Shown: positions 1-64,000 of the stretch, piece after piece
Layout of the letters: every line of letters starts with the position of its first letter
Numbering within the stretch: the stretch's first letter is position 1
Source: an uncultured Chloroflexia bacterium
GTDB taxonomy: Bacteria; Chloroflexota; Chloroflexia; QHBQ01; JADMIH01
Direction: 5' to 3'
DNA: 64,000 nt
Assembly (NCBI GenBank): GCA_963797095.1
Contig: CAWCNY010000003.1
Location: 928,001 to 992,000 of the forward strand
Notes under the pieces: model-generated
The model's input: only the letters and a program-made list of their open reading frames with translations
What the model was told of the DNA's origin: nothing
The model's database searches: none
Made by a program: the position numbers and the translations under genes

Positions 1-867
1 CTGCTCGAGACGGTAGACCTCGTACGTACCTTCGGGCATGGTGACAACCTGGTGCGCGCCTGTTCCGTATCGTTCGGCGTGCAGCCCGGCGAGATCGTTT
101 CTATTGTGGGCGAGAGCGGCAGCGGCAAAACCACCCTGAGTAGATTGCTGTTGAGACTGCTGGAGCCTACCAGCGGCAAAATCCTGTTCCGCGGCAAGGA
201 TATAACTCAGCTGCACAGCGGACGCGACCTCAAGAGGTACTGGCAGAAGGTGCAGGCTGTGTTCCAGGATCCCTACGCTGCTTTCAACCAGTTCTACACG
301 ATACGCCACGTTCTCTCTAACTCTGTGAACGTGTTGGACCGCCGCCCATCCGATAGTGAAAGGGTGGAGATGGTCAAAAACTCGCTTGTAGAAGTGGGGC
401 TGGATCCGACGGATGTGCTGGACAAGTGGCCGCACCAGCTTTCAGGAGGGCAGGTGCAGCGTGTGATGATCGCGCGGGCCCTGATGGCGGGACCGGAGGT
501 GCTCGTCGCAGACGAGCCTACCAGCATGCTTGACGCGTCGCTGCGTGTGACGGTGCTCAATCTGCTGATGGATCTTCGCAAGAAGCGCAACATGACCATC
601 CTGTTCATCACCCACGACCTGGGGCAGGCCTATTATGTAAGCGATAGGATCCTGGTGATGTATCGGGGAGACCTGGTCGAGCAAGGGCCTGTTGAGAAGG
701 TGCTTGGGGATCCCCAGCATGAGTATACAAAGCGATTGATGAGCGATGTGCCGCTGCTTCACGGGCGAGAGAGCATATTGACGCAAGCAGACGGCGAGGA
801 GCATAAGGAAAAAGACCACCATCTCATGCGAGTGATGGTATACGATTCCGACGAACGTTTATCCTGA
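1..867 (+). CDS. ABC transporter ATP-binding subunit, OppF/DppF family (5' partial)
   Basis: Walker A GESGSGKT, signature LSGGQ, VADEPTSMLD, FITHDL. The frame is open back to base 1 (LLETVDLVRTFG). Confidence 0.93.
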   Translation: MLETVDLVRTFGHGDNLVRACSVSFGVQPGEIVSIVGESGSGKTTLSRLLLRLLEPTSGKILFRGKDITQLHSGRDLKRYWQKVQAVFQDPYAAFNQFYTIRHVLSNSVNVLDRRPSDSERVEMVKNSLVEVGLDPTDVLDKWPHQLSGGQVQRVMIARALMAGPEVLVADEPTSMLDASLRVTVLNLLMDLRKKRNMTILFITHDLGQAYYVSDRILVMYRGDLVEQGPVEKVLGDPQHEYTKRLMSDVPLLHGRESILTQADGEEHKEKDHHLMRVMVYDSDERLS

Positions 868-890
868 TCAGGTGAATATCTCAGACAAGC

Positions 891-915
891 AGGGGCGGGT
901 GTCAAACCCGCCTCT
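891..915. repeat. REP-like palindrome (degenerate GTAG-type)
   Basis: AGGGGCGGGT-GTCAA-ACCCGCCTCT intergenic hairpin. Confidence 0.45.
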
Positions 916-968
916 ATAGCGGACGCTGCCATAAAGGCGTGTCCAGGAAGCATTGTAGGAGCGCGATT

Positions 969-3455
<2,487 letters not shown>

Positions 3456-3477
3456 CGAGAAAGAGTAGGAACAAACA

Positions 3478-5757
3478 ATGCCTGATATCCAATCGATAAT
3501 TGAAGGAATGACGCTTGAGGAAAAGGCGGCACTCTGCACGGGGGCCAGCGCCTGGACGACCACGCCTGTAGAGCATGTGGGCGTGCCTGAGATGACGGTA
3601 TCCGACGGGCCGCACGGATTGCGCCGGGTCGCCGATATGCACGCGCTTGTCAGTGAGGCTCTACCGGCCACCTGCTTCCCAACGGCATCGTGCATGGCCT
3701 CCACCTGGGATAAAGACCTGCTGTACAAGGTGGGGGAGGCGCTGGGTGAGGAGTGCATCGCGCTGAAAGTGGATGTGGTGCTTGGTCCCGGCGTCAACAT
3801 GAAGCGCACGCCTCTGTGCGGGCGCAACTTCGAGTACTATTCAGAGGATCCCTACCTTGCGGGCGAGATGGCCGTCAACTTCATCAACGGCGTGCAGAGC
3901 AAGGGGGTCGGCACATCGCTGAAGCACTTCGCCGCCAACAACCAGGAGTTCGAGCGCTTCACCATCAGCGCCGAGGTTGACGAGCGCACCCTGCGCGAGG
4001 TCTACCTGCCCGCGTTCGAGGCCGCCGTCACGAAGGCCAAGCCCTGGACGGTGATGTGCTCCTACAACAAGATCAACGGCACTTACGGCTCCGAGCACCA
4101 CCAGCTCCTTACCGACATCCTGAAGAATGAGTGGGGTTTCGAGGGCTTTGTAGTGTCCGACTGGGGCGCGGTACACGACCGGGTGGCCTCGCTGAAAGGT
4201 GGGTTGGACCTTGAGATGCCGGGTCCCAAGAATCGGCGTGTGCAAGCCGTCATAGACGCTGTGCGCTCAGGCGACCTCGATGAAGCCTTGCTGGATGAAT
4301 CGGTCCGGCGCATCCTCGGCATCGTTTTCAAGGCCGCCAAAACCCGCAAGGGTGGTGAGATCGACGTGGAGGCCCATCACGCTCTCGCCAGGGAAGTGGC
4401 GGCGGCAGGCATGGTGCTGCTCAAAAACAACGGCGTGCTCCCCTTGAAAAATGTGCAGCGCGTCGCCTTGATCGGGCGTGCGGCCAAAGAGCCATATTTC
4501 CAGGGCGGTGGAAGCTCGCACATCAACCCCACGAAGGTGGCTATCCCCTTCGATGAGGTGCAGAAGCTGGCCCCGGAGGCCACCCTCACCTACGCCGATG
4601 GCTATCCCGCCGACGACAGTATGCAGCAGGGGCTGATCGATGAAGCGGTGGGAGCCGCCCGCGCCGCCGAAGTGGCGCTCCTCTTCATCGCCCTGCCGTC
4701 CTACAAGGAGTCGGAGGGCTACGACCGCGTAGACCTCGACCTGACGGGCCAGCAGGTGGCCTTGATCAAGGCGGTCAGCGCAGCCCAGCCCAACACGGTG
4801 GTGATCCTCAACAACGGCTCCGCCATAACTATGAGCGACTGGATCGACGGCCCGGCAGCCGTGCTCGAAGCCTGGATGATGGGACAGGCGGGCGGCGGGG
4901 CGATAGCCGACATCCTCTTTGGGGAAATCAATCCATCGGGCAAGCTGGCCGAGACATTCCCCCTGAAATTGAGCGACACCCCCGCCTACATCAACTATCC
5001 AGGCGAGAATGGCGAAGTGCGCTACGGCGAGGGGATGTTCATCGGCTACCGCTACTACGACGCCAGGGAAGTGCCTGTGCTCTTCCCATTCGGCTATGGC
5101 GGCAGCTACACCACTTTCGCCTACAACTCCCCCACTGTCTCCGCAACTACCTTCAAGGACACAGACGGGCTGACCGTATCGGTCGATGTGACCAACACCG
5201 GGCAGGTGGCGGGGAAAGAGGTCGTGCAGGTGTACGTGCACGACCACAAATCGAAGCTGGTGCGTCCGCAGAAGGAACTAAAGGGCTTCGCCACAGTCGC
5301 GCTCCAGCCGGGCGAAACCAAAACCGTCAATATCCCGCTCAACTTCCGCTCGTTTGCCTGCTGGCACCCACTCCACAAGCAGTGGGTCACGGAGGACGGC
5401 GAGTTCGACATCTTGATCGGCGCTTCCTCCGCCGACATCCGCTTCACCGAGACCGTCACGTTGCAATCGACGATGGAGTTACCTCCTACGCTCAACCGCG
5501 AGTCGACCGTGCGCGACTGGCTGGACGACACGCGGGGCAAGGCGATGGTCGAGCCGATATTCCGCGAGATAGCAGCCCAGTGGGAGAGGATGATCGGCTC
5601 CCTAGACGACGGAGGCAAAGAGGCTAGAGACTCCATGATGGGTATGCTCGACATGCCTCTGCTCAGCATCCTGCATTTCCAGGAAGACAACCTGCCCATG
5701 CCCGCCGACGATATGGTGGAGGCCCTGCTTGTGCAGGTGAGCGCGTCGGGGGAGTAG
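3478..5757 (+). CDS. Beta-glucosidase, GH3 with Fn3-like C-terminal domain
   Basis: SDGPHG, GRNFEYYSEDP, KHFAANNQE, VVSDWG, ESEGYDR, FPFGYG, KELKGF. Confidence 0.94.
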   Translation: MPDIQSIIEGMTLEEKAALCTGASAWTTTPVEHVGVPEMTVSDGPHGLRRVADMHALVSEALPATCFPTASCMASTWDKDLLYKVGEALGEECIALKVDVVLGPGVNMKRTPLCGRNFEYYSEDPYLAGEMAVNFINGVQSKGVGTSLKHFAANNQEFERFTISAEVDERTLREVYLPAFEAAVTKAKPWTVMCSYNKINGTYGSEHHQLLTDILKNEWGFEGFVVSDWGAVHDRVASLKGGLDLEMPGPKNRRVQAVIDAVRSGDLDEALLDESVRRILGIVFKAAKTRKGGEIDVEAHHALAREVAAAGMVLLKNNGVLPLKNVQRVALIGRAAKEPYFQGGGSSHINPTKVAIPFDEVQKLAPEATLTYADGYPADDSMQQGLIDEAVGAARAAEVALLFIALPSYKESEGYDRVDLDLTGQQVALIKAVSAAQPNTVVILNNGSAITMSDWIDGPAAVLEAWMMGQAGGGAIADILFGEINPSGKLAETFPLKLSDTPAYINYPGENGEVRYGEGMFIGYRYYDAREVPVLFPFGYGGSYTTFAYNSPTVSATTFKDTDGLTVSVDVTNTGQVAGKEVVQVYVHDHKSKLVRPQKELKGFATVALQPGETKTVNIPLNFRSFACWHPLHKQWVTEDGEFDILIGASSADIRFTETVTLQSTMELPPTLNRESTVRDWLDDTRGKAMVEPIFREIAAQWERMIGSLDDGGKEARDSMMGMLDMPLLSILHFQEDNLPMPADDMVEALLVQVSASGE

Positions 5758-5790
5758 GTTAGAGCACAAAGGTGTAGGAAAGGATACAAA

Positions 5791-5814
5791 GGGCCGGGCA
5801 CGCATACCCGGCCC
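5791..5814. repeat. GC-rich intergenic hairpin (REP-like or mRNA stabiliser)
   Basis: GGGCCGGG-N8-CCCGGCCC with no U-tract. Confidence 0.4.
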
Positions 5815-5857
5815 CTAAATCGCTACGCTATACGAACCACATCTTGAGGAGAACGCC

Positions 5858-6769
5858 ATGCAAGCAGAACTCAAGCACAAAATAGAGTTCGGCTGGTTCA
5901 TGCCCGCCGGGGCATTGACCGAGGACAGGCAAATACCTGTGGCCGTGCAGGAAGATGGCGAGATCCTGGCGACCGTGGCCGAGTATTTCGATTCTGTGTG
6001 GGTGCCAGACCACTTTTATGCCTTCCGCGCCCCCGCCGACGCCTATATAGAGTGCTGGACCACCATGGCCTGGGTCGCTGCCCGCTACCCCAGCCTGAAG
6101 GTCGGGCCTACCGTGCTCGGCGTCGGCTACCGCAACCCGGCCATGCTTGCGAAGATGGCCTCCACTCTCCAGGCGCTGAGCCACGGGCGATACATCATGG
6201 GCATCGGCGCGGGCTGGCGCGGCCCCGAATACACCGCCTACGGCTATCCTTTCCCGGCCGCTCACGTGCGCATACAGCAGCTTGACGAAGCGGTGCAGAT
6301 CATGCGCCTCATGTGGACCCAGCCCGCCCCCTCATTCCAGGGCAAGCACTTCCAGATCGAAAACGCCTATTGCGAGCCGCGCCCCAACCCCGCTATCCCG
6401 ATCATGATCGGCGGTGGCGGTGAAAAGCTGATGCTGCCGCTGGTAGCGCGACTGGCCGACATGTGGGACCGATACCACGGCGGCTCGCTCGAGGAGATAA
6501 ATCTTGAGGATTACAAACAAAAGCTGGAGATCGTGCAGCGACACGCCTCGGAAGCGGGCCGCGACCCGTCGGAAATAGCGCAGAGCTACACCATCGAGAG
6601 CGGTGAGTTGCCCGGATCAAGCGCGGAGTCGGCCAATTGGGTGAGGCACCTGCAACCGCTGGTCGAACTGGGCGTGCGCCAGTTTATAGTGGGCTTCGGG
6701 GATGTCAGCGACCCTGACCTGGTTAAGCGCTTTGCTGACGAGGTAATAGCGCCAGTACGGCAAGGATAG
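5858..6769 (+). CDS. LLM-class flavin/F420-dependent oxidoreductase
   Basis: FDSVWVPDHF, YRNPAMLAKMASTL, GIGAGW, PIMIGGGGEK. Confidence 0.88.
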   Translation: MQAELKHKIEFGWFMPAGALTEDRQIPVAVQEDGEILATVAEYFDSVWVPDHFYAFRAPADAYIECWTTMAWVAARYPSLKVGPTVLGVGYRNPAMLAKMASTLQALSHGRYIMGIGAGWRGPEYTAYGYPFPAAHVRIQQLDEAVQIMRLMWTQPAPSFQGKHFQIENAYCEPRPNPAIPIMIGGGGEKLMLPLVARLADMWDRYHGGSLEEINLEDYKQKLEIVQRHASEAGRDPSEIAQSYTIESGELPGSSAESANWVRHLQPLVELGVRQFIVGFGDVSDPDLVKRFADEVIAPVRQG

Positions 6770-6789
6770 AAGCAGAAGGAGGTAGAGGG

Positions 6790-7761
6790 ATGCGGTATCG
6801 AACTTTTGGCCGCCTGGGCTGGCAGGTGAGCGAGATCGGGTATGGCATGTGGGGCATGGGCGGTTGGAGCGGCGCTGACGACGATGTGTCGCGCCAGTCG
6901 CTGCAAAAGGCGGTGGACCTGGGCTGCAACTTCTACGATACAGCCTGGGGGTATGGAGCTGGGCATAGTGAGGGGCTGCTGGGCGAGATTGTGAAGGCGA
7001 ACCCCGACAAGCGCCTGTACACGGCGACCAAGATCCCTCCCAAGAACTGGCAGTGGCCTTCGCGGCGAGGCGACCCGGTGAGTGAAGCCTTCCCACCCGA
7101 TCACATCCGCGAATATGCAGAGAAGAGCCTCGAAAACCTGGGGTTGCCGAGCGTGGACCTGATCCAGTTCCATGTCTGGGAGGACGCGTGGGCAGACGAC
7201 CCAGGGTGGCAGCGAGCCATAGACGAACTGAAGCGCGAAGGGCTTGTGAAGGGCGTCGGGATCAGCATCAACAGGTGGGAGCCGTGGAACGCTATTCGTA
7301 CAGTCAACACCGGCTTCATCGACAGCGTGCAGGTGATCTACAACATCTTCGACCAGGCCCCGGAGGACGAGCTATTTCCAGCTTGTCGCGCCCAAAACGT
7401 GGCGGTGATCGCCCGCGTGCCCTTTGATGAAGGCACGCTGACCGGTACGCTGACCAGGGAGAGCAAATGGCCCGAGGGCGACTGGCGCAACAGCTACTTT
7501 GTGCCCGAAAACCTGAACTCCAGCGTCGAGCATGCGGATGCGCTGAAGCCTTTGGTGCCCCGGGGCATGACGATGGCGGAGATGGCGTTGCGGTTCATCC
7601 TGTCGGACACCGACGTTAGCACAACCATCCCAGGGATGCGCTCGCCCGCACGAGTTGAGCAGAACTTCAAGGCGGGCGATGAGGGACCGCTGCCGGAGGA
7701 ATTGCGCGCACAGTTGCGCGCCCACCGCTGGGACCGGGAACCGACCGAGTGGTCGCAATAG
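6790..7761 (+). CDS. Aldo/keto reductase
   Basis: VSEIGYG, YDTAWGYG, ATK, DLIQFH, QVIYN, TIPGM. Confidence 0.9.
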   Translation: MRYRTFGRLGWQVSEIGYGMWGMGGWSGADDDVSRQSLQKAVDLGCNFYDTAWGYGAGHSEGLLGEIVKANPDKRLYTATKIPPKNWQWPSRRGDPVSEAFPPDHIREYAEKSLENLGLPSVDLIQFHVWEDAWADDPGWQRAIDELKREGLVKGVGISINRWEPWNAIRTVNTGFIDSVQVIYNIFDQAPEDELFPACRAQNVAVIARVPFDEGTLTGTLTRESKWPEGDWRNSYFVPENLNSSVEHADALKPLVPRGMTMAEMALRFILSDTDVSTTIPGMRSPARVEQNFKAGDEGPLPEELRAQLRAHRWDREPTEWSQ

Positions 7762-8081
7762 GGCGCAACAGGAGTTGTGTTGGCTGAATAGCTGAATAGC
7801 GGTGTAGGGCCTTCCCGATTGGGAGCAGTGCGTAGCTCCACTATTTGCGCCCGGGGGTGACGGCGGCTGTTGCCGTTGTGCTCCGGCTCATATTGCCTGG
7901 TGCGTGGCTCGCTGCGGGCGAGGCTGACGCGCCGGATTGCCGAGCCAACATCCGGTAGTGTCGATCCCAGGGCGCCGGCCTATTTGTACAAGGCCATGCA
8001 TACCGGGCACTTTGCCCTGGATTGCAACCGATCTTTTACCTTCTTACACTCAAATATCCACTGTTGAGAGCTACACTTTAG

Positions 8082-8193
8082 AGTGGAGGAGTACGCCCCG
8101 CGACCGGGCCACTGTGCAACTCCCATAGGAGAGAGCGTCTACACAACAGCCCAATTCATGGCACGATCCTCAGATAAGCGGGGCGTCGCCACT
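8082..8193 (+). promoter_or_regulatory. Candidate structured 5' leader RNA
   Basis: Nested helices AGTGG/CCACT, ACGCCCCGC/GCGGGGCGT, GGGC/GCCC and CTCC-CATA-GGAG, just downstream of a TACACT -10-like hexamer (8072-8077). Confidence 0.35.
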
Positions 8194-8261
8194 GCCTGAC
8201 AATAGCGATCATGATCGATCATGAGCTTCAGCAGTGCGTACGAAGCAAAAGGAGGAAAGAG

Positions 8262-10931
8262 ATGAACGTGCCTGGTGGAGTAAAACGCGCAGCGACTGTC
8301 CTGTTGGGATTGGTTTTGCTCCTGATGCCCGCGATGGGCTCCCTCACCTATGACGTAAGGAGCGTGAGCGCCCACGATACGTTCGCCGACCCGGCTTTCC
8401 AGCGAGTTTGGAACCATTGCGACATGCCGGTCGAAGCGGAGATGGCTGCGCGCTCATGGATGTGGGGACCTGAGGACTTCTACACCGCCTACGAGGCTTA
8501 CGCGGAGGGCCAGGGCGGCCAGCACCTGGTCAGCTATTTTGATAAGAGCCGTATGGAGATCAACGATCCTGATGGCGACCGCAACTCCGAATGGTTCGTG
8601 ACCAACGGGTTGCTGGTGGTCGATATGATTTCAGGAAGAATACAGGTGGGCGATAACATGTTTGTTCAGGCAACTCCTGCCAAGATACCGGTGGCGGGCG
8701 ATCAGTTGCCCGGCAACAAAGCACCCACTTATGCTAGCCTGGCAGGGGTGGCCTCTCTCAAGAACGACAATCGAGCGCCCGACCGCACAGGCCAGTACGT
8801 GCGAGAGGGCCTGGGCGGTGCAGGCAATGTCGGGATGGTAAACGATACCCTCTCGACGCTCACCCGTTATGCGGTGTATGAGCCAACCCTGGGCCACAAC
8901 ATTCCCGATGTCTTCTGGACTTTCATGAACCAGAAGGGCATCACCTATCACGATAGCGGCTATGTGTATGATGATATGGTGGTTGACTGGCACTTCGCCA
9001 TGGGCTACCCGATCACAGAGCCATACTGGATTCAGATCGGGGTTGACGGCGGGCAGCGATGGGTGCTGATGCAGGCGTTCCAGCGCCGCACCCTCACTTA
9101 CTCTCCCTACAACCCCGACCCCTGGAAAGTGGAGATGGCTAACGTGGGGCGCGCTTACTACGACTGGCGCTATATGCAGGCCGGGCAGGTCACCCCTACG
9201 CCGGTGCCCGTTCCAACCTTCACGCCCGGCCTCACCGATACGCCGGTGCCCGCGCCCTATATCGCCGTTAGCCCGACTCAAGGCAACATCAATACCCAGA
9301 TAACCGTCGTGGGACGCAACTTCCCTCCCTACTCCACAGTCACAATCGGGGTAGAGAAGTCGGGCACGCGATACGCACATACTATAACGGTGCTGAACGC
9401 CAAACCTGACGGCACCTTTCAGGCGCAGTTCAAGCTGCCAAACGACGCTGCCCAACTGGGCAGCCTCACCATCACTGCCACCGCCAACGCCGGCGGCATA
9501 CGGGTTACCGCAGGCTTCACGCTGGTATACAACCCGGCGATCACTGTCACTCCACGCGAGGTGATCGCCGACCACAGCATCCGCATACGTGGCGAGGGCT
9601 TCCCGGCCCAGACCGAGATCAGGTTGAGCATGGTCCTGGTTGGCAGCGGTGAAAGCCTCGCGGTCAGGAACACCGACAAGGATGGCGCTTTTGATACCAC
9701 AATAGCGATACATAAGGCGGCAGGTACTCAGTTCCGGGTGGCAGCCGCCACCGCCGACGGCAATTTCAAGATTACTACCGACTACACGATCACGGTTATC
9801 CGACAGCCGAGCGTAACGGCCAGCCCCGATAGAGGGCCTGTCGGCGCTTATGTTACATTTACGGGCTCAGCCTGGCCTCCCAATCGCGCCATACATGTTG
9901 GCACGAAGGCGCTGAATAGCACATCGGACGCCTGGCTTCCCAACCCTATCTACAGCGATGCAAACGGCAACTTCTCGACCTCCATGTGGGTCGGTCGCGA
10001 ATACGCTCCCTATACCGAAGTGCGCTTGATAGCATCCGATCCGATCAGCACGGTCCGCATGGAGGCTTCGTATTATGTTGTTCCATCCGGCCCCATACCG
10101 ACGCCAACCCCCGGCATCCCAGCGATCACCATAAGTCCGAACGCCGCAGTTGTCGGGCAGGTTGTGACGGCCACGGGCAGCGGCTGGCCTGCTGGCGCCC
10201 AGGTGTGGCTCGGTCTTGGCCGTGCTTCGGTGGAGGAAGCGGTCGGTGTAGCGCAGGCGGACGCCAACGGGGCCTTCAGCCACAGCTTCATACTCAGCAG
10301 CCGGTGGTACGGTGCGGGCCAGATAACGCTCACCGCTTACACAACCAGCGGCAGCGCCACCGCTCCGCTCTGGGTGCTTTCGGGTGGGAGGGTGGCGCCC
10401 GCCGGGATGCCTATGAAAGTGTGGACTTACCAGCTCAAGGATAACGCCACCTATATCTCCGCGAAGGGTGATGGCTGGCGGCCAAACAGCCAGGTGGAGG
10501 CGCGCATAATCTCGGCTGATGGTACGATGAACGTACTTTTGGCCGCAGCTACCACCAATTCGAACGGCTGCTTCTCGGTAGGTGGTTACGAGGCTGCCGA
10601 GTGGGGGGGCAGGACCGATCTCGGCCTTCAGGTGAGCACACCGGACGGCCAGCAGTATTCGATACGCTACCTGCCTCTTACCCAAATGAGCAAGATTCAG
10701 GGTACAGGCAACACGTACCAGGCGACGGGCAGCAACTGGCCTGCGTCAACAAGCATAGAAGTGGTGCTCCACCTGGCGAACGAGCCTGAAGAGGTAATGG
10801 GCACTGCCGTTAGCGACGCCGGCGGGCAGTTCAGCTTGCAGGTAACCTTACCCAGGATCCCGGACAACAACAAGAATGATGTCGAGATCAGGGCTGTCGA
10901 TCAGCCTTATTGCGCGACCATCGACTTCTAG
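8262..10931 (+). CDS. Large secreted protein: uncharacterised N-terminal domain, Pro/Thr linkers, about 5 Ig-like repeats
   Basis: ATG after AGGAGG; signal peptide; FADPAFQRVW..RSWMWGP..YFDKSRMEI..MGYPITEPYW..QAFQRRTLTY; repeated V.G..(F/W)P....V and D.NG.F modules. Confidence 0.75.
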   Translation: MNVPGGVKRAATVLLGLVLLLMPAMGSLTYDVRSVSAHDTFADPAFQRVWNHCDMPVEAEMAARSWMWGPEDFYTAYEAYAEGQGGQHLVSYFDKSRMEINDPDGDRNSEWFVTNGLLVVDMISGRIQVGDNMFVQATPAKIPVAGDQLPGNKAPTYASLAGVASLKNDNRAPDRTGQYVREGLGGAGNVGMVNDTLSTLTRYAVYEPTLGHNIPDVFWTFMNQKGITYHDSGYVYDDMVVDWHFAMGYPITEPYWIQIGVDGGQRWVLMQAFQRRTLTYSPYNPDPWKVEMANVGRAYYDWRYMQAGQVTPTPVPVPTFTPGLTDTPVPAPYIAVSPTQGNINTQITVVGRNFPPYSTVTIGVEKSGTRYAHTITVLNAKPDGTFQAQFKLPNDAAQLGSLTITATANAGGIRVTAGFTLVYNPAITVTPREVIADHSIRIRGEGFPAQTEIRLSMVLVGSGESLAVRNTDKDGAFDTTIAIHKAAGTQFRVAAATADGNFKITTDYTITVIRQPSVTASPDRGPVGAYVTFTGSAWPPNRAIHVGTKALNSTSDAWLPNPIYSDANGNFSTSMWVGREYAPYTEVRLIASDPISTVRMEASYYVVPSGPIPTPTPGIPAITISPNAAVVGQVVTATGSGWPAGAQVWLGLGRASVEEAVGVAQADANGAFSHSFILSSRWYGAGQITLTAYTTSGSATAPLWVLSGGRVAPAGMPMKVWTYQLKDNATYISAKGDGWRPNSQVEARIISADGTMNVLLAAATTNSNGCFSVGGYEAAEWGGRTDLGLQVSTPDGQQYSIRYLPLTQMSKIQGTGNTYQATGSNWPASTSIEVVLHLANEPEEVMGTAVSDAGGQFSLQVTLPRIPDNNKNDVEIRAVDQPYCATIDF

Positions 10932-11046
10932 CAGACCTGCGGCTTCCGTACAGGATGGAGTGGGCCATAGTCCGCGGTGGGACCTTGGCCCTTGAGGGTG
11001 CCAAGATTGGCGATCCTGGGAATTACATGATGATCGATAGAAGGGC

Positions 11047-11520
11047 ATGCGCATGGTTTCCACCACTGATTATGAGAAGATTATCGACATAGCAGTGATT
11101 GTTATAGCTAACCTGACAAATCTGCTGCTGGCGGGCATGTTCCTGGCTCGCGCTGTTGGGCAGGAAGGGGTTGGGCGCGTGCTGGGCACGGGAGTTGTGG
11201 CTCTAGCCGTGCCGCTAGTTGTGGCCGTGGTGCTGAATGCCTTACGCGGGCGGGATCTGTGGTTGGTTGTGCTGCCGGGGCCTCTTATTGCGTATTGCGC
11301 CGTCGAGCTTGTTCTGGATTACGTACTGAGGAGTGATTTCCGGCAGACCTTTTTGCTTGGACCTTACCTGCTGCTCTACTATGCAGGCTTGATGGCGATG
11401 ATCGGATACGCATTCCTGGTCGATAAGCGTGCCGGATTCGTCACTCTCGCTACCTATTTCGTGAGTTTGGGGGCCACTTTCTATTCATTCGCGCGGGTGG
11501 GTCACGGCCCGCTTGTGTAG
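11047..11520 (+). CDS. Hypothetical integral membrane protein (about 5 TM helices)
   Basis: Series of hydrophobic stretches; no recognised motif. Confidence 0.7.
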   Translation: MRMVSTTDYEKIIDIAVIVIANLTNLLLAGMFLARAVGQEGVGRVLGTGVVALAVPLVVAVVLNALRGRDLWLVVLPGPLIAYCAVELVLDYVLRSDFRQTFLLGPYLLLYYAGLMAMIGYAFLVDKRAGFVTLATYFVSLGATFYSFARVGHGPLV

Positions 11521-11556
11521 CTCTACTCAGTAGAGAAGGCGGTGGCTCAGGTGAGG

Positions 11557-12006
11557 TTATTTGTTTTGGCCCAACCACTGCGGGGCCGTTGCCGTCGATG
11601 CAAGTCCCGGGTCCGGTACATATGGCTTGATGTCGAGGACAGGCGTGCCGTCGAGGGCGTCCAGCCCCTTCACCGTCAGCACGTTACCCGCTATACCGAG
11701 TAGCTGCGCGGTCGTGATGCCGAGCGGGCATGGCCGGAACTGCGTGCGAGTGGCGAATACGCCTGTCAGCGGCCAGTCCATGCGGTCGCGCGGGTGGCGC
11801 ACCAGGTCCTTGGCGGGATCGAAGTGGGCGCGGTCCAGATAGAAGACCACCACGATGTGCGAGTAGTCGGAAAGGCCGCGCAGGCCAGGGACCAGCGCAT
11901 CTTCGAGCGTGATCTCGGACACCACGCCGGCCCAACCGGTAAAGGCTATTTCCGTGACCGGCGACCCGACCACACCGATTGCTTGCAAAGTCATTTCGAG
12001 TTTCAT
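11557..12006 (-). CDS. tsaA: TsaA/TrmO-family SAM-binding protein (tRNA m6t6A37 methyltransferase-like)
   Basis: IGVVGSP, GLSDYSHI, GVFATRTQFRPCPLG, GLDALDGTPVLDIKPY. Start at 12006 after AGGAGGT. Confidence 0.85.
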   Translation of the reverse strand: MKLEMTLQAIGVVGSPVTEIAFTGWAGVVSEITLEDALVPGLRGLSDYSHIVVVFYLDRAHFDPAKDLVRHPRDRMDWPLTGVFATRTQFRPCPLGITTAQLLGIAGNVLTVKGLDALDGTPVLDIKPYVPDPGLASTATAPQWLGQNK

Positions 12007-12161
12007 CTTACCTCCTATTCGGGGCTGGACCTCTTCCCCTCTATTCTTCACCATATTGTCACCGACATCCACTCGATACTCTACCTTTGACCGCTATTCT
12101 TAGACTGGAAGCGTGTTTTATCGCGCACCTGGACCCTTTGCATCGGTTCAAGGAGGAACAG

Positions 12162-13478
12162 ATGTTAAAGCAAAAGCATTCGACCGGGCGCTCTCACGCC
12201 GAGGACGCTCATTCTCACCAACGCAGCCGCGAGCACCCCGCAGCACACCCTGAGAGCCTGATGATGGGCTATGGATACCATCCCGAGTGGTCCGAGGGGG
12301 CGATCAAGTGCCCGATCTTTCAGACGTCTACTTTCGTATTCAGGACGGCCGAGGAAGGGAAGGCGTTCTTCGAGGTGGCCTACGGGCTGCGCAAGAAGGA
12401 GCCGAGGGAGAAGATCGGCCTGATCTACAGTCGCCTCAACAATCCCGACCTGGAGATACTGGAAGACCGCCTTACCGTGTGGGATGGGGCCGAGGCCGCC
12501 GCGGTATTCGGCAGCGGCATGGCCGCAATTACGACTACGCTGCTCACGTTTCTGAATCCGGGCGATGTGATCCTGCATAGCGACCCGGTGTACGGCGGCA
12601 CCGACTATCTTCTCAAACATATATTGCCGAGGTTTGGCGTGAGGTCTATCGGCTTCATGGCCAGCAGAGGCCATGTCGAAGTGCAGGAGATCCTCAACGA
12701 CCCTGAGGTCGCGAGCCGCCTGAGGATGATATACATCGAGACGCCAGCCAACCCGACCAACTCGATGGTGGATATCGAGGCGTGTGCCAGGCTGGCCCAC
12801 CGCCACTCCACCCCGGAACGCGGAGTGCTCACAGCCGTGGACAACACCTTTCTAGGCCCGTTGTGGCAGCACCCGCTAAAGCTGGGGGCGGACCTGGTGC
12901 TCTACTCGGCCACCAAGTATATCGGCGGGCACAGCGACCTGATTGCCGGGGTGTGTCTTGGCTCAAGGGAATTGTTAGGCCAGGTACGGACCATGAGGAC
13001 CATCATGGGCACAGCGTCCGATGCCTGGACCGGGTGGCTCCTCATGCGCAGCCTGGAGACGCTGAAAGTGAGGGTGACCTCGGGGATGAAGAACGCCCGC
13101 ATCGTGGCCGACTTCCTGGCCGACCACCCGAAAGTGGAGCGAGTCTACTATCCTGGGCATCTTCAAGAGGATGACCCTCAGTACTGCATTTACCACAAGC
13201 AGTGCCTGGCACCGGGGGCGATGATCTCCTTCGATATCATCGGCGGCGAGGAGCAGGCGTTCAGGTTTCTCAACGCCCTGCGGCTTATCAAGCTGGCGGT
13301 CAGCCTGGGCGGGACCGAATCGCTGGCGGAGCACCCGGCCAGCATGACTCACGCCGACGTGGACCCGGTGGAGCGGATCAAAATGGGCGTCGGTGAGCAA
13401 CTTGTGCGGCTATCGATAGGCATCGAACACCCCGACGACCTGATAGCCGACCTGGAGCAGGCACTGGAGGCCGTATAG
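12162..13478 (+). CDS. Methionine gamma-lyase / cystathionine gamma-synthase family PLP enzyme
   Basis: PIFQTSTF, YSRLNNP, SGMAAI, ETPANPT, DNTF, SATKYIGGHSD, AVSLGGTESL. ATG at 12162 after AGGAGG. Confidence 0.9.
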   Translation: MLKQKHSTGRSHAEDAHSHQRSREHPAAHPESLMMGYGYHPEWSEGAIKCPIFQTSTFVFRTAEEGKAFFEVAYGLRKKEPREKIGLIYSRLNNPDLEILEDRLTVWDGAEAAAVFGSGMAAITTTLLTFLNPGDVILHSDPVYGGTDYLLKHILPRFGVRSIGFMASRGHVEVQEILNDPEVASRLRMIYIETPANPTNSMVDIEACARLAHRHSTPERGVLTAVDNTFLGPLWQHPLKLGADLVLYSATKYIGGHSDLIAGVCLGSRELLGQVRTMRTIMGTASDAWTGWLLMRSLETLKVRVTSGMKNARIVADFLADHPKVERVYYPGHLQEDDPQYCIYHKQCLAPGAMISFDIIGGEEQAFRFLNALRLIKLAVSLGGTESLAEHPASMTHADVDPVERIKMGVGEQLVRLSIGIEHPDDLIADLEQALEAV

Positions 13479-13528
13479 GCTTCTGTGGAGTATGTGAGCG
13501 ACTGGAGAACAGGCATTGGAGGGGAAAA

Positions 13529-13837
13529 GTGGACGATCAAAAAGACAATGGCATGAGCGAAGACCTTTTCCTGGAGAAGCTCTATCGCGCCTCGGCGGAA
13601 ATGAAGGCGCGGATCTCAGGCACAGGAGTGCGGGGCAGGCCGGGACCGGCAAGGCCGGTGAGGGAAGGCCGCTTCGGCGATTTTGACGCGACAAATACCG
13701 GCGCCGATCTGACGCTCGAATGGGACAGCAACGACCCGGACCTTCACACGTGTGTGGAGGTGGGCGACCAATCGATTCAGGATGAGGCTGCGGCCTCCGA
13801 GTGGGAAGTCGAAGAATCGGGCCTGCCGGTTGCTTGA
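13529..13837 (+). CDS. Small acidic hypothetical protein
   Basis: 102-aa ORF with GGAGGGG upstream, co-oriented with its neighbours; no motif. Confidence 0.45.
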   Translation: MDDQKDNGMSEDLFLEKLYRASAEMKARISGTGVRGRPGPARPVREGRFGDFDATNTGADLTLEWDSNDPDLHTCVEVGDQSIQDEAAASEWEVEESGLPVA

Positions 13838-14149
13838 CCGGTTTCGGCCCTTCGCGACGACGGCTCTATATCAGGAATTGGCGGCGTGCAGTAGAGGACC
13901 TGGGGCGGCCTTGATCCCCTTGGTGGTATGGCCGTTGTAGGGCGATTGGCCGCCTCTCCTGACTTATCTCCTGACTTTATTTGCCCACCCTTGCATGAGG
14001 ACCGGCTCTGAGGTCCTGGCCGAAGGTGGTCAAGGGCGAGCTGTATCCACTTTGGGGATCGGGGGGTGATACTGTATCATATAAGCGCATCCTGCTGAGC
14101 GTACGCTGCTTGGTGGTGAATCGAGGGAGAGAGAGAAGGATGAGCGATC

Positions 14150-15184
14150 GTGCTTGAGCCTGAAACCCAACAGCGTTCTGAGCTGCGCCAGGACCCTACC
14201 ACGCGGAACTGGGTAGTGATCGCACCACGGCGCAGCGAGCGTCCGGACGATTTCAAGCCAAGCCCAGGTCCGAATTCATCTTCTGCATCTACTCCACCGG
14301 TCGCGTCATGCCCGTTCTGTGCAGGCCGGGAGGCCGAGACCCCGCCTGAGATTTTTCGGCTGAGCGACCCTGAGGGCAACTGGCGCGTGCGGGTGGTCCC
14401 GAACAGGTTCCCTATGCTGAGCGAGGATGGCCCCGCCCGGCGGCAAGTGAGCGCGGAAGGCTTCGTTTCGATGCCGGGTGTCGGGCACCATGAGGTTATC
14501 ATCGAGACCCCGGACCACAACGCCGACCTCGCAACTAGCGGCGATGCGATGGTGCGTGGCGTGCTGGAGGCGTACCGCGCTCGCTATCGAACATTGGCGG
14601 CTGACGGCGCGGCGATGATCGTGATTTTCCGCAACCACGGCCAATCGGCCGGTACATCGCTGGCTCACCCGCACTCCCAGATCGTGTCAACACCGGTCGT
14701 GCCGGTGGAGGTGCGGCACCGCTTCGAGGTCGCGCAGCAGCACTATGACGACCTGGGCACCTGCCTCTACCTGGACATCCTGCAGCGCGAACTGAGCGAT
14801 GGGAGGCGGATCGTGCTGGAGACCGAGCACTTCGTCGCCTTCCAGCCGTTCGCTTCGGCCTTCCCGTTCGAGACGTGGCTCATGCCCCGCGGCCAGCAGG
14901 CTTCTTTTGGGAGCACAAGCGACCGCCAGTTGGACGACCTGGCAGGGGCGCTACGGCGGGTGCTTTCGGCCCTGAGGCACGAGCTAAACGATCCCGACTA
15001 CAACTATGTAATTGAGAGCGCGCCGCCCGGTGACGAAGAGGGCGAATATTTCGTGTGGCACCTGCGGATCGCACCCAGGCTTGGCACGCCCGCAGGCTTC
15101 GAGCTAGGCTCCGGGATGCGCGTCAATCCTTACAGGCCGGAAGAGGCCGCGCACGCGCTACGGCAGGCAGACGAGCGGAGCTGA
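14150..15184 (+). CDS. galT: Galactose-1-phosphate uridylyltransferase family protein (HIT superfamily)
   Basis: ELRQDP, RSERP, CPFC, VVPNRFP, GHHEVIIETP, NHG..AGTSLAHPHSQ, HLRIAPR, AGFELGSG. Confidence 0.85.
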   Translation: MLEPETQQRSELRQDPTTRNWVVIAPRRSERPDDFKPSPGPNSSSASTPPVASCPFCAGREAETPPEIFRLSDPEGNWRVRVVPNRFPMLSEDGPARRQVSAEGFVSMPGVGHHEVIIETPDHNADLATSGDAMVRGVLEAYRARYRTLAADGAAMIVIFRNHGQSAGTSLAHPHSQIVSTPVVPVEVRHRFEVAQQHYDDLGTCLYLDILQRELSDGRRIVLETEHFVAFQPFASAFPFETWLMPRGQQASFGSTSDRQLDDLAGALRRVLSALRHELNDPDYNYVIESAPPGDEEGEYFVWHLRIAPRLGTPAGFELGSGMRVNPYRPEEAAHALRQADERS

Positions 15185-15386
15185 CCTGGCTACTTCACGC
15201 ATCCGTACTCGGACGGCAGGCTAGAGAGCCTGCTGATGTAGTCCGGTTTCTCACTGGCTCCTCTGTTTGCCCTACCTTACATTGCAGTATGACCGGGTAT
15301 CATGCGCCTCTTGTACCCTTTTATCACTTCCGTTACTTATTAGTTACTGTTGATTATGCGCCCCCACCTGAGCTATAGTCCCGATT

Positions 15387-15524
15387 ATGTATATTCAACT
15401 CTCCGATGATTACAAGCAGGTTCTTGCAACCCTCAAAGAGCGGATTACCCAGGACCAATACCAGGCACTCAAAGCCGTAAACCGTGAACTCGTCAAGCTC
15501 TACTGGGACATAAGCCGCATGTAG
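15387..15524 (+). pseudogene. Truncated DUF1016/YhcG N-terminal fragment
   Basis: Translates to MYIQLSDDYKQVLATLKERITQDQYQALKAVNRELVKLYWDISRM*, matching the characteristic A..AVN.EL..LYW.IG start of DUF1016 proteins. The rest of the gene is absent. Confidence 0.7.
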
Positions 15525-15789
15525 CCATCACAGCTGGCAACGCTGATGTAAAGGCTTGTGTGGTTGTAGCCTCGGCACCATTAGTAGCATTAGCAATATC
15601 GACACCCGCGTTACTCATGTTCAGAAGTAGCCGGGGTAGGAGCTGGTGGCAATCTCCGGGTAACGCTCGCCACGACGGCGCATTCCACCCTTACTTTCTT
15701 CGATGATAGAAGCATAGGCGATCCAGGAAGCACCGGCAAGGGCTTCCTGGGCCGATCCTGCGGTTATGAGTCCTATTCTGCCCAAAATA

Positions 15790-15824
15790 TGCCTGTTGAC
15801 AACAGGCAAGTTATGCTTTATGCT
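15790..15824 (+). promoter_or_regulatory. Sigma70-type promoter of the ROK gene with a palindrome over the -35
   Basis: TTGACA (15796)-17 nt-TATGCT (15819); TGCCTGTTG-A-CAACAGGCA inverted repeat at 15790-15808. Confidence 0.7.
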
Positions 15825-15875
15825 AGGCTTGCTTCATTCACAGAAATTTCTTTTTGAGAGAGGGCTACAGAACCC

Positions 15876-17081
15876 GTGCAATTACGCTCCGGCAACCGGC
15901 AATTGATCCGGGAGATCAACAAGTCACTGGTGCTGAATATCGTGCGCGACCACGGCCCTGTTTCGCGCACCGATATAGCCCATGCTGCTCACCTGAGCCT
16001 GGCGACGGTGTCGGGGATCACGAACGAGTTGATCGAGCAGGGTTTGATCTACGAGCACGAAGAAGGCACGTCGACGGGGGGCAGGCGTCCGATCATGCTG
16101 GCTCTCAACTCCCATGCCGGGCTGGTGGCGGGAGCCAAGCTCACCGAAGCCCAGGTGATCGTGGCCCTCACCGACCTGAACGCCGACGTTGTCGAGCGGC
16201 GTATGGTGCCACTAGGCGACGACAAAAGCCCTGACGCGGTAGTGTCGGTGCTGGCTACCGCCCTCGCCGAGCTTCGAGAAGCCCACCCCAACAGGCCGGT
16301 GCTTGGCATAGGCGTGGGGATGGCGGGCGGGATAGACCGCCGTTCGGGGGAGTGCCGCTTCTCTCCGTTCCTGGGCTGGCGTGACGTGCCCCTGCGCCAG
16401 TTGCTCGAAAGACGCCTCGGCCTGCCGGTGGTGATAGAGAACGACGTCAATACCCTCACGATGGCCGAAAAGTGGTTCGGATCGGGGGTTGGCGTCACCG
16501 ATTTCCTTGTGGTTACCATGGGGCGTGGTATCGGTATGGGCATGGTGCTCAACGGCCAATTGTACAGGGGTGGGTGCGGCGGAGGCGGCGAGTTCGGCCA
16601 TATAACGGTAGCGCCCGATGGGCCACAGTGCGATTGCGGCAAGAGGGGCTGCCTGGAAGCGTTCGTGTCGGACCCGGCCCTGCTCAAGCGTATGTGGGCC
16701 GCCATAGGCCAATCGCTCACTATGGAGGAGGCGGTCACGCTGGCACGCCAGGGCGACGCGACGGCTCACGGCATCTTCTCGGCGGCGGGCCGCACGCTTG
16801 GCACAGCCATCGCCGACCTGATCAATATCTTCAACCCTCCGCTGCTGGTGGTCGGCGGTGAAGGGGCCAGGGCGCTCGACCTCATGCTCGAACCGCTCCA
16901 GGAATCGTTGCGGGCCAACTGCTTCGATGGCTTCTTCAACGACCTGCGCCTGGTGGTGGAGCCGTGGGGCGATGACGCCTGGGCGCGAGGCGCGGCCAGC
17001 CTTATGCTGGAAGAGCTATTCCGCCCAACGCTGTACCACGGCGATGAAGCTCGCGCTTCGCTGATCCTTCCTTACGACTGA
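15876..17081 (+). CDS. ROK-family transcriptional repressor (XylR/NagC-like)
   Basis: N-terminal HTH (SRTDIA..LSLATVS), GGRRP, ENDVN, GIGMG, GEFGH, CDCGKRGCLE. Confidence 0.93.
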   Translation: MQLRSGNRQLIREINKSLVLNIVRDHGPVSRTDIAHAAHLSLATVSGITNELIEQGLIYEHEEGTSTGGRRPIMLALNSHAGLVAGAKLTEAQVIVALTDLNADVVERRMVPLGDDKSPDAVVSVLATALAELREAHPNRPVLGIGVGMAGGIDRRSGECRFSPFLGWRDVPLRQLLERRLGLPVVIENDVNTLTMAEKWFGSGVGVTDFLVVTMGRGIGMGMVLNGQLYRGGCGGGGEFGHITVAPDGPQCDCGKRGCLEAFVSDPALLKRMWAAIGQSLTMEEAVTLARQGDATAHGIFSAAGRTLGTAIADLINIFNPPLLVVGGEGARALDLMLEPLQESLRANCFDGFFNDLRLVVEPWGDDAWARGAASLMLEELFRPTLYHGDEARASLILPYD

Positions 17082-17121
17082 TAGCGGGTCGTACCCATCA
17101 CATTCTCCGGTCTCCGCATGG

Positions 17122-17161
17122 TAGTTTTGTCGCCAAAACTAATTTCATTCATCAAATCAAG
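17122..17161. promoter_or_regulatory. Putative ROK operator upstream of the ABC operon
   Basis: TAGTTTTG-TCGC-CAAAACTA perfect inverted repeat followed by an AT-rich tract; resembles XylR-type operators. Confidence 0.55.
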
Positions 17162-17300
17162 TTCAGGAGGAAAAACAACAAGCCTACGAGGCCCGGCTAG
17201 CCAGACTATTTTCCGGTTGTATTACAAAGCCGATCGGTCACATGGTTAGAACGCAGCGACTATCCCCAAGGTTGACAAGTTCTCATGAAAGGATACGAAG

Positions 17301-18731
17301 ATGTTCCGACGAAAATCGCTTGTAGCCCCCACGCTCCTGACGATCCTTGCACTGTCATTGAGCGCTTGCGGTGGCGACACCCCCACGGCCACCCCGGTAG
17401 CCGCGCCTCCCACGGCCACCACGGCTCCGGTCGAGCAGCCCACCGCCACCACGGCTCCGGTCGAGCAGCCCACCGCCACCACGGCGATGGCAGAGCCTAC
17501 CGCCACTATGGCGATGGCGGAACCTACTGCTACCACTGCCTCCTCTTCATCCGGCGATAACCTCTCAGGCACGGTCAATTATTGGACGGCTTACAACACC
17601 GTTTCGCCTGAGATGGATACGCTCAACAAGACGATCATCCCGGCTTTTGAGAAGCTGCACCCGAATGTCACGGTCAATGCGCAGGCGCTACCCTATGACG
17701 ACCTGCGCCAGAAGATCCTGACAAGTATAGCGGGTGGCGAGGCCCCCGACCTGGTGCGCGCCGATATCATCTGGGTGCCCGAGTTCGCCGAACTGGGCGC
17801 GCTGGCGGCTCTCGACACCGAAATGCCCAACTTCTCCGATCTGAAGGATGCCGTATACCCTGGCCCCTTGCAGACCAATTACTATAAAGGGCACTACTAT
17901 GGCCTGCCTCTTGATACCAACACCCGCGTGCTGATCTATAACGAGGACGTTTTCAATGAGGCGGGGATCACCGACGCACCCAAGACCTTCGATGACTTCA
18001 AGGCCGATTGCGACAAGATCAAGGCGCTCGGAAAGGCCGACACTTACTGCTACGCCGAGGGCGGCACGGGTGCGTGGAGCGTGCTCCCATGGATCTGGAG
18101 CGCAGGCGGAGATATAACCGACCCTGAGTTTACGAAGGCCACAGGTTACCTGAACAGCGCGGCTACCGTATCGGCTGTCACTATGCTCAACGATATGCTG
18201 AAGGACGGCACCCTTTCGCCCGGTATCCTGGGCAACGGCATAGCCACCAGCGACGCGATCGGTAAGGGGCAGGCCGGGACGATCCTGGACGGTCCCTGGA
18301 TGCCTCCTATCTTCCAGCAGCAGTATCCCGACCTGAAGTACAAGATGGTGCCGGTGCCCACCGGACCGGGCGGGAGCGTGTCGGTGGTAGGCGGAGAGGA
18401 TATCGTGATGTTGGAGAGCAGCCAGAACAAGGAAGCGGCAGAGGCGTTCATGACCTATGTGTTGACCGAGGACCCGCAGATCGCCCTGGGCAAAGTGGGC
18501 CAGATGCCCGTGCTCAAGAGCCTGAACGGCAATAGCGAGCTACCCGATTACTACTCGGTGTTCCAGACGCAGTTGCTGACGGCCAAGCCGCGCACCCCAA
18601 ACCCCAACTGGCAGAAGATCGACGATGCGATCAACGGCGCGGTGCTCTCCGTGCTCAGGGGTGAGAAAGAGCCTCAGGCCGCCATGGATGAAGCCGCCGC
18701 GACGGTGGACGGCTTGCTGGCGAGCAAGTAG
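17301..18731 (+). CDS. Carbohydrate ABC transporter substrate-binding lipoprotein
   Basis: Lipobox LSAC, PTAT-rich linker, GEAPDL, YGLP, DGPW, SVVGGE. Confidence 0.92.
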   Translation: MFRRKSLVAPTLLTILALSLSACGGDTPTATPVAAPPTATTAPVEQPTATTAPVEQPTATTAMAEPTATMAMAEPTATTASSSSGDNLSGTVNYWTAYNTVSPEMDTLNKTIIPAFEKLHPNVTVNAQALPYDDLRQKILTSIAGGEAPDLVRADIIWVPEFAELGALAALDTEMPNFSDLKDAVYPGPLQTNYYKGHYYGLPLDTNTRVLIYNEDVFNEAGITDAPKTFDDFKADCDKIKALGKADTYCYAEGGTGAWSVLPWIWSAGGDITDPEFTKATGYLNSAATVSAVTMLNDMLKDGTLSPGILGNGIATSDAIGKGQAGTILDGPWMPPIFQQQYPDLKYKMVPVPTGPGGSVSVVGGEDIVMLESSQNKEAAEAFMTYVLTEDPQIALGKVGQMPVLKSLNGNSELPDYYSVFQTQLLTAKPRTPNPNWQKIDDAINGAVLSVLRGEKEPQAAMDEAAATVDGLLASK

Positions 18732-18738
18732 GTTTGAG

Positions 18739-18822
18739 GACGAGTGACGAGTGACGAGTGACGAGTGACGAGTGACGAGTGACGAGTGACGAGTGACGAG
18801 TGACGAGTGACGAGTGACGAGT
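18739..18822. repeat. Perfect heptamer tandem repeat (GACGAGT)12
   Basis: 84 bp counted directly, starting 7 nt after the SBP stop codon. Confidence 0.97.
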
Positions 18823-18880
18823 GAATGTGGGTGGATGGCTGCGAGTAGAATGTAATCAGTCGTTTGCTTTCTAATCCTAA

Positions 18881-18908
18881 CGTCGTTCGTCGTTCGTCCT
18901 TCGTCCCA
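18881..18908. repeat. Heptamer array (CGTCSTT)-like x4, partly complementary to the GACGAGT array
   Basis: CGTCGTT CGTCGTT CGTCCTT CGTCCCA. Confidence 0.8.
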
Positions 18909-18919
18909 CACAACACGCT

Positions 18920-19879
18920 ATGTCTTCGCTTCAATTCCCTACAGTGCCCGGCACGGCTGCAACTAAGGCCCAGGTGGTGCCTGCGCAGGGGGCGACGCTC
19001 CGCTCCCGCATGCGCAAGGCCCTGCCTGCCTACCTCTTCATCCTGCCGGGCATGATCCTCTTCCTGGTGTGGACGGTCTACCCGCTCGCCTATTCGTTCA
19101 TCATGAGTTTCGCCAAGTGGAACCTGATCAAGCCGAGCGAGTATATAGGGCTGGACAACTACACACGAGCCTTCAAGGACCCCATCTTCTGGTCGTCGCT
19201 TGGCAACACCCTCATGTACGTGGTGATCACGGTGCCGGGCCAAATGATACTGGGATTGGGGATCGCCCTGTTGTTGGATGCGCCGTTGCGCGGTCGGGCC
19301 TTCTTCCGCACGATCTACTACATCCCCGTGGTGACATCGTGGGTGGTGGTGTCTCTGTTGTTCAGCTACCTGTACAACGGGCAGGCGGGGCTTATCAACT
19401 GGTTCCTACACGATTTCCTGCGCATCATCCCCAAGGATATCAACTGGCTGGGCGAGCCGCTGATGGCTAACCTTGCCATAGCCAGCCTGGGCATCTACAA
19501 GGGCCTGGGTTGGACGGCGGTGATCTACCTGGCGGGGCTGCAATCGGTGCCAACCGAACTGTACGAGGCCGCCGCCCTGGACGGCGCTACCGCCTGGTCT
19601 CGGCTGCGTTATATAACGCTTCCTCTTATCCGCCAGACCATCCTGTTCCTGTTGGTGATCCTCACTATAGGCGGGTTCCAGGTCTTTATCTCGGTCTATG
19701 TGATGACGGGAGGTAATCCGTTGCACCGCACCGACGTGCTGCTCACTTATATGTACAGCAACGCTTTCGACACGCTCGACCTGGGCTACGGCGCGGCTCT
19801 TTCTTACCTTTTTGCCCTCATGGTGTTTGTTTTGAGCATAATGCAAATACGCTTCTTGCGGCGTCCGGTGCAGTATTGA
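18920..19879 (+). CDS. Carbohydrate ABC transporter permease (MalF/UgpA-like)
   Basis: TM helices, GLDNY, EAA loop ELYEAAALDGA, ITLPL. Confidence 0.93.
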   Translation: MSSLQFPTVPGTAATKAQVVPAQGATLRSRMRKALPAYLFILPGMILFLVWTVYPLAYSFIMSFAKWNLIKPSEYIGLDNYTRAFKDPIFWSSLGNTLMYVVITVPGQMILGLGIALLLDAPLRGRAFFRTIYYIPVVTSWVVVSLLFSYLYNGQAGLINWFLHDFLRIIPKDINWLGEPLMANLAIASLGIYKGLGWTAVIYLAGLQSVPTELYEAAALDGATAWSRLRYITLPLIRQTILFLLVILTIGGFQVFISVYVMTGGNPLHRTDVLLTYMYSNAFDTLDLGYGAALSYLFALMVFVLSIMQIRFLRRPVQY

Positions 19880-19892
19880 TGGGATGGTGGAC

Positions 19893-19930
19893 GGAGGTTC
19901 CAAGTTCCTAGTAGTCGGTAGTCGGTAGTT
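19893..19930. repeat. Composite heptamer element, partial copy
   Basis: GGAGGTT CCAAGTT CCT AGTAGTC GGTAGTC GGTAGTT; uses the same words as the elements at 45210 and 49158. Confidence 0.8.
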
Positions 19931-19958
19931 GGGGACAATTAGAAAGTAGTGGGAATAG

Positions 19959-20792
19959 ATGGTAAATCGATTATCTTTGCGGACTAGCTTAATTTACTAT
20001 TTGCTGCTTGGGTTTGGGGCGGCAGTGATGATGATCCCTTTCATCTACATGGTCAGCACCTCGTTCAAGTCGCAGACTTTCGTGCTTGAACTGCCGCCCC
20101 AATTCATCCCGACCCAGCCCACCACGGCTAACTACACCGAGGCGTTCACCACCGATAAGTTCGGGCAGTACTTCCTCAACAGCCTGATTGTTGCCATCTC
20201 CTCCACGGTTATCAACGTGGTCCTTTCGTCGATGCTTGCTTATGCTTTTGCTCGCTGGGAGTTTCCGGGCAAGCAGTTTTTGTTTTACACGATGTTGGGC
20301 ACAATGATGATCCCTACCCTTGTGCTCATTATTCCGCAGTTCGTGCTGGCGAAGAACCTTCACGTGATCAACAGCCTGTGGGGGTTGGTGCTTGTCTATT
20401 CGGCCGGCACGGCTTTCAATATGTTCCTTCTGAGAGGCTTCTTCGAGGAGTTGCCCCAGGAGCTTATCGACTCGGCGCTCATAGATGGCGCGGGGCCGTT
20501 CGCCACCTTCTGGCGGGTGGCGTTGCCGCTGGCCCGCCCAGCGCTGGCGGCGGTTGCCATCTTCTCGTTCCTGGGGGCCTGGGACGAGTTCACGTGGGCC
20601 AACACCGCCATCTTCGACCCTGATTTACGAACGCTGCCTATCGCCCTCCGCCTGTTCCAGCAGCAGCATGGCACCGAGTGGGGTCTGGTGTTCGCGGCAT
20701 CCATAATCGCGCTGCTGCCGACCGTGATCATCTTCATCATCTTCCAGCGCAACTTCATCAAAGGCGTGATGTCGGGCGCGGTAAAGGGGTAG
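19959..20792 (+). CDS. Carbohydrate ABC transporter permease (MalG/UgpE-like)
   Basis: AYAFAR..FPGK, ELIDSALIDGA, WDEF, FQRNFIKG..GAVKG. Confidence 0.93.
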   Translation: MVNRLSLRTSLIYYLLLGFGAAVMMIPFIYMVSTSFKSQTFVLELPPQFIPTQPTTANYTEAFTTDKFGQYFLNSLIVAISSTVINVVLSSMLAYAFARWEFPGKQFLFYTMLGTMMIPTLVLIIPQFVLAKNLHVINSLWGLVLVYSAGTAFNMFLLRGFFEELPQELIDSALIDGAGPFATFWRVALPLARPALAAVAIFSFLGAWDEFTWANTAIFDPDLRTLPIALRLFQQQHGTEWGLVFAASIIALLPTVIIFIIFQRNFIKGVMSGAVKG

Positions 20793-20793
20793 A

Positions 20794-21915
20794 ATGAACG
20801 ACCTCTTTACACGAAGCATCGAGATCATCAAAGCTAATCAGACACCCGGCGGGGCTTATCTAGCCAGTCCCAACTTCGCCCAGTATCACTACTGCTGGTT
20901 CCGCGATGGGGCCTACACCGCCTACGCGATGGACCTGGCGGGGGAGCACGAAAGCGCCTTCCGCTTCTATGATTGGGCGGCAAACATAATCGCGGGGCGG
21001 GCCTCCCAGGTCGAGCGGGCGGTAGAGGCTGCCTTAGCGGGAAGAGTGCCAGCTCCCGACGATATCCTGCACACCCGGTATACGGTCGAGGGTGGTATGA
21101 GCGATGAGGAGTGGCCTAACTTCCAGCTTGACGGCTTTGGAACGCTTCTATGGGGTATGTCGAGGCACCTGGCCCTCACTGGGCGCTCTCTCGCTAATAC
21201 GCCTACTGGCTGGCGTGATGCCGTGGTGCTGCTGGTGCGCTACCTGGGCGCTCTCTGGACTATGCCCTGCTACGATTGTTGGGAGGAGTTCAGCGACAAG
21301 ATTCACACGTACACCCTGGCCGCCCTCTATGGCGGACTTGAGGCCGCCGACGGAATGTTGAGCGGGTTGGTGCTGGACCCCATGTATGGATCGTCGATCT
21401 CGGCTTATGCTTTCGCCGCCTCCGACTCGGCCATGCTCATCAAGCTGTTCGTGCTGCGCAACTGCGTCGACCAGGGTACGTTGTGCAAGTTTGTCGGGAA
21501 TAACGCTGTTGACGGCAATCTGATCAACGTGTCCACTCCCTACAATTTGCTCGGTCCCCATGACCCGGTTATGGCTGCTACCGCAGATCGGGTCGAAGCT
21601 GAACTACGCCGAGAAGGCGACGGCGTGCACAGATATGGAGAGGATAGCTATTACGGTGGGGGTGAATGGCTTCTCCTCACGGCATACCTGGGCTGGCACT
21701 ATGTAGAGCGCGGGGAGAAAGAGCGCGCGCGGGAATTGCTAAGCTGGATCGAGCGGCAAGCACACGGCGATGGCGCGCTGCCGGAGCAGGTGGCATGCCA
21801 CCTGAACTACCCCGATATGCTGCCGGTGTGGGAAGAGAGATGGGGCAAGATCGCCACCCCCCTCCTGTGGTCCCACGCCGCCTATATCACTCTGTTCGCA
21901 CACTTGCAAGGATAG
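20794..21915 (+). CDS. GH15 glucoamylase/glucodextranase-like exo-alpha-glucosidase (cytoplasmic)
   Basis: YCWFRDG, QLDG, DCWEE, LPEQ, PLLWSHA; no signal peptide. Confidence 0.85.
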   Translation: MNDLFTRSIEIIKANQTPGGAYLASPNFAQYHYCWFRDGAYTAYAMDLAGEHESAFRFYDWAANIIAGRASQVERAVEAALAGRVPAPDDILHTRYTVEGGMSDEEWPNFQLDGFGTLLWGMSRHLALTGRSLANTPTGWRDAVVLLVRYLGALWTMPCYDCWEEFSDKIHTYTLAALYGGLEAADGMLSGLVLDPMYGSSISAYAFAASDSAMLIKLFVLRNCVDQGTLCKFVGNNAVDGNLINVSTPYNLLGPHDPVMAATADRVEAELRREGDGVHRYGEDSYYGGGEWLLLTAYLGWHYVERGEKERARELLSWIERQAHGDGALPEQVACHLNYPDMLPVWEERWGKIATPLLWSHAAYITLFAHLQG

Positions 21916-21917
21916 AG

Positions 21918-23645
21918 ATGCAGAAGCCGGAAATTAGAGATCAGAAGCCAGAGGAGAGCAACCAGGACGCAGAGGCATCACCTGTTTCGGTGGATGTTGT
22001 GCCTGACAAGGCTTTTTACCGGCCCGGAGAGGAAGCGCGGATCAGCGTAACGGTAAGCAGCGCTGACGACCGGCCGGTGAGAGGTCGCATTGAGCTGGAA
22101 CTGGTCCACCTGGTCGATGTGTTGGAGATGCATGAGCAGGAGATAGAGCTGGCGCCACGTGCGGTTGAAACGGTGTTGTTTGCGGTCAGGCCGCCCTCGG
22201 CCCCTCTGCATGGCTACGGGTTGGACGTGACGATCTATAGCGAAGATGGTGGGGTGCTGGGCGGGGGGAGTGGGGCGTTGGACGTGCTGGAGCGCTGGTC
22301 TCAAGCCCCACGCTACGGCTTCCTCTCAGATTTCGCGCCCGACCAGCAATCGAGCGTGGAGGCGCGCGTGGCCTCGCTACGCCTCTACCATCTCAACGTG
22401 GTGCAGTTTTACGACTGGATGTGGCGACATTACCGCCTATTGCCGCCTGCGGAGGAGTTTACGGACGCGCTTGGGCGCAGGCTCTCCCTGCGCACAGTGC
22501 GCTCAGCGATTGAAGGAGTGCAGGCGATGGGCGGGGCGGCGATGGCCTACGGGGCGGTATATGGAGCGGAGCCTGAGTACGCCGATGCTCACCAGGAGTT
22601 GCGCCTGTACGACGAGCAGGGCCAGCCGATCAGTTTGGCCGAGCTATTCTATATCATGAATATCTCGCCAGGCTCGCCCTGGGTTGACCTGATAGTTGGA
22701 GAGTTTGCCGAAACCGTCCGCGAGCTTGGTTTTGACGGCATCCATCTCGACCAGTATGGCTTTCCCAAGACCGCCTATTCAGCCGAGGGCGAGTTGGTGG
22801 ACCTGTCCGTTTGCTTTCCTCCACTGATAGATAGGTCGCGTGCGGCGGTGGTAGCGGAGCGGGCGGAGGCGGGAGTGATCTTCAACGCGGTTGAGAACTG
22901 GCCTATCGAAACGGTCGCCTCAACTACACAGGACGCCGTTTACATAGAGGTGTGGCCTCCCTACACTTCGTACAACGATCTGCGCGCGTTGATCCGCGAG
23001 GGGAAACGGCTCGGCGTGGACAAACAGGTGATCCTGGCTGCGTACCTTTCGCCTTTCCTGGGAAACGCGGAAGAGGCAGCGCCCGGTGCGGAGGCGGCGG
23101 CGCTCCTGGCGACCGCGACTATAGCGGCCAGTGGGGGCTTCCACCTGTTGTTGGGCGAACGTGATGGGGTGCTCTGCGATCCTTATTACCCTAAATACGG
23201 GACTTTGCGCCCCTCTTTTGCTCCTACCATGCGGGCTTACTACGATTTCCTGGTGCGCTACGAAGAGCTTTTTATCGCGCCCGACGTAGCGGATTGGACA
23301 CCCGGAACGATTAAATCGCCGGGCGTACCTGTGAGTCGCGAGGCGGAGGTAGGCTCGATCTGGGCGATTCCGCGCGCCAGGCCCGGCTATCGCATACTCC
23401 ATCTCATCAACCTGTCGGATCAAGCTGATATTGCCTGGAACGAGCCGCGCACCGCCCCCAGGCTGCGGGAAGATTTCGACCTGGTTGTGAGCGATCTACC
23501 TCATGTGAAGGAGGTGCTGTTGCTCGCCCCAGAAGCGGCTGCCGCTTTGCCTTTGCGGTGGAGTCAGGAGGGAGATAGGGTGCATCTTCGCCTGCCCCGT
23601 TGCTATGTATGGGCTGTGGTCGTATATGTGCTGGCGGATGGATAG
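21918..23645 (+). CDS. GH66 dextranase-like protein (cytoplasmic)
   Basis: DKAFYRPGE, PRYGFLSDF, QFYDWMWRH, GFDGIHLDQYG, YIEVW, ILAAY, YYDF. ATG at 21918 directly after the GH15 stop. Confidence 0.85.
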   Translation: MQKPEIRDQKPEESNQDAEASPVSVDVVPDKAFYRPGEEARISVTVSSADDRPVRGRIELELVHLVDVLEMHEQEIELAPRAVETVLFAVRPPSAPLHGYGLDVTIYSEDGGVLGGGSGALDVLERWSQAPRYGFLSDFAPDQQSSVEARVASLRLYHLNVVQFYDWMWRHYRLLPPAEEFTDALGRRLSLRTVRSAIEGVQAMGGAAMAYGAVYGAEPEYADAHQELRLYDEQGQPISLAELFYIMNISPGSPWVDLIVGEFAETVRELGFDGIHLDQYGFPKTAYSAEGELVDLSVCFPPLIDRSRAAVVAERAEAGVIFNAVENWPIETVASTTQDAVYIEVWPPYTSYNDLRALIREGKRLGVDKQVILAAYLSPFLGNAEEAAPGAEAAALLATATIAASGGFHLLLGERDGVLCDPYYPKYGTLRPSFAPTMRAYYDFLVRYEELFIAPDVADWTPGTIKSPGVPVSREAEVGSIWAIPRARPGYRILHLINLSDQADIAWNEPRTAPRLREDFDLVVSDLPHVKEVLLLAPEAAAALPLRWSQEGDRVHLRLPRCYVWAVVVYVLADG

Positions 23646-23665
23646 CTACCTGGGCCAGGTATACC

Positions 23666-24973
23666 TCAGAGGGGACCAACGCCGTCCACTGCCTGGCAGA
23701 CATACATGGGCGCGACAAGCCCCGTCTCGGCCATATAGCGCTCCACTACCTCGCGGTTGAATGTGCTGACTGCTTCCGTTTTCACAAGATGCACGGTCGA
23801 GCCGCCGAAACCCCCGCCCGTCATGCGCGTGCCGAGCACGCCGGGCATACGCCGTGCCAGCTCGATCAGGCGGTCTATGGGAGGGACGGTGATCTGGTAA
23901 TCGTCTCGCATGCTCACATGCGACCTGTACATAAGCTGGCCGAACCGGTCCAGGTCGCCGGCCTGCAAAGCCTCTACGCTTAACAATACTCTTTCGTTTT
24001 CTGTAACGACATGGCGCACTCGCCTGCGAACGATTTCGGGCAATGCCGCGCTGTGTCGTTCAAAATCCTCGATAGTGATGTCGCGGAGCGAATTGATATT
24101 GCGACCCGGCATGAGTGCCTGGAGCAGCCTCACTCCTTCCAGGCACTCGCGCTTGCGAGTGTTGTACTCGCTATCTACAAGACCGCGCTGCACACCCGAT
24201 TCCACCACTACCACCGATACTCCGTGCTGCTCCGCAGGGAGCACTCCGCGCTGCTCCGCAGGGAGCACTCCGCGCTGCTCCGCAGGGAGCACTCCGTGCT
24301 GCTCCGCAGGGAGCACTCCGTGCTGCTCCGCAGGGAGCACTCCGTGCTGCTCAAGGCCGAGCGGTACCACTTGGTAGGTGAGATCGCGGCAGTCTATACA
24401 CAAAGCCGCGTCACGCTGCCCGAGTGCTGAAATGAACTGGTCCATGATACCCGTCTGCACGCCTACAAAGCGGTTTTCGGCCTCCTGGCCCCATAGAGCA
24501 AGCTGAACTTTATCGATCTGCTCTCCGGATAGCGAGGCAAAAGTATAACCAACAGCAATTTCCAGGGCGGCCGAGGAAGACAGGCCCGCACCCCTGGGCA
24601 CATCGCCTGCTATAGCGATATCCGCGCCTACGAGCGGCTGCCCGTGGTCGCGCAAGGCCGCGGCTACTCCGCGCACGTAGTTACTCCACCCGGCGTCCTG
24701 GGAAGGGGTTATGTCGTCAACGTCAAAAGTGGAAAGCTGGCTGTAATCTTGCGAGTAAAGACAAATCAGGCGAGAGCCGGAGGGTGCTGCCAGCGTGATC
24801 ACCTGCCGGTCGATAGCTATTGGCAGCACGAAGCCGCCGTTGTAATCTGTGTGCTCGCCTATCAGGTTGACCCTGCCCGGCGCACGCACCGCTAAAGTAG
24901 GCTCCCGCCCGAAGGTTTGTTTGAATTGAGCGTAAAGTTCCTCGATCATTGGCAACTCATTTCGTGGCTGCAT
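23666..24973 (-). CDS. galK: Galactokinase with a 40-aa in-frame repeat insertion
   Basis: APGRVNLIGEHTDYNGG, PRGAGLSSSAA, GIMDQ, RMTGGGFGG. Start may be 24949. Confidence 0.95.
   Translation of the reverse strand: MQPRNELPMIEELYAQFKQTFGREPTLAVRAPGRVNLIGEHTDYNGGFVLPIAIDRQVITLAAPSGSRLICLYSQDYSQLSTFDVDDITPSQDAGWSNYVRGVAAALRDHGQPLVGADIAIAGDVPRGAGLSSSAALEIAVGYTFASLSGEQIDKVQLALWGQEAENRFVGVQTGIMDQFISALGQRDAALCIDCRDLTYQVVPLGLEQHGVLPAEQHGVLPAEQHGVLPAEQRGVLPAEQRGVLPAEQHGVSVVVVESGVQRGLVDSEYNTRKRECLEGVRLLQALMPGRNINSLRDITIEDFERHSAALPEIVRRRVRHVVTENERVLLSVEALQAGDLDRFGQLMYRSHVSMRDDYQITVPPIDRLIELARRMPGVLGTRMTGGGFGGSTVHLVKTEAVSTFNREVVERYMAETGLVAPMYVCQAVDGVGPL
24219..24352. repeat. 24-bp tandem repeat x5.6 inside galK, encoding (EQ[H/R]GVLPA)n
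   Basis: Unit ACTCCG(T/C)GCTGCTCCGCAGGGAGC read directly from the sequence. Confidence 0.96.
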
Positions 24974-25026
24974 CTCCTCGATACCTTCGGGAAGATGTCT
25001 CGCCGGCCGGGGTAACTCAAAACCGT

Positions 25027-26076
25027 TTACTCCTCGGAGCTGCTGCGGAGCTGTTCCGCAGCACTTTCTGCGGTGACATCTCGTTGCGGCTGGCCCAGCA
25101 TTTCATAACCGACCATGAACTTGCGTATAGTAGCCGAGCGCAGTAGAGGCGGGTAAAAGTGGGCGTGCAGGTGCCACTCCTGGTGGTTCGCATCGTCGGT
25201 AGGGCTCTGGTGAAAGCCCATACTGTAAGGGAAGCTAATCTCGAACAGCTTATCGTATCGACGCGTTACACTTCGCAGGATGCCCGCTAAACCGTCGCGC
25301 TCTGCCGGTGAAAGGGTGGGTAGGGCACCGTGGTGCTTACGAGGCAAGACTAACGTCTCAAAAGGCCATACCGCCCAGAACGGCACCAGCGCCACGAAGT
25401 GTTCGTTGGAGCAAATGACGCGCTGCTCGTGCTGCAACTCCAACCGCAGGTAATCACATAGAAGGCAGTTACCGGACGCCGACGCATAAGCCCCCTGCTC
25501 GCGCAATTCTTTGGCCGGTTCGTTAGGTATTCGTTCGTTTGCCCAGATCTGCCCGTGCGGGTGCGGGTTGCTCGCGCCCATCATCTCGCCCCGGTTTTCA
25601 AAAATCTGTACATGTTGCACCCAGGCTAAGTCCCCCAATTTTACGTACTGGTCAACCCAGGTGTCCACAACCCGCCGGAGGTCGGGGATATCCATGCCGG
25701 ACAGGGTAAGGTCGTGGCGTGGGGAGAAACAGACAACCCGGCAGATGCCGCGCTCGCTGTTGGCCTCTATCAGGGATGGCCGGGTGTCATCCACGCTGTA
25801 GGCAAGATCGGCGGGTGCAGTGTTGGGACGCAGGGCGGCAAAGTCGTTCTCAAAGACGAAGGTACCTGTGTAATCGGGATTGCGCACGCCGCCTGCGCGC
25901 ACGTTGCCGGGGCAGAGATAGCAGGTGGGATCGTAAGTGGGCCGCTGTTCTGATACGACCCGCTCCATCTGGCCTTGCCATGGCCGAGCCGTGCGTTGCG
26001 GCGACACCAGCAGCCACTCGCCGGTGAGTGCATTCCGCCTGCGGTGAGGTGCCGAGAACAGGGTGGTGTCATCCAT
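25027..26076 (-). CDS. galT: UDP-glucose--hexose-1-phosphate uridylyltransferase (E. coli-type GalT)
   Basis: [71 protein letters not shown]. Confidence 0.96.
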
Positions 26077-26146
26077 TGGTCGTGTCTCCTCCTGTGCTCA
26101 ACAGATGTGAGAGGTGAGCCGGGACTTCTTCGGACCAGGGCCGAAT

Positions 26147-27118
26147 CTACCAGGCGTAGGCTTCCGGTGCCTCGCCGCCCGGCCCCGGCCAGATCTCGTC
26201 AAGGCGCGCCAGGCTTTCGGCGCTGAGATGCAATTCCAGCGCCCGCAGCGACGCTTGCAGTTGGTCTACCGTGCGCGGCCCTATGATCGGCCCCGTCACT
26301 ACAGGGTTATGCAACAGCCATGCCAGTGCCACATCTGCCTGCTGCTCCCCAAGCTCCCGGCAGAACGCCTGGTATGTATCCAGTTGCGGCCCGTACTTCT
26401 CCACCTCTTTTTGCATCCCCTCACCGGCCCGGCGGCCTTCGCTTGTCGTTCCTGCCGGGCCTGCGAGCAGACCGCCCGCGAGAGGGCCCCACGGGATGAT
26501 GCCCAGGCCGTATTCTCGGCAGGCGGGAATTACCTCCAGCTCGATGGTGCGGTCGCGCAGGCTGTAGCGACTTTGCTCGGCAACCAGGCCCATGAAATGT
26601 CGCGCCTGTGCAGCGCAGTTGGCCTGGACTATGTGCCACCCGGCGAAGTTGCTGCTACCGACGTAGATGACCTTACCCTCGCGCACCAACTGCTCCATCG
26701 CCTGCCAGATCTCCTCCCAGGGCGTGGTCCGGTCAACGTGGTGCATCTGGTACAGGTCTATATGGTCGGTTTGCAAACGCCGCAGGCTCTCCTCGCAGGC
26801 CCGGCGAATGTGATAGGCCGACAAGCCCCGGTCGTTGGGGCCTTCACCCATTTTCTGGTACACCTTGGTCGACAGCACGATCTGTTCCCGGCGGGCGGGG
26901 TTCTGGGCCAGCCAGCGCCCGATTATCTGCTCTGATTGGCCTTCGCCAAGCCTGGTGCTGTACACGTTAGCCGTGTCAAAGAAGTTGATGCCCACTTCCA
27001 GCGCTCTGTCCATAATCGCGAAACTGCCCGCTTCATCGGCCTGCGAGCCGAAGTTCATGGTGCCGAGACAGAAACGGCTGACGCTCAGGCCGGTGCGGCC
27101 AAGATGCGCATATTGCAT
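26147..27118 (-). CDS. Aldo/keto reductase
   Basis: LGTMNFG, FDTANVY, STK, DHIDLYQMH, WGPLAGG, IIGPRT. Confidence 0.92.
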   Translation of the reverse strand: MQYAHLGRTGLSVSRFCLGTMNFGSQADEAGSFAIMDRALEVGINFFDTANVYSTRLGEGQSEQIIGRWLAQNPARREQIVLSTKVYQKMGEGPNDRGLSAYHIRRACEESLRRLQTDHIDLYQMHHVDRTTPWEEIWQAMEQLVREGKVIYVGSSNFAGWHIVQANCAAQARHFMGLVAEQSRYSLRDRTIELEVIPACREYGLGIIPWGPLAGGLLAGPAGTTSEGRRAGEGMQKEVEKYGPQLDTYQAFCRELGEQQADVALAWLLHNPVVTGPIIGPRTVDQLQASLRALELHLSAESLARLDEIWPGPGGEAPEAYAW

Positions 27119-27137
27119 AGCGTCCTCTCTTGAATAC

Positions 27138-29210
27138 CTATCCTTCCAGGATGGCTACTTCGTGTGCGGGTAGCGCGAGCACACCCTCGTGCGTTTTGCC
27201 CGTAAGGAGGTCGCGCATGGGGGATGGTAGAGACACATGCGCCTCAAACGTGTTGTGGTTGAGTACGAAGGTGTAGCCCCGGCCTTCCGCCTCTCGACGG
27301 CTCACCTCCACGCCCTCCGGCGCTTCCAGGGGCGAGGCTATCCCCAGGTCGTCCAGCGCCATTCCCACCACGTTCGCTACCAATTCCGGCGTGGGGCGGG
27401 TAGCCACGTATATAGCGCGGCCCTCTCCAAACCGGTGTTGAGTAATCGCGGGCTGCCCCGCATAGAAATCTTCCTCGAAAGTTGCCAGCGCTTCAGCGCC
27501 TTCCAGGTGCACTATATCGCACCACAAATCGCAACCGTAACTGCCGCCCGGCAACTTGCCCTCTCCGGGCACCAGCAGCCGGGTGCTCATATCCGGCTCC
27601 AGCGGGTCGAACTCTTCTACCCAGATGCCAAGCGTCTTGCGTAGCGGGCCGGGCGAGCCGCCCAACCAGGCGCGGTCGCTCTCGTCTACCACCCCGCTGA
27701 AGAAGGTCGTCAAGAAGGTGCCGCCCCCCTGCACATAGCGCTCGATAGCGGCACCTTGCCCGGCGCTCACCATATTCAGTAAAGGCGCGATAACGAGGGC
27801 GTATCCGCTCAGGTCGCGGTCCGGAGGTACGACGTCCACCGCGATGTTGCGGTCCCACAGAGGGCGATAATAGCGCTGTACCTCCTCGACGTAGGAGAGA
27901 GCGCTGCTTGGACCGGGAGTGTACTCGACATTCCACCAGTTGGGCCAGCTAAAGACCAGGGCGATGCGAGCCGGCAGGCGCGTGCCCAGGACGCTATCGC
28001 CCAGGGCCCGTAGCTCTGCCCCCAGCGTGGCGACATCGTTGAACACGCGAGTGTGCTCGTGCCCCGCCTGGCTTACGACCGCACCATGATATTTCTCCGC
28101 CGAGCCGCGTGATTGCCGCCACTGGAAGTACATCACCGCGTCCGAGCCGCGGGCCACCGCCTGGTAGCTGAGCAAGCGCATAATATGCGGGCGCTTGAGA
28201 GGGTTGTGCGAGCGCCACTGTACCTGGCTGGGCGTCTGCTCTATCAGCAGCCACGGCAGGCCTGCTTTGAGGCCGCGCATCAGGTCGTGGCGCAGGGCTA
28301 CTGCGCTCGGGTGGTCGCTTCTCTGCGGATATGAGTCCCAGGAGACTACATCAAGATAAGGTGCCCAGGCAAAGTAGTCGAGGGGTTTGTACCACTCCAT
28401 CAGGTTGGTGGTTACGGGCACATGGGGAGTTATCTCGTGCAGAATATCCGCCTCGCCCCTGTAGCATTCCAGGTTCATATCGGACATGAATCTGCGGTAG
28501 TCAAGTACGAGGCCCTGGATGCTGTGCTCCCCTCGCCCGCCCGGAGGCTCGATCTGCTCCCAGGTTGTGTATGTATGGCCCCAGAAGGGTGTTACCCAGT
28601 GCTTATTGACCTCATCGAGCGGGCCGTAGCGAGCCTGTAGCCACACGCGGAAGCGGGCCGCGCAACGCTCGCAATAGCAAGTCGGCCCGTACTCGTTGCT
28701 CACATGCCACAGCAAGAGAGCCGGATGTTGGCGATAACGTTCGGCCAGGCGCTTTGCGAGGTTTTGGGCGAGCCTGCGGAAATCAGGGCTGGTGGGACAA
28801 TAGTTTTGCCGGTGGCCGTGCTTCTTGCGTATACCCTGGTCGTCTACCGGCAACACATCCGGGTATGCCTCCGAGAGCCAGGCCGGTTGGGCTGCGGTTG
28901 CCGTTGCCAGGGAGGCGAACACTCCGTTTTCCGCCAGCAAATCGAGCACCCGGTCCAGCCACTCGAAAGTGAATGTATGCTCGTCGGGCTGCAACGAAAC
29001 CCAGCTAAAAACGCCTACGGTAGCGACGTTCACCCCCGCCAGGCGCATCAGGCGCATATCTTCCTGCCAGATAGCTTCGCCCTCGTAACCGAACCTGGGC
29101 GTCCACTGTTCGGGATTGTAGTCGCCTCCATAGGCTATCTGTTTTAGACGCCCATACAGCCACTTCATCCGGCCCGCCCCGTCGGGCGCTATTGTGTTGT
29201 CAGGGTCCAT
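27138..29210 (-). CDS. Beta-galactosidase, GH42
   Basis: YGGDYNPEQW, GVFSW, WHVSNEY, SWDSYP, IEQTPSQVQW, YFQWRQSRGSAEKYHG. Start placed at ATG 29210; the ORF is open to 29288. Confidence 0.94.
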   Translation of the reverse strand: MDPDNTIAPDGAGRMKWLYGRLKQIAYGGDYNPEQWTPRFGYEGEAIWQEDMRLMRLAGVNVATVGVFSWVSLQPDEHTFTFEWLDRVLDLLAENGVFASLATATAAQPAWLSEAYPDVLPVDDQGIRKKHGHRQNYCPTSPDFRRLAQNLAKRLAERYRQHPALLLWHVSNEYGPTCYCERCAARFRVWLQARYGPLDEVNKHWVTPFWGHTYTTWEQIEPPGGRGEHSIQGLVLDYRRFMSDMNLECYRGEADILHEITPHVPVTTNLMEWYKPLDYFAWAPYLDVVSWDSYPQRSDHPSAVALRHDLMRGLKAGLPWLLIEQTPSQVQWRSHNPLKRPHIMRLLSYQAVARGSDAVMYFQWRQSRGSAEKYHGAVVSQAGHEHTRVFNDVATLGAELRALGDSVLGTRLPARIALVFSWPNWWNVEYTPGPSSALSYVEEVQRYYRPLWDRNIAVDVVPPDRDLSGYALVIAPLLNMVSAGQGAAIERYVQGGGTFLTTFFSGVVDESDRAWLGGSPGPLRKTLGIWVEEFDPLEPDMSTRLLVPGEGKLPGGSYGCDLWCDIVHLEGAEALATFEEDFYAGQPAITQHRFGEGRAIYVATRPTPELVANVVGMALDDLGIASPLEAPEGVEVSRREAEGRGYTFVLNHNTFEAHVSLPSPMRDLLTGKTHEGVLALPAHEVAILEG

Positions 29211-29302
29211 TTTGGCCTTTCTTTGAGTGACGAGTTTTGCGTATGGTCCGCGCCGTGCCAATACCTCTGGTACGGTGGGCCAGTGCACCGTTGCGGGGAA
29301 AT

Positions 29303-29336
29303 ACAGGAGGGCTGGACGCGGTGGCTCAGCCCTCCT
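29303..29336. terminator. Hairpin between the SBP and GH42 genes (terminator or mRNA stabiliser)
   Basis: AGGAGGGCTG...CAGCCCTCCT inverted repeat. Confidence 0.5.
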
Positions 29337-29354
29337 ACTTCCGTCTTGAGTGTC

Positions 29355-30701
29355 TTATTTCATCTTGGCAAGTGCGGATGTAGCCGCTTGCTGGGAGGCC
29401 GTCATGATAGATTGCGGGTCGTCACTACCCGTCCACAGCGCTGTCCACGCTTTGGCAGCGGGATCCCACAAGGCTCCCATGAATGGGGTGTTGGGCAAGG
29501 GCACGCCATCTTGCGCCTGGGCGTTGAACGCCGACACGATTGGGTCGCTGCTCAAGTCGCTGGCTGCTGCTGAGTTGGCAGGCACTTCGCCGGTCTTCTT
29601 GACCATAGCCTCCTGCTGCTCTTTGGACGTATAGAACTTCATGATGTCCACAGCTACATCGGGGTTCTTGCTGCCGTGCGCCAGCATAAGCACCTTCACC
29701 CCAACGAACGGCTTGGCCGGGCCGCCATCGCCGAAATCTACAGCCGGCAGTTTGCCAAGTCCGAAGTTCATATTGGCTTTTTGCAGGTCCGCAACGCGCC
29801 AGGGGCCGGTAAGCTCAATAGCGGCTTTACCGTCGTTGAACAAAGCGTCGGCTACGTTCGTATCAATGTCGGTGGGCATCAGACCTTGCAAGCCGCGAAT
29901 CCATTGTGCGGCGGCAAGAGCCTGGGGCGTGTCCAGGTGCGCTACCCCCTGGTCGTCCACATATTGAGCGCCCGCACCATAGAACCATGGCGCATTAAAG
30001 TAGGCATCCGTCGGGTTCCACACCGCGAAGTACTTGCCTGGGTTGGCCTTGGTGTAGTCCGTCATCATCTGCTTTAGCTCGGTAGTGGTCTTGGGCAGCT
30101 TATCCTCGGTAATCAGATCCTTGTTGTAGAAGAAGGTGATGGCTTCCAGAGTCTCAGGCAGGCCATAAATCTTTCCATCATAAGTCACGGCCGAAGTTGC
30201 CACGTCTCCAAAGTTCTGCTTCAGATAGTTTTGGTCAATGCCGCCCTGGCCATCAAGGGGGTCAATGACGCCTGTAAGAGCGTTCTGACCTATATTGTCG
30301 TCAACCCACGCCACAATATCGGGGCCAACACCAGCAGGTACGGCATTCTGAACTTTGGGGCCGATATCGGACACATTCAGAAGCTTGATAGCAACATCGG
30401 GGTGTTCCTTGACGTACTCGGCGAAAACAGCTTGCTTGGCGGTCAGATAGTCGCCGCCCCAACCATGCCAGATGGTGATCGTCGTCTTGGCGTCCGCGCT
30501 GCCCAGCGCGACCGCTGTCGGCTCGACTGTGGCTGTTGCCTCGGTCATCGCACCGCTGTTATCGGCTACCGCGGTATCGGTGGGTGCCGCGGTTGGCGAC
30601 TGGGCGGTGCCTGTGGTAGGGGTCGCAGAGTCACCGCAGGCGGTGAGTACGAAGGCCAGTATAACCACGGTTACGAGCCAGATATGTTTGAAAGACTTCA
30701 T
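29355..30701 (-). CDS. MalE/GanS-like oligosaccharide-binding lipoprotein
   Basis: Lipobox LTAC, GPDI, YGLP, FYNKDL, TGPW, KPFVGV, PNTPFMGALW. Confidence 0.9.
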   Translation of the reverse strand: MKSFKHIWLVTVVILAFVLTACGDSATPTTGTAQSPTAAPTDTAVADNSGAMTEATATVEPTAVALGSADAKTTITIWHGWGGDYLTAKQAVFAEYVKEHPDVAIKLLNVSDIGPKVQNAVPAGVGPDIVAWVDDNIGQNALTGVIDPLDGQGGIDQNYLKQNFGDVATSAVTYDGKIYGLPETLEAITFFYNKDLITEDKLPKTTTELKQMMTDYTKANPGKYFAVWNPTDAYFNAPWFYGAGAQYVDDQGVAHLDTPQALAAAQWIRGLQGLMPTDIDTNVADALFNDGKAAIELTGPWRVADLQKANMNFGLGKLPAVDFGDGGPAKPFVGVKVLMLAHGSKNPDVAVDIMKFYTSKEQQEAMVKKTGEVPANSAAASDLSSDPIVSAFNAQAQDGVPLPNTPFMGALWDPAAKAWTALWTGSDDPQSIMTASQQAATSALAKMK

Positions 30702-30768
30702 GGACTATCCTCCTAATTCGCTTCCCGGTTAATCTCAATCGCTATGATGCCCAGATCGTACTTTTGCA

Positions 30769-30843
30769 GCACGTAGTGCTCCCTGCGCAAGCGGCACGTA
30801 GTGCTCCCTGCGCAAGCGGCACGTAGTGCTCCCTGCGCAAGCA
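30769..30843. repeat. 25-bp tandem repeat x3, GCACGTAGTGCTCCCTGCGCAAGC(G/A)
   Basis: Three head-to-tail copies with no spacers; related to the galK insert and to the copy at 32225. Confidence 0.95.
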
Positions 30844-30986
30844 GTTATGTGTGGGGCCAGGCGCGGGGACCCCAACGATGTACGGGCCGCCATTGCCTGA
30901 AATACCTCCCTTCCTCTACTCTGAGACCGGGGCACCGGCCAGAGATGTCATAATAGGCCGCGTACACGGCCTCCAACCGCCTCTGT

Positions 30987-30998
30987 TTAACCGGTTAA
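30987..30998. promoter_or_regulatory. Putative LacI-family operator
   Basis: TTAACCGGTTAA palindrome with central CG, between the divergent SBP and LacI genes. Confidence 0.65.
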
Positions 30999-31085
30999 CT
31001 CGCCGCACAAAACAAACCACGAATTGTAAGTAAAGAGTGGCCGGTGTAGGTAGCATAGCCTGGACAGGAGGCGTTGTTGCTGCGT

Positions 31086-31114
31086 ATTATACAGGAGTGA
31101 ACCTATCAGTACAA
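31086..31114 (-). promoter_or_regulatory. Sigma70-type promoter of the SBP-GH42-gal operon
   Basis: Minus strand TTGTAC-17 nt-TATAAT. Confidence 0.65.
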
Positions 31115-31203
31115 CCCCATTAACAGCAACTCCAAGTAAAGAGCCGCTCGCTACTCAAAGGGGTATTGCCTGGTGATATAGCGTGAGCGAAAAAGGTGCG
31201 CCA

Positions 31204-32226
31204 ATGACTACACTGGCAGACGTGGCACGGTTGGCCGGAGTCACCAAAGCAACAGTGTCTTACGTGATCAACAACACCAAGAGTGTAAGTGAAACGACCC
31301 GCAAACGAGTGGAGGAGGCAATCCAGGCGCTGGATTACCACCCCAATCTACTTGCGCGTGGACTGTCTCGTGGGCATACTCGCATTCTCGCGCTTGCGCT
31401 CAACGCGATCACCAACCCCTTTTACGCCGAGTTCGCCGAGGAGGTGCAGCTTGCCGCCCGGCGGTATGACTACTACCTGTTGCTCTACAGCACCGGGCAA
31501 AGGGATGTGAAGGCTCCCAAACAGGCCCTCAAGCATATTTATTCGTTGATTGACGGCCTGTTGGTGACCAAGTCTGCGGTGCCTAGCTCCGAAGTGCAGA
31601 GGGCAGCGCAGCTTGGGATCCCGGTGGTGCTCTGTCTGGGCTGGACAGGAGTCGAGCAGGAGGGGCTTTTCCCGCTTGTGTATTACGATCACTTTCAGGC
31701 GGGCAGGCTCGCCGCCGAGCACCTGCTACAACTAGGTCACCGGCGATGTGCCGTCATAGTACCGGCCCCCCACCATTCGCCCCGCTTCAACGGGTTTCGC
31801 ACTTTGCTTGCCGAGGCCGGTGCCGACCTTGCGCCTGAGTTCATACAGGTCTGCTCCGAGGATACAATAGCGAGCGGGTATGAATCGGCACAAGCTCTGC
31901 TCTCCCTGCCCCAGAGACCTACAGCCATTTTCGCGACCAACGATTTGTTGGCTCTTGGAGCTATGGACGCAGTCCTTGATCGCGGCCTGCGCGTGCCGGA
32001 TGATATCTCCATAGTAGGCTTCGACGATATAGACCTGGCCTCCCAGGTCCGCCCCTCGCTGACCTCGGTGGCGCTCCCAAGAAGGGAGCTGGCAGTAAAG
32101 GCGGTTGAGTTGCTGATCCGGCAGATCGAACATGCAGACCAGAAGATGCTTCCACAGAACCTGGTGCTTACTCCCAGAATTGTCGCCCGCCAGTCAACAG
32201 CGCCGCCACTGGCCAGTAGCGAGTAG
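31204..32226 (+). CDS. LacI-family transcriptional regulator
   Basis: TLADVARLAGVTKATVSYVIN, YHPN..ARGL, TAIFATND, VPDDISIVGFDD, PSLTSV. Confidence 0.95.
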   Translation: MTTLADVARLAGVTKATVSYVINNTKSVSETTRKRVEEAIQALDYHPNLLARGLSRGHTRILALALNAITNPFYAEFAEEVQLAARRYDYYLLLYSTGQRDVKAPKQALKHIYSLIDGLLVTKSAVPSSEVQRAAQLGIPVVLCLGWTGVEQEGLFPLVYYDHFQAGRLAAEHLLQLGHRRCAVIVPAPHHSPRFNGFRTLLAEAGADLAPEFIQVCSEDTIASGYESAQALLSLPQRPTAIFATNDLLALGAMDAVLDRGLRVPDDISIVGFDDIDLASQVRPSLTSVALPRRELAVKAVELLIRQIEHADQKMLPQNLVLTPRIVARQSTAPPLASSE

Positions 32227-32274
32227 CACGTAGTGCTCCCTGCGCAAGCAGCGAGTGGTGAGTGGCGAGTGGCG
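32212..32274. repeat. Single 25-mer copy embedded in a heptamer array over the LacI stop
   Basis: GCCAGTA GCGAGTA GCACGTAGTGCTCCCTGCGCAAGCA GCGAGTG GTGAGTG GCGAGTG. Confidence 0.85.
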
Positions 32275-32346
32275 TGCGATGGCATTTGTTTAGCGGGCGC
32301 AATGTGACAGCGCCTGACGCTATATCGCTCACTTCAGGAGAAAGCA

Positions 32347-34416
32347 ATGCAGCCATTCACTATGGATTTGAGAAGAAGCGACCAATCGAGGATTGACCTT
32401 TCCTACCTGTCGGAAGCGCCCGCTGGAAGAGACGGATTCGTTACGATCAAGGGCGGACACCTGGCGAAGCCTGACGGGGGGCGGCTGCGCCTCTGGGGCG
32501 TAAATGTGACCGACTGGAGCCCAGGCTCGGTTACTATTCCCTCCAAAGAGGACGCGCCCGTGTACGCGGCTATCCTGGCCCGGTTCGGCTTCAACTGCGT
32601 TCGCCTGCACTTTCTCGACCTCGATGCTCCACGCGGTCTAGTAGATAGCTCTCGCGACGACTCCCAGCACCTGGACCCGGCGCAGCTGGACAGGCTCGAT
32701 AATTGGATAGCCGCGCTCAAGGAGCATGGTATATATTGCGACCTCAATCTGGTGGTCGGCAGGTCGTACAAGGCCGGGGATGCCGTGCAAGACCATGACC
32801 GGATCGGCTGGGCCAAAGCTCTTACTTACTTTGACCCCAGGCTGATCGAGCTGCAAAAATCGTATGCCGAGCAGATCTTGACTCATTACAATCCATACAC
32901 ACAGGCCGAATACCGGCACGACCCTGCAATCGCCATTATTGAACTGGTGAACGAGAACTCGCTCGTTGAGGCGTGGCACTATGGCAGCCTGCGCTCTGCC
33001 AAGAGTAAAGGGTCAGGGGAGAATGTGCAACCGCTACCAGCGTACTACACTCTTATGCTCGACGATATGTACCAGCAATATCTCCGGCAATCAGGGTCTG
33101 ACAGGCTAGCCCAACTCCGTGAGGTTGCAGGGATAGAGGGTACAGATCCTGTACCTCGGCTCAACCCGGAGGAATTCGAGGCCGCGCCTGCTGGACGATT
33201 CCAGACGGAAACCGCTTTCTACATGGAGATAGAGCGCAGCTTCTTCAGCGATATGAAGTCTTTTCTGAGAGAGAAGCTTGGAGTGGGGCAATTGCTGCTC
33301 GGCAGCAACGACCACATGTACGGCCAGAGCGGCTACCCGATGGTATGGAGCAATTCGGTGCTGGACATCATAGACGGGCACATGTACTGGCAGCACCCCG
33401 CGCATGCCTCCGGGCAGAACACACCAATGGTGAACGACCCACTCCATTCAATGATAGTGCGACTTTCGCGCACGGCACTCGCGGGCATGCCTTTCACGGT
33501 CAGCGAGGTGAACCATATTTTCCCCGGCGATTGGATCAGCGAGGGGATACCGGTGTTGGCGGCTTACGCGAGCCTCCAGGACTGGGACGCTGTTATCTGG
33601 TACACTTTTGAGCCGAAGCAGAACCCCGAATGGAAAGTTTATGTGGGCGACACCTTTGATCTCTCGCTGGACCCGGTTAGGATGCCGCAACTGGCGGCGG
33701 GTGCGCTGGCATTCCGGCGGGGCGACGTGAAAGAAGCAAGCACGACTATAAAGCGAACTTACACGCTTGAGCAAGTCCGCGAGAGCTTGCGCATGTCGCC
33801 GGGCGAGAGACCGTACTACACTCCGGGCTTGCCACTTTCCCTGGCCCTGCAACATAAGATGCGCGTAGGCTCGCTTGAGGGGCCGCCAACTGAAGCGATC
33901 AGCACGCGAGATGCGAACCCTATTGTTTCGGATACCGGGGAGTTAGCGTGGTACACGTCACCAGAAGGGGACGGGTTGGTTACAGTAGATACCCCTCGCT
34001 CGCAAGCTCTGATTGGATCCCTGGGGGCGAACAATAGGTCGGTGAGCAATCTTTCGGCTGATGTGACGAACCGGTTTTGCGCGATTACGCTGAGCGCACT
34101 GGATGCGAAACCAATTGCCCATGCCGGTAGGTTGCTGCTAACCACCGGCGCGCGCGTAGAGAACACGGGGCAGGAGTGGAACGAAACAAGAAGCGAGATA
34201 ACCGAGTTCGGTGGGCCACCTTCCCTGGTCGAACCTGTCAGTGGTCGCATAACGCTGACACACCTGCAAGGCGCGACCTCGGTGCATGTGGATGCGCTCG
34301 ACGGGGCGGGCCGGGCCATTGGCGAAGCGCTCCCGGCTCAGAACACAAGCGATGGGTGGGTGATCCAGGTAGGAAACCCGGTCACGACATGGTATGAAAT
34401 CACAGTTGAGCGATAG
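32347..34416 (+). CDS. Clan GH-A (GH5-like) glycoside hydrolase, substrate unknown
   Basis: RLWGVN, GFNCVRLH, GIYCDLNL, ELVNE (acid/base), DGHMYWQHP, PFTVSE (nucleophile), LQDWD; no signal peptide. Confidence 0.72.
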   Translation: MQPFTMDLRRSDQSRIDLSYLSEAPAGRDGFVTIKGGHLAKPDGGRLRLWGVNVTDWSPGSVTIPSKEDAPVYAAILARFGFNCVRLHFLDLDAPRGLVDSSRDDSQHLDPAQLDRLDNWIAALKEHGIYCDLNLVVGRSYKAGDAVQDHDRIGWAKALTYFDPRLIELQKSYAEQILTHYNPYTQAEYRHDPAIAIIELVNENSLVEAWHYGSLRSAKSKGSGENVQPLPAYYTLMLDDMYQQYLRQSGSDRLAQLREVAGIEGTDPVPRLNPEEFEAAPAGRFQTETAFYMEIERSFFSDMKSFLREKLGVGQLLLGSNDHMYGQSGYPMVWSNSVLDIIDGHMYWQHPAHASGQNTPMVNDPLHSMIVRLSRTALAGMPFTVSEVNHIFPGDWISEGIPVLAAYASLQDWDAVIWYTFEPKQNPEWKVYVGDTFDLSLDPVRMPQLAAGALAFRRGDVKEASTTIKRTYTLEQVRESLRMSPGERPYYTPGLPLSLALQHKMRVGSLEGPPTEAISTRDANPIVSDTGELAWYTSPEGDGLVTVDTPRSQALIGSLGANNRSVSNLSADVTNRFCAITLSALDAKPIAHAGRLLLTTGARVENTGQEWNETRSEITEFGGPPSLVEPVSGRITLTHLQGATSVHVDALDGAGRAIGEALPAQNTSDGWVIQVGNPVTTWYEITVER

Positions 34417-34466
34417 AGATAGCAGGGGCCAACACGAGCAGGCGGATCTCTTATGCGAAACTCAAC

Positions 34467-36524
34467 TCACGCCCCGCTCGCGGCCAACTCCTCCAGGTCC
34501 TTGCCGCTGGGCGAAAACTGCTTGGGCGTCAGGTCGGGCGCGGCGGGCTGCGGGCCGAGGATCTTAGCCAGCCCATCTGAATAGACCGTCTCAGAGCGCA
34601 ACAGCGCCTCAGCCACCTGGTCCAACTGGGCTCGCGACGCTGTGAGAATATCGCGGGCGCGCTTATGAGCCTCATCGAGGAAGCGCTGCACGTCCTGGTC
34701 GATCATGGCAGCAGTCGCCTCGCTGTATGGCCGCCCCCGAAGTCCATCATAGCCACCCTGCTGGTCGTCGCTGTCCACGGAAGCCAGCCCGATCGTGCCC
34801 ATGCCCCACTGGGTGACCATCTGCCTCGCCAGGCGAGTGGCCTGGGTCAAATCGCTCTCCGCGCCGGTTGTGATATCACCGAAGACTATTTCCTCGGCTG
34901 TGCGTCCTCCCACCATGATCGCCAATCGAGCGGTGAGATAGGAGAGGCTGTAGCTGTAGCGGTCCTCGCCGGGCACCTGCTCGGTGACACCGAGGGCGCG
35001 GCCACGCGGGATGATGGTCACTTTGTCTACCGGGTCGGCTCCAGGCGAGCGCCAGGCCACCACCGTGTGGCCGCCCTCGTGGTAGGCTGTGATGCGGCGT
35101 TCCTGCTCGGACAGGGCGAGCGGCCTCACGCCGCCCAGCCGCACCTTGTCGAGCGCCTCTATGAAGTCGGCCAGCGTTACCTGGCCGGCATCGCGACCGG
35201 CGGCGTTGAGGGCAGCCTCGTTGCACAGGTTCTCGATGTCCGCGCCGCTGAAGCCGGTGGTCATACCAGCCAGGTCCGAGAGGTTGACGTCGGGGGCGAG
35301 GGGCAAGTCGCGGCTGTGGATAGCGAAGATGCCCTCGCGGCCTTTGCGCTCCGGCAGGGGCACTTCTACCTGACGGTCGAAGCGACCGGGGCGCAGCAAG
35401 GCAGGGTCGAGCACGTCGGGCCTGTTGGTGGCTGCCAGCACGATCACCTCCTGCCGCTCGTCGAAGCCGTCCATCTCCACAAGTAGCTGGTTGAGAGTCT
35501 GCTCGCGTTCGTCGTTTTGACCGAAAGTGTTGGAGCCTCGGCGGCGAGCCACCGCATCCAGCTCGTCTATGAAGATGATGGAGGGGGCTGCCTGTTTGGC
35601 TTGAGAGAAGAGGTCGCGCACCCGGCTTGCGCCCACGCCAACGAACAACTGCACGAACTCCGACCCGCTGATGCTGAAAAAGGGCACGCCGGCTTCGCCC
35701 GCGACCGCGCGGGCCAGCAGCGTCTTGCCTGTGCCGGGAGGGCCGACGAGGAGCGTGCCACGCGGTATGTGCGCACCCACCCTACGGTACTTTTCGGAGT
35801 TACGCAGGAACTCAACCTCCTCCGATAGAGCGGCTTTGGCCTCATCGGCACCGGCCACGTCCTTGAAGGTGGTGGCCGGACGATCCTGCGCATAGCGACG
35901 CGCCTGGCTGCGGCCAAAGTTGAAGATACCCGCCTGGCTGTTCATAGCCTGGCGTCCCATCCAGACCAGCAGACCGAGCAGCAGCAAGAATGGGAAAGCG
36001 TCACTCAGGAGCACGAGAAACCAGGGTGTGGACGGTGAAGAGACATTCACGACGACGTTATGCGAGATGAGCAGCGGCATGAGCGTTGCGTCGCCCACCG
36101 TATCAGGGAAGGTTGTTTCAAAATTGGTGTAGAGGGTTGCAGCGCCGGAGGCAGGGGTGGTTTGGGTGGATGGCTCAGGCGTGCCCGCACCCGGCGTGCC
36201 TGGGAGCGCGCTGCCCGCAATAGCCTGCACAAAGGTGCCGCTTATGTCTGCTCCCTGGATGCTCACTTGCTGGACATTGCCTGACTGCACCTGCGCCAGG
36301 AAGGTGCTGTATGGGATCTCGATGGAGGAGGCCTGGCCCTGAGGCAGGAAGAGGATAATGTTCCAGATCACCAGCGCCGCAAGCAGCGCCCAGTTGATCC
36401 AGTTGCGAAGCGGCGAGCGAGGCGGTTGCTGTTGTCCTTGCGGTTGCTGTGGAGATTGCTGCTGTCTCTGAGGCTGCGATTGCGGCTGGCCTGATGGCTG
36501 TTGCGGATTTTGTTTGGTGTCCAT
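34467..36524 (-). CDS. ftsH: ATP-dependent zinc metalloprotease FtsH
   Basis: Two TM helices, [39 protein letters not shown] zinc motif; Gln/Pro-rich N-terminus. Confidence 0.96.
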
Positions 36525-36737
36525 TATCTCTCCTCACCTGTTCAGCATACCTAAATCCCCTGGTTCCAGGGAAGGCATGAGAATATGGCCTGTTACAAGT
36601 GTGCAGGATATGAACGGAGGTGCGGAGCGTATTCTCCGCTGATTTTACCACACTACTCCCTGCACAGATAGATCCAGGCTGCTACATAAGTGTTCAGACC
36701 TAGGGTGGAGGGATCCAGCTTAAGAGTAAACCAAGAC

Positions 36738-36840
36738 CCACCCCCAGCCCCTCCCACACGCGGGAGGGGAGAAGTAAATAGTGAGGAGAGATTGGGGGAC
36801 ACCCCCAAGGTACCCGGCAGGGGGGCGCCCCTGCACCCCC
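36738..36840. repeat. Cluster of GC-rich palindromic REP-like elements
   Basis: CCCCTCCC-ACACGC-GGGAGGGG; TTGGGGG-ACA-CCCCCAA; GCAGGGG-GGCG-CCCCTGC. Confidence 0.6.
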
Positions 36841-36949
36841 GTTACCCCTAATCTGAACGGCTTACGGGCTGCTCTTCTCCTGCCCTCGGTGCCGGCACCA
36901 GGGGGCGAGAAGACGTATCCGGTAGTCTTCCAGAGTGTGAACCACCCGC

Positions 36950-37879
36950 CTAAAGGCGGGGGCTTCTGCAGGCGACTTGCACCGCCTGTTGGCTAGTTCC
37001 TAGCCAAAGATTGAGGATGTTTATGGCAGCATTATGGTCTGTATCAAGAGAACAGCCACACTCGCAGGAGTGCCAACGCTCGGACAACTCTTTCTTCTTG
37101 ATAGTGCCACAGGAGCTACACACTTGGCTGGTGTAACGAGGGTCAACAAGCACAACGTTCCTCCCGGCACTTTCAGCCTTGAAGGTGACGAATTGTACGC
37201 ACTGACTCCAACCAGCATCCGATATGGACAAGGCAAGGCTATGATTGCGAACCATGCTACGGGGTTACAACTGCTCAAAGACAATAGTGCCGTACTCATT
37301 CATCAGGCGGCGAGACTGCTTATGCAGGAAGTCCGCTCGCTGGTTGTGGATACGTCTGTGTATTTGAGCAACTGCCTTTTTCGCCTTGTTCCTACGGTGC
37401 CGCCACCCTTACGACGGGAAAGCGTCTGTTGAGCCGTGGCGAGCTTGTGCAGGGATTTACGCAAGCACCGTGGATCCTCAATTCGCTGTCCGTCAGAGAG
37501 GGTTGCGAACGTGGCAAGTCCGAGGTCTATGCCAACCGCCTTGTCCGAGTAGGGCAGGGTAACCTCTACAACTTCAACAGAGAAGCAAACGTACCAGTGC
37601 CCACCTTCTCGCTTGATAGAAACCATCTTGACCCTACCATGCATAGCCCGGTGCATCCTGACCTTGACGGTTCCTATCTTGGACAGTCCTATCTTGGACA
37701 GAGTGAGCCTGTCGTTTTGGAGCGACCAACCCAACTGAGGGAAGGTGAACGAGTCGTACCAGCCAGCGCCTTTGAAGCGTGGATAGCCCGGCGTTTCCCC
37801 CGACTTCACCATACGAAAGAAGACGCTCACTCTGCTTACAAGTAGGGTACGACCGGCACTTGATCGTGCGTCTAGACAT
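36950..37879 (-). pseudogene. tnpB: tnpB pseudogene (RNA-guided endonuclease)
   Basis: Fragments MSRRTIKCRSYPT, PGYPRFK..AVGIDLG, IVFE, SISDAGW..TSQVCSSCG..CECG..DHNAAINI. Lesions: internal deletion near 37820, 15-bp duplication 37672-37701, frameshift near 37400, TAA at 37265-37267. Confidence 0.9.
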
Positions 37880-38267
37880 GCTTTTGGTTTTCTATGTACT
37901 GCTTTATTACGGCGAGTGGTGCGCCCCCGACCGTGCTTACAAAGTAGGCGTTGGTCCAAAGCGAGGGCAATCGTTTCTTCAACTGCGGAAACTCTTTCCG
38001 AAGCAAGTATGAGGAACGCCTCTTACACAACTTTATCAGGCGGTGTATGCCGAATTGTGGGTCACACTCAACAAGCAGGTGAATATGGTCGGGCATTACC
38101 TGTAGCTCAAGTATCTCGGACTCTCGTTCCTCACATACTTGCCGGAGGATGTCTTTCAGCCGTTCGGCTACGTCATCCACCAGCACCTTACGGCGGTATT
38201 TCGGGCACCACACAACGTGGTACTTGCAGGAGTACACCAGGTTGTTGTTGGACTTGAAACCCTTCAC
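37872..38267 (-). CDS. tnpA: IS200-family Y1 (HUH) transposase
   Basis: YHVVWCPKYRR, DHIHLL (HUH), LWTNAYFVST, YIENQ. Probable GTG start at 38267; the ORF is open to 38285. Confidence 0.94.
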   Translation of the reverse strand: MKGFKSNNNLVYSCKYHVVWCPKYRRKVLVDDVAERLKDILRQVCEERESEILELQVMPDHIHLLVECDPQFGIHRLIKLCKRRSSYLLRKEFPQLKKRLPSLWTNAYFVSTVGGAPLAVIKQYIENQKHV

Positions 38268-38273
38268 AGGAAC

Positions 38274-38302
38274 ATTATATAGCAAAGAGCTATCTAATGC
38301 AA
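38274..38302 (-). promoter_or_regulatory. tnpA promoter
   Basis: Minus strand TTGCAT-17 nt-TATAAT, ending 6 nt before the GTG. Confidence 0.65.
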
Positions 38303-38538
38303 GACTCTGACCGGACTTGTGGCAAACTCGCAGCTAACCTACTGCGTAGGGGCGGCTGTATCCCCAGCCCTATAGGGCGGCGTCTTAGCCGCCATGCGAT
38401 TCGATAATGGTGGGGGCGCGGCAAGTCAGCGGCCATCAAGTGCCACTTCATTTCCCATCACTTCGCATGTTGCTAAACGCAGGGGAAATGGCACCAGGCA
38501 GCGAATTCGTTCGTGGGAGACGAACGGGATAGCCTCTT

Positions 38539-39840
38539 CTATTTCACCAGCAGCCTTTCTGGCAGATAATCTTTGTGGGCGGCAGCCATCTCGTCGTAGA
38601 TGGTCTCGGCCTTCGAAAGAGAGAAGCAGAGGGGGTTGCTAGCGAGGGCGCGGATGCCATCTCGGCGGGTACCGGACCAGGCGGCTTCGGCGGTGAGCGC
38701 CTGGTATTCACCGAGCATCCTGGTCAGGCCGACTACGTGCGCCGGCATGTGGCCTTCGGTGAGGGGCACCACGCCGTTACGGTCCACATATCCCTCCACC
38801 TCCACAACCAGATTATCCGGGAAATCGGTTATGGCCCCACGATTGGGCACGTTGACGGGCCATACCTCTTTGCGGTCGTTGAAGACGGCGTCCATAACAT
38901 CGATTGCAAGCTCCAATTCGTTGATACCGCCGCGCGAGCGGCGAGGGTCGAGCACGGGCACGTCGGAGGCGGCTTGCTCGCGGTAGTGCTGCCAGTAATC
39001 GGGGACCTGGGCCATGATGTCCTGGGCGCGGGTGGTCGGCTTGGCCTGTAGCTCCGCCAGTATCTCCTCTTTGTAATAATAGTAAAGATAGTAATCGGCC
39101 GGGATCGCGCCCATCATAGAGGTAAGCTCAAGCCAGCGCAGCTCATGTTTGCTTGTATCAGGCTGGCGCTTTCGATGCTCGTAAGCGCTTTGTATGAAGG
39201 GCATCATGTCCGCGCCGTCGTACAGGTGGCGCACCGTCCACGAGTTGTGATTGAGGCCGATCATGGCCGCGTCTACCTTGTCGGGATCGAGACCCGCAAG
39301 GCGCGCCATCCATCTCGGGTAGACTATAGGGCCTTCGCAAAGGGAGATGGTGGGGATATATGTGTGGTGAGTGACCGCCTCGGCTACGATGTTGACGGGG
39401 TTGGTGTAGTTGAACAGGATGGCGCGAGGGCAGACGGCCTCCATGTGGGCCACGATATTTTGCATGACGTGGATGGAGCGGAGCGCCATGAAGAAGCCGC
39501 CTGGGCCCTGAGTCTCCTGGCCGATGATGCCATGTTTGAGCGGTATGCTCTCATCGAGGTAGCGGGCCTCGAAGCCTCCCGGCCGAAAGCTCGTCAGCAC
39601 TGCGTCGCAGTCTTGCAGGCCGGCCCGGCGGTCGGTGGTGGTGGTTATGGTGAGGTCAAGCCCCCTGGCGCGCGCCATCTTACCGGCCAGCGTCTTCACA
39701 AGGCCAAGCCGCTCGGCGTTAAGGTCGATCAGCACGACCTCCGAGCCGTTGAAGTTCTCGCCCTGCTGGACGAACGAAGCCATAGTGCCGGGCGCTCGCG
39801 TGCTGCCCCCGCCTATATACGCCATTTTGATTCTTGCCAC
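38539..39840 (-). CDS. GH4 NAD+-dependent glycosidase (6-phospho-beta-glucosidase-like)
   Basis: IGGGSTR, GQETQGPGG, NYTNP, LC, GLNH. Confidence 0.88.
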   Translation of the reverse strand: MARIKMAYIGGGSTRAPGTMASFVQQGENFNGSEVVLIDLNAERLGLVKTLAGKMARARGLDLTITTTTDRRAGLQDCDAVLTSFRPGGFEARYLDESIPLKHGIIGQETQGPGGFFMALRSIHVMQNIVAHMEAVCPRAILFNYTNPVNIVAEAVTHHTYIPTISLCEGPIVYPRWMARLAGLDPDKVDAAMIGLNHNSWTVRHLYDGADMMPFIQSAYEHRKRQPDTSKHELRWLELTSMMGAIPADYYLYYYYKEEILAELQAKPTTRAQDIMAQVPDYWQHYREQAASDVPVLDPRRSRGGINELELAIDVMDAVFNDRKEVWPVNVPNRGAITDFPDNLVVEVEGYVDRNGVVPLTEGHMPAHVVGLTRMLGEYQALTAEAAWSGTRRDGIRALASNPLCFSLSKAETIYDEMAAAHKDYLPERLLVK

Positions 39841-39963
39841 GTTGCCTCCGGTTGTGTTTTTCTCCGCAGGAGATTATACACCGGATCGCTATGTCTGGCA
39901 GGGCGAAAGGGAATCCACCGGGCAACCCAGTCTCATTGCTGCTGCGCCACGAGGGCTCTTAGT

Positions 39964-42309
39964 CTAGGTCTTGCCGCCCAGTTGTGCGGCCATCAGTTCA
40001 CCAATGTGCAGTACAATCACCGGCAATTTCTGGGCGTCGATGCCGCCGCGCAGGTGCATAATGCAGCCGGGATTGTCCGTAACGAGGACGCGCGCCCCCG
40101 TTTTTCTGACGTTGTCCAGCTTGCGGGCGAGGATATGCTCGGCTACCTCAGGGCGAGTGACGGAGGTTGAGCCGCCGAAGCCGCAGCAGACCGAGCTCTC
40201 CTCCATTTCACGAAGCTCAAGCCCCATGACCTCTCGAACCAGGCGGCGAGGCGCATCGTCTATGCCAAGCACGTTGGCCGATTGGCAGAAGTTGTGGTAG
40301 GTAACGGGGGAGAAGGGGGAGTGCTCGCGGGCAAGAGCGCCGGGTTCCAATTGTGCGACGGAGTCCATAAAAGTGGTGAAGTCGATCACGCGCTCGGCCA
40401 ACGACCGGGCGCGTGTCTGCCACGACGGCTCGCCCTCGAATAGGCGCTCGTAGTCGTGCAGCATGGCGATGGCGCAGCTTGTGCCGCCCGTCAGGATGTA
40501 ATCGGCGCGCACCTTCTCCAGTTCTTCTATAGTGTAGCTGGCCATCTTGCGCGCGGGGCCGAGTATGCCTGCGTCGAGGGCAGGCAGGCCGCAGCAGTGC
40601 TGCTTTTCGGGCACTATCATGGTGACGCCACACGCATCCAGCACGCGGGCAATCGAAATCGCCATGCGAGGGAATAGGCGGTCGGTGATGCACTGGATGA
40701 AGTAGGCCACGCGCAGGCCACGCGCGTTACTTTGGAGGGGTTTGCCTGTGTAGGGCCTCACTCTTTTCAGGCGGTCGCGCGCCGGGGAGGAGGGAAGGGC
40801 GGGGGGCGTGCGCCAACTCGTGAGGTTGTGGACCATCGGGATGACGTTCGCGCCCACGCGGCCGGTGCGCGTGAATCCCTTGTCGCGCAGAGGGGTCGAG
40901 GCGACTGCCCCCGCGCGCATGGCGATATCCACCAGCCTGGGGTGCGACCAGAACTCCATGGCGGCGTGCATGGGCGAGGCTACGCCCTCTTGCTCGGCCA
41001 CCATGCTGCGCACTTTGAGGATCTGTTGGGGGAGAGGGATGCCGACGGGGCAGACGGTTGCGCAGGCGTTGCACGACACGCACAGCGATTGGGGGCCTGC
41101 GTCCGCCTCAAGGCTATGATGGAAGGGTGTATTGACAAGCCCGATCGCGCCCGAATAGATGTGGCCGAAGACGTGCCCGCCGACCACGCCGTAGGGCGGG
41201 CAGACATTGGCGCAGGCGGCGCACCGTATGCAGCGCAGGGCATCGCGGATGAGAGGGGTGTCGCGCATCCTCATGCGGCCATTGTCGAGGAGGACGATGT
41301 GCATCTCTTTGCCCTGTTCGGGCGGGCCGGACACGAAATTGGTGTAGGAGGTGATAGACTGGCCCGTGGCCGAGCGGGCCAGCAGGCGCAGTTGGAGCAT
41401 AGCGGCCTCGAAGTTGGGCACCAGTTTCTCGACCCCGGCAAGCACCACATGGACGCGTGGCAGGGTAGTCACGAGGCGGGCGTTGCCCTCGTTTTCAATG
41501 AACATGACGGTGCCGCTTTCGGCGATGAGAGCGTTGGCCCCGCTCACGCCAAGCCCGGCCTCAAGGAAGTCGCGGCGCAACTCGGTGCGGGCTACCCCCA
41601 CCTGCTCGGTGATATTGTCGCGGGACACCTCGCGCCCGAGGGTGCCTGTGAAGAGGTCGCCCACCTGCTCGCGGCTTTTGTGGATGGCGGGCATGACCAT
41701 GTGGGAGGGGCGCTCGTGCGAAAGCTGCTGTATCCACTCGCCCAGGTCGGTCTCGATAGCCTGGATGCCGTGTTCTTCCAGCACGCCATTTAGCTCGATC
41801 TCCTCGGAGACCATGGTCTTGCTTTTGACTACGTGCTTGATGTTGTGCTTGCGGCAGAGGTCCAGCACGTAGCGGTTGGCTTCGTCGGCCCCGGCGGCCC
41901 GGTAGACGGTGATGCCGTGGGCTTCGGCGGCGCGCTGGAAGCGATCTATATAGTCGGGCAGATGGTCGATCACCTCGTTCTTGATGGAGGCCAACCTGTT
42001 GCGCATGGCCTCGAACTCAGGGGTGCCATTGGCAAGGGGGAGGGCACGAGTGTGGAGTTCGGAGTGTGGAGTGCGGAGTAGGAGGGCGTCTTCTGGGATA
42101 AGTGCTGGGCGTTCGGGGTTTTCTTCGTAGGCGGCAAAGGCGCTTTCGCGTGAGACGCGCCAGGAACGCTGGAAGTTGAGGAGATTACGACGTAGCTGGG
42201 GGTTGTCGAGGGCGCGACGGTAGCGCTCTTTGAACTGTACAGGCTCGTGGCCTGTGCCTCCCGCACCCGGCGACCTAGGCTGCACGCCGCTTCTTCGTTG
42301 ATCGGGCAT
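39964..42309 (-). CDS. L-lactate utilisation protein, LutB-LutA fusion (LUD + 4Fe-4S + CCG domains)
   Basis: KSKTMVSEEI, ETDLGEWI, PSHMVMPAIH, NEGNARL, CIRCAACANVCP, CVSCNACATVCP, then CCG motifs HCCGLP and VCCGFGG. Confidence 0.88.
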   Translation of the reverse strand: MPDQRRSGVQPRSPGAGGTGHEPVQFKERYRRALDNPQLRRNLLNFQRSWRVSRESAFAAYEENPERPALIPEDALLLRTPHSELHTRALPLANGTPEFEAMRNRLASIKNEVIDHLPDYIDRFQRAAEAHGITVYRAAGADEANRYVLDLCRKHNIKHVVKSKTMVSEEIELNGVLEEHGIQAIETDLGEWIQQLSHERPSHMVMPAIHKSREQVGDLFTGTLGREVSRDNITEQVGVARTELRRDFLEAGLGVSGANALIAESGTVMFIENEGNARLVTTLPRVHVVLAGVEKLVPNFEAAMLQLRLLARSATGQSITSYTNFVSGPPEQGKEMHIVLLDNGRMRMRDTPLIRDALRCIRCAACANVCPPYGVVGGHVFGHIYSGAIGLVNTPFHHSLEADAGPQSLCVSCNACATVCPVGIPLPQQILKVRSMVAEQEGVASPMHAAMEFWSHPRLVDIAMRAGAVASTPLRDKGFTRTGRVGANVIPMVHNLTSWRTPPALPSSPARDRLKRVRPYTGKPLQSNARGLRVAYFIQCITDRLFPRMAISIARVLDACGVTMIVPEKQHCCGLPALDAGILGPARKMASYTIEELEKVRADYILTGGTSCAIAMLHDYERLFEGEPSWQTRARSLAERVIDFTTFMDSVAQLEPGALAREHSPFSPVTYHNFCQSANVLGIDDAPRRLVREVMGLELREMEESSVCCGFGGSTSVTRPEVAEHILARKLDNVRKTGARVLVTDNPGCIMHLRGGIDAQKLPVIVLHIGELMAAQLGGKT
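42047..42081. repeat. Heptamer array (GGAGTNN) x5 inside lutB, in frame
   Basis: CGAGTGT GGAGTTC GGAGTGT GGAGTGC GGAGTAG, encoding LRTPHSELHT. Confidence 0.65.
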
Positions 42310-42310
42310 A

Positions 42311-42877
42311 TCAGACGCCTTTCTCGGTGAGTAGGATTATGTGGAGGGCTTTCGGCCCTTGCACGCCGATGGTCAGCACGCGCTCGATGTCGGCGGTGCG
42401 GCTTGGGCCAGTGACCATCGACACGTAGCGGTGGCCCTCTTCGGTCAGGTTGGACAGGATCGCGGCTGCTTCATCGAGACTGGGAACCAGGGAGGACTCG
42501 GGAACGAGCACGACGCAGATATCGGCAAGCATGGTGAGCAGGCGCGGCGCGAGGCCGTTATCGGCCATTATGAGGGAGCCTGTTTCAGCTATGCCAGCGC
42601 GGGCGTGCGCTATACCGACCCCGCCAGCCAGGGCGGCGGCAAGCTCCGATCTACCCGGTTCATCCATATCTTCGACTATTGATACCCGCTTGCCCGATGC
42701 TTCCAGGGCAGCGAGCAAAAGGGGAAACTGCTCTGCTACAGCCCGCGTACAGCGGACGACGCCATCGGTTGTTCCCGCGATGAGCGTGGCGGCATCCGAT
42801 TCATTATTGACGACGGACACCTGCGCGCCTGCCGCGCGGGCGTAGCGCTCGAATGGCTCCAGGAGATCGTCAAGCAT
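42311..42877 (-). CDS. lutC: Lactate utilisation protein C (LUD domain)
   Basis: GIAETGS, TGPSRTADIE..L.IGVQGP. Confidence 0.88.
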   Translation of the reverse strand: MLDDLLEPFERYARAAGAQVSVVNNESDAATLIAGTTDGVVRCTRAVAEQFPLLLAALEASGKRVSIVEDMDEPGRSELAAALAGGVGIAHARAGIAETGSLIMADNGLAPRLLTMLADICVVLVPESSLVPSLDEAAAILSNLTEEGHRYVSMVTGPSRTADIERVLTIGVQGPKALHIILLTEKGV

Positions 42878-44372
42878 GATGGCCGATCCTTCCTTGCATC
42901 AATGCGAGCAGCCGAGCGAAAGCGGAGTCCCAGGCTGAATTGGTGTGGGGTTGATAGGTCGTTTGGGCGAAGGAAGCAGCGACGATGCGGCGACCTGCTT
43001 CGATGCCGGGGAGGTGGCCCGTCGCCACTGCCTGAACCAGCACGTTACCCAGCGCGGTGGCCTCTATCGGCCCTGCCACCACAGGCCTGCCACATGCGCC
43101 GGCGGTCCACCGGCAGAGTAGAGCGTTCTGGCTGCCACCGCCAACCACGAGTATTGTATCGAGTGGGTGACCTACAAGATCTTCGAGGTTTGTGAGTACC
43201 CAGCGGTATTTGAGCGCGAGGCTTTCGAGGCAGCAGCGCACTACCTCTCCGGGGGTTGTGGGTGCGGGTTGGTTTGTGAGGGCGCAGTATGCCTGGATGG
43301 CGGATTGCATATCGGGTGGGTTTAGGAAGTCGGGCGCGTCGGGGTTCACGATGCTCGCCAGGGGTGGGGTTTGTTCGGCCAGCCCTATTAATTCGGGCCA
43401 GGTGAAGTTGAGACCCTGGTTTTGCCAGCCGCGCCGGCATTCCTGTAGCAGCCAAAGGCCACCAACGTTTTTGAGGAAGCGGATGGTGTTGGCAACACCG
43501 CCCTCGTTGGTGAAGTTGAGAGCGCAGGCTTGCGCGCTCAGTATGGGCTGCGGCGTTTCGATGCCGACCAGGCTCCAGGTGCCGCTGCTTATGTAGGCGC
43601 TCCGCACGTCAAGGCCGGGGATGGCGGCGACCGCACTGGCTGTGTCGTGGGTGGCGATGGCTATTACAGGGACGTTTCCGCGCAAGCCCAGTTCCTCGCG
43701 GAGTGAGGGCAGCATGTCGCCTAGGATGGTGCCTGGGGCGACGATTGGAGGCAGGATGCCGGTGGGCACGCCTAGCCCGGCCAGTAGACCGGTGGCCCAA
43801 CGCTTCTCGCGCGCGTCGAAGAACTGGGTGGTGGTGGCGTTGGTGTACTCGGCGACAGCGCGGCCTGTGAGCCGGTAGTGGAACAGGTCGGGGATCATCA
43901 GGAGGGTACGAGCCGCAGCGAGGTGGGGGTCATGAGTGTGGGCCATGCTCGCCAGTTGATACAGGGTGTTGATTGGCAGACGCTGGATGCCGGTCTGCGC
44001 GTAGAGTTGTTCCTGGGAGATTACAGCATCAACTAGCTCGGGTATGCCTTCTGTGCGGCTGTCGCGGTAATGGTAGGGATAGCCCAGGAGGTGGCCTTGC
44101 GCGTCGAGCAGGGCGAAATCTACCGCCCAGGAGTCGATGCCGATCCCGGCGAGCGGCTCGTCGTACTGAGTGGCGTACCTGGCGATGCCCGCTTTGATCT
44201 CCCGCCAAAGAGCATCCACATCCCAATGGAGGTGCCCATCTATCTCGACGGGTCCATTAGGGAAGCGGCGTAGCTCCTCCATGTGGAAGCGCCGCCCATC
44301 GAGGCGGCAGGCTATCACGCGTCCGCTGGACGCGCCGAGGTCTATGGCTAAGAAGGTGGCCGAATCGGTCAT
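42870..44372 (-). CDS. rhaB: Rhamnulokinase
   Basis: AIDLGASSGR, HYRDSRT, NTLYQL, HDTASA, SSGTWSL, NEGG, EATALGN; lies in the rha operon. Confidence 0.93.
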   Translation of the reverse strand: MTDSATFLAIDLGASSGRVIACRLDGRRFHMEELRRFPNGPVEIDGHLHWDVDALWREIKAGIARYATQYDEPLAGIGIDSWAVDFALLDAQGHLLGYPYHYRDSRTEGIPELVDAVISQEQLYAQTGIQRLPINTLYQLASMAHTHDPHLAAARTLLMIPDLFHYRLTGRAVAEYTNATTTQFFDAREKRWATGLLAGLGVPTGILPPIVAPGTILGDMLPSLREELGLRGNVPVIAIATHDTASAVAAIPGLDVRSAYISSGTWSLVGIETPQPILSAQACALNFTNEGGVANTIRFLKNVGGLWLLQECRRGWQNQGLNFTWPELIGLAEQTPPLASIVNPDAPDFLNPPDMQSAIQAYCALTNQPAPTTPGEVVRCCLESLALKYRWVLTNLEDLVGHPLDTILVVGGGSQNALLCRWTAGACGRPVVAGPIEATALGNVLVQAVATGHLPGIEAGRRIVAASFAQTTYQPHTNSAWDSAFARLLALMQGRIGHHA

Positions 44373-45193
44373 ATCAGGGTGGTGCGCACGCCGAAGGCTT
44401 TCACTACTTCGTGCAACTCTTCATCCGTGAGGCCCTCGCCCTTGCCGCCGTTAATCAGGTCCATGTATTCGTAGCGGGCGGCGGTTTCCGCGTACTCGAT
44501 GCGGTCGGCGGCGCGGGTGACCGAGATATCGGAGCGGGCCATGACGCCGTGCTTGCTCCATAGGACGACGCTGTGGTGGCGAAGGGCTTCGACGTTAGCC
44601 TGCATCAGAGCGGGCGAGCCGGGAAGCAGGTGGGGCAGCACGCCGACGCCCTGCGGAAGTTGTACGATAGTTTCCGGCTCCCAGCGCATGAGGCGGCGGT
44701 TCATTATAGCAGTATCCCGGTATTCCGAGATGTGGCTGAGATAGACGAGGTTGGGGGGTTGGGCGTGGATAAGGGCGTGGAAGTTGGTGCCTGTGGTCTC
44801 TACCTGATCGCTGTGGATGGCGAGGTGAGAGTTGAATTCGCTGGTGACGCGCTCGAAGAGGCGGCGCGGCGCGGTGTAGAGCTGGCCCGTAAGCCCATCT
44901 TCGCTTATGACGATAGCGCCCAGGTTGGCGGCAGGATCGGTGCGGATGTCGCGCAGGCGGCGGCCCGAGCCTGTGACGATCACCACTTTTCCGGCGAGCG
45001 CAGGGGCGGGTTGAGGCAAGTCGATCGGCTGGCTGAGCGGAAAGCGGCGGCGCACCTCGATGGGCCAACCTATGTAGATAGAGATATTGCCCGCCGCGCC
45101 CTCGCTGGCTTCGATGCCGCTGAGACGCTGGCCCGCCTCGCCAATGGTGGCGATCAATTCATCAAGGTCCGGATAGGGTTCCGGTAGGGACAT
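44369..45193 (-). CDS. Class II aldolase, RhaD-like
   Basis: EGAAGNIS, TGSG, TSEFNSH, IHAQP, LPGS, WSKHG. Confidence 0.78.
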   Translation of the reverse strand: MSLPEPYPDLDELIATIGEAGQRLSGIEASEGAAGNISIYIGWPIEVRRRFPLSQPIDLPQPAPALAGKVVIVTGSGRRLRDIRTDPAANLGAIVISEDGLTGQLYTAPRRLFERVTSEFNSHLAIHSDQVETTGTNFHALIHAQPPNLVYLSHISEYRDTAIMNRRLMRWEPETIVQLPQGVGVLPHLLPGSPALMQANVEALRHHSVVLWSKHGVMARSDISVTRAADRIEYAETAARYEYMDLINGGKGEGLTDEELHEVVKAFGVRTTLI

Positions 45194-45209
45194 GAGGTTC
45201 TCCTGGAGG

Positions 45210-45293
45210 GGTAGTCGGTAGTCGGAGGTTCCAAGTTTCTGGTTCCAAGTTTCTGGTTCTTGAATTCTGACTACCGACTACCGGCTATCGGTT
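45210..45293. repeat. Composite 7-nt-phased element (12 heptamers, inverted arms)
   Basis: GGTAGTC x2, GGAGGTT, (CCAAGTT TCTGGTT) x2, CTTGAAT, TCTGACT, ACCGACT, ACCGGCT, ATCGGTT. Confidence 0.92.
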
Positions 45294-47496
45294 ACCTAAG
45301 AAACGCTTCGTGCAGACCGCCGTCTACTGAGATTATCTGGCCTGTGGTCTGGCGTAGGCGGTTGGTTAGTAGGAGGAAGATGGCCTCGGCCTGGTCGGCG
45401 GGTGTGATCGGTTGCTTGAGCAGGGTACGATTGGCGTAGAATTGCGAAAGCTTCTCTGTGAGGACTTCGGTCGATTCGACTTCGCTGTAGTCGATGCCGT
45501 ACTTGGCGAGGGAGGCTATCACGCGGTCGCGGGGGAACATGGCGCTGCCCTGTACGACGGTGGCGGGAGCCACGCCATTTACCCTCACCAAGGGGGCTAG
45601 CTCTATCGCCAGCTCCCGGACGAGGTGGTTGGCTGCTGCCTTGCTGGTATCATACGCAAGGCTGCCTTTCTTGGCTACCACGGCGTTTACCGAGGTGGTC
45701 AGCACGAGGTTGGCGGGGAGGCCCTGCGCTTTGAGGACGTTCGATGCCTCGTCGGCCACCAAGTAGAGTCCGGTGATGTTGATATCGAAAGTGCGCGCCC
45801 ACATCTCGTCGGGGATGCGGCCCGACGTGTCGGGCGACACGAAGATACCGGCGGTTACGGCCACCGCGTCGAGGCCACCGTAGGCCAGGGTTGTCTGTTC
45901 AAGCATGGCGCGGAGGCTTTCGCGGCGGGTTATGTCGGCGTGGAGGCCGATGGCGGGGCCGCAGTTGGAGATACCGCTGCCCGCCACGCCGACACCGAGG
46001 CCGTACTTGTCGGTGATGGCTTTGGCGGCTTCGTGCGCGCCTTCGGTATCGCGGTCCACGCACACTATATGCGCGCCTTCCTTCGCCAGCCTGAGGGCCA
46101 CCTCGCGCCCGATGCCGCTGGCCGCGCCGATCACGGCTATCACCTGCCTTGCAAGCTCCTTCTCGGCAGGCATGCGCTGTAGCTTGGCCTCCTCCAAGAG
46201 CCAGTATTCGATGTCGAAGGCTTCCTGTAGGGGGAGGGCCGTGTACTCGTCCACCGCCTCGGCCCCGCGCATCACTTCGACCGCGCAGTTGTAGAACTCG
46301 GCGGTCACCCGCGATTCGCTCTTGTCTTTGCCCCAGGCGATCATGCCCAGGCCGGGGATCAAGATCACGGTAGGGTTGGGGTCGCGCATGGCAGGCGAGT
46401 TTGAGTGCTTGTGCTTGTTGTAGTATCCGGCGTAGTCCTTCCGGTATTGCTCCAATCCCGCCGCCAGTTTGTTCTTGAGAGCGTCCGTGTCCTCGGTCTG
46501 GGGGTTCCACTCGACGTAGAGCGGCTTGATCTTGGTGCGCAGGAAGTGGTCGGGGCAGGAGGTGCCAAGCTCGGCGAGGCGAGGCGCATCGTGGCTGTTC
46601 ACGAAGCGCAGGATGGCGGGGTCCTCCTGCACGGTGCCGATGAAGCGCCTGTACTGGCTCACCTGCCCGCGCAGCCAGGGGAGGACCTCGGCAAATATCC
46701 GGTGGCGCTTCTCCTCGTCCAGCGATGCGTATTTCCGGCCGCCGAAGGTATTTTCGCCGGGGTCGCGCTCTTCGATGTAGCGGCCCGCGCGCTCGATCAG
46801 GTCAAGGGTTAGCTCGTAGCACTCCTTGTCGTCGTTGGCCCAATTGATCAAGCCGTGCCCGCCCAGGATCACGCCCTTGGCGGGGGGGTGGTCGCGCACG
46901 ATCTGCTCAAGCTTGAGGCCCAGGTCGAAGCCGGGACGCTGCCACTCGGTCCAGATAACTTCGTCGCCGTAGATCTCTCGCGTAAGCTTTTGGGAGTTGC
47001 GGGCCGCCGCGATGGCGATCACGGCGTTGGGGTGCATGTGATCGACGTGGCGGTAGGGGATGAAGCCGTGGAGCGGGGTATCTATAGAGGAGGGGCGGGG
47101 ATTGAGGTTGAAGGTGCAGTGGCTGTACAGGCCGACAATGGCGTCCTCGATGGGCGTTTTGGGGCCGCGATGGGGCGCATGGTGGTAGTGGCTCTGGAGG
47201 GCAAGGAGCTTATCCATGTAGAGAGAGGAGAAGTTCTCGCGCCTGGAGGTGCGAAGGTCGCCGCCTGAGCCTTTGACCCACAGCACATCGACCGCTTCGC
47301 CCGTGAGGGGGTCTTTCTCGATGATTTTGGAGGAGGTGTTGCCCCCGCCCGTGTTAGTGATGCGGCCATCCGCCCCCAGCAGGTTCGACCTGTAGACAAG
47401 GCGCTCGACCGGATCGAGCTTGCTCGCATATTCGTCGTCCCAGCCGTAGTTTACGTGCCTGAACGACGATGCTTCTGTTGATGTTGCTGATGACAT
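45292..47496 (-). CDS. rhaEW: Bifunctional rhamnulose-1-phosphate aldolase / L-lactaldehyde dehydrogenase
   Basis: GGGNTSSK, KGSGGDL, SIDTPLH, DHMHP, SCPDHFLRTK, IEYWLLEEAKL, followed by an SDR domain (GAASGIG, YDTSK). Confidence 0.92.
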   Translation of the reverse strand: MSSATSTEASSFRHVNYGWDDEYASKLDPVERLVYRSNLLGADGRITNTGGGNTSSKIIEKDPLTGEAVDVLWVKGSGGDLRTSRRENFSSLYMDKLLALQSHYHHAPHRGPKTPIEDAIVGLYSHCTFNLNPRPSSIDTPLHGFIPYRHVDHMHPNAVIAIAAARNSQKLTREIYGDEVIWTEWQRPGFDLGLKLEQIVRDHPPAKGVILGGHGLINWANDDKECYELTLDLIERAGRYIEERDPGENTFGGRKYASLDEEKRHRIFAEVLPWLRGQVSQYRRFIGTVQEDPAILRFVNSHDAPRLAELGTSCPDHFLRTKIKPLYVEWNPQTEDTDALKNKLAAGLEQYRKDYAGYYNKHKHSNSPAMRDPNPTVILIPGLGMIAWGKDKSESRVTAEFYNCAVEVMRGAEAVDEYTALPLQEAFDIEYWLLEEAKLQRMPAEKELARQVIAVIGAASGIGREVALRLAKEGAHIVCVDRDTEGAHEAAKAITDKYGLGVGVAGSGISNCGPAIGLHADITRRESLRAMLEQTTLAYGGLDAVAVTAGIFVSPDTSGRIPDEMWARTFDINITGLYLVADEASNVLKAQGLPANLVLTTSVNAVVAKKGSLAYDTSKAAANHLVRELAIELAPLVRVNGVAPATVVQGSAMFPRDRVIASLAKYGIDYSEVESTEVLTEKLSQFYANRTLLKQPITPADQAEAIFLLLTNRLRQTTGQIISVDGGLHEAFLR

Positions 47497-47528
47497 CCCC
47501 TTAGCTCCTTCTCTTGCATTCTCTTGCG

Positions 47529-48809
47529 TTACGCTCGCTTTGATGTGACTTCACTTTCGTACGTCTCTATATCGTTCATAAACGCCATGCCAACGGGCAC
47601 TTCCTCTTGCAGGCAGAAATAGTCCCACACGGCCTGCCAGGGCATACCCTTCATCTCTTCGAGGGCTGCGAGGCGGGCGGTGTAGTTGCCTTCGATTTCA
47701 AACCGGCGCAACCGCTCGGTAGGCTCAAGCAAGGCGACCAGGGCCGCACGCAGCACATTGCGCCCCCCCACCACCCAGGCGGCGATGCGGTTGATACTGG
47801 CGTCGAAGAAGTCGAGACCGATATGCACGCGGTCAAGATGCTTGCCAACGATCACCTCGCGCACGATTGCCTGTGTTTCGTCCGACAGGATGACCACGTG
47901 GTCGCTGTCCCAGCGCACGCCCCGGCTGATGTGGAGCACCACGCCAGGCACGTACATGAGCACCGAGGAGAGTTTGTCGGCCACCGATTCGGTGGGGTGA
48001 AAATGGCCGCTGTCGAGGCACAGCAGGATGCCCTTGCTGACGGCGTATCCGAAGTAGAATTCGTGGGAGCCTACCACGTAGCTCTCCGAGCCAAGCCCGA
48101 ACAGCTTGCTTTCGACCGAGTCGAGGTTGTACTTCGGATCAATTGGCACAGCAAGGCTAGCATCCAACAATTCTTTGAGAAGTTGGCGAGGCTTGGCCCG
48201 ATCTACGGGCGTATCCTTCAAGCCGTCGGGTATCCAGATGTTGGTGACACAGGTTGTGCCGAGTTGTTCGCCAAAATATGCCCCTATATGGCGGCAGGCG
48301 ATGCAGTGCTCGATCCAGAACTGCCGGATGTGGGGGTCGTAGCTTGAGAGGGTGAGGCCGCTATCTGCCAGGGGGTGCGAGAATATGGTGGGGTTGAAAT
48401 CGAGGCCGTGGCCGTTCTTCCTGGCCCAATCCACCCAGCCGGAGAAGTGCTCGGGCTGTAGCTCGTTCCGCTCCACTTTCTTGCCTCCTGTCTCCGCGTA
48501 GGAGGCGTGCAAATTCAGGCGGTGGTTGCCCGGTATAAGGGTGTAGACGCGGTCAAGGTCGCTCCGCAGTTCGTCGGGGGTGCGGGCCTTGCCGGGGTAG
48601 TTGCCTGTGGCGGCAAGCCCGCCTCCGAGGGTGGCGTCGGGCGACTCGAAGCCGCCTACATCGTCGCCTTGCCAGCAGTGTATGCTGAGCGATACCTGCC
48701 TGAGGGCGTTCAGGGCGGCATCCGTATCGACGCCGAGGGCGGCGTAGCGCTCGCGGGCGAGGGAATAGGCGTCCTGTAGCTGTCTGGTTGTGGGGGATGT
48801 GCCGAACAT
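47529..48809 (-). CDS. rhaA: L-rhamnose isomerase
   Basis: [62 protein letters not shown]. Confidence 0.97.
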
Positions 48810-48822
48810 CGTGATTCCTTTG

Positions 48823-49146
48823 TCAGTCGAGGTGAAAGATCTCGGTTAGCTCTACGAACATTTCGTCCGGGCGGGCGTTGTTGGGCGACTCGAAGAATGG
48901 GGCCATGAGCTCCTGCCAGCGGGTGTTTACCTCTTGTTCGAGCATGAGGGCCTGCGCCACCTGAAGGCTTTCCGGCGTCTCGAAGTAGCCGAACAACAGC
49001 CCATCGTCACGCATGAAGATGGAGTAGTTGTGCCAACCTGCCTCACGCAGGGCCGCCAGCATCTCAGGCCACACGTGCTCGTGGTGGCGCTTGTATTCCT
49101 CCAGCCGTTCCTGTTTTACTTTGAGGATAAAGGCTATGCGTTTCAT
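48823..49146 (-). CDS. rhaM: L-rhamnose mutarotase
   Basis: EYKRHH..VWPEM, NYSIF, LFGY, RWQ..M, EIFHLD. Start placed at MKRIAF; the longer ORF simply runs through the upstream repeat. Confidence 0.92.
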
Positions 49147-49157
49147 GGTGATGTTTT

Positions 49158-49255
49158 GGTAGTCGGTAGTCGGTAGTCGGTAGTCGGAGGTTCCAAGTTC
49201 CTGGTTCCAAGTTCTTGAATTCTGACTACTGACCACCGACTACCGACTACTGATA
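49158..49255. repeat. Composite 7-nt-phased element (14 heptamers, inverted arms)
   Basis: GGTAGTC x4, GGAGGTT, CCAAGTT, CCTGGTT, CCAAGTT, CTTGAAT, TCTGACT, ACTGACC, ACCGACT x2, ACTGATA. Confidence 0.92.
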
Positions 49256-49256
49256 G

Positions 49257-50297
49257 CTAGAAGTCGAAATTATCAATGTTGGTTGAGTCGAATACGGTGG
49301 GCTTGCCCAGCAGGACTGTGCCGTCCGATTCGATTGTATAGTCACCGAGTTTGCCGGCGGTGAACTTATCGCCGGGGTTGCCCTTGATCTTACCGGTGGC
49401 GATGGCATCGAGGGTGTAGATCGAGAGATAGCCGAGGTCGCCGGGGTTCCAGAGGGCGAAGGCCGGGGCCGCGCCGCTCTTGACGTAGGCGCGCATCTGG
49501 TTGGGAGTGCCAAGCCCGGTCACGATCACCTGGCCGATCTTGTTGCCGTCGGTAACGGCCTTGGCAGCCGCCGCAATACCGACGGTAGTGGGCGAGATGA
49601 TACCTTTGAGGTCAGGATAGGTGGTCATCAGGCCCTGGGCCTCGGTGTAGCTCTTCTCGTCCTGGTCGTCACCGTAGACGGTCGCCACCAGTTCCAGACC
49701 TGAGTATTCGGGCTTGGTCAATTCGTCCTTCATGAAGCCGATCCACTCGTTCTGGTTGGGGGCGGTAGAGGTGGCGCTAAGGATGGCGATCTTACCCTGG
49801 CCGTTGAGCAACTTGGACATAAGCTGGATCTGGCCCCTGCCTATGTCCTCGGATTTGGCCTGGTTGATGTGAACCGTGCGGCCACCTGCTGCGATTGCCG
49901 AGTCCCAGCTAACCACAGGAATCCCGGCGTCGATAGCCTGCTTGCCAACGGGCACCAGCGCGTCGGAGTCGTCAGCCGAGATCGCCAGCCCGCTCACGTT
50001 CTGCGAGATGAGGGAGTTGATAAGCTGGATCTGCTGGGTGGCATCCGCCGTGGATGGACCCTGGTAGGTAACTGTCACGCCAAGCTCCCCGGCGGCTTCC
50101 TGCGCGCCTTTGTTGGCTGTATCGAAGTAGGGGTTGCCCAGGTTCTTGGGCACCAGTACATAGGTCTTGCCGCTGCCGCTGCTCGTGCCTGTGGTGGGGG
50201 CAGCGACGGGGGTGGCTGTCGGTGAGCCGCTGTCGCAGGCGGCGAGCGCGATGCTTACGAGCATCATGAGCGCGAGAATTAGACTCTTCTTCCTCAT
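49257..50297 (-). CDS. Rhamnose ABC transporter substrate-binding lipoprotein
   Basis: Lipobox LAAC, PKNLGNPYF, LSATSTAPNQN.WI, ISPTTVGI, TGLG.P, LWNP.DLGY. ATG at 50297 after AGGAGG. Confidence 0.92.
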   Translation of the reverse strand: MRKKSLILALMMLVSIALAACDSGSPTATPVAAPTTGTSSGSGKTYVLVPKNLGNPYFDTANKGAQEAAGELGVTVTYQGPSTADATQQIQLINSLISQNVSGLAISADDSDALVPVGKQAIDAGIPVVSWDSAIAAGGRTVHINQAKSEDIGRGQIQLMSKLLNGQGKIAILSATSTAPNQNEWIGFMKDELTKPEYSGLELVATVYGDDQDEKSYTEAQGLMTTYPDLKGIISPTTVGIAAAAKAVTDGNKIGQVIVTGLGTPNQMRAYVKSGAAPAFALWNPGDLGYLSIYTLDAIATGKIKGNPGDKFTAGKLGDYTIESDGTVLLGKPTVFDSTNIDNFDF

Positions 50298-50437
50298 CGG
50301 TATTTCCTCCTGTGGTCTGGACATCATAGATTTAGTGTCGTTAGTTTTGCCTTTATCACGCGGGTAACCGGGTAACATGTTTGCAATAGGCTTCCTCCTT
50401 ATTCCGGTGGTAAGAGTATTCAGTTAGGCACAGGTCG

Positions 50438-51499
50438 CTACTGGTTGAGAATCAGGGCGCGCGACCAGAAGAAGAAGAGTCCGAATATGACGAGCACGGC
50501 CAGGGCAAAGCCTGTGCGCACCACGGTATCTCTTCGTAACAGTAGCTTGAACTGTATCCTGCGGCTGATAGTTGGCAACAGGATAGAGAGGATGAGCAGG
50601 GAGCCTATGGCTATATCCTGCACCTGCCCCTGGATATTGAGCAGCCCCATACCGAAGCGGAGTATGCCGACGAGCAGGAGGGCCAGCACAGCGCCGATCA
50701 TGGTGCCGCTACCGCCGAAGATACTGATGCCGCCGAGCACCGTCACTGTAATAACCGTTAGCTCCAGGCCGGTGCCGATATCGGGGCGGGTGCTGCCGAA
50801 GCGGGCGGCGAGAATGAACCCGGCGATGGCTGCCATTACGCTTGAGAGGACGAATATGACGATCTTGATCCGCTCGACAGGCACACCGGAGTAGCGAGCG
50901 GCGGCCTCGTTATTGCCGATGGCGAAGAGATAGCGCCCGAAGGTGGTCTTGTGGAGCACCAACCCGAAGATAAGAGCAAGCACCACGAAGACAAGCAGCG
51001 AGAAGGGCACACGGGTGTCGAAAAGGGTGCCCTGGCCCAGGTAAGTGAACTCGGGAGGGTAGTCGCGGGCGGCCTGGTCGCCAAGGAGGACGTAGGCCAG
51101 CCCCCGGTAGAAGGAGAGGGTGCCGAGCGTCACGGCGAGGGATGGCAGCTTCAGGCGCGCCACCAGCACGCCGTTCACCAGGCCCGCTACCACGCTCACG
51201 AGGAGGGCAACCAGCACCGCCAGCCAGATATTCCAGCCACCCATATAGAGCCAGCCCATCAGGGAGGCGGAGAGGCCGAGCGTGGAGGCGACGGAGAGGT
51301 CGATGTTGCCCGTGACGATGATGTAGACCATCGGCAGCATCATGATCCCGATCTCCATGAAGTCGGAGACGGTGCGAAGCAAGTTGTTGCCGTTCAGGAA
51401 GAATGGCGACAGCGCGCTGTTGAGGATGCTCGCCGCGATAATGAGCAGCACCAGCAGCGATTCCCACCTGACGAATATGCGTTGCAACGTCCTGGTCAT
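50438..51499 (-). CDS. Rhamnose ABC transporter permease (RbsC-like)
   Basis: IDLSV, GRYLFAIGNN..AARYSG, VLGGISIFGGSG. Confidence 0.92.
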   Translation of the reverse strand: MTRTLQRIFVRWESLLVLLIIAASILNSALSPFFLNGNNLLRTVSDFMEIGIMMLPMVYIIVTGNIDLSVASTLGLSASLMGWLYMGGWNIWLAVLVALLVSVVAGLVNGVLVARLKLPSLAVTLGTLSFYRGLAYVLLGDQAARDYPPEFTYLGQGTLFDTRVPFSLLVFVVLALIFGLVLHKTTFGRYLFAIGNNEAAARYSGVPVERIKIVIFVLSSVMAAIAGFILAARFGSTRPDIGTGLELTVITVTVLGGISIFGGSGTMIGAVLALLLVGILRFGMGLLNIQGQVQDIAIGSLLILSILLPTISRRIQFKLLLRRDTVVRTGFALAVLVIFGLFFFWSRALILNQ

Positions 51500-51519
51500 G
51501 TTGTGCCATCCCTAACCAT

Positions 51520-51634
51520 TACTGCGTATTTCGTACTCCGTACTGCGTATTCACTCGTCACCTGTCACCTGTCACCTGTCACCTGTCACCTGTCACCTGT
51601 CACCTGTCACCTGTCACCTGTCACCTGTCACCTG
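51520..51634. repeat. Heptamer arrays: TAYTNCG x4, TCACTCG, then perfect (TCACCTG)11
   Basis: 51558-51634 holds 11 exact copies; the last one contains the TGA stop of the upstream minus-strand permease. Confidence 0.95.
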
Positions 51635-52644
51635 CTTCTAGGCATCACTCTTTGCAGCCTGCGCAGGATCGCTGAGTCGGTTATCACAGCCAGCAAGATA
51701 AGAAGGCCCTGCACGGCCAGTTGCCAGAAGGGCGAGATATGGATCAGTGTGAGGGCGTTATTGATGATGCCCAGGAGGAACGCCCCCAGGCTTGCACCCA
51801 GCACGCTCCCACTGCCGCCGAAGATGTTGACCCCGCCCACAACCGGTGCGGCCACCGTCTGTAGTTCGAAGCCGAGGGCGGTGTTGGTCTGGGCGGCCTC
51901 GAAGCGCGAAGCCCACAGCACACCCGCCAGCCCGCATAACACCCCCGAAAGGAGGAACACCAGGAAAACAGTCTTCTGTATGGGGATGCCGGCGAAGCGC
52001 GCCGCGTCGGGATTGCTGCCAACGGCGTAGATGTCGCGGCCTGTACGTGTGAAGTTGAGAAAGAGGAAGACGGCGGCCGCCACCACTATCGCGAAGATGA
52101 TCAGGTTGGGCACGCCGAGCGGAGTGCCCTTGGCGATCTCTTTGAAGTCGGGGGGCATCTCGAAGGCGTTGATCCACTGGCCGTTGCTATAGAGGAAGAT
52201 CAGGCCGCGATAGACGCTGAGCGTGCCGAGGGTGGCGATGATGGGAGGCACCCCGCCGTAGGCGACGATCAGACCGTTGACGCTGCCGAGCACAGCCCCC
52301 ACCGCCATACCGAGTGGAACCGTGAGGAGGACAGGCATGCCGGGGAAAGCCACAGCCGTGAAGGAGACCATCATAGCGGTCAGCCCGATGCTTGAGCCAA
52401 CCGACAGGTCGATGCCACGTGTGATGATCACCATCATCTGAGCCAGCGCCACGATCACAAGGATCGAGATGTTGAGCAGAATGTCTTTCAGGTTGTCGAC
52501 CGTGAGGAAGGCAGGATTTCGCAGGCTCACTGCCAGGGCAAGCACAAGGATGAAGAGGATAATGCCGGCCTCGCGGAACCTGACAACGGCACGCATGAGG
52601 CGCTGTTGGGGACGGCTATCTGTTGGGGTGGCTTCTGCGATCAT
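51628..52644 (-). CDS. Rhamnose ABC transporter permease (RbsC-like)
   Basis: GIDLSVG, GRDIYAVGSNP.AA..AGI, VVGGVNIFGGSG. Confidence 0.92.
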   Translation of the reverse strand: MIAEATPTDSRPQQRLMRAVVRFREAGIILFILVLALAVSLRNPAFLTVDNLKDILLNISILVIVALAQMMVIITRGIDLSVGSSIGLTAMMVSFTAVAFPGMPVLLTVPLGMAVGAVLGSVNGLIVAYGGVPPIIATLGTLSVYRGLIFLYSNGQWINAFEMPPDFKEIAKGTPLGVPNLIIFAIVVAAAVFLFLNFTRTGRDIYAVGSNPDAARFAGIPIQKTVFLVFLLSGVLCGLAGVLWASRFEAAQTNTALGFELQTVAAPVVGGVNIFGGSGSVLGASLGAFLLGIINNALTLIHISPFWQLAVQGLLILLAVITDSAILRRLQRVMPRSR

Positions 52645-52656
52645 CGTGCTCCCTGG

Positions 52657-54159
52657 TCAGGCCACTGTAGCCGCCGACATCAGCTTTTCCTGGGTGGCCA
52701 CTGCCCGGCTGAACTCACCTGTCAAGCGCCCCTCGCGCATCACCAGGATGCGGTCGCTCATGCCGAGCACTTCGGGCAGTTCGGAAGAGATCATCAGAAT
52801 GGCAAGTCCCTGCGCGGCTAGATTGCTCATCAAGGCGTGAACCGCCGCCTTGGTGCCCACGTCGATGCCGCGGGTTGGCTCGTCGAGGATGAGGATACGA
52901 GGGTTGGTGCCGAGCCACTTGGCGAGCACCACCTTTTGCTGGTTGCCTCCCGAAAGCTCGCCCGCCTTCTGCTCGACGCTCGCCATCTTGACCGAGAGAG
53001 TTTGCGAGCCTTCGCTGGCCGACTGCTTCTCGCGGTTCCGATCTATCCAACCCCTTATCGAGAACTTCGACAGCACGGGAAGGGTGATATTGTCGGCTAT
53101 GCTCATTTTGAGGACGAGGCCGTGCTCTTTGCGGTCCTCCGGCACATAGCCGATGCCGAGAGCCATGGCACTGTCGGGTCCGGTGATCGTTACGGGCTTA
53201 CCATTGACCTTGATCGTGCCCTCGGTGGCAGGCTCGGTGCCGAAGATGGCCCGCGCCACATTGGTGCGGCCCGCCCCGATCAGGCCGGACATGCCAACTA
53301 TCTCACCCCGGCGAAGCTGGAACGACACCCCGGAAAAGACCCCTTCGCGTCCAAGACCATCAACCTGGAGCACTACCTCACCAGGCTCTGCCGCCTGCTT
53401 GGGGAATAGCTCGCCGAGGGCGCGGCCCACCATCATGCGGATCAACTCTTCGGTGGTGATGCCCGACATTTCGCGGGTGGCGACATAGTTGCCGTCGCGC
53501 AGGACCGTCACGCGGTCGGCCAGGGCGAATAGCTCTTCCAGACGGTGGGAGATGAAGACCACGGCGGTGCCGGTCTCACGAAGCTGGCGCACGATGGTGA
53601 ACAGTTCCTCGACCTCGCCCAGAGTGAGGGAGGAGGTAGGCTCGTCCATGATCAGCACTTTGGCGTTGATGGAGAGGGCGCGAGCGATCTCGACCACTTG
53701 CTGCTGGGCCACGCTCAACTCGCGGGCTTTGGTGCGAGGATCTATAGGGAGGCCCAGGCGATGCAAGAGGTCGCCTGCCTCCTTGTACATACGCTTCCAG
53801 TCGATGCCCCATCTGCTTGTGGGTTGGCGGCCCACCATGATGTTCTCGGCCACGTCAAGGTCGGGGAAGAGGCTTGGCTCCTGGTAGATGGCGGCGATGC
53901 CCTCCTCTTGCGCTTCGCGGGTATTGGCGAAGGAGACGGGATGCCCGTCCAGTGCTATTTCGCCCGTATCGGGTTGGTGCACGCCGGTCATGATCTTGAT
54001 GAGGGTGGATTTGCCCGCGCCGTTTTCGCCAAGCAGGGCGTGAACTTCGCCCGCGTATACGTCGAAATGGACGTCCTGCAAAGCATGGACGCCACCGAAA
54101 GATTTCGAAACGTGCTGAACCTGGATGACAGGTCTTTTATCGCTCATCACTGAACTCAT
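52657..54159 (-). CDS. Rhamnose ABC transporter ATP-binding protein (RbsA-like, two NBDs)
   Basis: GENGAGKS, MDEPT, FISH, VPEDRK, LSGGNQQK, DEPTRGIDVG. Confidence 0.95.
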   Translation of the reverse strand: MSSVMSDKRPVIQVQHVSKSFGGVHALQDVHFDVYAGEVHALLGENGAGKSTLIKIMTGVHQPDTGEIALDGHPVSFANTREAQEEGIAAIYQEPSLFPDLDVAENIMVGRQPTSRWGIDWKRMYKEAGDLLHRLGLPIDPRTKARELSVAQQQVVEIARALSINAKVLIMDEPTSSLTLGEVEELFTIVRQLRETGTAVVFISHRLEELFALADRVTVLRDGNYVATREMSGITTEELIRMMVGRALGELFPKQAAEPGEVVLQVDGLGREGVFSGVSFQLRRGEIVGMSGLIGAGRTNVARAIFGTEPATEGTIKVNGKPVTITGPDSAMALGIGYVPEDRKEHGLVLKMSIADNITLPVLSKFSIRGWIDRNREKQSASEGSQTLSVKMASVEQKAGELSGGNQQKVVLAKWLGTNPRILILDEPTRGIDVGTKAAVHALMSNLAAQGLAILMISSELPEVLGMSDRILVMREGRLTGEFSRAVATQEKLMSAATVA

Positions 54160-54260
54160 ACTCAGCCGCAACACCGCTGATTTTTGATGCAATCCTGGCC
54201 GCTATGCCGCTCGATAGGCCCGCTGTCCAGGGTGGGACGCACATAGCCTTTGAGCGAGTT

Positions 54261-54325
54261 TCGAAAGTAAGTACTTTCGATTGCGTTATCATAGCACCGT
54301 CTGTTTAGAAAGTCAATAGTTTTGA
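54261..54325. promoter_or_regulatory. DeoR (RhaR) operators flanking the rha operon promoter
   Basis: Perfect palindrome TCGAAAGTA-AG-TACTTTCGA (54261-54280) and degenerate copy TAGAAAGTC-AA-TAGTTTTGA (54306-54325); minus-strand TTGACT-17 nt-TATGAT (54316-54288). Confidence 0.78.
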
Positions 54326-54356
54326 AAGTCTTTTTTTACGAATTTCTTTTGAAGTA

Positions 54357-54385
54357 TTGTCCAACGTTGCCATTTCTGCTATGAT
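54357..54385 (+). promoter_or_regulatory. Promoter of the DeoR regulator
   Basis: TTGTCC-17 nt-TATGAT with an extended TG motif. Confidence 0.55.
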
Positions 54386-54439
54386 GAGATCGGCCCGCCA
54401 TTGTGATGATCCATCGAAAATGGATAGAGGAGGGAGATT

Positions 54440-55222
54440 ATGGCCCAGGTAGATCAAGCGCTGTCGCCTGAGCGAAGGCGAGAGCAGATCCTGACGTACT
54501 TAACCAGCCACGAGCGCACGTCGGTGGTAGATCTGAGCCAGGTGCTCGGTGTGTCGGAGGTAACGGTGCGCAAAGACCTGGACCTCCTTGAGGAGCAGGG
54601 CCTTTTGACCCGCGTGCGCGGCGGTGCGGTCGTTTCGGGGCGGGGGAGGTTGGAGAGGTATTTCGCCACGCGTGAGCAGGAGCACCTTGAGGAAAAGCGC
54701 AGGATCGCCCAGGCCGCAGCCTCTCTTATTCAGTCTGGGCAGCAGGTTTTCCTGGACGCCAGCACCACGGCCTTGCAGGTAGCGCGGCTGATCAAGGACC
54801 GCGACGACCTGATCGTGGTCACGAACGGTTTGTATACGGCCCTTGAGTTGAACTTTTGCACGGGCATTACGACCATTGTGGTGGGTGGGACGATGCGCCA
54901 CCGCTCAAGCTCGCTGGTGGGCAGCTTCAACCACAACGCTCTCCAGCGTTTGCGGGTGGACCTGGGGTTCTTCAGCGCGCGTGGCGTGAGCGCTCGCGAC
55001 GGGCTGATGGAGTCGGATATGGAGGAAGCGCAGCTAAAGCAGCAGATGGTGAGTGGATCGAGTGTAGTAGTGGGTATTGTGGATTCGAGCAAGTTTGGGA
55101 CGACCGCCTTCAACGTCTTTGCGATTCCACAGGAGATCGATCGCGTTATCACCGACGAAAACGCGCCAACGGAGATTGTTGATCGGTTGCGCGCGCAAGG
55201 GATTCACGTCGATCTTGTGTGA
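54440..55222 (+). CDS. DeoR/GlpR-family regulator of the rhamnose operon
   Basis: VSEVTVRKDL, RVRGGA, EKRRIA, FLDASTT, VVTN, DSSKFG, VITD; divergent from the rha operon. Confidence 0.93.
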   Translation: MAQVDQALSPERRREQILTYLTSHERTSVVDLSQVLGVSEVTVRKDLDLLEEQGLLTRVRGGAVVSGRGRLERYFATREQEHLEEKRRIAQAAASLIQSGQQVFLDASTTALQVARLIKDRDDLIVVTNGLYTALELNFCTGITTIVVGGTMRHRSSSLVGSFNHNALQRLRVDLGFFSARGVSARDGLMESDMEEAQLKQQMVSGSSVVVGIVDSSKFGTTAFNVFAIPQEIDRVITDENAPTEIVDRLRAQGIHVDLV

Positions 55223-55361
55223 GTTATGCCGGTGGCGGCGTTGGCTATAAGTACACCTTTCCAATGTCGTCAACTATGACGATTGCAGGAGGTTAAGAGT
55301 TGGGAGTCAGGGAAAGTGGTTGGGTTACCTCGCCCGGATGGCACGGCAAGTACTCTCACTT

Positions 55362-56558
55362 CTACTTTTTTGATGAGAGGGATGGTGTATCAAGAATGTC
55401 TACCCCGCTAATGAATACATCGTCCGGAGATGGGTTTGTCGAGCTAATTTTATCGGCCTTGTCGTGAAGCTTCTTCTCCAGATCAACACGTGTAACTTTA
55501 CCGAATGGATGGGCATAAAACGGTCCGCCTTCGCCTTTTGCGCCCACTTTGGTGGTGTTCTCACTCTGGTACGCTGTGCCCGCAGCCTTCGGAACGGTCC
55601 ATGTGACGACGCTCCCAAAAGGAGCATTAATAACCAGCTTATCGATGTTTGCCGAAGTCACCTTGATGTTAGCGTTAAGGGTTACCATACCATCCTTCCA
55701 ATCAAAGCGGCTCATATCTGCGTGTGGCTCATTGCGTTCGTAGCGCCTTTTAGAGTTCACTCCTGAGGACCTGTGGGGCTTCACGTAAAACGAGCCAACG
55801 GGTACCTGCTTGTCGAAATCTTCTGGCCCTTTCACTCTTAGCAGAGCATAGAGTTGCGGGAATTGAACCGCTTCGGCACAATCCAGGGACCACTTATTTG
55901 GCTCATCGAACCACGCCTGGATAGCATCGGAGGGCTTCTTCCCCGATTTCAGGTGGAGCATCCACACGAATTCTAAATCCGCTTTCTTCTCCCAGTAGGC
56001 GCGGTCATATTTGCCTGTTACCTCAGGACGGCCAAAATCAATAGATTGGAGCTTGGAAAGGGCGCTCAGCAGCGCATCATGATAGACTTTTCCATGATAG
56101 TCTTGAGGCGAAGCCGCTGGTGGGGGCGGGATAGGCTTCGAATAGCCTCCCGGAGCAGGTGCGGCTGCCAATCCTCCCGATGCCGAGCCCTTCGCGAGAG
56201 TGTCTCGCTGCACGTTAGCTCTGACCCTGCCTGAGTGCTCCGTTTCCGCCGCGAGGCTCTCCTGAAAATCGGGTTTGCCATTAGGCACATGAGGACTGTC
56301 TGCACTCTGGGCGTGTTGGAGGAATCGCTGGGTAGCTCGATTACCATAGCTCTGTTGCAGATCCTGCACCAAGTTCACCAACACCGGTTCGTTGCCGCGC
56401 CCGTGCAGCGCGTGACGGCTTATGAGAAAGGACGCCTGGACAGGCGCGTCTGCATGCGCGGCTGGACCGATGAAGTCCCCTTCCATTGAGTGTTCGCTTG
56501 GTAGTTCACGCAAGCTTCTTGTATGCTCGTCATTTTCGCGCAGGTGTTCGCCCGGCAT
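55362..56558 (-). CDS. Putative eCIS-type cargo protein with a Tgl-like transglutaminase (Cys-Glu-His) domain
   Basis: LQQSYGNRATQRFLQ and VQR leader motifs; YW..., KPSDAI, WSLDCAEA, G.EDFD, YQSEN, FYAHPFG occur in the same order as the Bacillus Tgl motifs. Confidence 0.6.
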   Translation of the reverse strand: MPGEHLRENDEHTRSLRELPSEHSMEGDFIGPAAHADAPVQASFLISRHALHGRGNEPVLVNLVQDLQQSYGNRATQRFLQHAQSADSPHVPNGKPDFQESLAAETEHSGRVRANVQRDTLAKGSASGGLAAAPAPGGYSKPIPPPPAASPQDYHGKVYHDALLSALSKLQSIDFGRPEVTGKYDRAYWEKKADLEFVWMLHLKSGKKPSDAIQAWFDEPNKWSLDCAEAVQFPQLYALLRVKGPEDFDKQVPVGSFYVKPHRSSGVNSKRRYERNEPHADMSRFDWKDGMVTLNANIKVTSANIDKLVINAPFGSVVTWTVPKAAGTAYQSENTTKVGAKGEGGPFYAHPFGKVTRVDLEKKLHDKADKISSTNPSPDDVFISGVDILDTPSLSSKK

Positions 56559-56589
56559 TTCAGGTCCGTCCTTTCAAAACCGGCCATTG

Positions 56590-56645
56590 AATTCGGAATG
56601 TGGGATGCGAATGAATGAGGCATTATTCCGCATTCCGCATTCCAT
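56590..56645. repeat. Inverted heptamer hairpin upstream of the orphan gene
   Basis: ATTCGGA ATGTGGG ATGCGAA ... ATTCCGC ATTCCGC ATTCCAT. Confidence 0.6.
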
Positions 56646-57050
56646 TGGCGAGCCGGATAGTGAGGAGTGTAATCAGGAGAAATGGGCCAGGTGGAGCAGA
56701 ATCAACATATCTCAGGGGTTATGGGACCACAGTACGATCTTGATATATCGCATTCTACAATAAATGACAGGGGAGCGGGAGAGGTGTAGAGGTTTAGAGG
56801 TTCCAACGGCCTACAAGGTCTGTCTCCCGAGCCCTGTCTGTTCCCGCTCTTGATGATATAATGATGTACTGCGTCTTACCTCGTGTGGGCCTTATGTGTG
56901 CGTTTGGTCCTATGTTAGCAGCAGACTATGACCATACACGTTTACGCCTTGGATCGTCGGGAGCTAACTCCTCGGGGGGCGTAGACCCATTCCTGTTCGT
57001 CCATACCCTGAAATAGCGGTCGTCGACCTGACGGTGAAAGGAGAGACGAG

Positions 57051-58190
57051 ATGAACAAGGTGACAGCGCCAGGAGGAATTGCCATCCCGGTAGTGGGAGA
57101 TGGGAGCGGTATCGAGCGGGGCACACAGATCCATCCGGAGGAGCTGCAACTGGCCCTGCGCAACAAAGCTATGCCACTGGAGGCGCTCCGCTACGATGTG
57201 ACGCCCACCGGTATGCACTACACGCTAGTGCACTACGATATCCCTTTCGTGGACGGGGAACGGTGGCAGCTACAACTGGCCGGGCGCTTGCGCAAGCCAA
57301 TTTCGCTGTCGTTGCAGGAGTTGCAGCGGCGACCCGTGCGCGCTTTGCGGGTGACGCTGGAATGCGCGGGTGACGGTCGCGCCTTGCTGCAACCTCGCCC
57401 GATCAGCCAGCCCTGGTTGACCGGAGGGGTGGGAACCGCCGAGTGGACGGGCACACCGCTCAGACCTCTGCTGGCGGAGGCTGGTGTCGAGGACGATGTT
57501 CAAGAGATAGTGTTCACCGGACTGGATCATGGGATCGAGGGAGGTGTTGAGCAGGACTACCAACGAAGCCTGCCCGTTGAGTTAGCTTTGCATGAAGACA
57601 CTCTGCTTGCCTGGGCGATGAACGGCGCTCCTCTCGAACCGCAGCACGGCTATCCATTGCGCCTGATCATACCCGGTTGGTACGGGATGGCACACGTGAA
57701 GTGGCTGCGCTCGATCGAAGCTATCGACCACAACTTCGAGGGATACCAGCAGGCAGTGGCGTACCGCTACAGCCAAACTCGAAGCGAGCCGGGCGAGCCT
57801 GTTACGCTGATGCGAGTGCGCTCGCTGATGATCCCGCCCGGCGTGCCCGATTTTTTGACGCGCACGCGGGTGGTGCAAAGGGGCAAGGTGGAGCTAGAGG
57901 GGCGGGCGTGGTCGGGCGCAGGGGGGATCACGGCTGTGGAAGTGAGCGTGGATGGGGGCAAGAGATGGGCGGAGGTGGAGGTGGAAGAGGCTGACTTGGG
58001 GCTGCCAGGACGCGGTGACTACGCCTGGCGGCATTGGACCTACAGTTGGGAAGCCTCTGTCGCGGGTGAGTACGAGCTTTGCTGCCGGGCTTACGACAGC
58101 GCGGGCAACGTTCAGCCTGTTGAGCAGCAGTGGACGGCTCGCGGCATGGGGAACAACATGGCGCAAAGGGTCTCGGTTTCGGTCGTGTGA
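57051..58190 (+). CDS. Sulfite oxidase-family molybdopterin oxidoreductase
   Basis: TLECAGDGR (Mo-ligand Cys), AEWTG, YQRSL, MNG.PL...HGYPLRL..PGWYG...VKWL, G.AWSG, VEVSVDGG. Confidence 0.9.
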   Translation: MNKVTAPGGIAIPVVGDGSGIERGTQIHPEELQLALRNKAMPLEALRYDVTPTGMHYTLVHYDIPFVDGERWQLQLAGRLRKPISLSLQELQRRPVRALRVTLECAGDGRALLQPRPISQPWLTGGVGTAEWTGTPLRPLLAEAGVEDDVQEIVFTGLDHGIEGGVEQDYQRSLPVELALHEDTLLAWAMNGAPLEPQHGYPLRLIIPGWYGMAHVKWLRSIEAIDHNFEGYQQAVAYRYSQTRSEPGEPVTLMRVRSLMIPPGVPDFLTRTRVVQRGKVELEGRAWSGAGGITAVEVSVDGGKRWAEVEVEEADLGLPGRGDYAWRHWTYSWEASVAGEYELCCRAYDSAGNVQPVEQQWTARGMGNNMAQRVSVSVV

Positions 58191-58414
58191 ACGATCTGAT
58201 TCGGAGAACGCCTTCCTAGAAACAACACTCGACACCTGTCTCTAATGCCGAGGGAGATAGCTATTCTTGCCCTCATTAACTTAAAGGCGTTGGTGGGGGG
58301 AAAACGGGACAGGTTTTGAGGTGTACTTTGGTATAGTCTTTTTGGTGCGGAATGGGGTTGGGAATGGGGTTGGTAAGGGATTGGGCGAGGCACTTCCTTG
58401 AAGGGTTGACGGCC

Positions 58415-60565
58415 TTATGGCGGGCCGAGCGGGCTATTCGTGCTATTCGCTATGAATACTATCTTGGCTATCTGGCCGCGTGTGACGTCGTTGTTGGGGC
58501 GGAAGTATATGCCTGGGCAAGGCTCTCCCGGCCCGCCACATTGGTAGCCGTTGATGATGTCCCTCGACGCTAACCTCTCGACAAAGGGGTGAAAAGTGGC
58601 ACCGACCGGCACATCGCTGAAGGTGGCGGTAGCATGGTTTTCGGAGTAGTGGGCAGCGTTCGATGTGATCTTGGCTAGCTGCCCCCTGGTCACCGGGTTA
58701 TTGGGGAGGAAGGTACCGTCGGGATAGCCCGATACGATGCCGTTGTAGGCCGCCGTTTCTACGAATGAGTAGAAGGTGTTGGCGGGGGGCACGTCGCTGA
58801 AGGTAGGGTGCTGCGGGATGTGAAGAGTATAGTCGAAGGCAAGCACGATGATCTTGGTGACCTGCCCCCGGCTGGCGTTGCTGTACGGGCGGAATGTGCC
58901 GTCTGGGTAGCCTGAGATAACTCCCGCGCAGTAGAGATAGCGCACGCCCTCGTAAAAGTAATCGCCGGGGTGAACGTCCAGGAAGTTGACCGTGCAGGGC
59001 GTGGGCGTGATCGTTGCCTCCACCGTCGAAGTTGGTGGTGTGGCGAGTATTGTCGTCGCCGTTGCTGCCGCTGTTACGGTTGGCGTGAAAGTAGGCGTAC
59101 TCGTATCACTGTTGGTTACTGAGGTAGAGGTTGGCTGGAATATGGATGTGGAAGTGGCGGTTGGCAGCGCCTGGGTAGCACTGGCCTCAGGTAAGGGAGT
59201 GCTGGTAGGCGCGGATGTGCGAGTTGAGGTAGGGGCGGTGGCCTGGGTGGATGTGCGGGTTGGGGATGGCACAGGTTGAGTCGGCGGCGTGCTGGTGGAG
59301 GTTGGCGCGCTCGATTGGGTAGGGGTGCGGGTGTAGGTAGGTGTGCCGGTGGGGGTGTAGGTAGCAACGGGGTTTAGCCGGCCTGCGTAGGTCGGGCCGA
59401 TGGTGTAGGGGAAGACGGGCACTAATCGAGTGCCGGACACAGGCTCTCGGACGGTCAGCTGGTAGTGGTAGCCCAGTCCGTCGCCGTCGTCGATGCCGTT
59501 GTGGGGGTCGAGACAGGTGGTGCAGGTGTTGTCGTAATAGTAGTCCTGGAAGAAGATGCCGGAGGTGGCCGAGATCACGTTGCCGGACATAGTGGTTACG
59601 TTGGCGTCGGTGCGCGGGCCGGTCTGGGAAGCGGGGATAGTGCCCTGGCTGGGGTCAAGGGGGTTTCTGAGGAGGCAGTTGCGGATGTGGGCCACGCCGC
59701 AGCCGGTGGGGGAGGCGGGGTCGTCGTAGTCGCGGGTCTTCCAGCCGCTCTGGGCCAGCACGCCGGCCGCCTCCCAGGGTCCGTAGACGGGGAAGCCATC
59801 GGCGGCGAAGCCATAGACAGGGGAGTGGGCGGTGCCGGTGTCGCCCAGCATGTTAGCCAGGCAATCGGGGTAGGAATGGTGATGGTAATCGCCGTTGGCG
59901 GCATGGCCGGGGCAGATATCGAGATCGTACTGCTCGAAGGAGGGGGCGGTGTTGTACCAGACGTGCCCGTTCTGGTAAGATTGGGCGTCGGACCAGTTGT
60001 AGATGGCGACGCCGTTCACCCACAACCCGATAGCGCCGAGGGAGGTTGAGACCGCCTGGGTGGCGAGGAGGGGCTGCATTGGGAAGTTGGCCGTCCTGTT
60101 CTGGGGGTTGGGGCAGGAGGGGCCGGGAGGCCAGTAGCCGAGGGTGCAGGGCTGGTACCTGTACCCTATATCGTCGCCGAACAATACATCCTGGCCTACG
60201 GTGGCCGTGGTCTGGCCGTTGCGGAAATCGGTGGCGGCACGGGGCCTGCTGTTAAGCTCTTCGATGAGGGCCATCGTCATCGAGGTGTGATAGTTGGCGA
60301 TGCTGTGGGTTTGCACCTGCACGTAAGGCACGCCCCCTATGCTTGTTTGCGTGACCGATTGCACGTTGACAGGCGAGGAAGGCCAGTGGGGGTTGATCTC
60401 ACCTGTTGTGTTGACGATCCAGGCCGACAGGATGGGGGGATAGAGGGAGGTGCTGGCTTTAGACAGAGTGGTAGGGGAGAGGGTCAGCGTGAGGGCTGCG
60501 GCCCCGATCAAGATGAGCAGACCCCCCAACAAGAGAGGCAGGCGGTAGGTGCGCAGGGGCTTCAT
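58415..60565 (-). CDS. Secreted YHYH-domain protein with Pro/Thr linker and three SLH domains
   Basis: Signal/TM segment; AIGLWVNGV, GHAANGDYHHH, HSPVYGFAADGFPVYGP, YHYQLT, FPY..GP; SLH motifs F.DV...GYPDGTFRP...TRGQ x3. Confidence 0.85.
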   Translation of the reverse strand: MKPLRTYRLPLLLGGLLILIGAAALTLTLSPTTLSKASTSLYPPILSAWIVNTTGEINPHWPSSPVNVQSVTQTSIGGVPYVQVQTHSIANYHTSMTMALIEELNSRPRAATDFRNGQTTATVGQDVLFGDDIGYRYQPCTLGYWPPGPSCPNPQNRTANFPMQPLLATQAVSTSLGAIGLWVNGVAIYNWSDAQSYQNGHVWYNTAPSFEQYDLDICPGHAANGDYHHHSYPDCLANMLGDTGTAHSPVYGFAADGFPVYGPWEAAGVLAQSGWKTRDYDDPASPTGCGVAHIRNCLLRNPLDPSQGTIPASQTGPRTDANVTTMSGNVISATSGIFFQDYYYDNTCTTCLDPHNGIDDGDGLGYHYQLTVREPVSGTRLVPVFPYTIGPTYAGRLNPVATYTPTGTPTYTRTPTQSSAPTSTSTPPTQPVPSPTRTSTQATAPTSTRTSAPTSTPLPEASATQALPTATSTSIFQPTSTSVTNSDTSTPTFTPTVTAAATATTILATPPTSTVEATITPTPCTVNFLDVHPGDYFYEGVRYLYCAGVISGYPDGTFRPYSNASRGQVTKIIVLAFDYTLHIPQHPTFSDVPPANTFYSFVETAAYNGIVSGYPDGTFLPNNPVTRGQLAKITSNAAHYSENHATATFSDVPVGATFHPFVERLASRDIINGYQCGGPGEPCPGIYFRPNNDVTRGQIAKIVFIANSTNSPLGPP

Positions 60566-60719
60566 CGAATTGATCTCCCTTGAGCCGGCTGGATAGTTCC
60601 GGGCGTCTTCTGTTGCTTTTTCCGGTTCGGGTTCGAAGCGGGACAAGCAAACCATTCTTTCACCCTCGCACAGGTTGGGGGTCACCACATTTTATCGCCT
60701 GTGCCAGCTTAACAAAGAA

Positions 60720-60741
60720 TTGTTCAGAAGTTGTTCAGAAG
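60720..60741. promoter_or_regulatory. OmpR/PhoB-type direct-repeat binding site
   Basis: TTGTTCAGAAG x2 with an 11-bp period, between the divergent YHYH gene and the response regulator. Confidence 0.65.
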
Positions 60742-60847
60742 TGTTTATGATGGTGTGTATGCTCGCGCCCTGCCAGGGTCTACACGATATCTTAACAACT
60801 GCCCTCTATAATATTTGGAGAGGTCACTGGGAGCGAGGAGTACGAAC

Positions 60848-61543
60848 ATGAGCAAGACCATCCTGGTGGTTGACGACCACGCCAATGTGAGAACGCTGCT
60901 TGACGACTACCTGGGCGAGTACGGCTACAAGGTGCTGACGGCCCGCGATGGGGTGGAGGCGTTGGTTGTTGCTCGCGGCGAGAAGCCCGACCTGATCCTG
61001 CTCGATGTGATGATGCCCAACCTGGATGGGTTTGGGTTTATGCGAATCTTCCGCAAGGAACAGAGCATACCTGTGATCCTGCTCACGGCTCGGCTGGGAG
61101 AGACCGATAAGGTGCTCGGCCTGGAGTTGGGGGCTGACGACTATATAAGCAAACCCTTCGGTATGCGGGAGCTGATAGCGCGCATAAGGGCGGTGCTTCG
61201 GCGGGTGGATGCCCCGGATGAGGTGGCTCAGGCCAGGGTGTACAGGCTGGCTGGGTTGGAACTTGACCGGGGCACGCGTAATGTGATGGTGTGTGGCAAG
61301 GCTGCAAGTCTTACGCCGTCGGAGTTCGAATTGCTGGCGACCCTGATTGCTTCGCCTGGGAGGGTGTTCACGCGGGAGACGCTGCGCGAGCGATTACAAG
61401 GCCAAGAGTACGAGGGGGTAGTGAGGACAATAGATGTGCACATCCGCAATCTGCGCCGCAAGATCGAGCCTGACCCGGCCAAGCCTACGTATGTGAAGAC
61501 CGTGTTCGGCGTTGGCTACAGGTGCTGTACTGAAGACGAGTGA
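60848..61543 (+). CDS. OmpR/PhoB-family response regulator
   Basis: VVDD, LLDVMMP, LTA, GADDYISKPF, LTPSEF.LL, RTIDVHIRNLRRK, TVFGVGY. Confidence 0.95.
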   Translation: MSKTILVVDDHANVRTLLDDYLGEYGYKVLTARDGVEALVVARGEKPDLILLDVMMPNLDGFGFMRIFRKEQSIPVILLTARLGETDKVLGLELGADDYISKPFGMRELIARIRAVLRRVDAPDEVAQARVYRLAGLELDRGTRNVMVCGKAASLTPSEFELLATLIASPGRVFTRETLRERLQGQEYEGVVRTIDVHIRNLRRKIEPDPAKPTYVKTVFGVGYRCCTEDE

Positions 61544-61620
61544 CGAGTAGCGAGTAGCAGATGTTCCTGGTCCTCCGGCTACCGACTACCGACTACTGAC
61601 TACCGGCTACTGAAACCGAC
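61535..61620. repeat. Composite heptamer element between the regulator and kinase genes
   Basis: GACGAGT x2, AGCGAGT ... TCCGGCT, ACCGACT x2, ACTGACT, ACCGGCT; overlaps the regulator's TGA stop. Confidence 0.85.
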
Positions 61621-61621
61621 T

Positions 61622-63016
61622 TTGCGATCCCTTACCGTAAAACTAATCCTGGCCTTTTTTGTCACCAGCGTGGCTGGGGTGGCGCTGGCGGCTTTGTTCA
61701 TCAGGCAGTTTGTCACGCAGGAATTCGAAGACTATGTAATCACTCAGCAGAGCGCGAGCTTTGTGGGGGATATTACCGAGTATTACGTGCAAAACGGGTC
61801 GTTGGTGGGGGTAGATGTGTGGTTACGCCAGAGGACTGGTAATCGCCTGGGCGAACCCCCGCCTCCGGGCGCGGTACCAGGTACGCTTCCTCTCCATTTC
61901 GCCCTGGCGGATACTACAGGGCATATCGTGATCCCATCGGACGATTACAGGCCGGGTGAGGCTGTGAGCGCTGACGAGATCGCCCGTGGCAGGCCGATGA
62001 GCATAGGAGGGCAACCAATAGGGACCGTGCTCGATCCGAAGCAGGGACCGCTCTTGACCCAGAGCGAGGAGCGCTACCTGGAGGGCACAGATACGGCTCT
62101 GATAATCGCAGCGGCGATCACGGTCGCTGTGGCGTTGGGGTTGGGGGTGCTGGTGGCGCGGCTGGTGACACGCCCGGTGCGCGAATTGACAGCCGCCACT
62201 CAAAAGATCGCCGCCGGGGACCTCGAACAGCGCGTGCCCGTGAGATCGCGGGACGAATTGGGCCTGCTGACCATGCAATTCAACAGCATGAGCAGAGACC
62301 TTAACAGGGCCACCCAACTGCGCCGCCAGATTACCGCCGACATTGCCCATGACCTGCGCACACCCCTCAGCGTAATTTCGGGCTACCTTGAGGCTCTGCG
62401 CAACGGCGACCTGGAGCCGACGCCCAAACGCTTCGCCACGCTGCATGATGAAGTGCAGTCGTTGTTGAGGTTGGTGGAAGACCTGCATACGCTGTCGCTG
62501 GCGGATGCGGGCGAGCTATCGCTGGACCGCCAGCCCGTGGTGCCCGGCCGGATACTCGCGAGGGTGGCGGAGACCTTCCGCCACAAAGCCGAGCAGAAAG
62601 GTATTCGGTTGAGCGTGGAGACGGGAGGCGAGGGCGTACCTCAGATATGCGTGGACGCCGAGCGGGTGGCCCGCGCCCTGAGCAATCTCGTCAGCAATGC
62701 TCTGCGCTACACCCCGCCGGGCGGCTCGATCAGCCTTATTGTGCGTGGAGGGGCGGACCCCAGGTGGGCGGAGTTGATTGTATTCGATACAGGGTCTGGG
62801 ATCGCTCCTGAGGATCTGCCGAACGTGTTCGAGAGGTTCTATCGAGCGGACAGCGCCCGCCAGTCCGACAGCGGCGAGTCGGGCCTGGGATTGGCGATAG
62901 TCAAGTCGGTGGCGGAGGCGCACGGCGGGCAAATCAAGGTAGAAAGCACCCAGGGCAAGGGCACCACGTTTACGATGCGGCTACCGGCGACAGGCGGACC
63001 GGGAACCAGGAACTAG
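61622..63016 (+). CDS. HAMP-domain sensor histidine kinase (BaeS-like)
   Basis: Two TM helices, HAMP (DELG.L...FN.M), AHDLRTPL, NLVSNALRY, DTGSGI, FERFYR, GLGLAI. Confidence 0.94.
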   Translation: MRSLTVKLILAFFVTSVAGVALAALFIRQFVTQEFEDYVITQQSASFVGDITEYYVQNGSLVGVDVWLRQRTGNRLGEPPPPGAVPGTLPLHFALADTTGHIVIPSDDYRPGEAVSADEIARGRPMSIGGQPIGTVLDPKQGPLLTQSEERYLEGTDTALIIAAAITVAVALGLGVLVARLVTRPVRELTAATQKIAAGDLEQRVPVRSRDELGLLTMQFNSMSRDLNRATQLRRQITADIAHDLRTPLSVISGYLEALRNGDLEPTPKRFATLHDEVQSLLRLVEDLHTLSLADAGELSLDRQPVVPGRILARVAETFRHKAEQKGIRLSVETGGEGVPQICVDAERVARALSNLVSNALRYTPPGGSISLIVRGGADPRWAELIVFDTGSGIAPEDLPNVFERFYRADSARQSDSGESGLGLAIVKSVAEAHGGQIKVESTQGKGTTFTMRLPATGGPGTRN

Positions 63017-63024
63017 GAAGGGAA

Positions 63025-63657
63025 TCATTTCCGCCATAACGGGTCGGGCACTGTGAAACCGAGGTCACCCTGCCAGCTATTGCGCGCCGCTACCTCCTGG
63101 ACCGGCTTGCGAGCGCCGACGCCCCACTTGCCGATTGGGTAACCCATCGTAATGCACCCATGCATGAACCAGCCTGCATCCTTCGGCACGCCCAGGATGT
63201 CCATCACCTCGTTCGAGTGGTAGCTTTGCAGGAACCCCGTCAAGGTAGCGCCGATCCCTTCGGCGCGGGCTGCCAGCATGGCGCTCCACATGGCGGGGTA
63301 GATGCCGCTGCCGTCGCGGTTGCGACCGAATCCGATCAGGAGTAATGGTACTTCGGCAAAGTGCTGGGCCAGGTGAACCCCCGACCTCACCGTTCGCGCC
63401 AGCGCTGGATTGTTTTTCATCATCTCGATGAGGCCATCGAGTGGCGCGCCAATCATGCTCTCCATTCCCTGCACGTAGAGTGGTGCGAATTGCGCCTTGA
63501 TCTCCGCGTCATCTACCAGGACGAATCGCCACTGCTGGTCGATGTTCGGCGCGTGGATGGCAGCGTCGAGGATGCGGGCCTGCACATCGTAGGGGATGGG
63601 GTCAGGTTTCAATCGCCGCATCGAGCGGGTTGTGTACAGCGCTTCGTAGATATCCAT
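63025..63657 (-). CDS. Nitroreductase-family protein
   Basis: TRSMRR...DPIP, AAIHAP...Q.WRF, LAARAEGIG, MGYP. Confidence 0.88.
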   Translation of the reverse strand: MDIYEALYTTRSMRRLKPDPIPYDVQARILDAAIHAPNIDQQWRFVLVDDAEIKAQFAPLYVQGMESMIGAPLDGLIEMMKNNPALARTVRSGVHLAQHFAEVPLLLIGFGRNRDGSGIYPAMWSAMLAARAEGIGATLTGFLQSYHSNEVMDILGVPKDAGWFMHGCITMGYPIGKWGVGARKPVQEVAARNSWQGDLGFTVPDPLWRK

Positions 63658-63720
63658 TATTCTCTCCTTGTTGGCTTGTGTTGGTTTGCCTCTTTCGGTC
63701 CAACCACCTGGTATGGGTGG

Positions 63721-63999
63721 TCAAATGTCATTATGTTCCACAGTGATGACTACGTGCCCCTTTTTGTATCCTGCTTCGACATATCTGTGGGCATTCGCTA
63801 TCTGTTCCAGCGGGTAGCATCTATCTACGACCGCCCTTATCTTTTCCGCCTCAATAAGCTCTTTGAGGAAATTGTAATCTTCAGTGTATTCGGTTGCTGA
63901 CCTTGATGCCCAGGGTATGAATTTCCTGCTCCTTCTCATCGACATCCATCGCCCCAGCACTTGCTGCGACAGCACAGGGTTAGCTGAAAGGAAGCGTCC
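63721..63999 (-). CDS. C-terminal part of an MDR-family NAD(P)-dependent alcohol dehydrogenase / quinone oxidoreductase (runs off the window)
   Basis: [40 protein letters not shown]; frame open to the window edge. Confidence 0.85.
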
Positions 64000-64000
64000 A

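Follow-up and report, generated by a model that had tools for sequence, protein, structure and literature searches.

E1 and E2, two elements of the 64,000-nucleotide window (the whole stretch of DNA analysed), are best explained as related, nested, convergent heptanucleotide-repeat hairpins of a genome-wide STRR-like system, with slippage, copying between loci and an intercistronic RNA role jointly proposed; we give this combined account a probability of about 0.55. Their arrays locally exemplify a class of bacterial repeat already described and spread through this uncultured Chloroflexota genome, and they are not a special device. In the mechanism that we propose, copy number would change via slipped-strand mispairing, separately in each arm, and the common layout would come from copying between loci with shared arm arrays, by local duplication or gene conversion, rather than from transposition or a templating polymerase. 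In transcripts, the 14-20 bp stems, followed by no U tract, may form hairpins between cistrons, protecting or processing the RNA segment upstream, a role for which the best case is E2, located 3' of a binding-protein gene.

Two sister hairpins in one rhamnose operon

Both elements occupy intercistronic spacers of a single minus-strand rhamnose operon, each of them reaching from the preceding stop codon to within 11-16 nt of the following start. E1 (45210..45293; 12 heptamers, 84 nt, no strand assigned) adjoins the TAA stop (45292-45294) of an upstream gene encoding a class II aldolase/short-chain dehydrogenase fusion (45292..47496, minus strand), and 16 nt separate its end from the ATG (45193) of the downstream class II aldolase gene (44369..45193, minus strand). 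E2 (49158..49255; 14 heptamers, 98 nt, no strand assigned) starts 1 nt past the TAG stop (49257-49259) of the upstream sugar-binding protein gene (Peripla_BP_4, E 3.5e-69; 49257..50378, minus strand) and ends 11 nt from the start (49146) of the downstream L-rhamnose mutarotase gene rhaM (48823..49146, minus strand, E 3.9e-33), with the L-rhamnose isomerase gene RhaA at 47529..48809 (minus strand, E 2.3e-198).

The word order of E1 is GGTAGTC twice (left arm, 45210-45223), the junction GGAGGTT (45224-45230), a four-unit inner array of CCAAGTT, TCTGGTT, CCAAGTT and TCTGGTT (45231-45258), CTTGAAT (45259-45265), and then TCTGACT, ACCGACT, ACCGGCT and ATCGGTT, which form the right arm as far as ATCGG (45266-45291). 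E2 reads GGTAGTC four times (49158-49185), GGAGGTT (49186-49192), CCAAGTT, CCTGGTT and CCAAGTT (49193-49213), CTTGAAT (49214-49220), and a right arm of five GACTACC-type units, namely TCTGACT, ACTGACC, ACCGACT twice and ACTGATA (49221-49255). The best reading of CTTGAAT is a single degenerate copy of the inner word in reverse orientation, and the layout is therefore that of a nested hairpin, A-B followed by B'-A'. The heptamer layout with differing copy numbers and the complementary outer arms, both part of the original prediction, are seen directly, and its proposal of change in whole heptamers is borne out by entire units that differ between the two elements.

E1 and E2 are sister copies, sharing this layout together with a 14-mer unique to them genome-wide and differing by whole 7-nt units. 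In the 6.02 Mb genome, GGAGGTTCCAAGTT occurs 6 times and CTTGAATTCTGACT twice, in E1 and E2 alone, where about 0.04 occurrences of each are expected. The arrangement (GGTAGTC)n-GGAGGTT-(CCAAGTT/CCTGGTT)m recurs at 6 loci on 4 contigs, so that collecting the genomic copies shows a layout not confined to two local ones; since the full layout exists in E1 and E2 only, there is no master locus. A further copy in the same register is found on a different contig, at G000:C7:155974, and these three share one register because they are related copies. The unbroken 7-nt register claimed earlier thus holds in E1 and E2 and fails as a general property, given that the inter-arm offsets of 22 GGTAGTC hairpins with exact arms fall into all 7 classes (chi-square p 0.5).

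Two further repeats described in the window also consist of heptamers. The rearranged partial copy announced at 19893 is real (19893..19931, plus strand, between two ABC permease genes); it reads GGAGGTT, CCAAGTT and CCT, then AGTAGTC, GGTAGTC and GGTAGTT, has no reverse arm, and folds with a z-score of -1.5, not above chance. Between two permease genes of the rhamnose operon, a composite at 51520..51634 (no strand assigned) consists of an ACTGCGT-type array followed by (GTCACCT)11, which converge without complementarity.

Folded as sense-strand RNA, E1 reaches -34.3 kcal/mol (z -3.9) and E2, which has a 20-bp uninterrupted helix, -57.7 kcal/mol (z -9.6), and in either case 0 of 200 shuffled sequences fold as well; the antisense RNA folds better than the sense RNA for both. 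The loops are 45 nt of heptamer words, and their inspection revealed no PF05635 ORF inside E1 or E2. The words of the two elements contain no GGG, and G tracts of the kind needed for a G-quadruplex (four or more) are absent from them. Past the 3' arm the sequence is AAAACAUCACCAUG in E2 and CCUCCAGGAGAACCUCAUG in E1, with no U tract on the sense strand after either element, and a terminator scan lists neither site; we rejected an intrinsic terminator for both, the stem having no U tract on the transcribed strand. Rfam 15 yields no family at the gathering score, its sole match being a miRNA precursor on E2 (22 vs 63.5 bits, E 0.63).

The suggestion that the hairpins tune mRNA stability fares differently at the two sites. 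In the spacer that follows the binding-protein gene, G000, G015, G005 and G011 have uninterrupted helices of 20, 18, 27 and 23 bp, respectively, and the four helices are unrelated in sequence; across 1762 co-directional spacers of G000, a helix of at least 16 bp is present in 7.6% and one of at least 20 bp in 3.1%. A helix of at least 14 bp follows 7 of 11 binding-protein genes, against a baseline of 11.7% (binomial p 6e-5), and just 2 of the 11 have hairpins built from heptamer arrays. The long helix at the E2 site in 4/4 species and the 7/11 binding-protein genes make it plausible, on comparative sequence grounds, that E2 is an RNA-protecting or processing hairpin, for whose action on upstream mRNA the REP stem-loops after malE in E. 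coli provide a model. At the E1 site, where the helices measure 14, 14, 11 and 10 bp and the baseline for 10 bp or longer is 29%, the case for the same role is weak. The 44 converging chains of co-directional spacers show no G-U asymmetry toward the sense strand (sense more stable in 17, antisense in 24, p 0.35), and none of the public sequencing runs searched for the window holds it, the best word share being 0.07.

Heptamer arrays and their orientation across the genome

Genome-wide, exact runs number 646 at period 7, compared with 61 at period 6, 14 at period 8 and 91 at period 9, and degenerate period-7 tracts number 615; contig C3 has 114 such tracts, and a Markov simulation of it has 0. 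The 646 runs comprise 113 canonical heptamer units, of which the top six make up 342 runs. Composites are intergenic in 400 of 508 cases, although 83% of the genome is coding, and their density in co-directional spacers (293 in 603 kb) is roughly double that in divergent spacers (76 in 292 kb), with genes called by a crude finder. Head-to-tail tandem 7-nt units, an excess of period 7, a mostly intergenic location and a small vocabulary are thus the STRR-like features of this set.

The arrays obey a strict orientation rule. Neighbouring arrays of different families stand forward-then-reverse (FR) in 58 cases, FF in 16, RR in 19 and RF in 0, although most of them are unable to pair; in 129 neighbouring pairs there are 0 violations, where random orientation gives at least 5. 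Each family keeps one polarity, 5'-(GGTAGTC)..(GACTACC)-3' occurring 45 times against 0 reversed, with 27:0 for GACGAGT and 30:1 for AAGGACG. No inverted or direct partner lies near 450 of the 615 arrays; lone arrays begin right past stop codons, and 181 of 254 face inward relative to the nearest gene. Of 80 (GGTAGTC)3 loci from other phyla, 8 are accompanied by a convergent array and 0 by a divergent array.

Word families join in a stereotyped way: the offset is the same in 7/7 cases from GGTAGTC to GACGAGT and in 7/7 from CCAAGTT-type words to GGTAGTC, so that some copying between loci is likely. Many loci share the same junction words, and GGAGGAC follows 14 of 130 GGTAGTC arrays, E1 and E2 having the variant GGAGGTT. 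Word order is reversible, with GGTAGTC outside CCAAGTT in 6 cases and the opposite nesting in 5, and the fixed genome-wide order that was looked for is not found. Arm copy numbers are uncorrelated across 59 hairpins (r = -0.08), and unit purity has no outer-to-inner gradient along arrays.

Competing readings of the arrays' origin

Neither origin offered by the original prediction is upheld. A tiny mobile element of the classical kind finds no support in the 59 hairpins, which have no target-site duplication (shared flank word 3.17 nt vs 3.12 +/- 0.12 for re-paired flanks), or in the four Y1_Tnp genes of the genome, none of them flanked by repeats and each at least 3.9 kb from the nearest array. 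A polymerase stepping along a multi-word template is at odds with the missing master locus, the reversible word order, the uncorrelated arms and the lack of any full RT gene adjoining an array (nearest array at least 1.1 kb away). Slippage plus conversion, for its part, leaves three things unaccounted for: the absence of divergence among non-pairing arrays, the recurring junction words and the bracketing of PF05635 genes. This bracketing involves 21 of the 27 loci examined in the genus for PF05635 (23S rRNA intervening-sequence protein, Avd-like), a set that excludes three of 30 retrieved loci because they belong to unpublished genomes; each of the 21 has a pair of inverted heptamer arrays around it at no more than 350 nt, against a baseline of 4 of 4692 G000 genes within 200 nt. 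It invites the idea, which we find doubtful, that a selfish, IVS-like PF05635 cassette gave rise to E1 and E2 as ORF-less derivatives, spread or kept in trans as MITEs and REPs are relative to autonomous partners. The cassette of G017 indeed has the exact arm word of E1/E2, as (GGTAGTC)10...(GACTACC)4, the left arm of the G000 cassette (G000:C7:59247-59808) ends in CGGAGGACGATGG, the word GGAGGAC follows 14 of 130 GGTAGTC arrays and has the variant GGAGGTT in E1 and E2, and the layout dispersed over 6 loci and the stereotyped junctions point the same way. Against it are the missing target duplications, the position of the G000 and G017 cassettes at one locus, which makes them look vertically inherited and not mobile, the ratio of 2 PF05635 genes to about 500 array composites in G000, the placement of GGAGGACGA at the inner end of 12 arrays only and at the outer end of 4, and the unrelated hairpins, some not built from heptamers, in orthologous spacers of other species.

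We hold it unlikely that the arrays arose neutrally, as by-products of replication slippage where spacers permit it, with E1 and E2 functionless. Their fast turnover (at the orthologous site, a second species may lack the array or have another), the lacking sense-strand G-U bias, the independent drift of arm lengths, the many partnerless arrays and, according to excerpts of a summary of Mrazek 2007 (PMC4679880), the widespread over-representation of heptamers in bacteria would all suit it; the persistence of long helices at the E2 site, the hairpin enrichment after binding-protein genes, the non-random orientation, the inward-pointing lone arrays and a compensating unit change in both arms of the orthologous PF05635 cassette, GGTAGTC/GACTACC in G017 and GGTAGCC/GGCTACC in G000, would not. 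Single polarity, the 58 FR against 0 RF pairs across mostly non-pairing families, the fixed junction offsets and the convergent loci of other phyla might instead reflect directional templated or reiterative synthesis, in which a polymerase or RT extends 3' ends toward the element centre, word by word (for example at a hairpin-loop break), and the homology of PF05635 proteins to the DGR accessory protein Avd, as given in excerpts of PMC10053308, agrees with this. We nonetheless judge it highly improbable, for the evidence against a templating polymerase applies here too (no master locus, no adjoining RT or Y1 gene, reversible order, unlinked arm lengths), no purity gradient runs from outer to inner units, and the FR pattern survives deletion, slippage and point mutation, so that descent from a founder hairpin or cassette could produce it without a special enzyme. 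A broader conjecture, improbable in our estimate, would unite ORF-less hairpins, E1 and E2 included, and array-bracketed PF05635 genes in one selfish system, wherein an Avd-like four-helix-bundle protein and a cellular polymerase or RT lay down or maintain arrays directionally, with 3' ends facing the element centre; if true, it would account for the non-divergence of unrelated words, the recurring junction words and the filled operon spacers, whose elements would later have been co-opted as RNA-processing hairpins.

Relation to known repeat systems

To our knowledge, no origin or function is generally accepted for heptamers, which in many bacteria are over-represented more strongly than any other long simple repeat. 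The rhamnose locus, with two sister hairpins in one operon, is a clean test case, and 3' of the binding-protein gene the species compared retain a long helix but not its sequence. Any model must satisfy three constraints, namely convergence whether arrays pair or not, the inward direction of lone arrays, and PF05635 genes that are almost always array-enclosed; if these are valid in other phyla, the excess of heptamers could be put to a direct test.

REP/BIME elements with RAYT transposases are likewise intergenic, species-specific mosaic hairpins located after stop codons and within operons, also after binding-protein genes, where they stabilise upstream mRNA; the arms here are tandem 7-nt arrays of variable number, and no RAYT-like gene is flanked by them. 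Drosophila foldback (FB) transposons have inverted arms of tandem short repeats whose number varies between copies, but, unlike E1 and E2, they are eukaryotic, far larger and of demonstrated transposition. The intervening sequences of 23S rRNA with an S23p/PF05635 ORF, in the excerpted account of PMC4990558, have inverted flanks that form a long stem around the gene, as in the 21 bracketed loci of the genus, whereas E1 and E2 enclose no ORF and sit in mRNA spacers, not in rRNA.

Among heptamer repeats, the (GATAGRA)n satellites of Chloroflexus aurantiacus come from the same phylum and are likewise scattered heptamer-derived arrays, for which the authors suggest transposition (Subirana and Messeguer 2019, PMC6749651, in excerpt); they represent one heptamer family, and the excerpted text describes no hairpin pairing or orientation, the word 'inverted' occurring in it 0 times. 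Xanthomonas campestris and X. axonopodis have 70-75 convergent GGGAATC pairs with potential stem-loops, mostly between aligned ORFs and near stop or start codons, as here, and related species keep the position of these arrays but differ in their length (Rehm et al. 2015, PMC4692102, in excerpt). The units of that system carry G tracts and form G-quadruplexes (same excerpt), whereas GGTAGTC, CCAAGTT and GACGAGT are without GGG, and many different words coexist and combine in the present genome. In the same paper, heptamers of Calothrix PCC 7601 are cited, which belong with STRR and other long simple-sequence repeats. We rejected membership of STRR in the strict sense, those of heterocystous cyanobacteria, the host being non-cyanobacterial (Chloroflexota) and the units other than the canonical ones; host phylum and unit sequences differ, and many of the present arrays are nested, hairpin-paired and strictly convergent. 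What they share with STRR and heptanucleotide repeats is tandem 7-nt units drawn from a small vocabulary, hundreds of dispersed, mostly intergenic copies, and a variable unit number for which slippage has been proposed.

Heptamer hairpins in the rhamnose operon

The sister hairpins E1 (45210-45293, 12 in-register heptamers) and E2 (49158-49255, 14 in-register heptamers), both read from the sequence, occupy two spacers of a minus-strand rhamnose operon, whose gene order by Pfam scans is ABC ATPase, two permeases, binding protein, RhaM, RhaA, an aldolase-dehydrogenase fusion, class II aldolase and sugar kinase. Both follow the order (GGTAGTC)n, GGAGGTT, alternating CCAAGTT/YCTGGTT, CTTGAAT, TCTGACT and GACTACC-type units, exactly the layout that the original prediction had described. 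The copies also differ by whole heptamers, as proposed there: relative to E1, E2 has two more units in the left arm, one fewer in the inner array and a longer right arm. Since CTTGAAT represents the inner word once more, in reverse and degenerate, the layout amounts to a nested hairpin, A-B followed by B'-A'. Folded as sense (minus-strand) RNA, E1 reaches -34.3 kcal/mol (z -3.9) and E2 -57.7 kcal/mol (z -9.6). The partial copy noted earlier at 19893 is real, lacks the reverse arm and gives no fold above chance.

E2 begins 1 nt past the stop codon of the binding-protein gene (49257-50378, minus strand) and ends 11 nt short of the rhaM start, while E1 directly adjoins the fusion-gene stop codon and leaves 16 nt to the next start. 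At 51520-51634, in the spacer of the two permease genes, the operon has a third composite, meaning a set of adjoining arrays. No U tract follows E1 or E2 and the terminator scan placed no site at either, on which grounds we rejected an intrinsic-terminator reading; likewise, a G-quadruplex reading was discarded for lack of G tracts. An Rfam search of the two elements returned a chance-level match only.

Six further species of the genus have the operon (71-81% identity), and in three of them (G015, G005 and G011) the E2 site holds hairpins of unrelated sequence, made of other heptamers, a pair of REP-like palindromes or an ordinary stem. The palindromes are those of G005 (L007:5497-5627), where a self-complementary REP-like 20-mer, present twice in inverted orientation in place of heptamer arrays, forms a 27-bp helix. 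Compared like for like, the longest uninterrupted helix at the E2 site measures 20, 18, 27 and 23 bp in our genome, G015, G005 and G011, respectively, and 7.6% of the 1762 co-directional spacers of our genome reach a helix of 16 bp. The E1-site helices, at 14, 14, 11 and 10 bp, are weak evidence. Within our genome, a helix of at least 14 bp follows 7 of 11 binding-protein genes, against a baseline of 11.7% (p 6e-5), and only two of these helices are built from heptamer arrays. Taken together, the long helices at the E2 site and those after binding-protein genes suggest that the E2 spacer needs a long hairpin, which heptamer arrays would be one way of supplying. A role at the RNA level, which the original prediction had put forward as a tuning of mRNA stability, is possible given the long E2-site helix across species, but G-U pairing does not favour the sense strand (17 vs 24), which counts against it.

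Other repeats lie elsewhere in the window. A (GACGAGT)12 array starts 8 nt past a binding-protein stop, and a CGTCGTT/CGTCCTT array comes next, ahead of a permease gene (18739-18905); this spacer folds into a 16-bp helix. Within the binding-protein gene at 17301-18731, a stretch of tandem repeats (17409-17536), their units 27-30 nt long and multiples of three, probably codes for a repetitive linker. Two further tandem repeats, one of 24 nt (24219-24352; 5.6 copies, 98% matches) and one of 25 nt (30769-30842; 3 copies, 100%), have GC-rich palindromic content.

Genome-wide arrays and their orientation

The genome (6.02 Mb, 58% GC) contains 646 exact period-7 runs of at least 18 nt, compared with 61, 14, 91 and 10 at periods 6, 8, 9 and 10, and 615 degenerate period-7 tracts. 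Contig C3 has 114 such tracts, its Markov-simulated counterpart none. Using gene calls from a crude self-trained finder (4692 genes, 83% coding), we placed 400 of 508 composites in intergenic space, with 33 partial and 75 overlapping called genes, some of which may be gene-call artefacts. By spacer type, 293 lie in co-directional, 76 in divergent and 31 in convergent spacers. Array words have no preference for sense or antisense in the two main families (33:36 and 40:25). For 147 of the 615 arrays an inverted partner lies no more than 150 nt away; a reversed-unit control gives 10.

These inverted pairs keep a single polarity per word family. GGTAGTC forms the 5' arm 45 times and the 3' arm never, the corresponding ratios are 27:0 for GACGAGT, 30:1 for AAGGACG and 11:0 for GATACGT, and smaller families behave alike. 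Palindrome strand symmetry does hold for orientation with respect to transcription, in which the two main families are unbiased, but it was rejected as an explanation of the polarity because the missing reverse arrangement, 5'-(GACTACC)..(GGTAGTC)-3', is a different sequence. The rule extends to neighbours of different families, with 58 forward-reverse, 16 forward-forward, 19 reverse-reverse and no reverse-forward pairs, polarity being defined from homologous pairs (15 pairs have no defined polarity, and a seeming exception traces to a mis-assigned family); an earlier, smaller dictionary had been unable to classify 73 of 107 neighbour pairs. In an assignment-free test, a polarity assignment exists with 0 violations over 129 neighbour pairs and 60 families, while random orientations require 5-16, and not one of 200 gets down to zero. 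Most heterologous neighbours are unable to base-pair: their pairing energy is -0.37 kcal/mol per nt, where controls yield -0.27 and homologous pairs -1.25. Of 254 lone arrays, 181 point inward from the closest gene, and sense-forward arrays start at a median of 6-11 nt past stop codons (33:2 and 42:5).

Another genome, G037, of which 391 kb were covered, uses a different vocabulary at three times the array density; it gives 0 violations in 38 pairs, a value that random orientation also reaches sometimes, and its lone arrays are inward in 19 cases against 8. Among matches listed from other phyla, the partner of GGTAGTC is convergent or divergent in a ratio of 8:0, which is not independent evidence because about three phyla supply the loci, Acidobacteriota alone six of the eight. 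By count from the polarity table, the 5' arm has more G than C in 8 of 11 families. A compositional polarity rule was nevertheless dropped because CCAAGTT fails it, CCTGGTT and ACTGCGT are ties, and GACGACC and ACGCCAAG of G037 fail as well.

Since a forward-then-reverse pattern survives deletion, slippage and mutation, the orientation rule could be inherited from founder hairpins. A directional synthesis process may also be its source, though an unlikely one. The resemblance between the unit and its in-register flanking words fades within 1-2 units in either direction, and no asymmetry marks a direction of growth.

Spread of the layout and the PF05635 cassette

CTTGAATTCTGACT is confined to E1 and E2; GGAGGTTCCAAGTT turns up at 6 loci. 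At C7:155974 the copy agrees with E1/E2 in register and in the junction words on both sides, C2:433052 matches in the left half with its right arm shifted, and C6:32037 has direct arms; the layout is thus dispersed beyond the two local copies, as the original prediction required. Junctions between word families are stereotyped: GGTAGTC to GACGAGT is offset by 4 in 7 of 7 cases, via GGAGGAC, CCAAGTT-type to GGTAGTC by 3 in 7 of 7, and GGTAGTC to CCAAGTT-type by 0 in 10 of 21. A word order fixed genome-wide did not emerge, the two orders being found in 6 and 5 cases, and the unbroken 7-nt register, true of E1, E2 and the C7 copy, was rejected as a rule for whole elements, since it is not general among hairpins.

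In public genome records, (GGTAGTC)3 is found in at least 119 stretches from many phyla, which is compatible with a repeated independent origin of each heptamer. Of 31 relatives, 4 have it, all from a single genus, and a sample of 400 other Chloroflexota genomes yielded no convergent GGTAGTC pair. Several Bacteroidota, among the matches listed (L055-L134), have long arrays of 10-17 units. Across 24 sequencing runs searched, the largest share of the window's sampled words was 0.07. Two unpublished genomes, G031 and G032, are the basis of no claim.

We infer that the layout spread by copying between loci, probably through recombination between shared arm arrays, and that slippage would account for a later drift of unit numbers. 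The two arm lengths are not correlated. A classical mobile element, which the original prediction had entertained, is not supported: hairpin flanks show no target duplication, and none of the 4 Y1 transposase genes or about ten RT loci of the genome adjoins an array, save a partial RT 209 nt from one. The IS200/IS605-type Y1 gene of the window (PF01797, E 2e-44; 37884-38237, minus strand), near a 15-nt direct repeat at 37672-37701, is likewise not associated with heptamer arrays. The genome has 24 RVT_1 matches, and RT-like ORFs stand two or three in tandem at C2:823155-826348, C3:569041-572231, C3:115342-118543, C1:29142-32386 and C1:493122-494942, none of these loci beside an array.

A serious rival to copying through shared arms is that the hairpins originated from a selfish cassette, a PF05635 gene between inverted heptamer arrays. 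One of the two PF05635 genes of our genome, encoding an Avd-like 23S rRNA intervening-sequence protein (C7:59247-59808, outside the window), lies between (CGGTAGC)4 and (CGGCTAC)4. Its G017 orthologue lies between (GGTAGTC)10 and (GACTACC)4; one unit base has therefore changed in both arms, compensating. This origin is favoured by the finding that inverted heptamer pairs enclose 21 of 27 examined PF05635 loci of the genus (from L174-L203; 350-nt flanks), whereas among all 4692 genes of our genome they enclose 4 (200-nt flanks); of the three of these given a Pfam scan, two are ordinary enzymes and one has no match. The PF05635 link does not, however, show mobility. The element class of E1 and E2 is already known, and PF05635 proteins are described in PMC10053308 as homologues of the DGR protein Avd.
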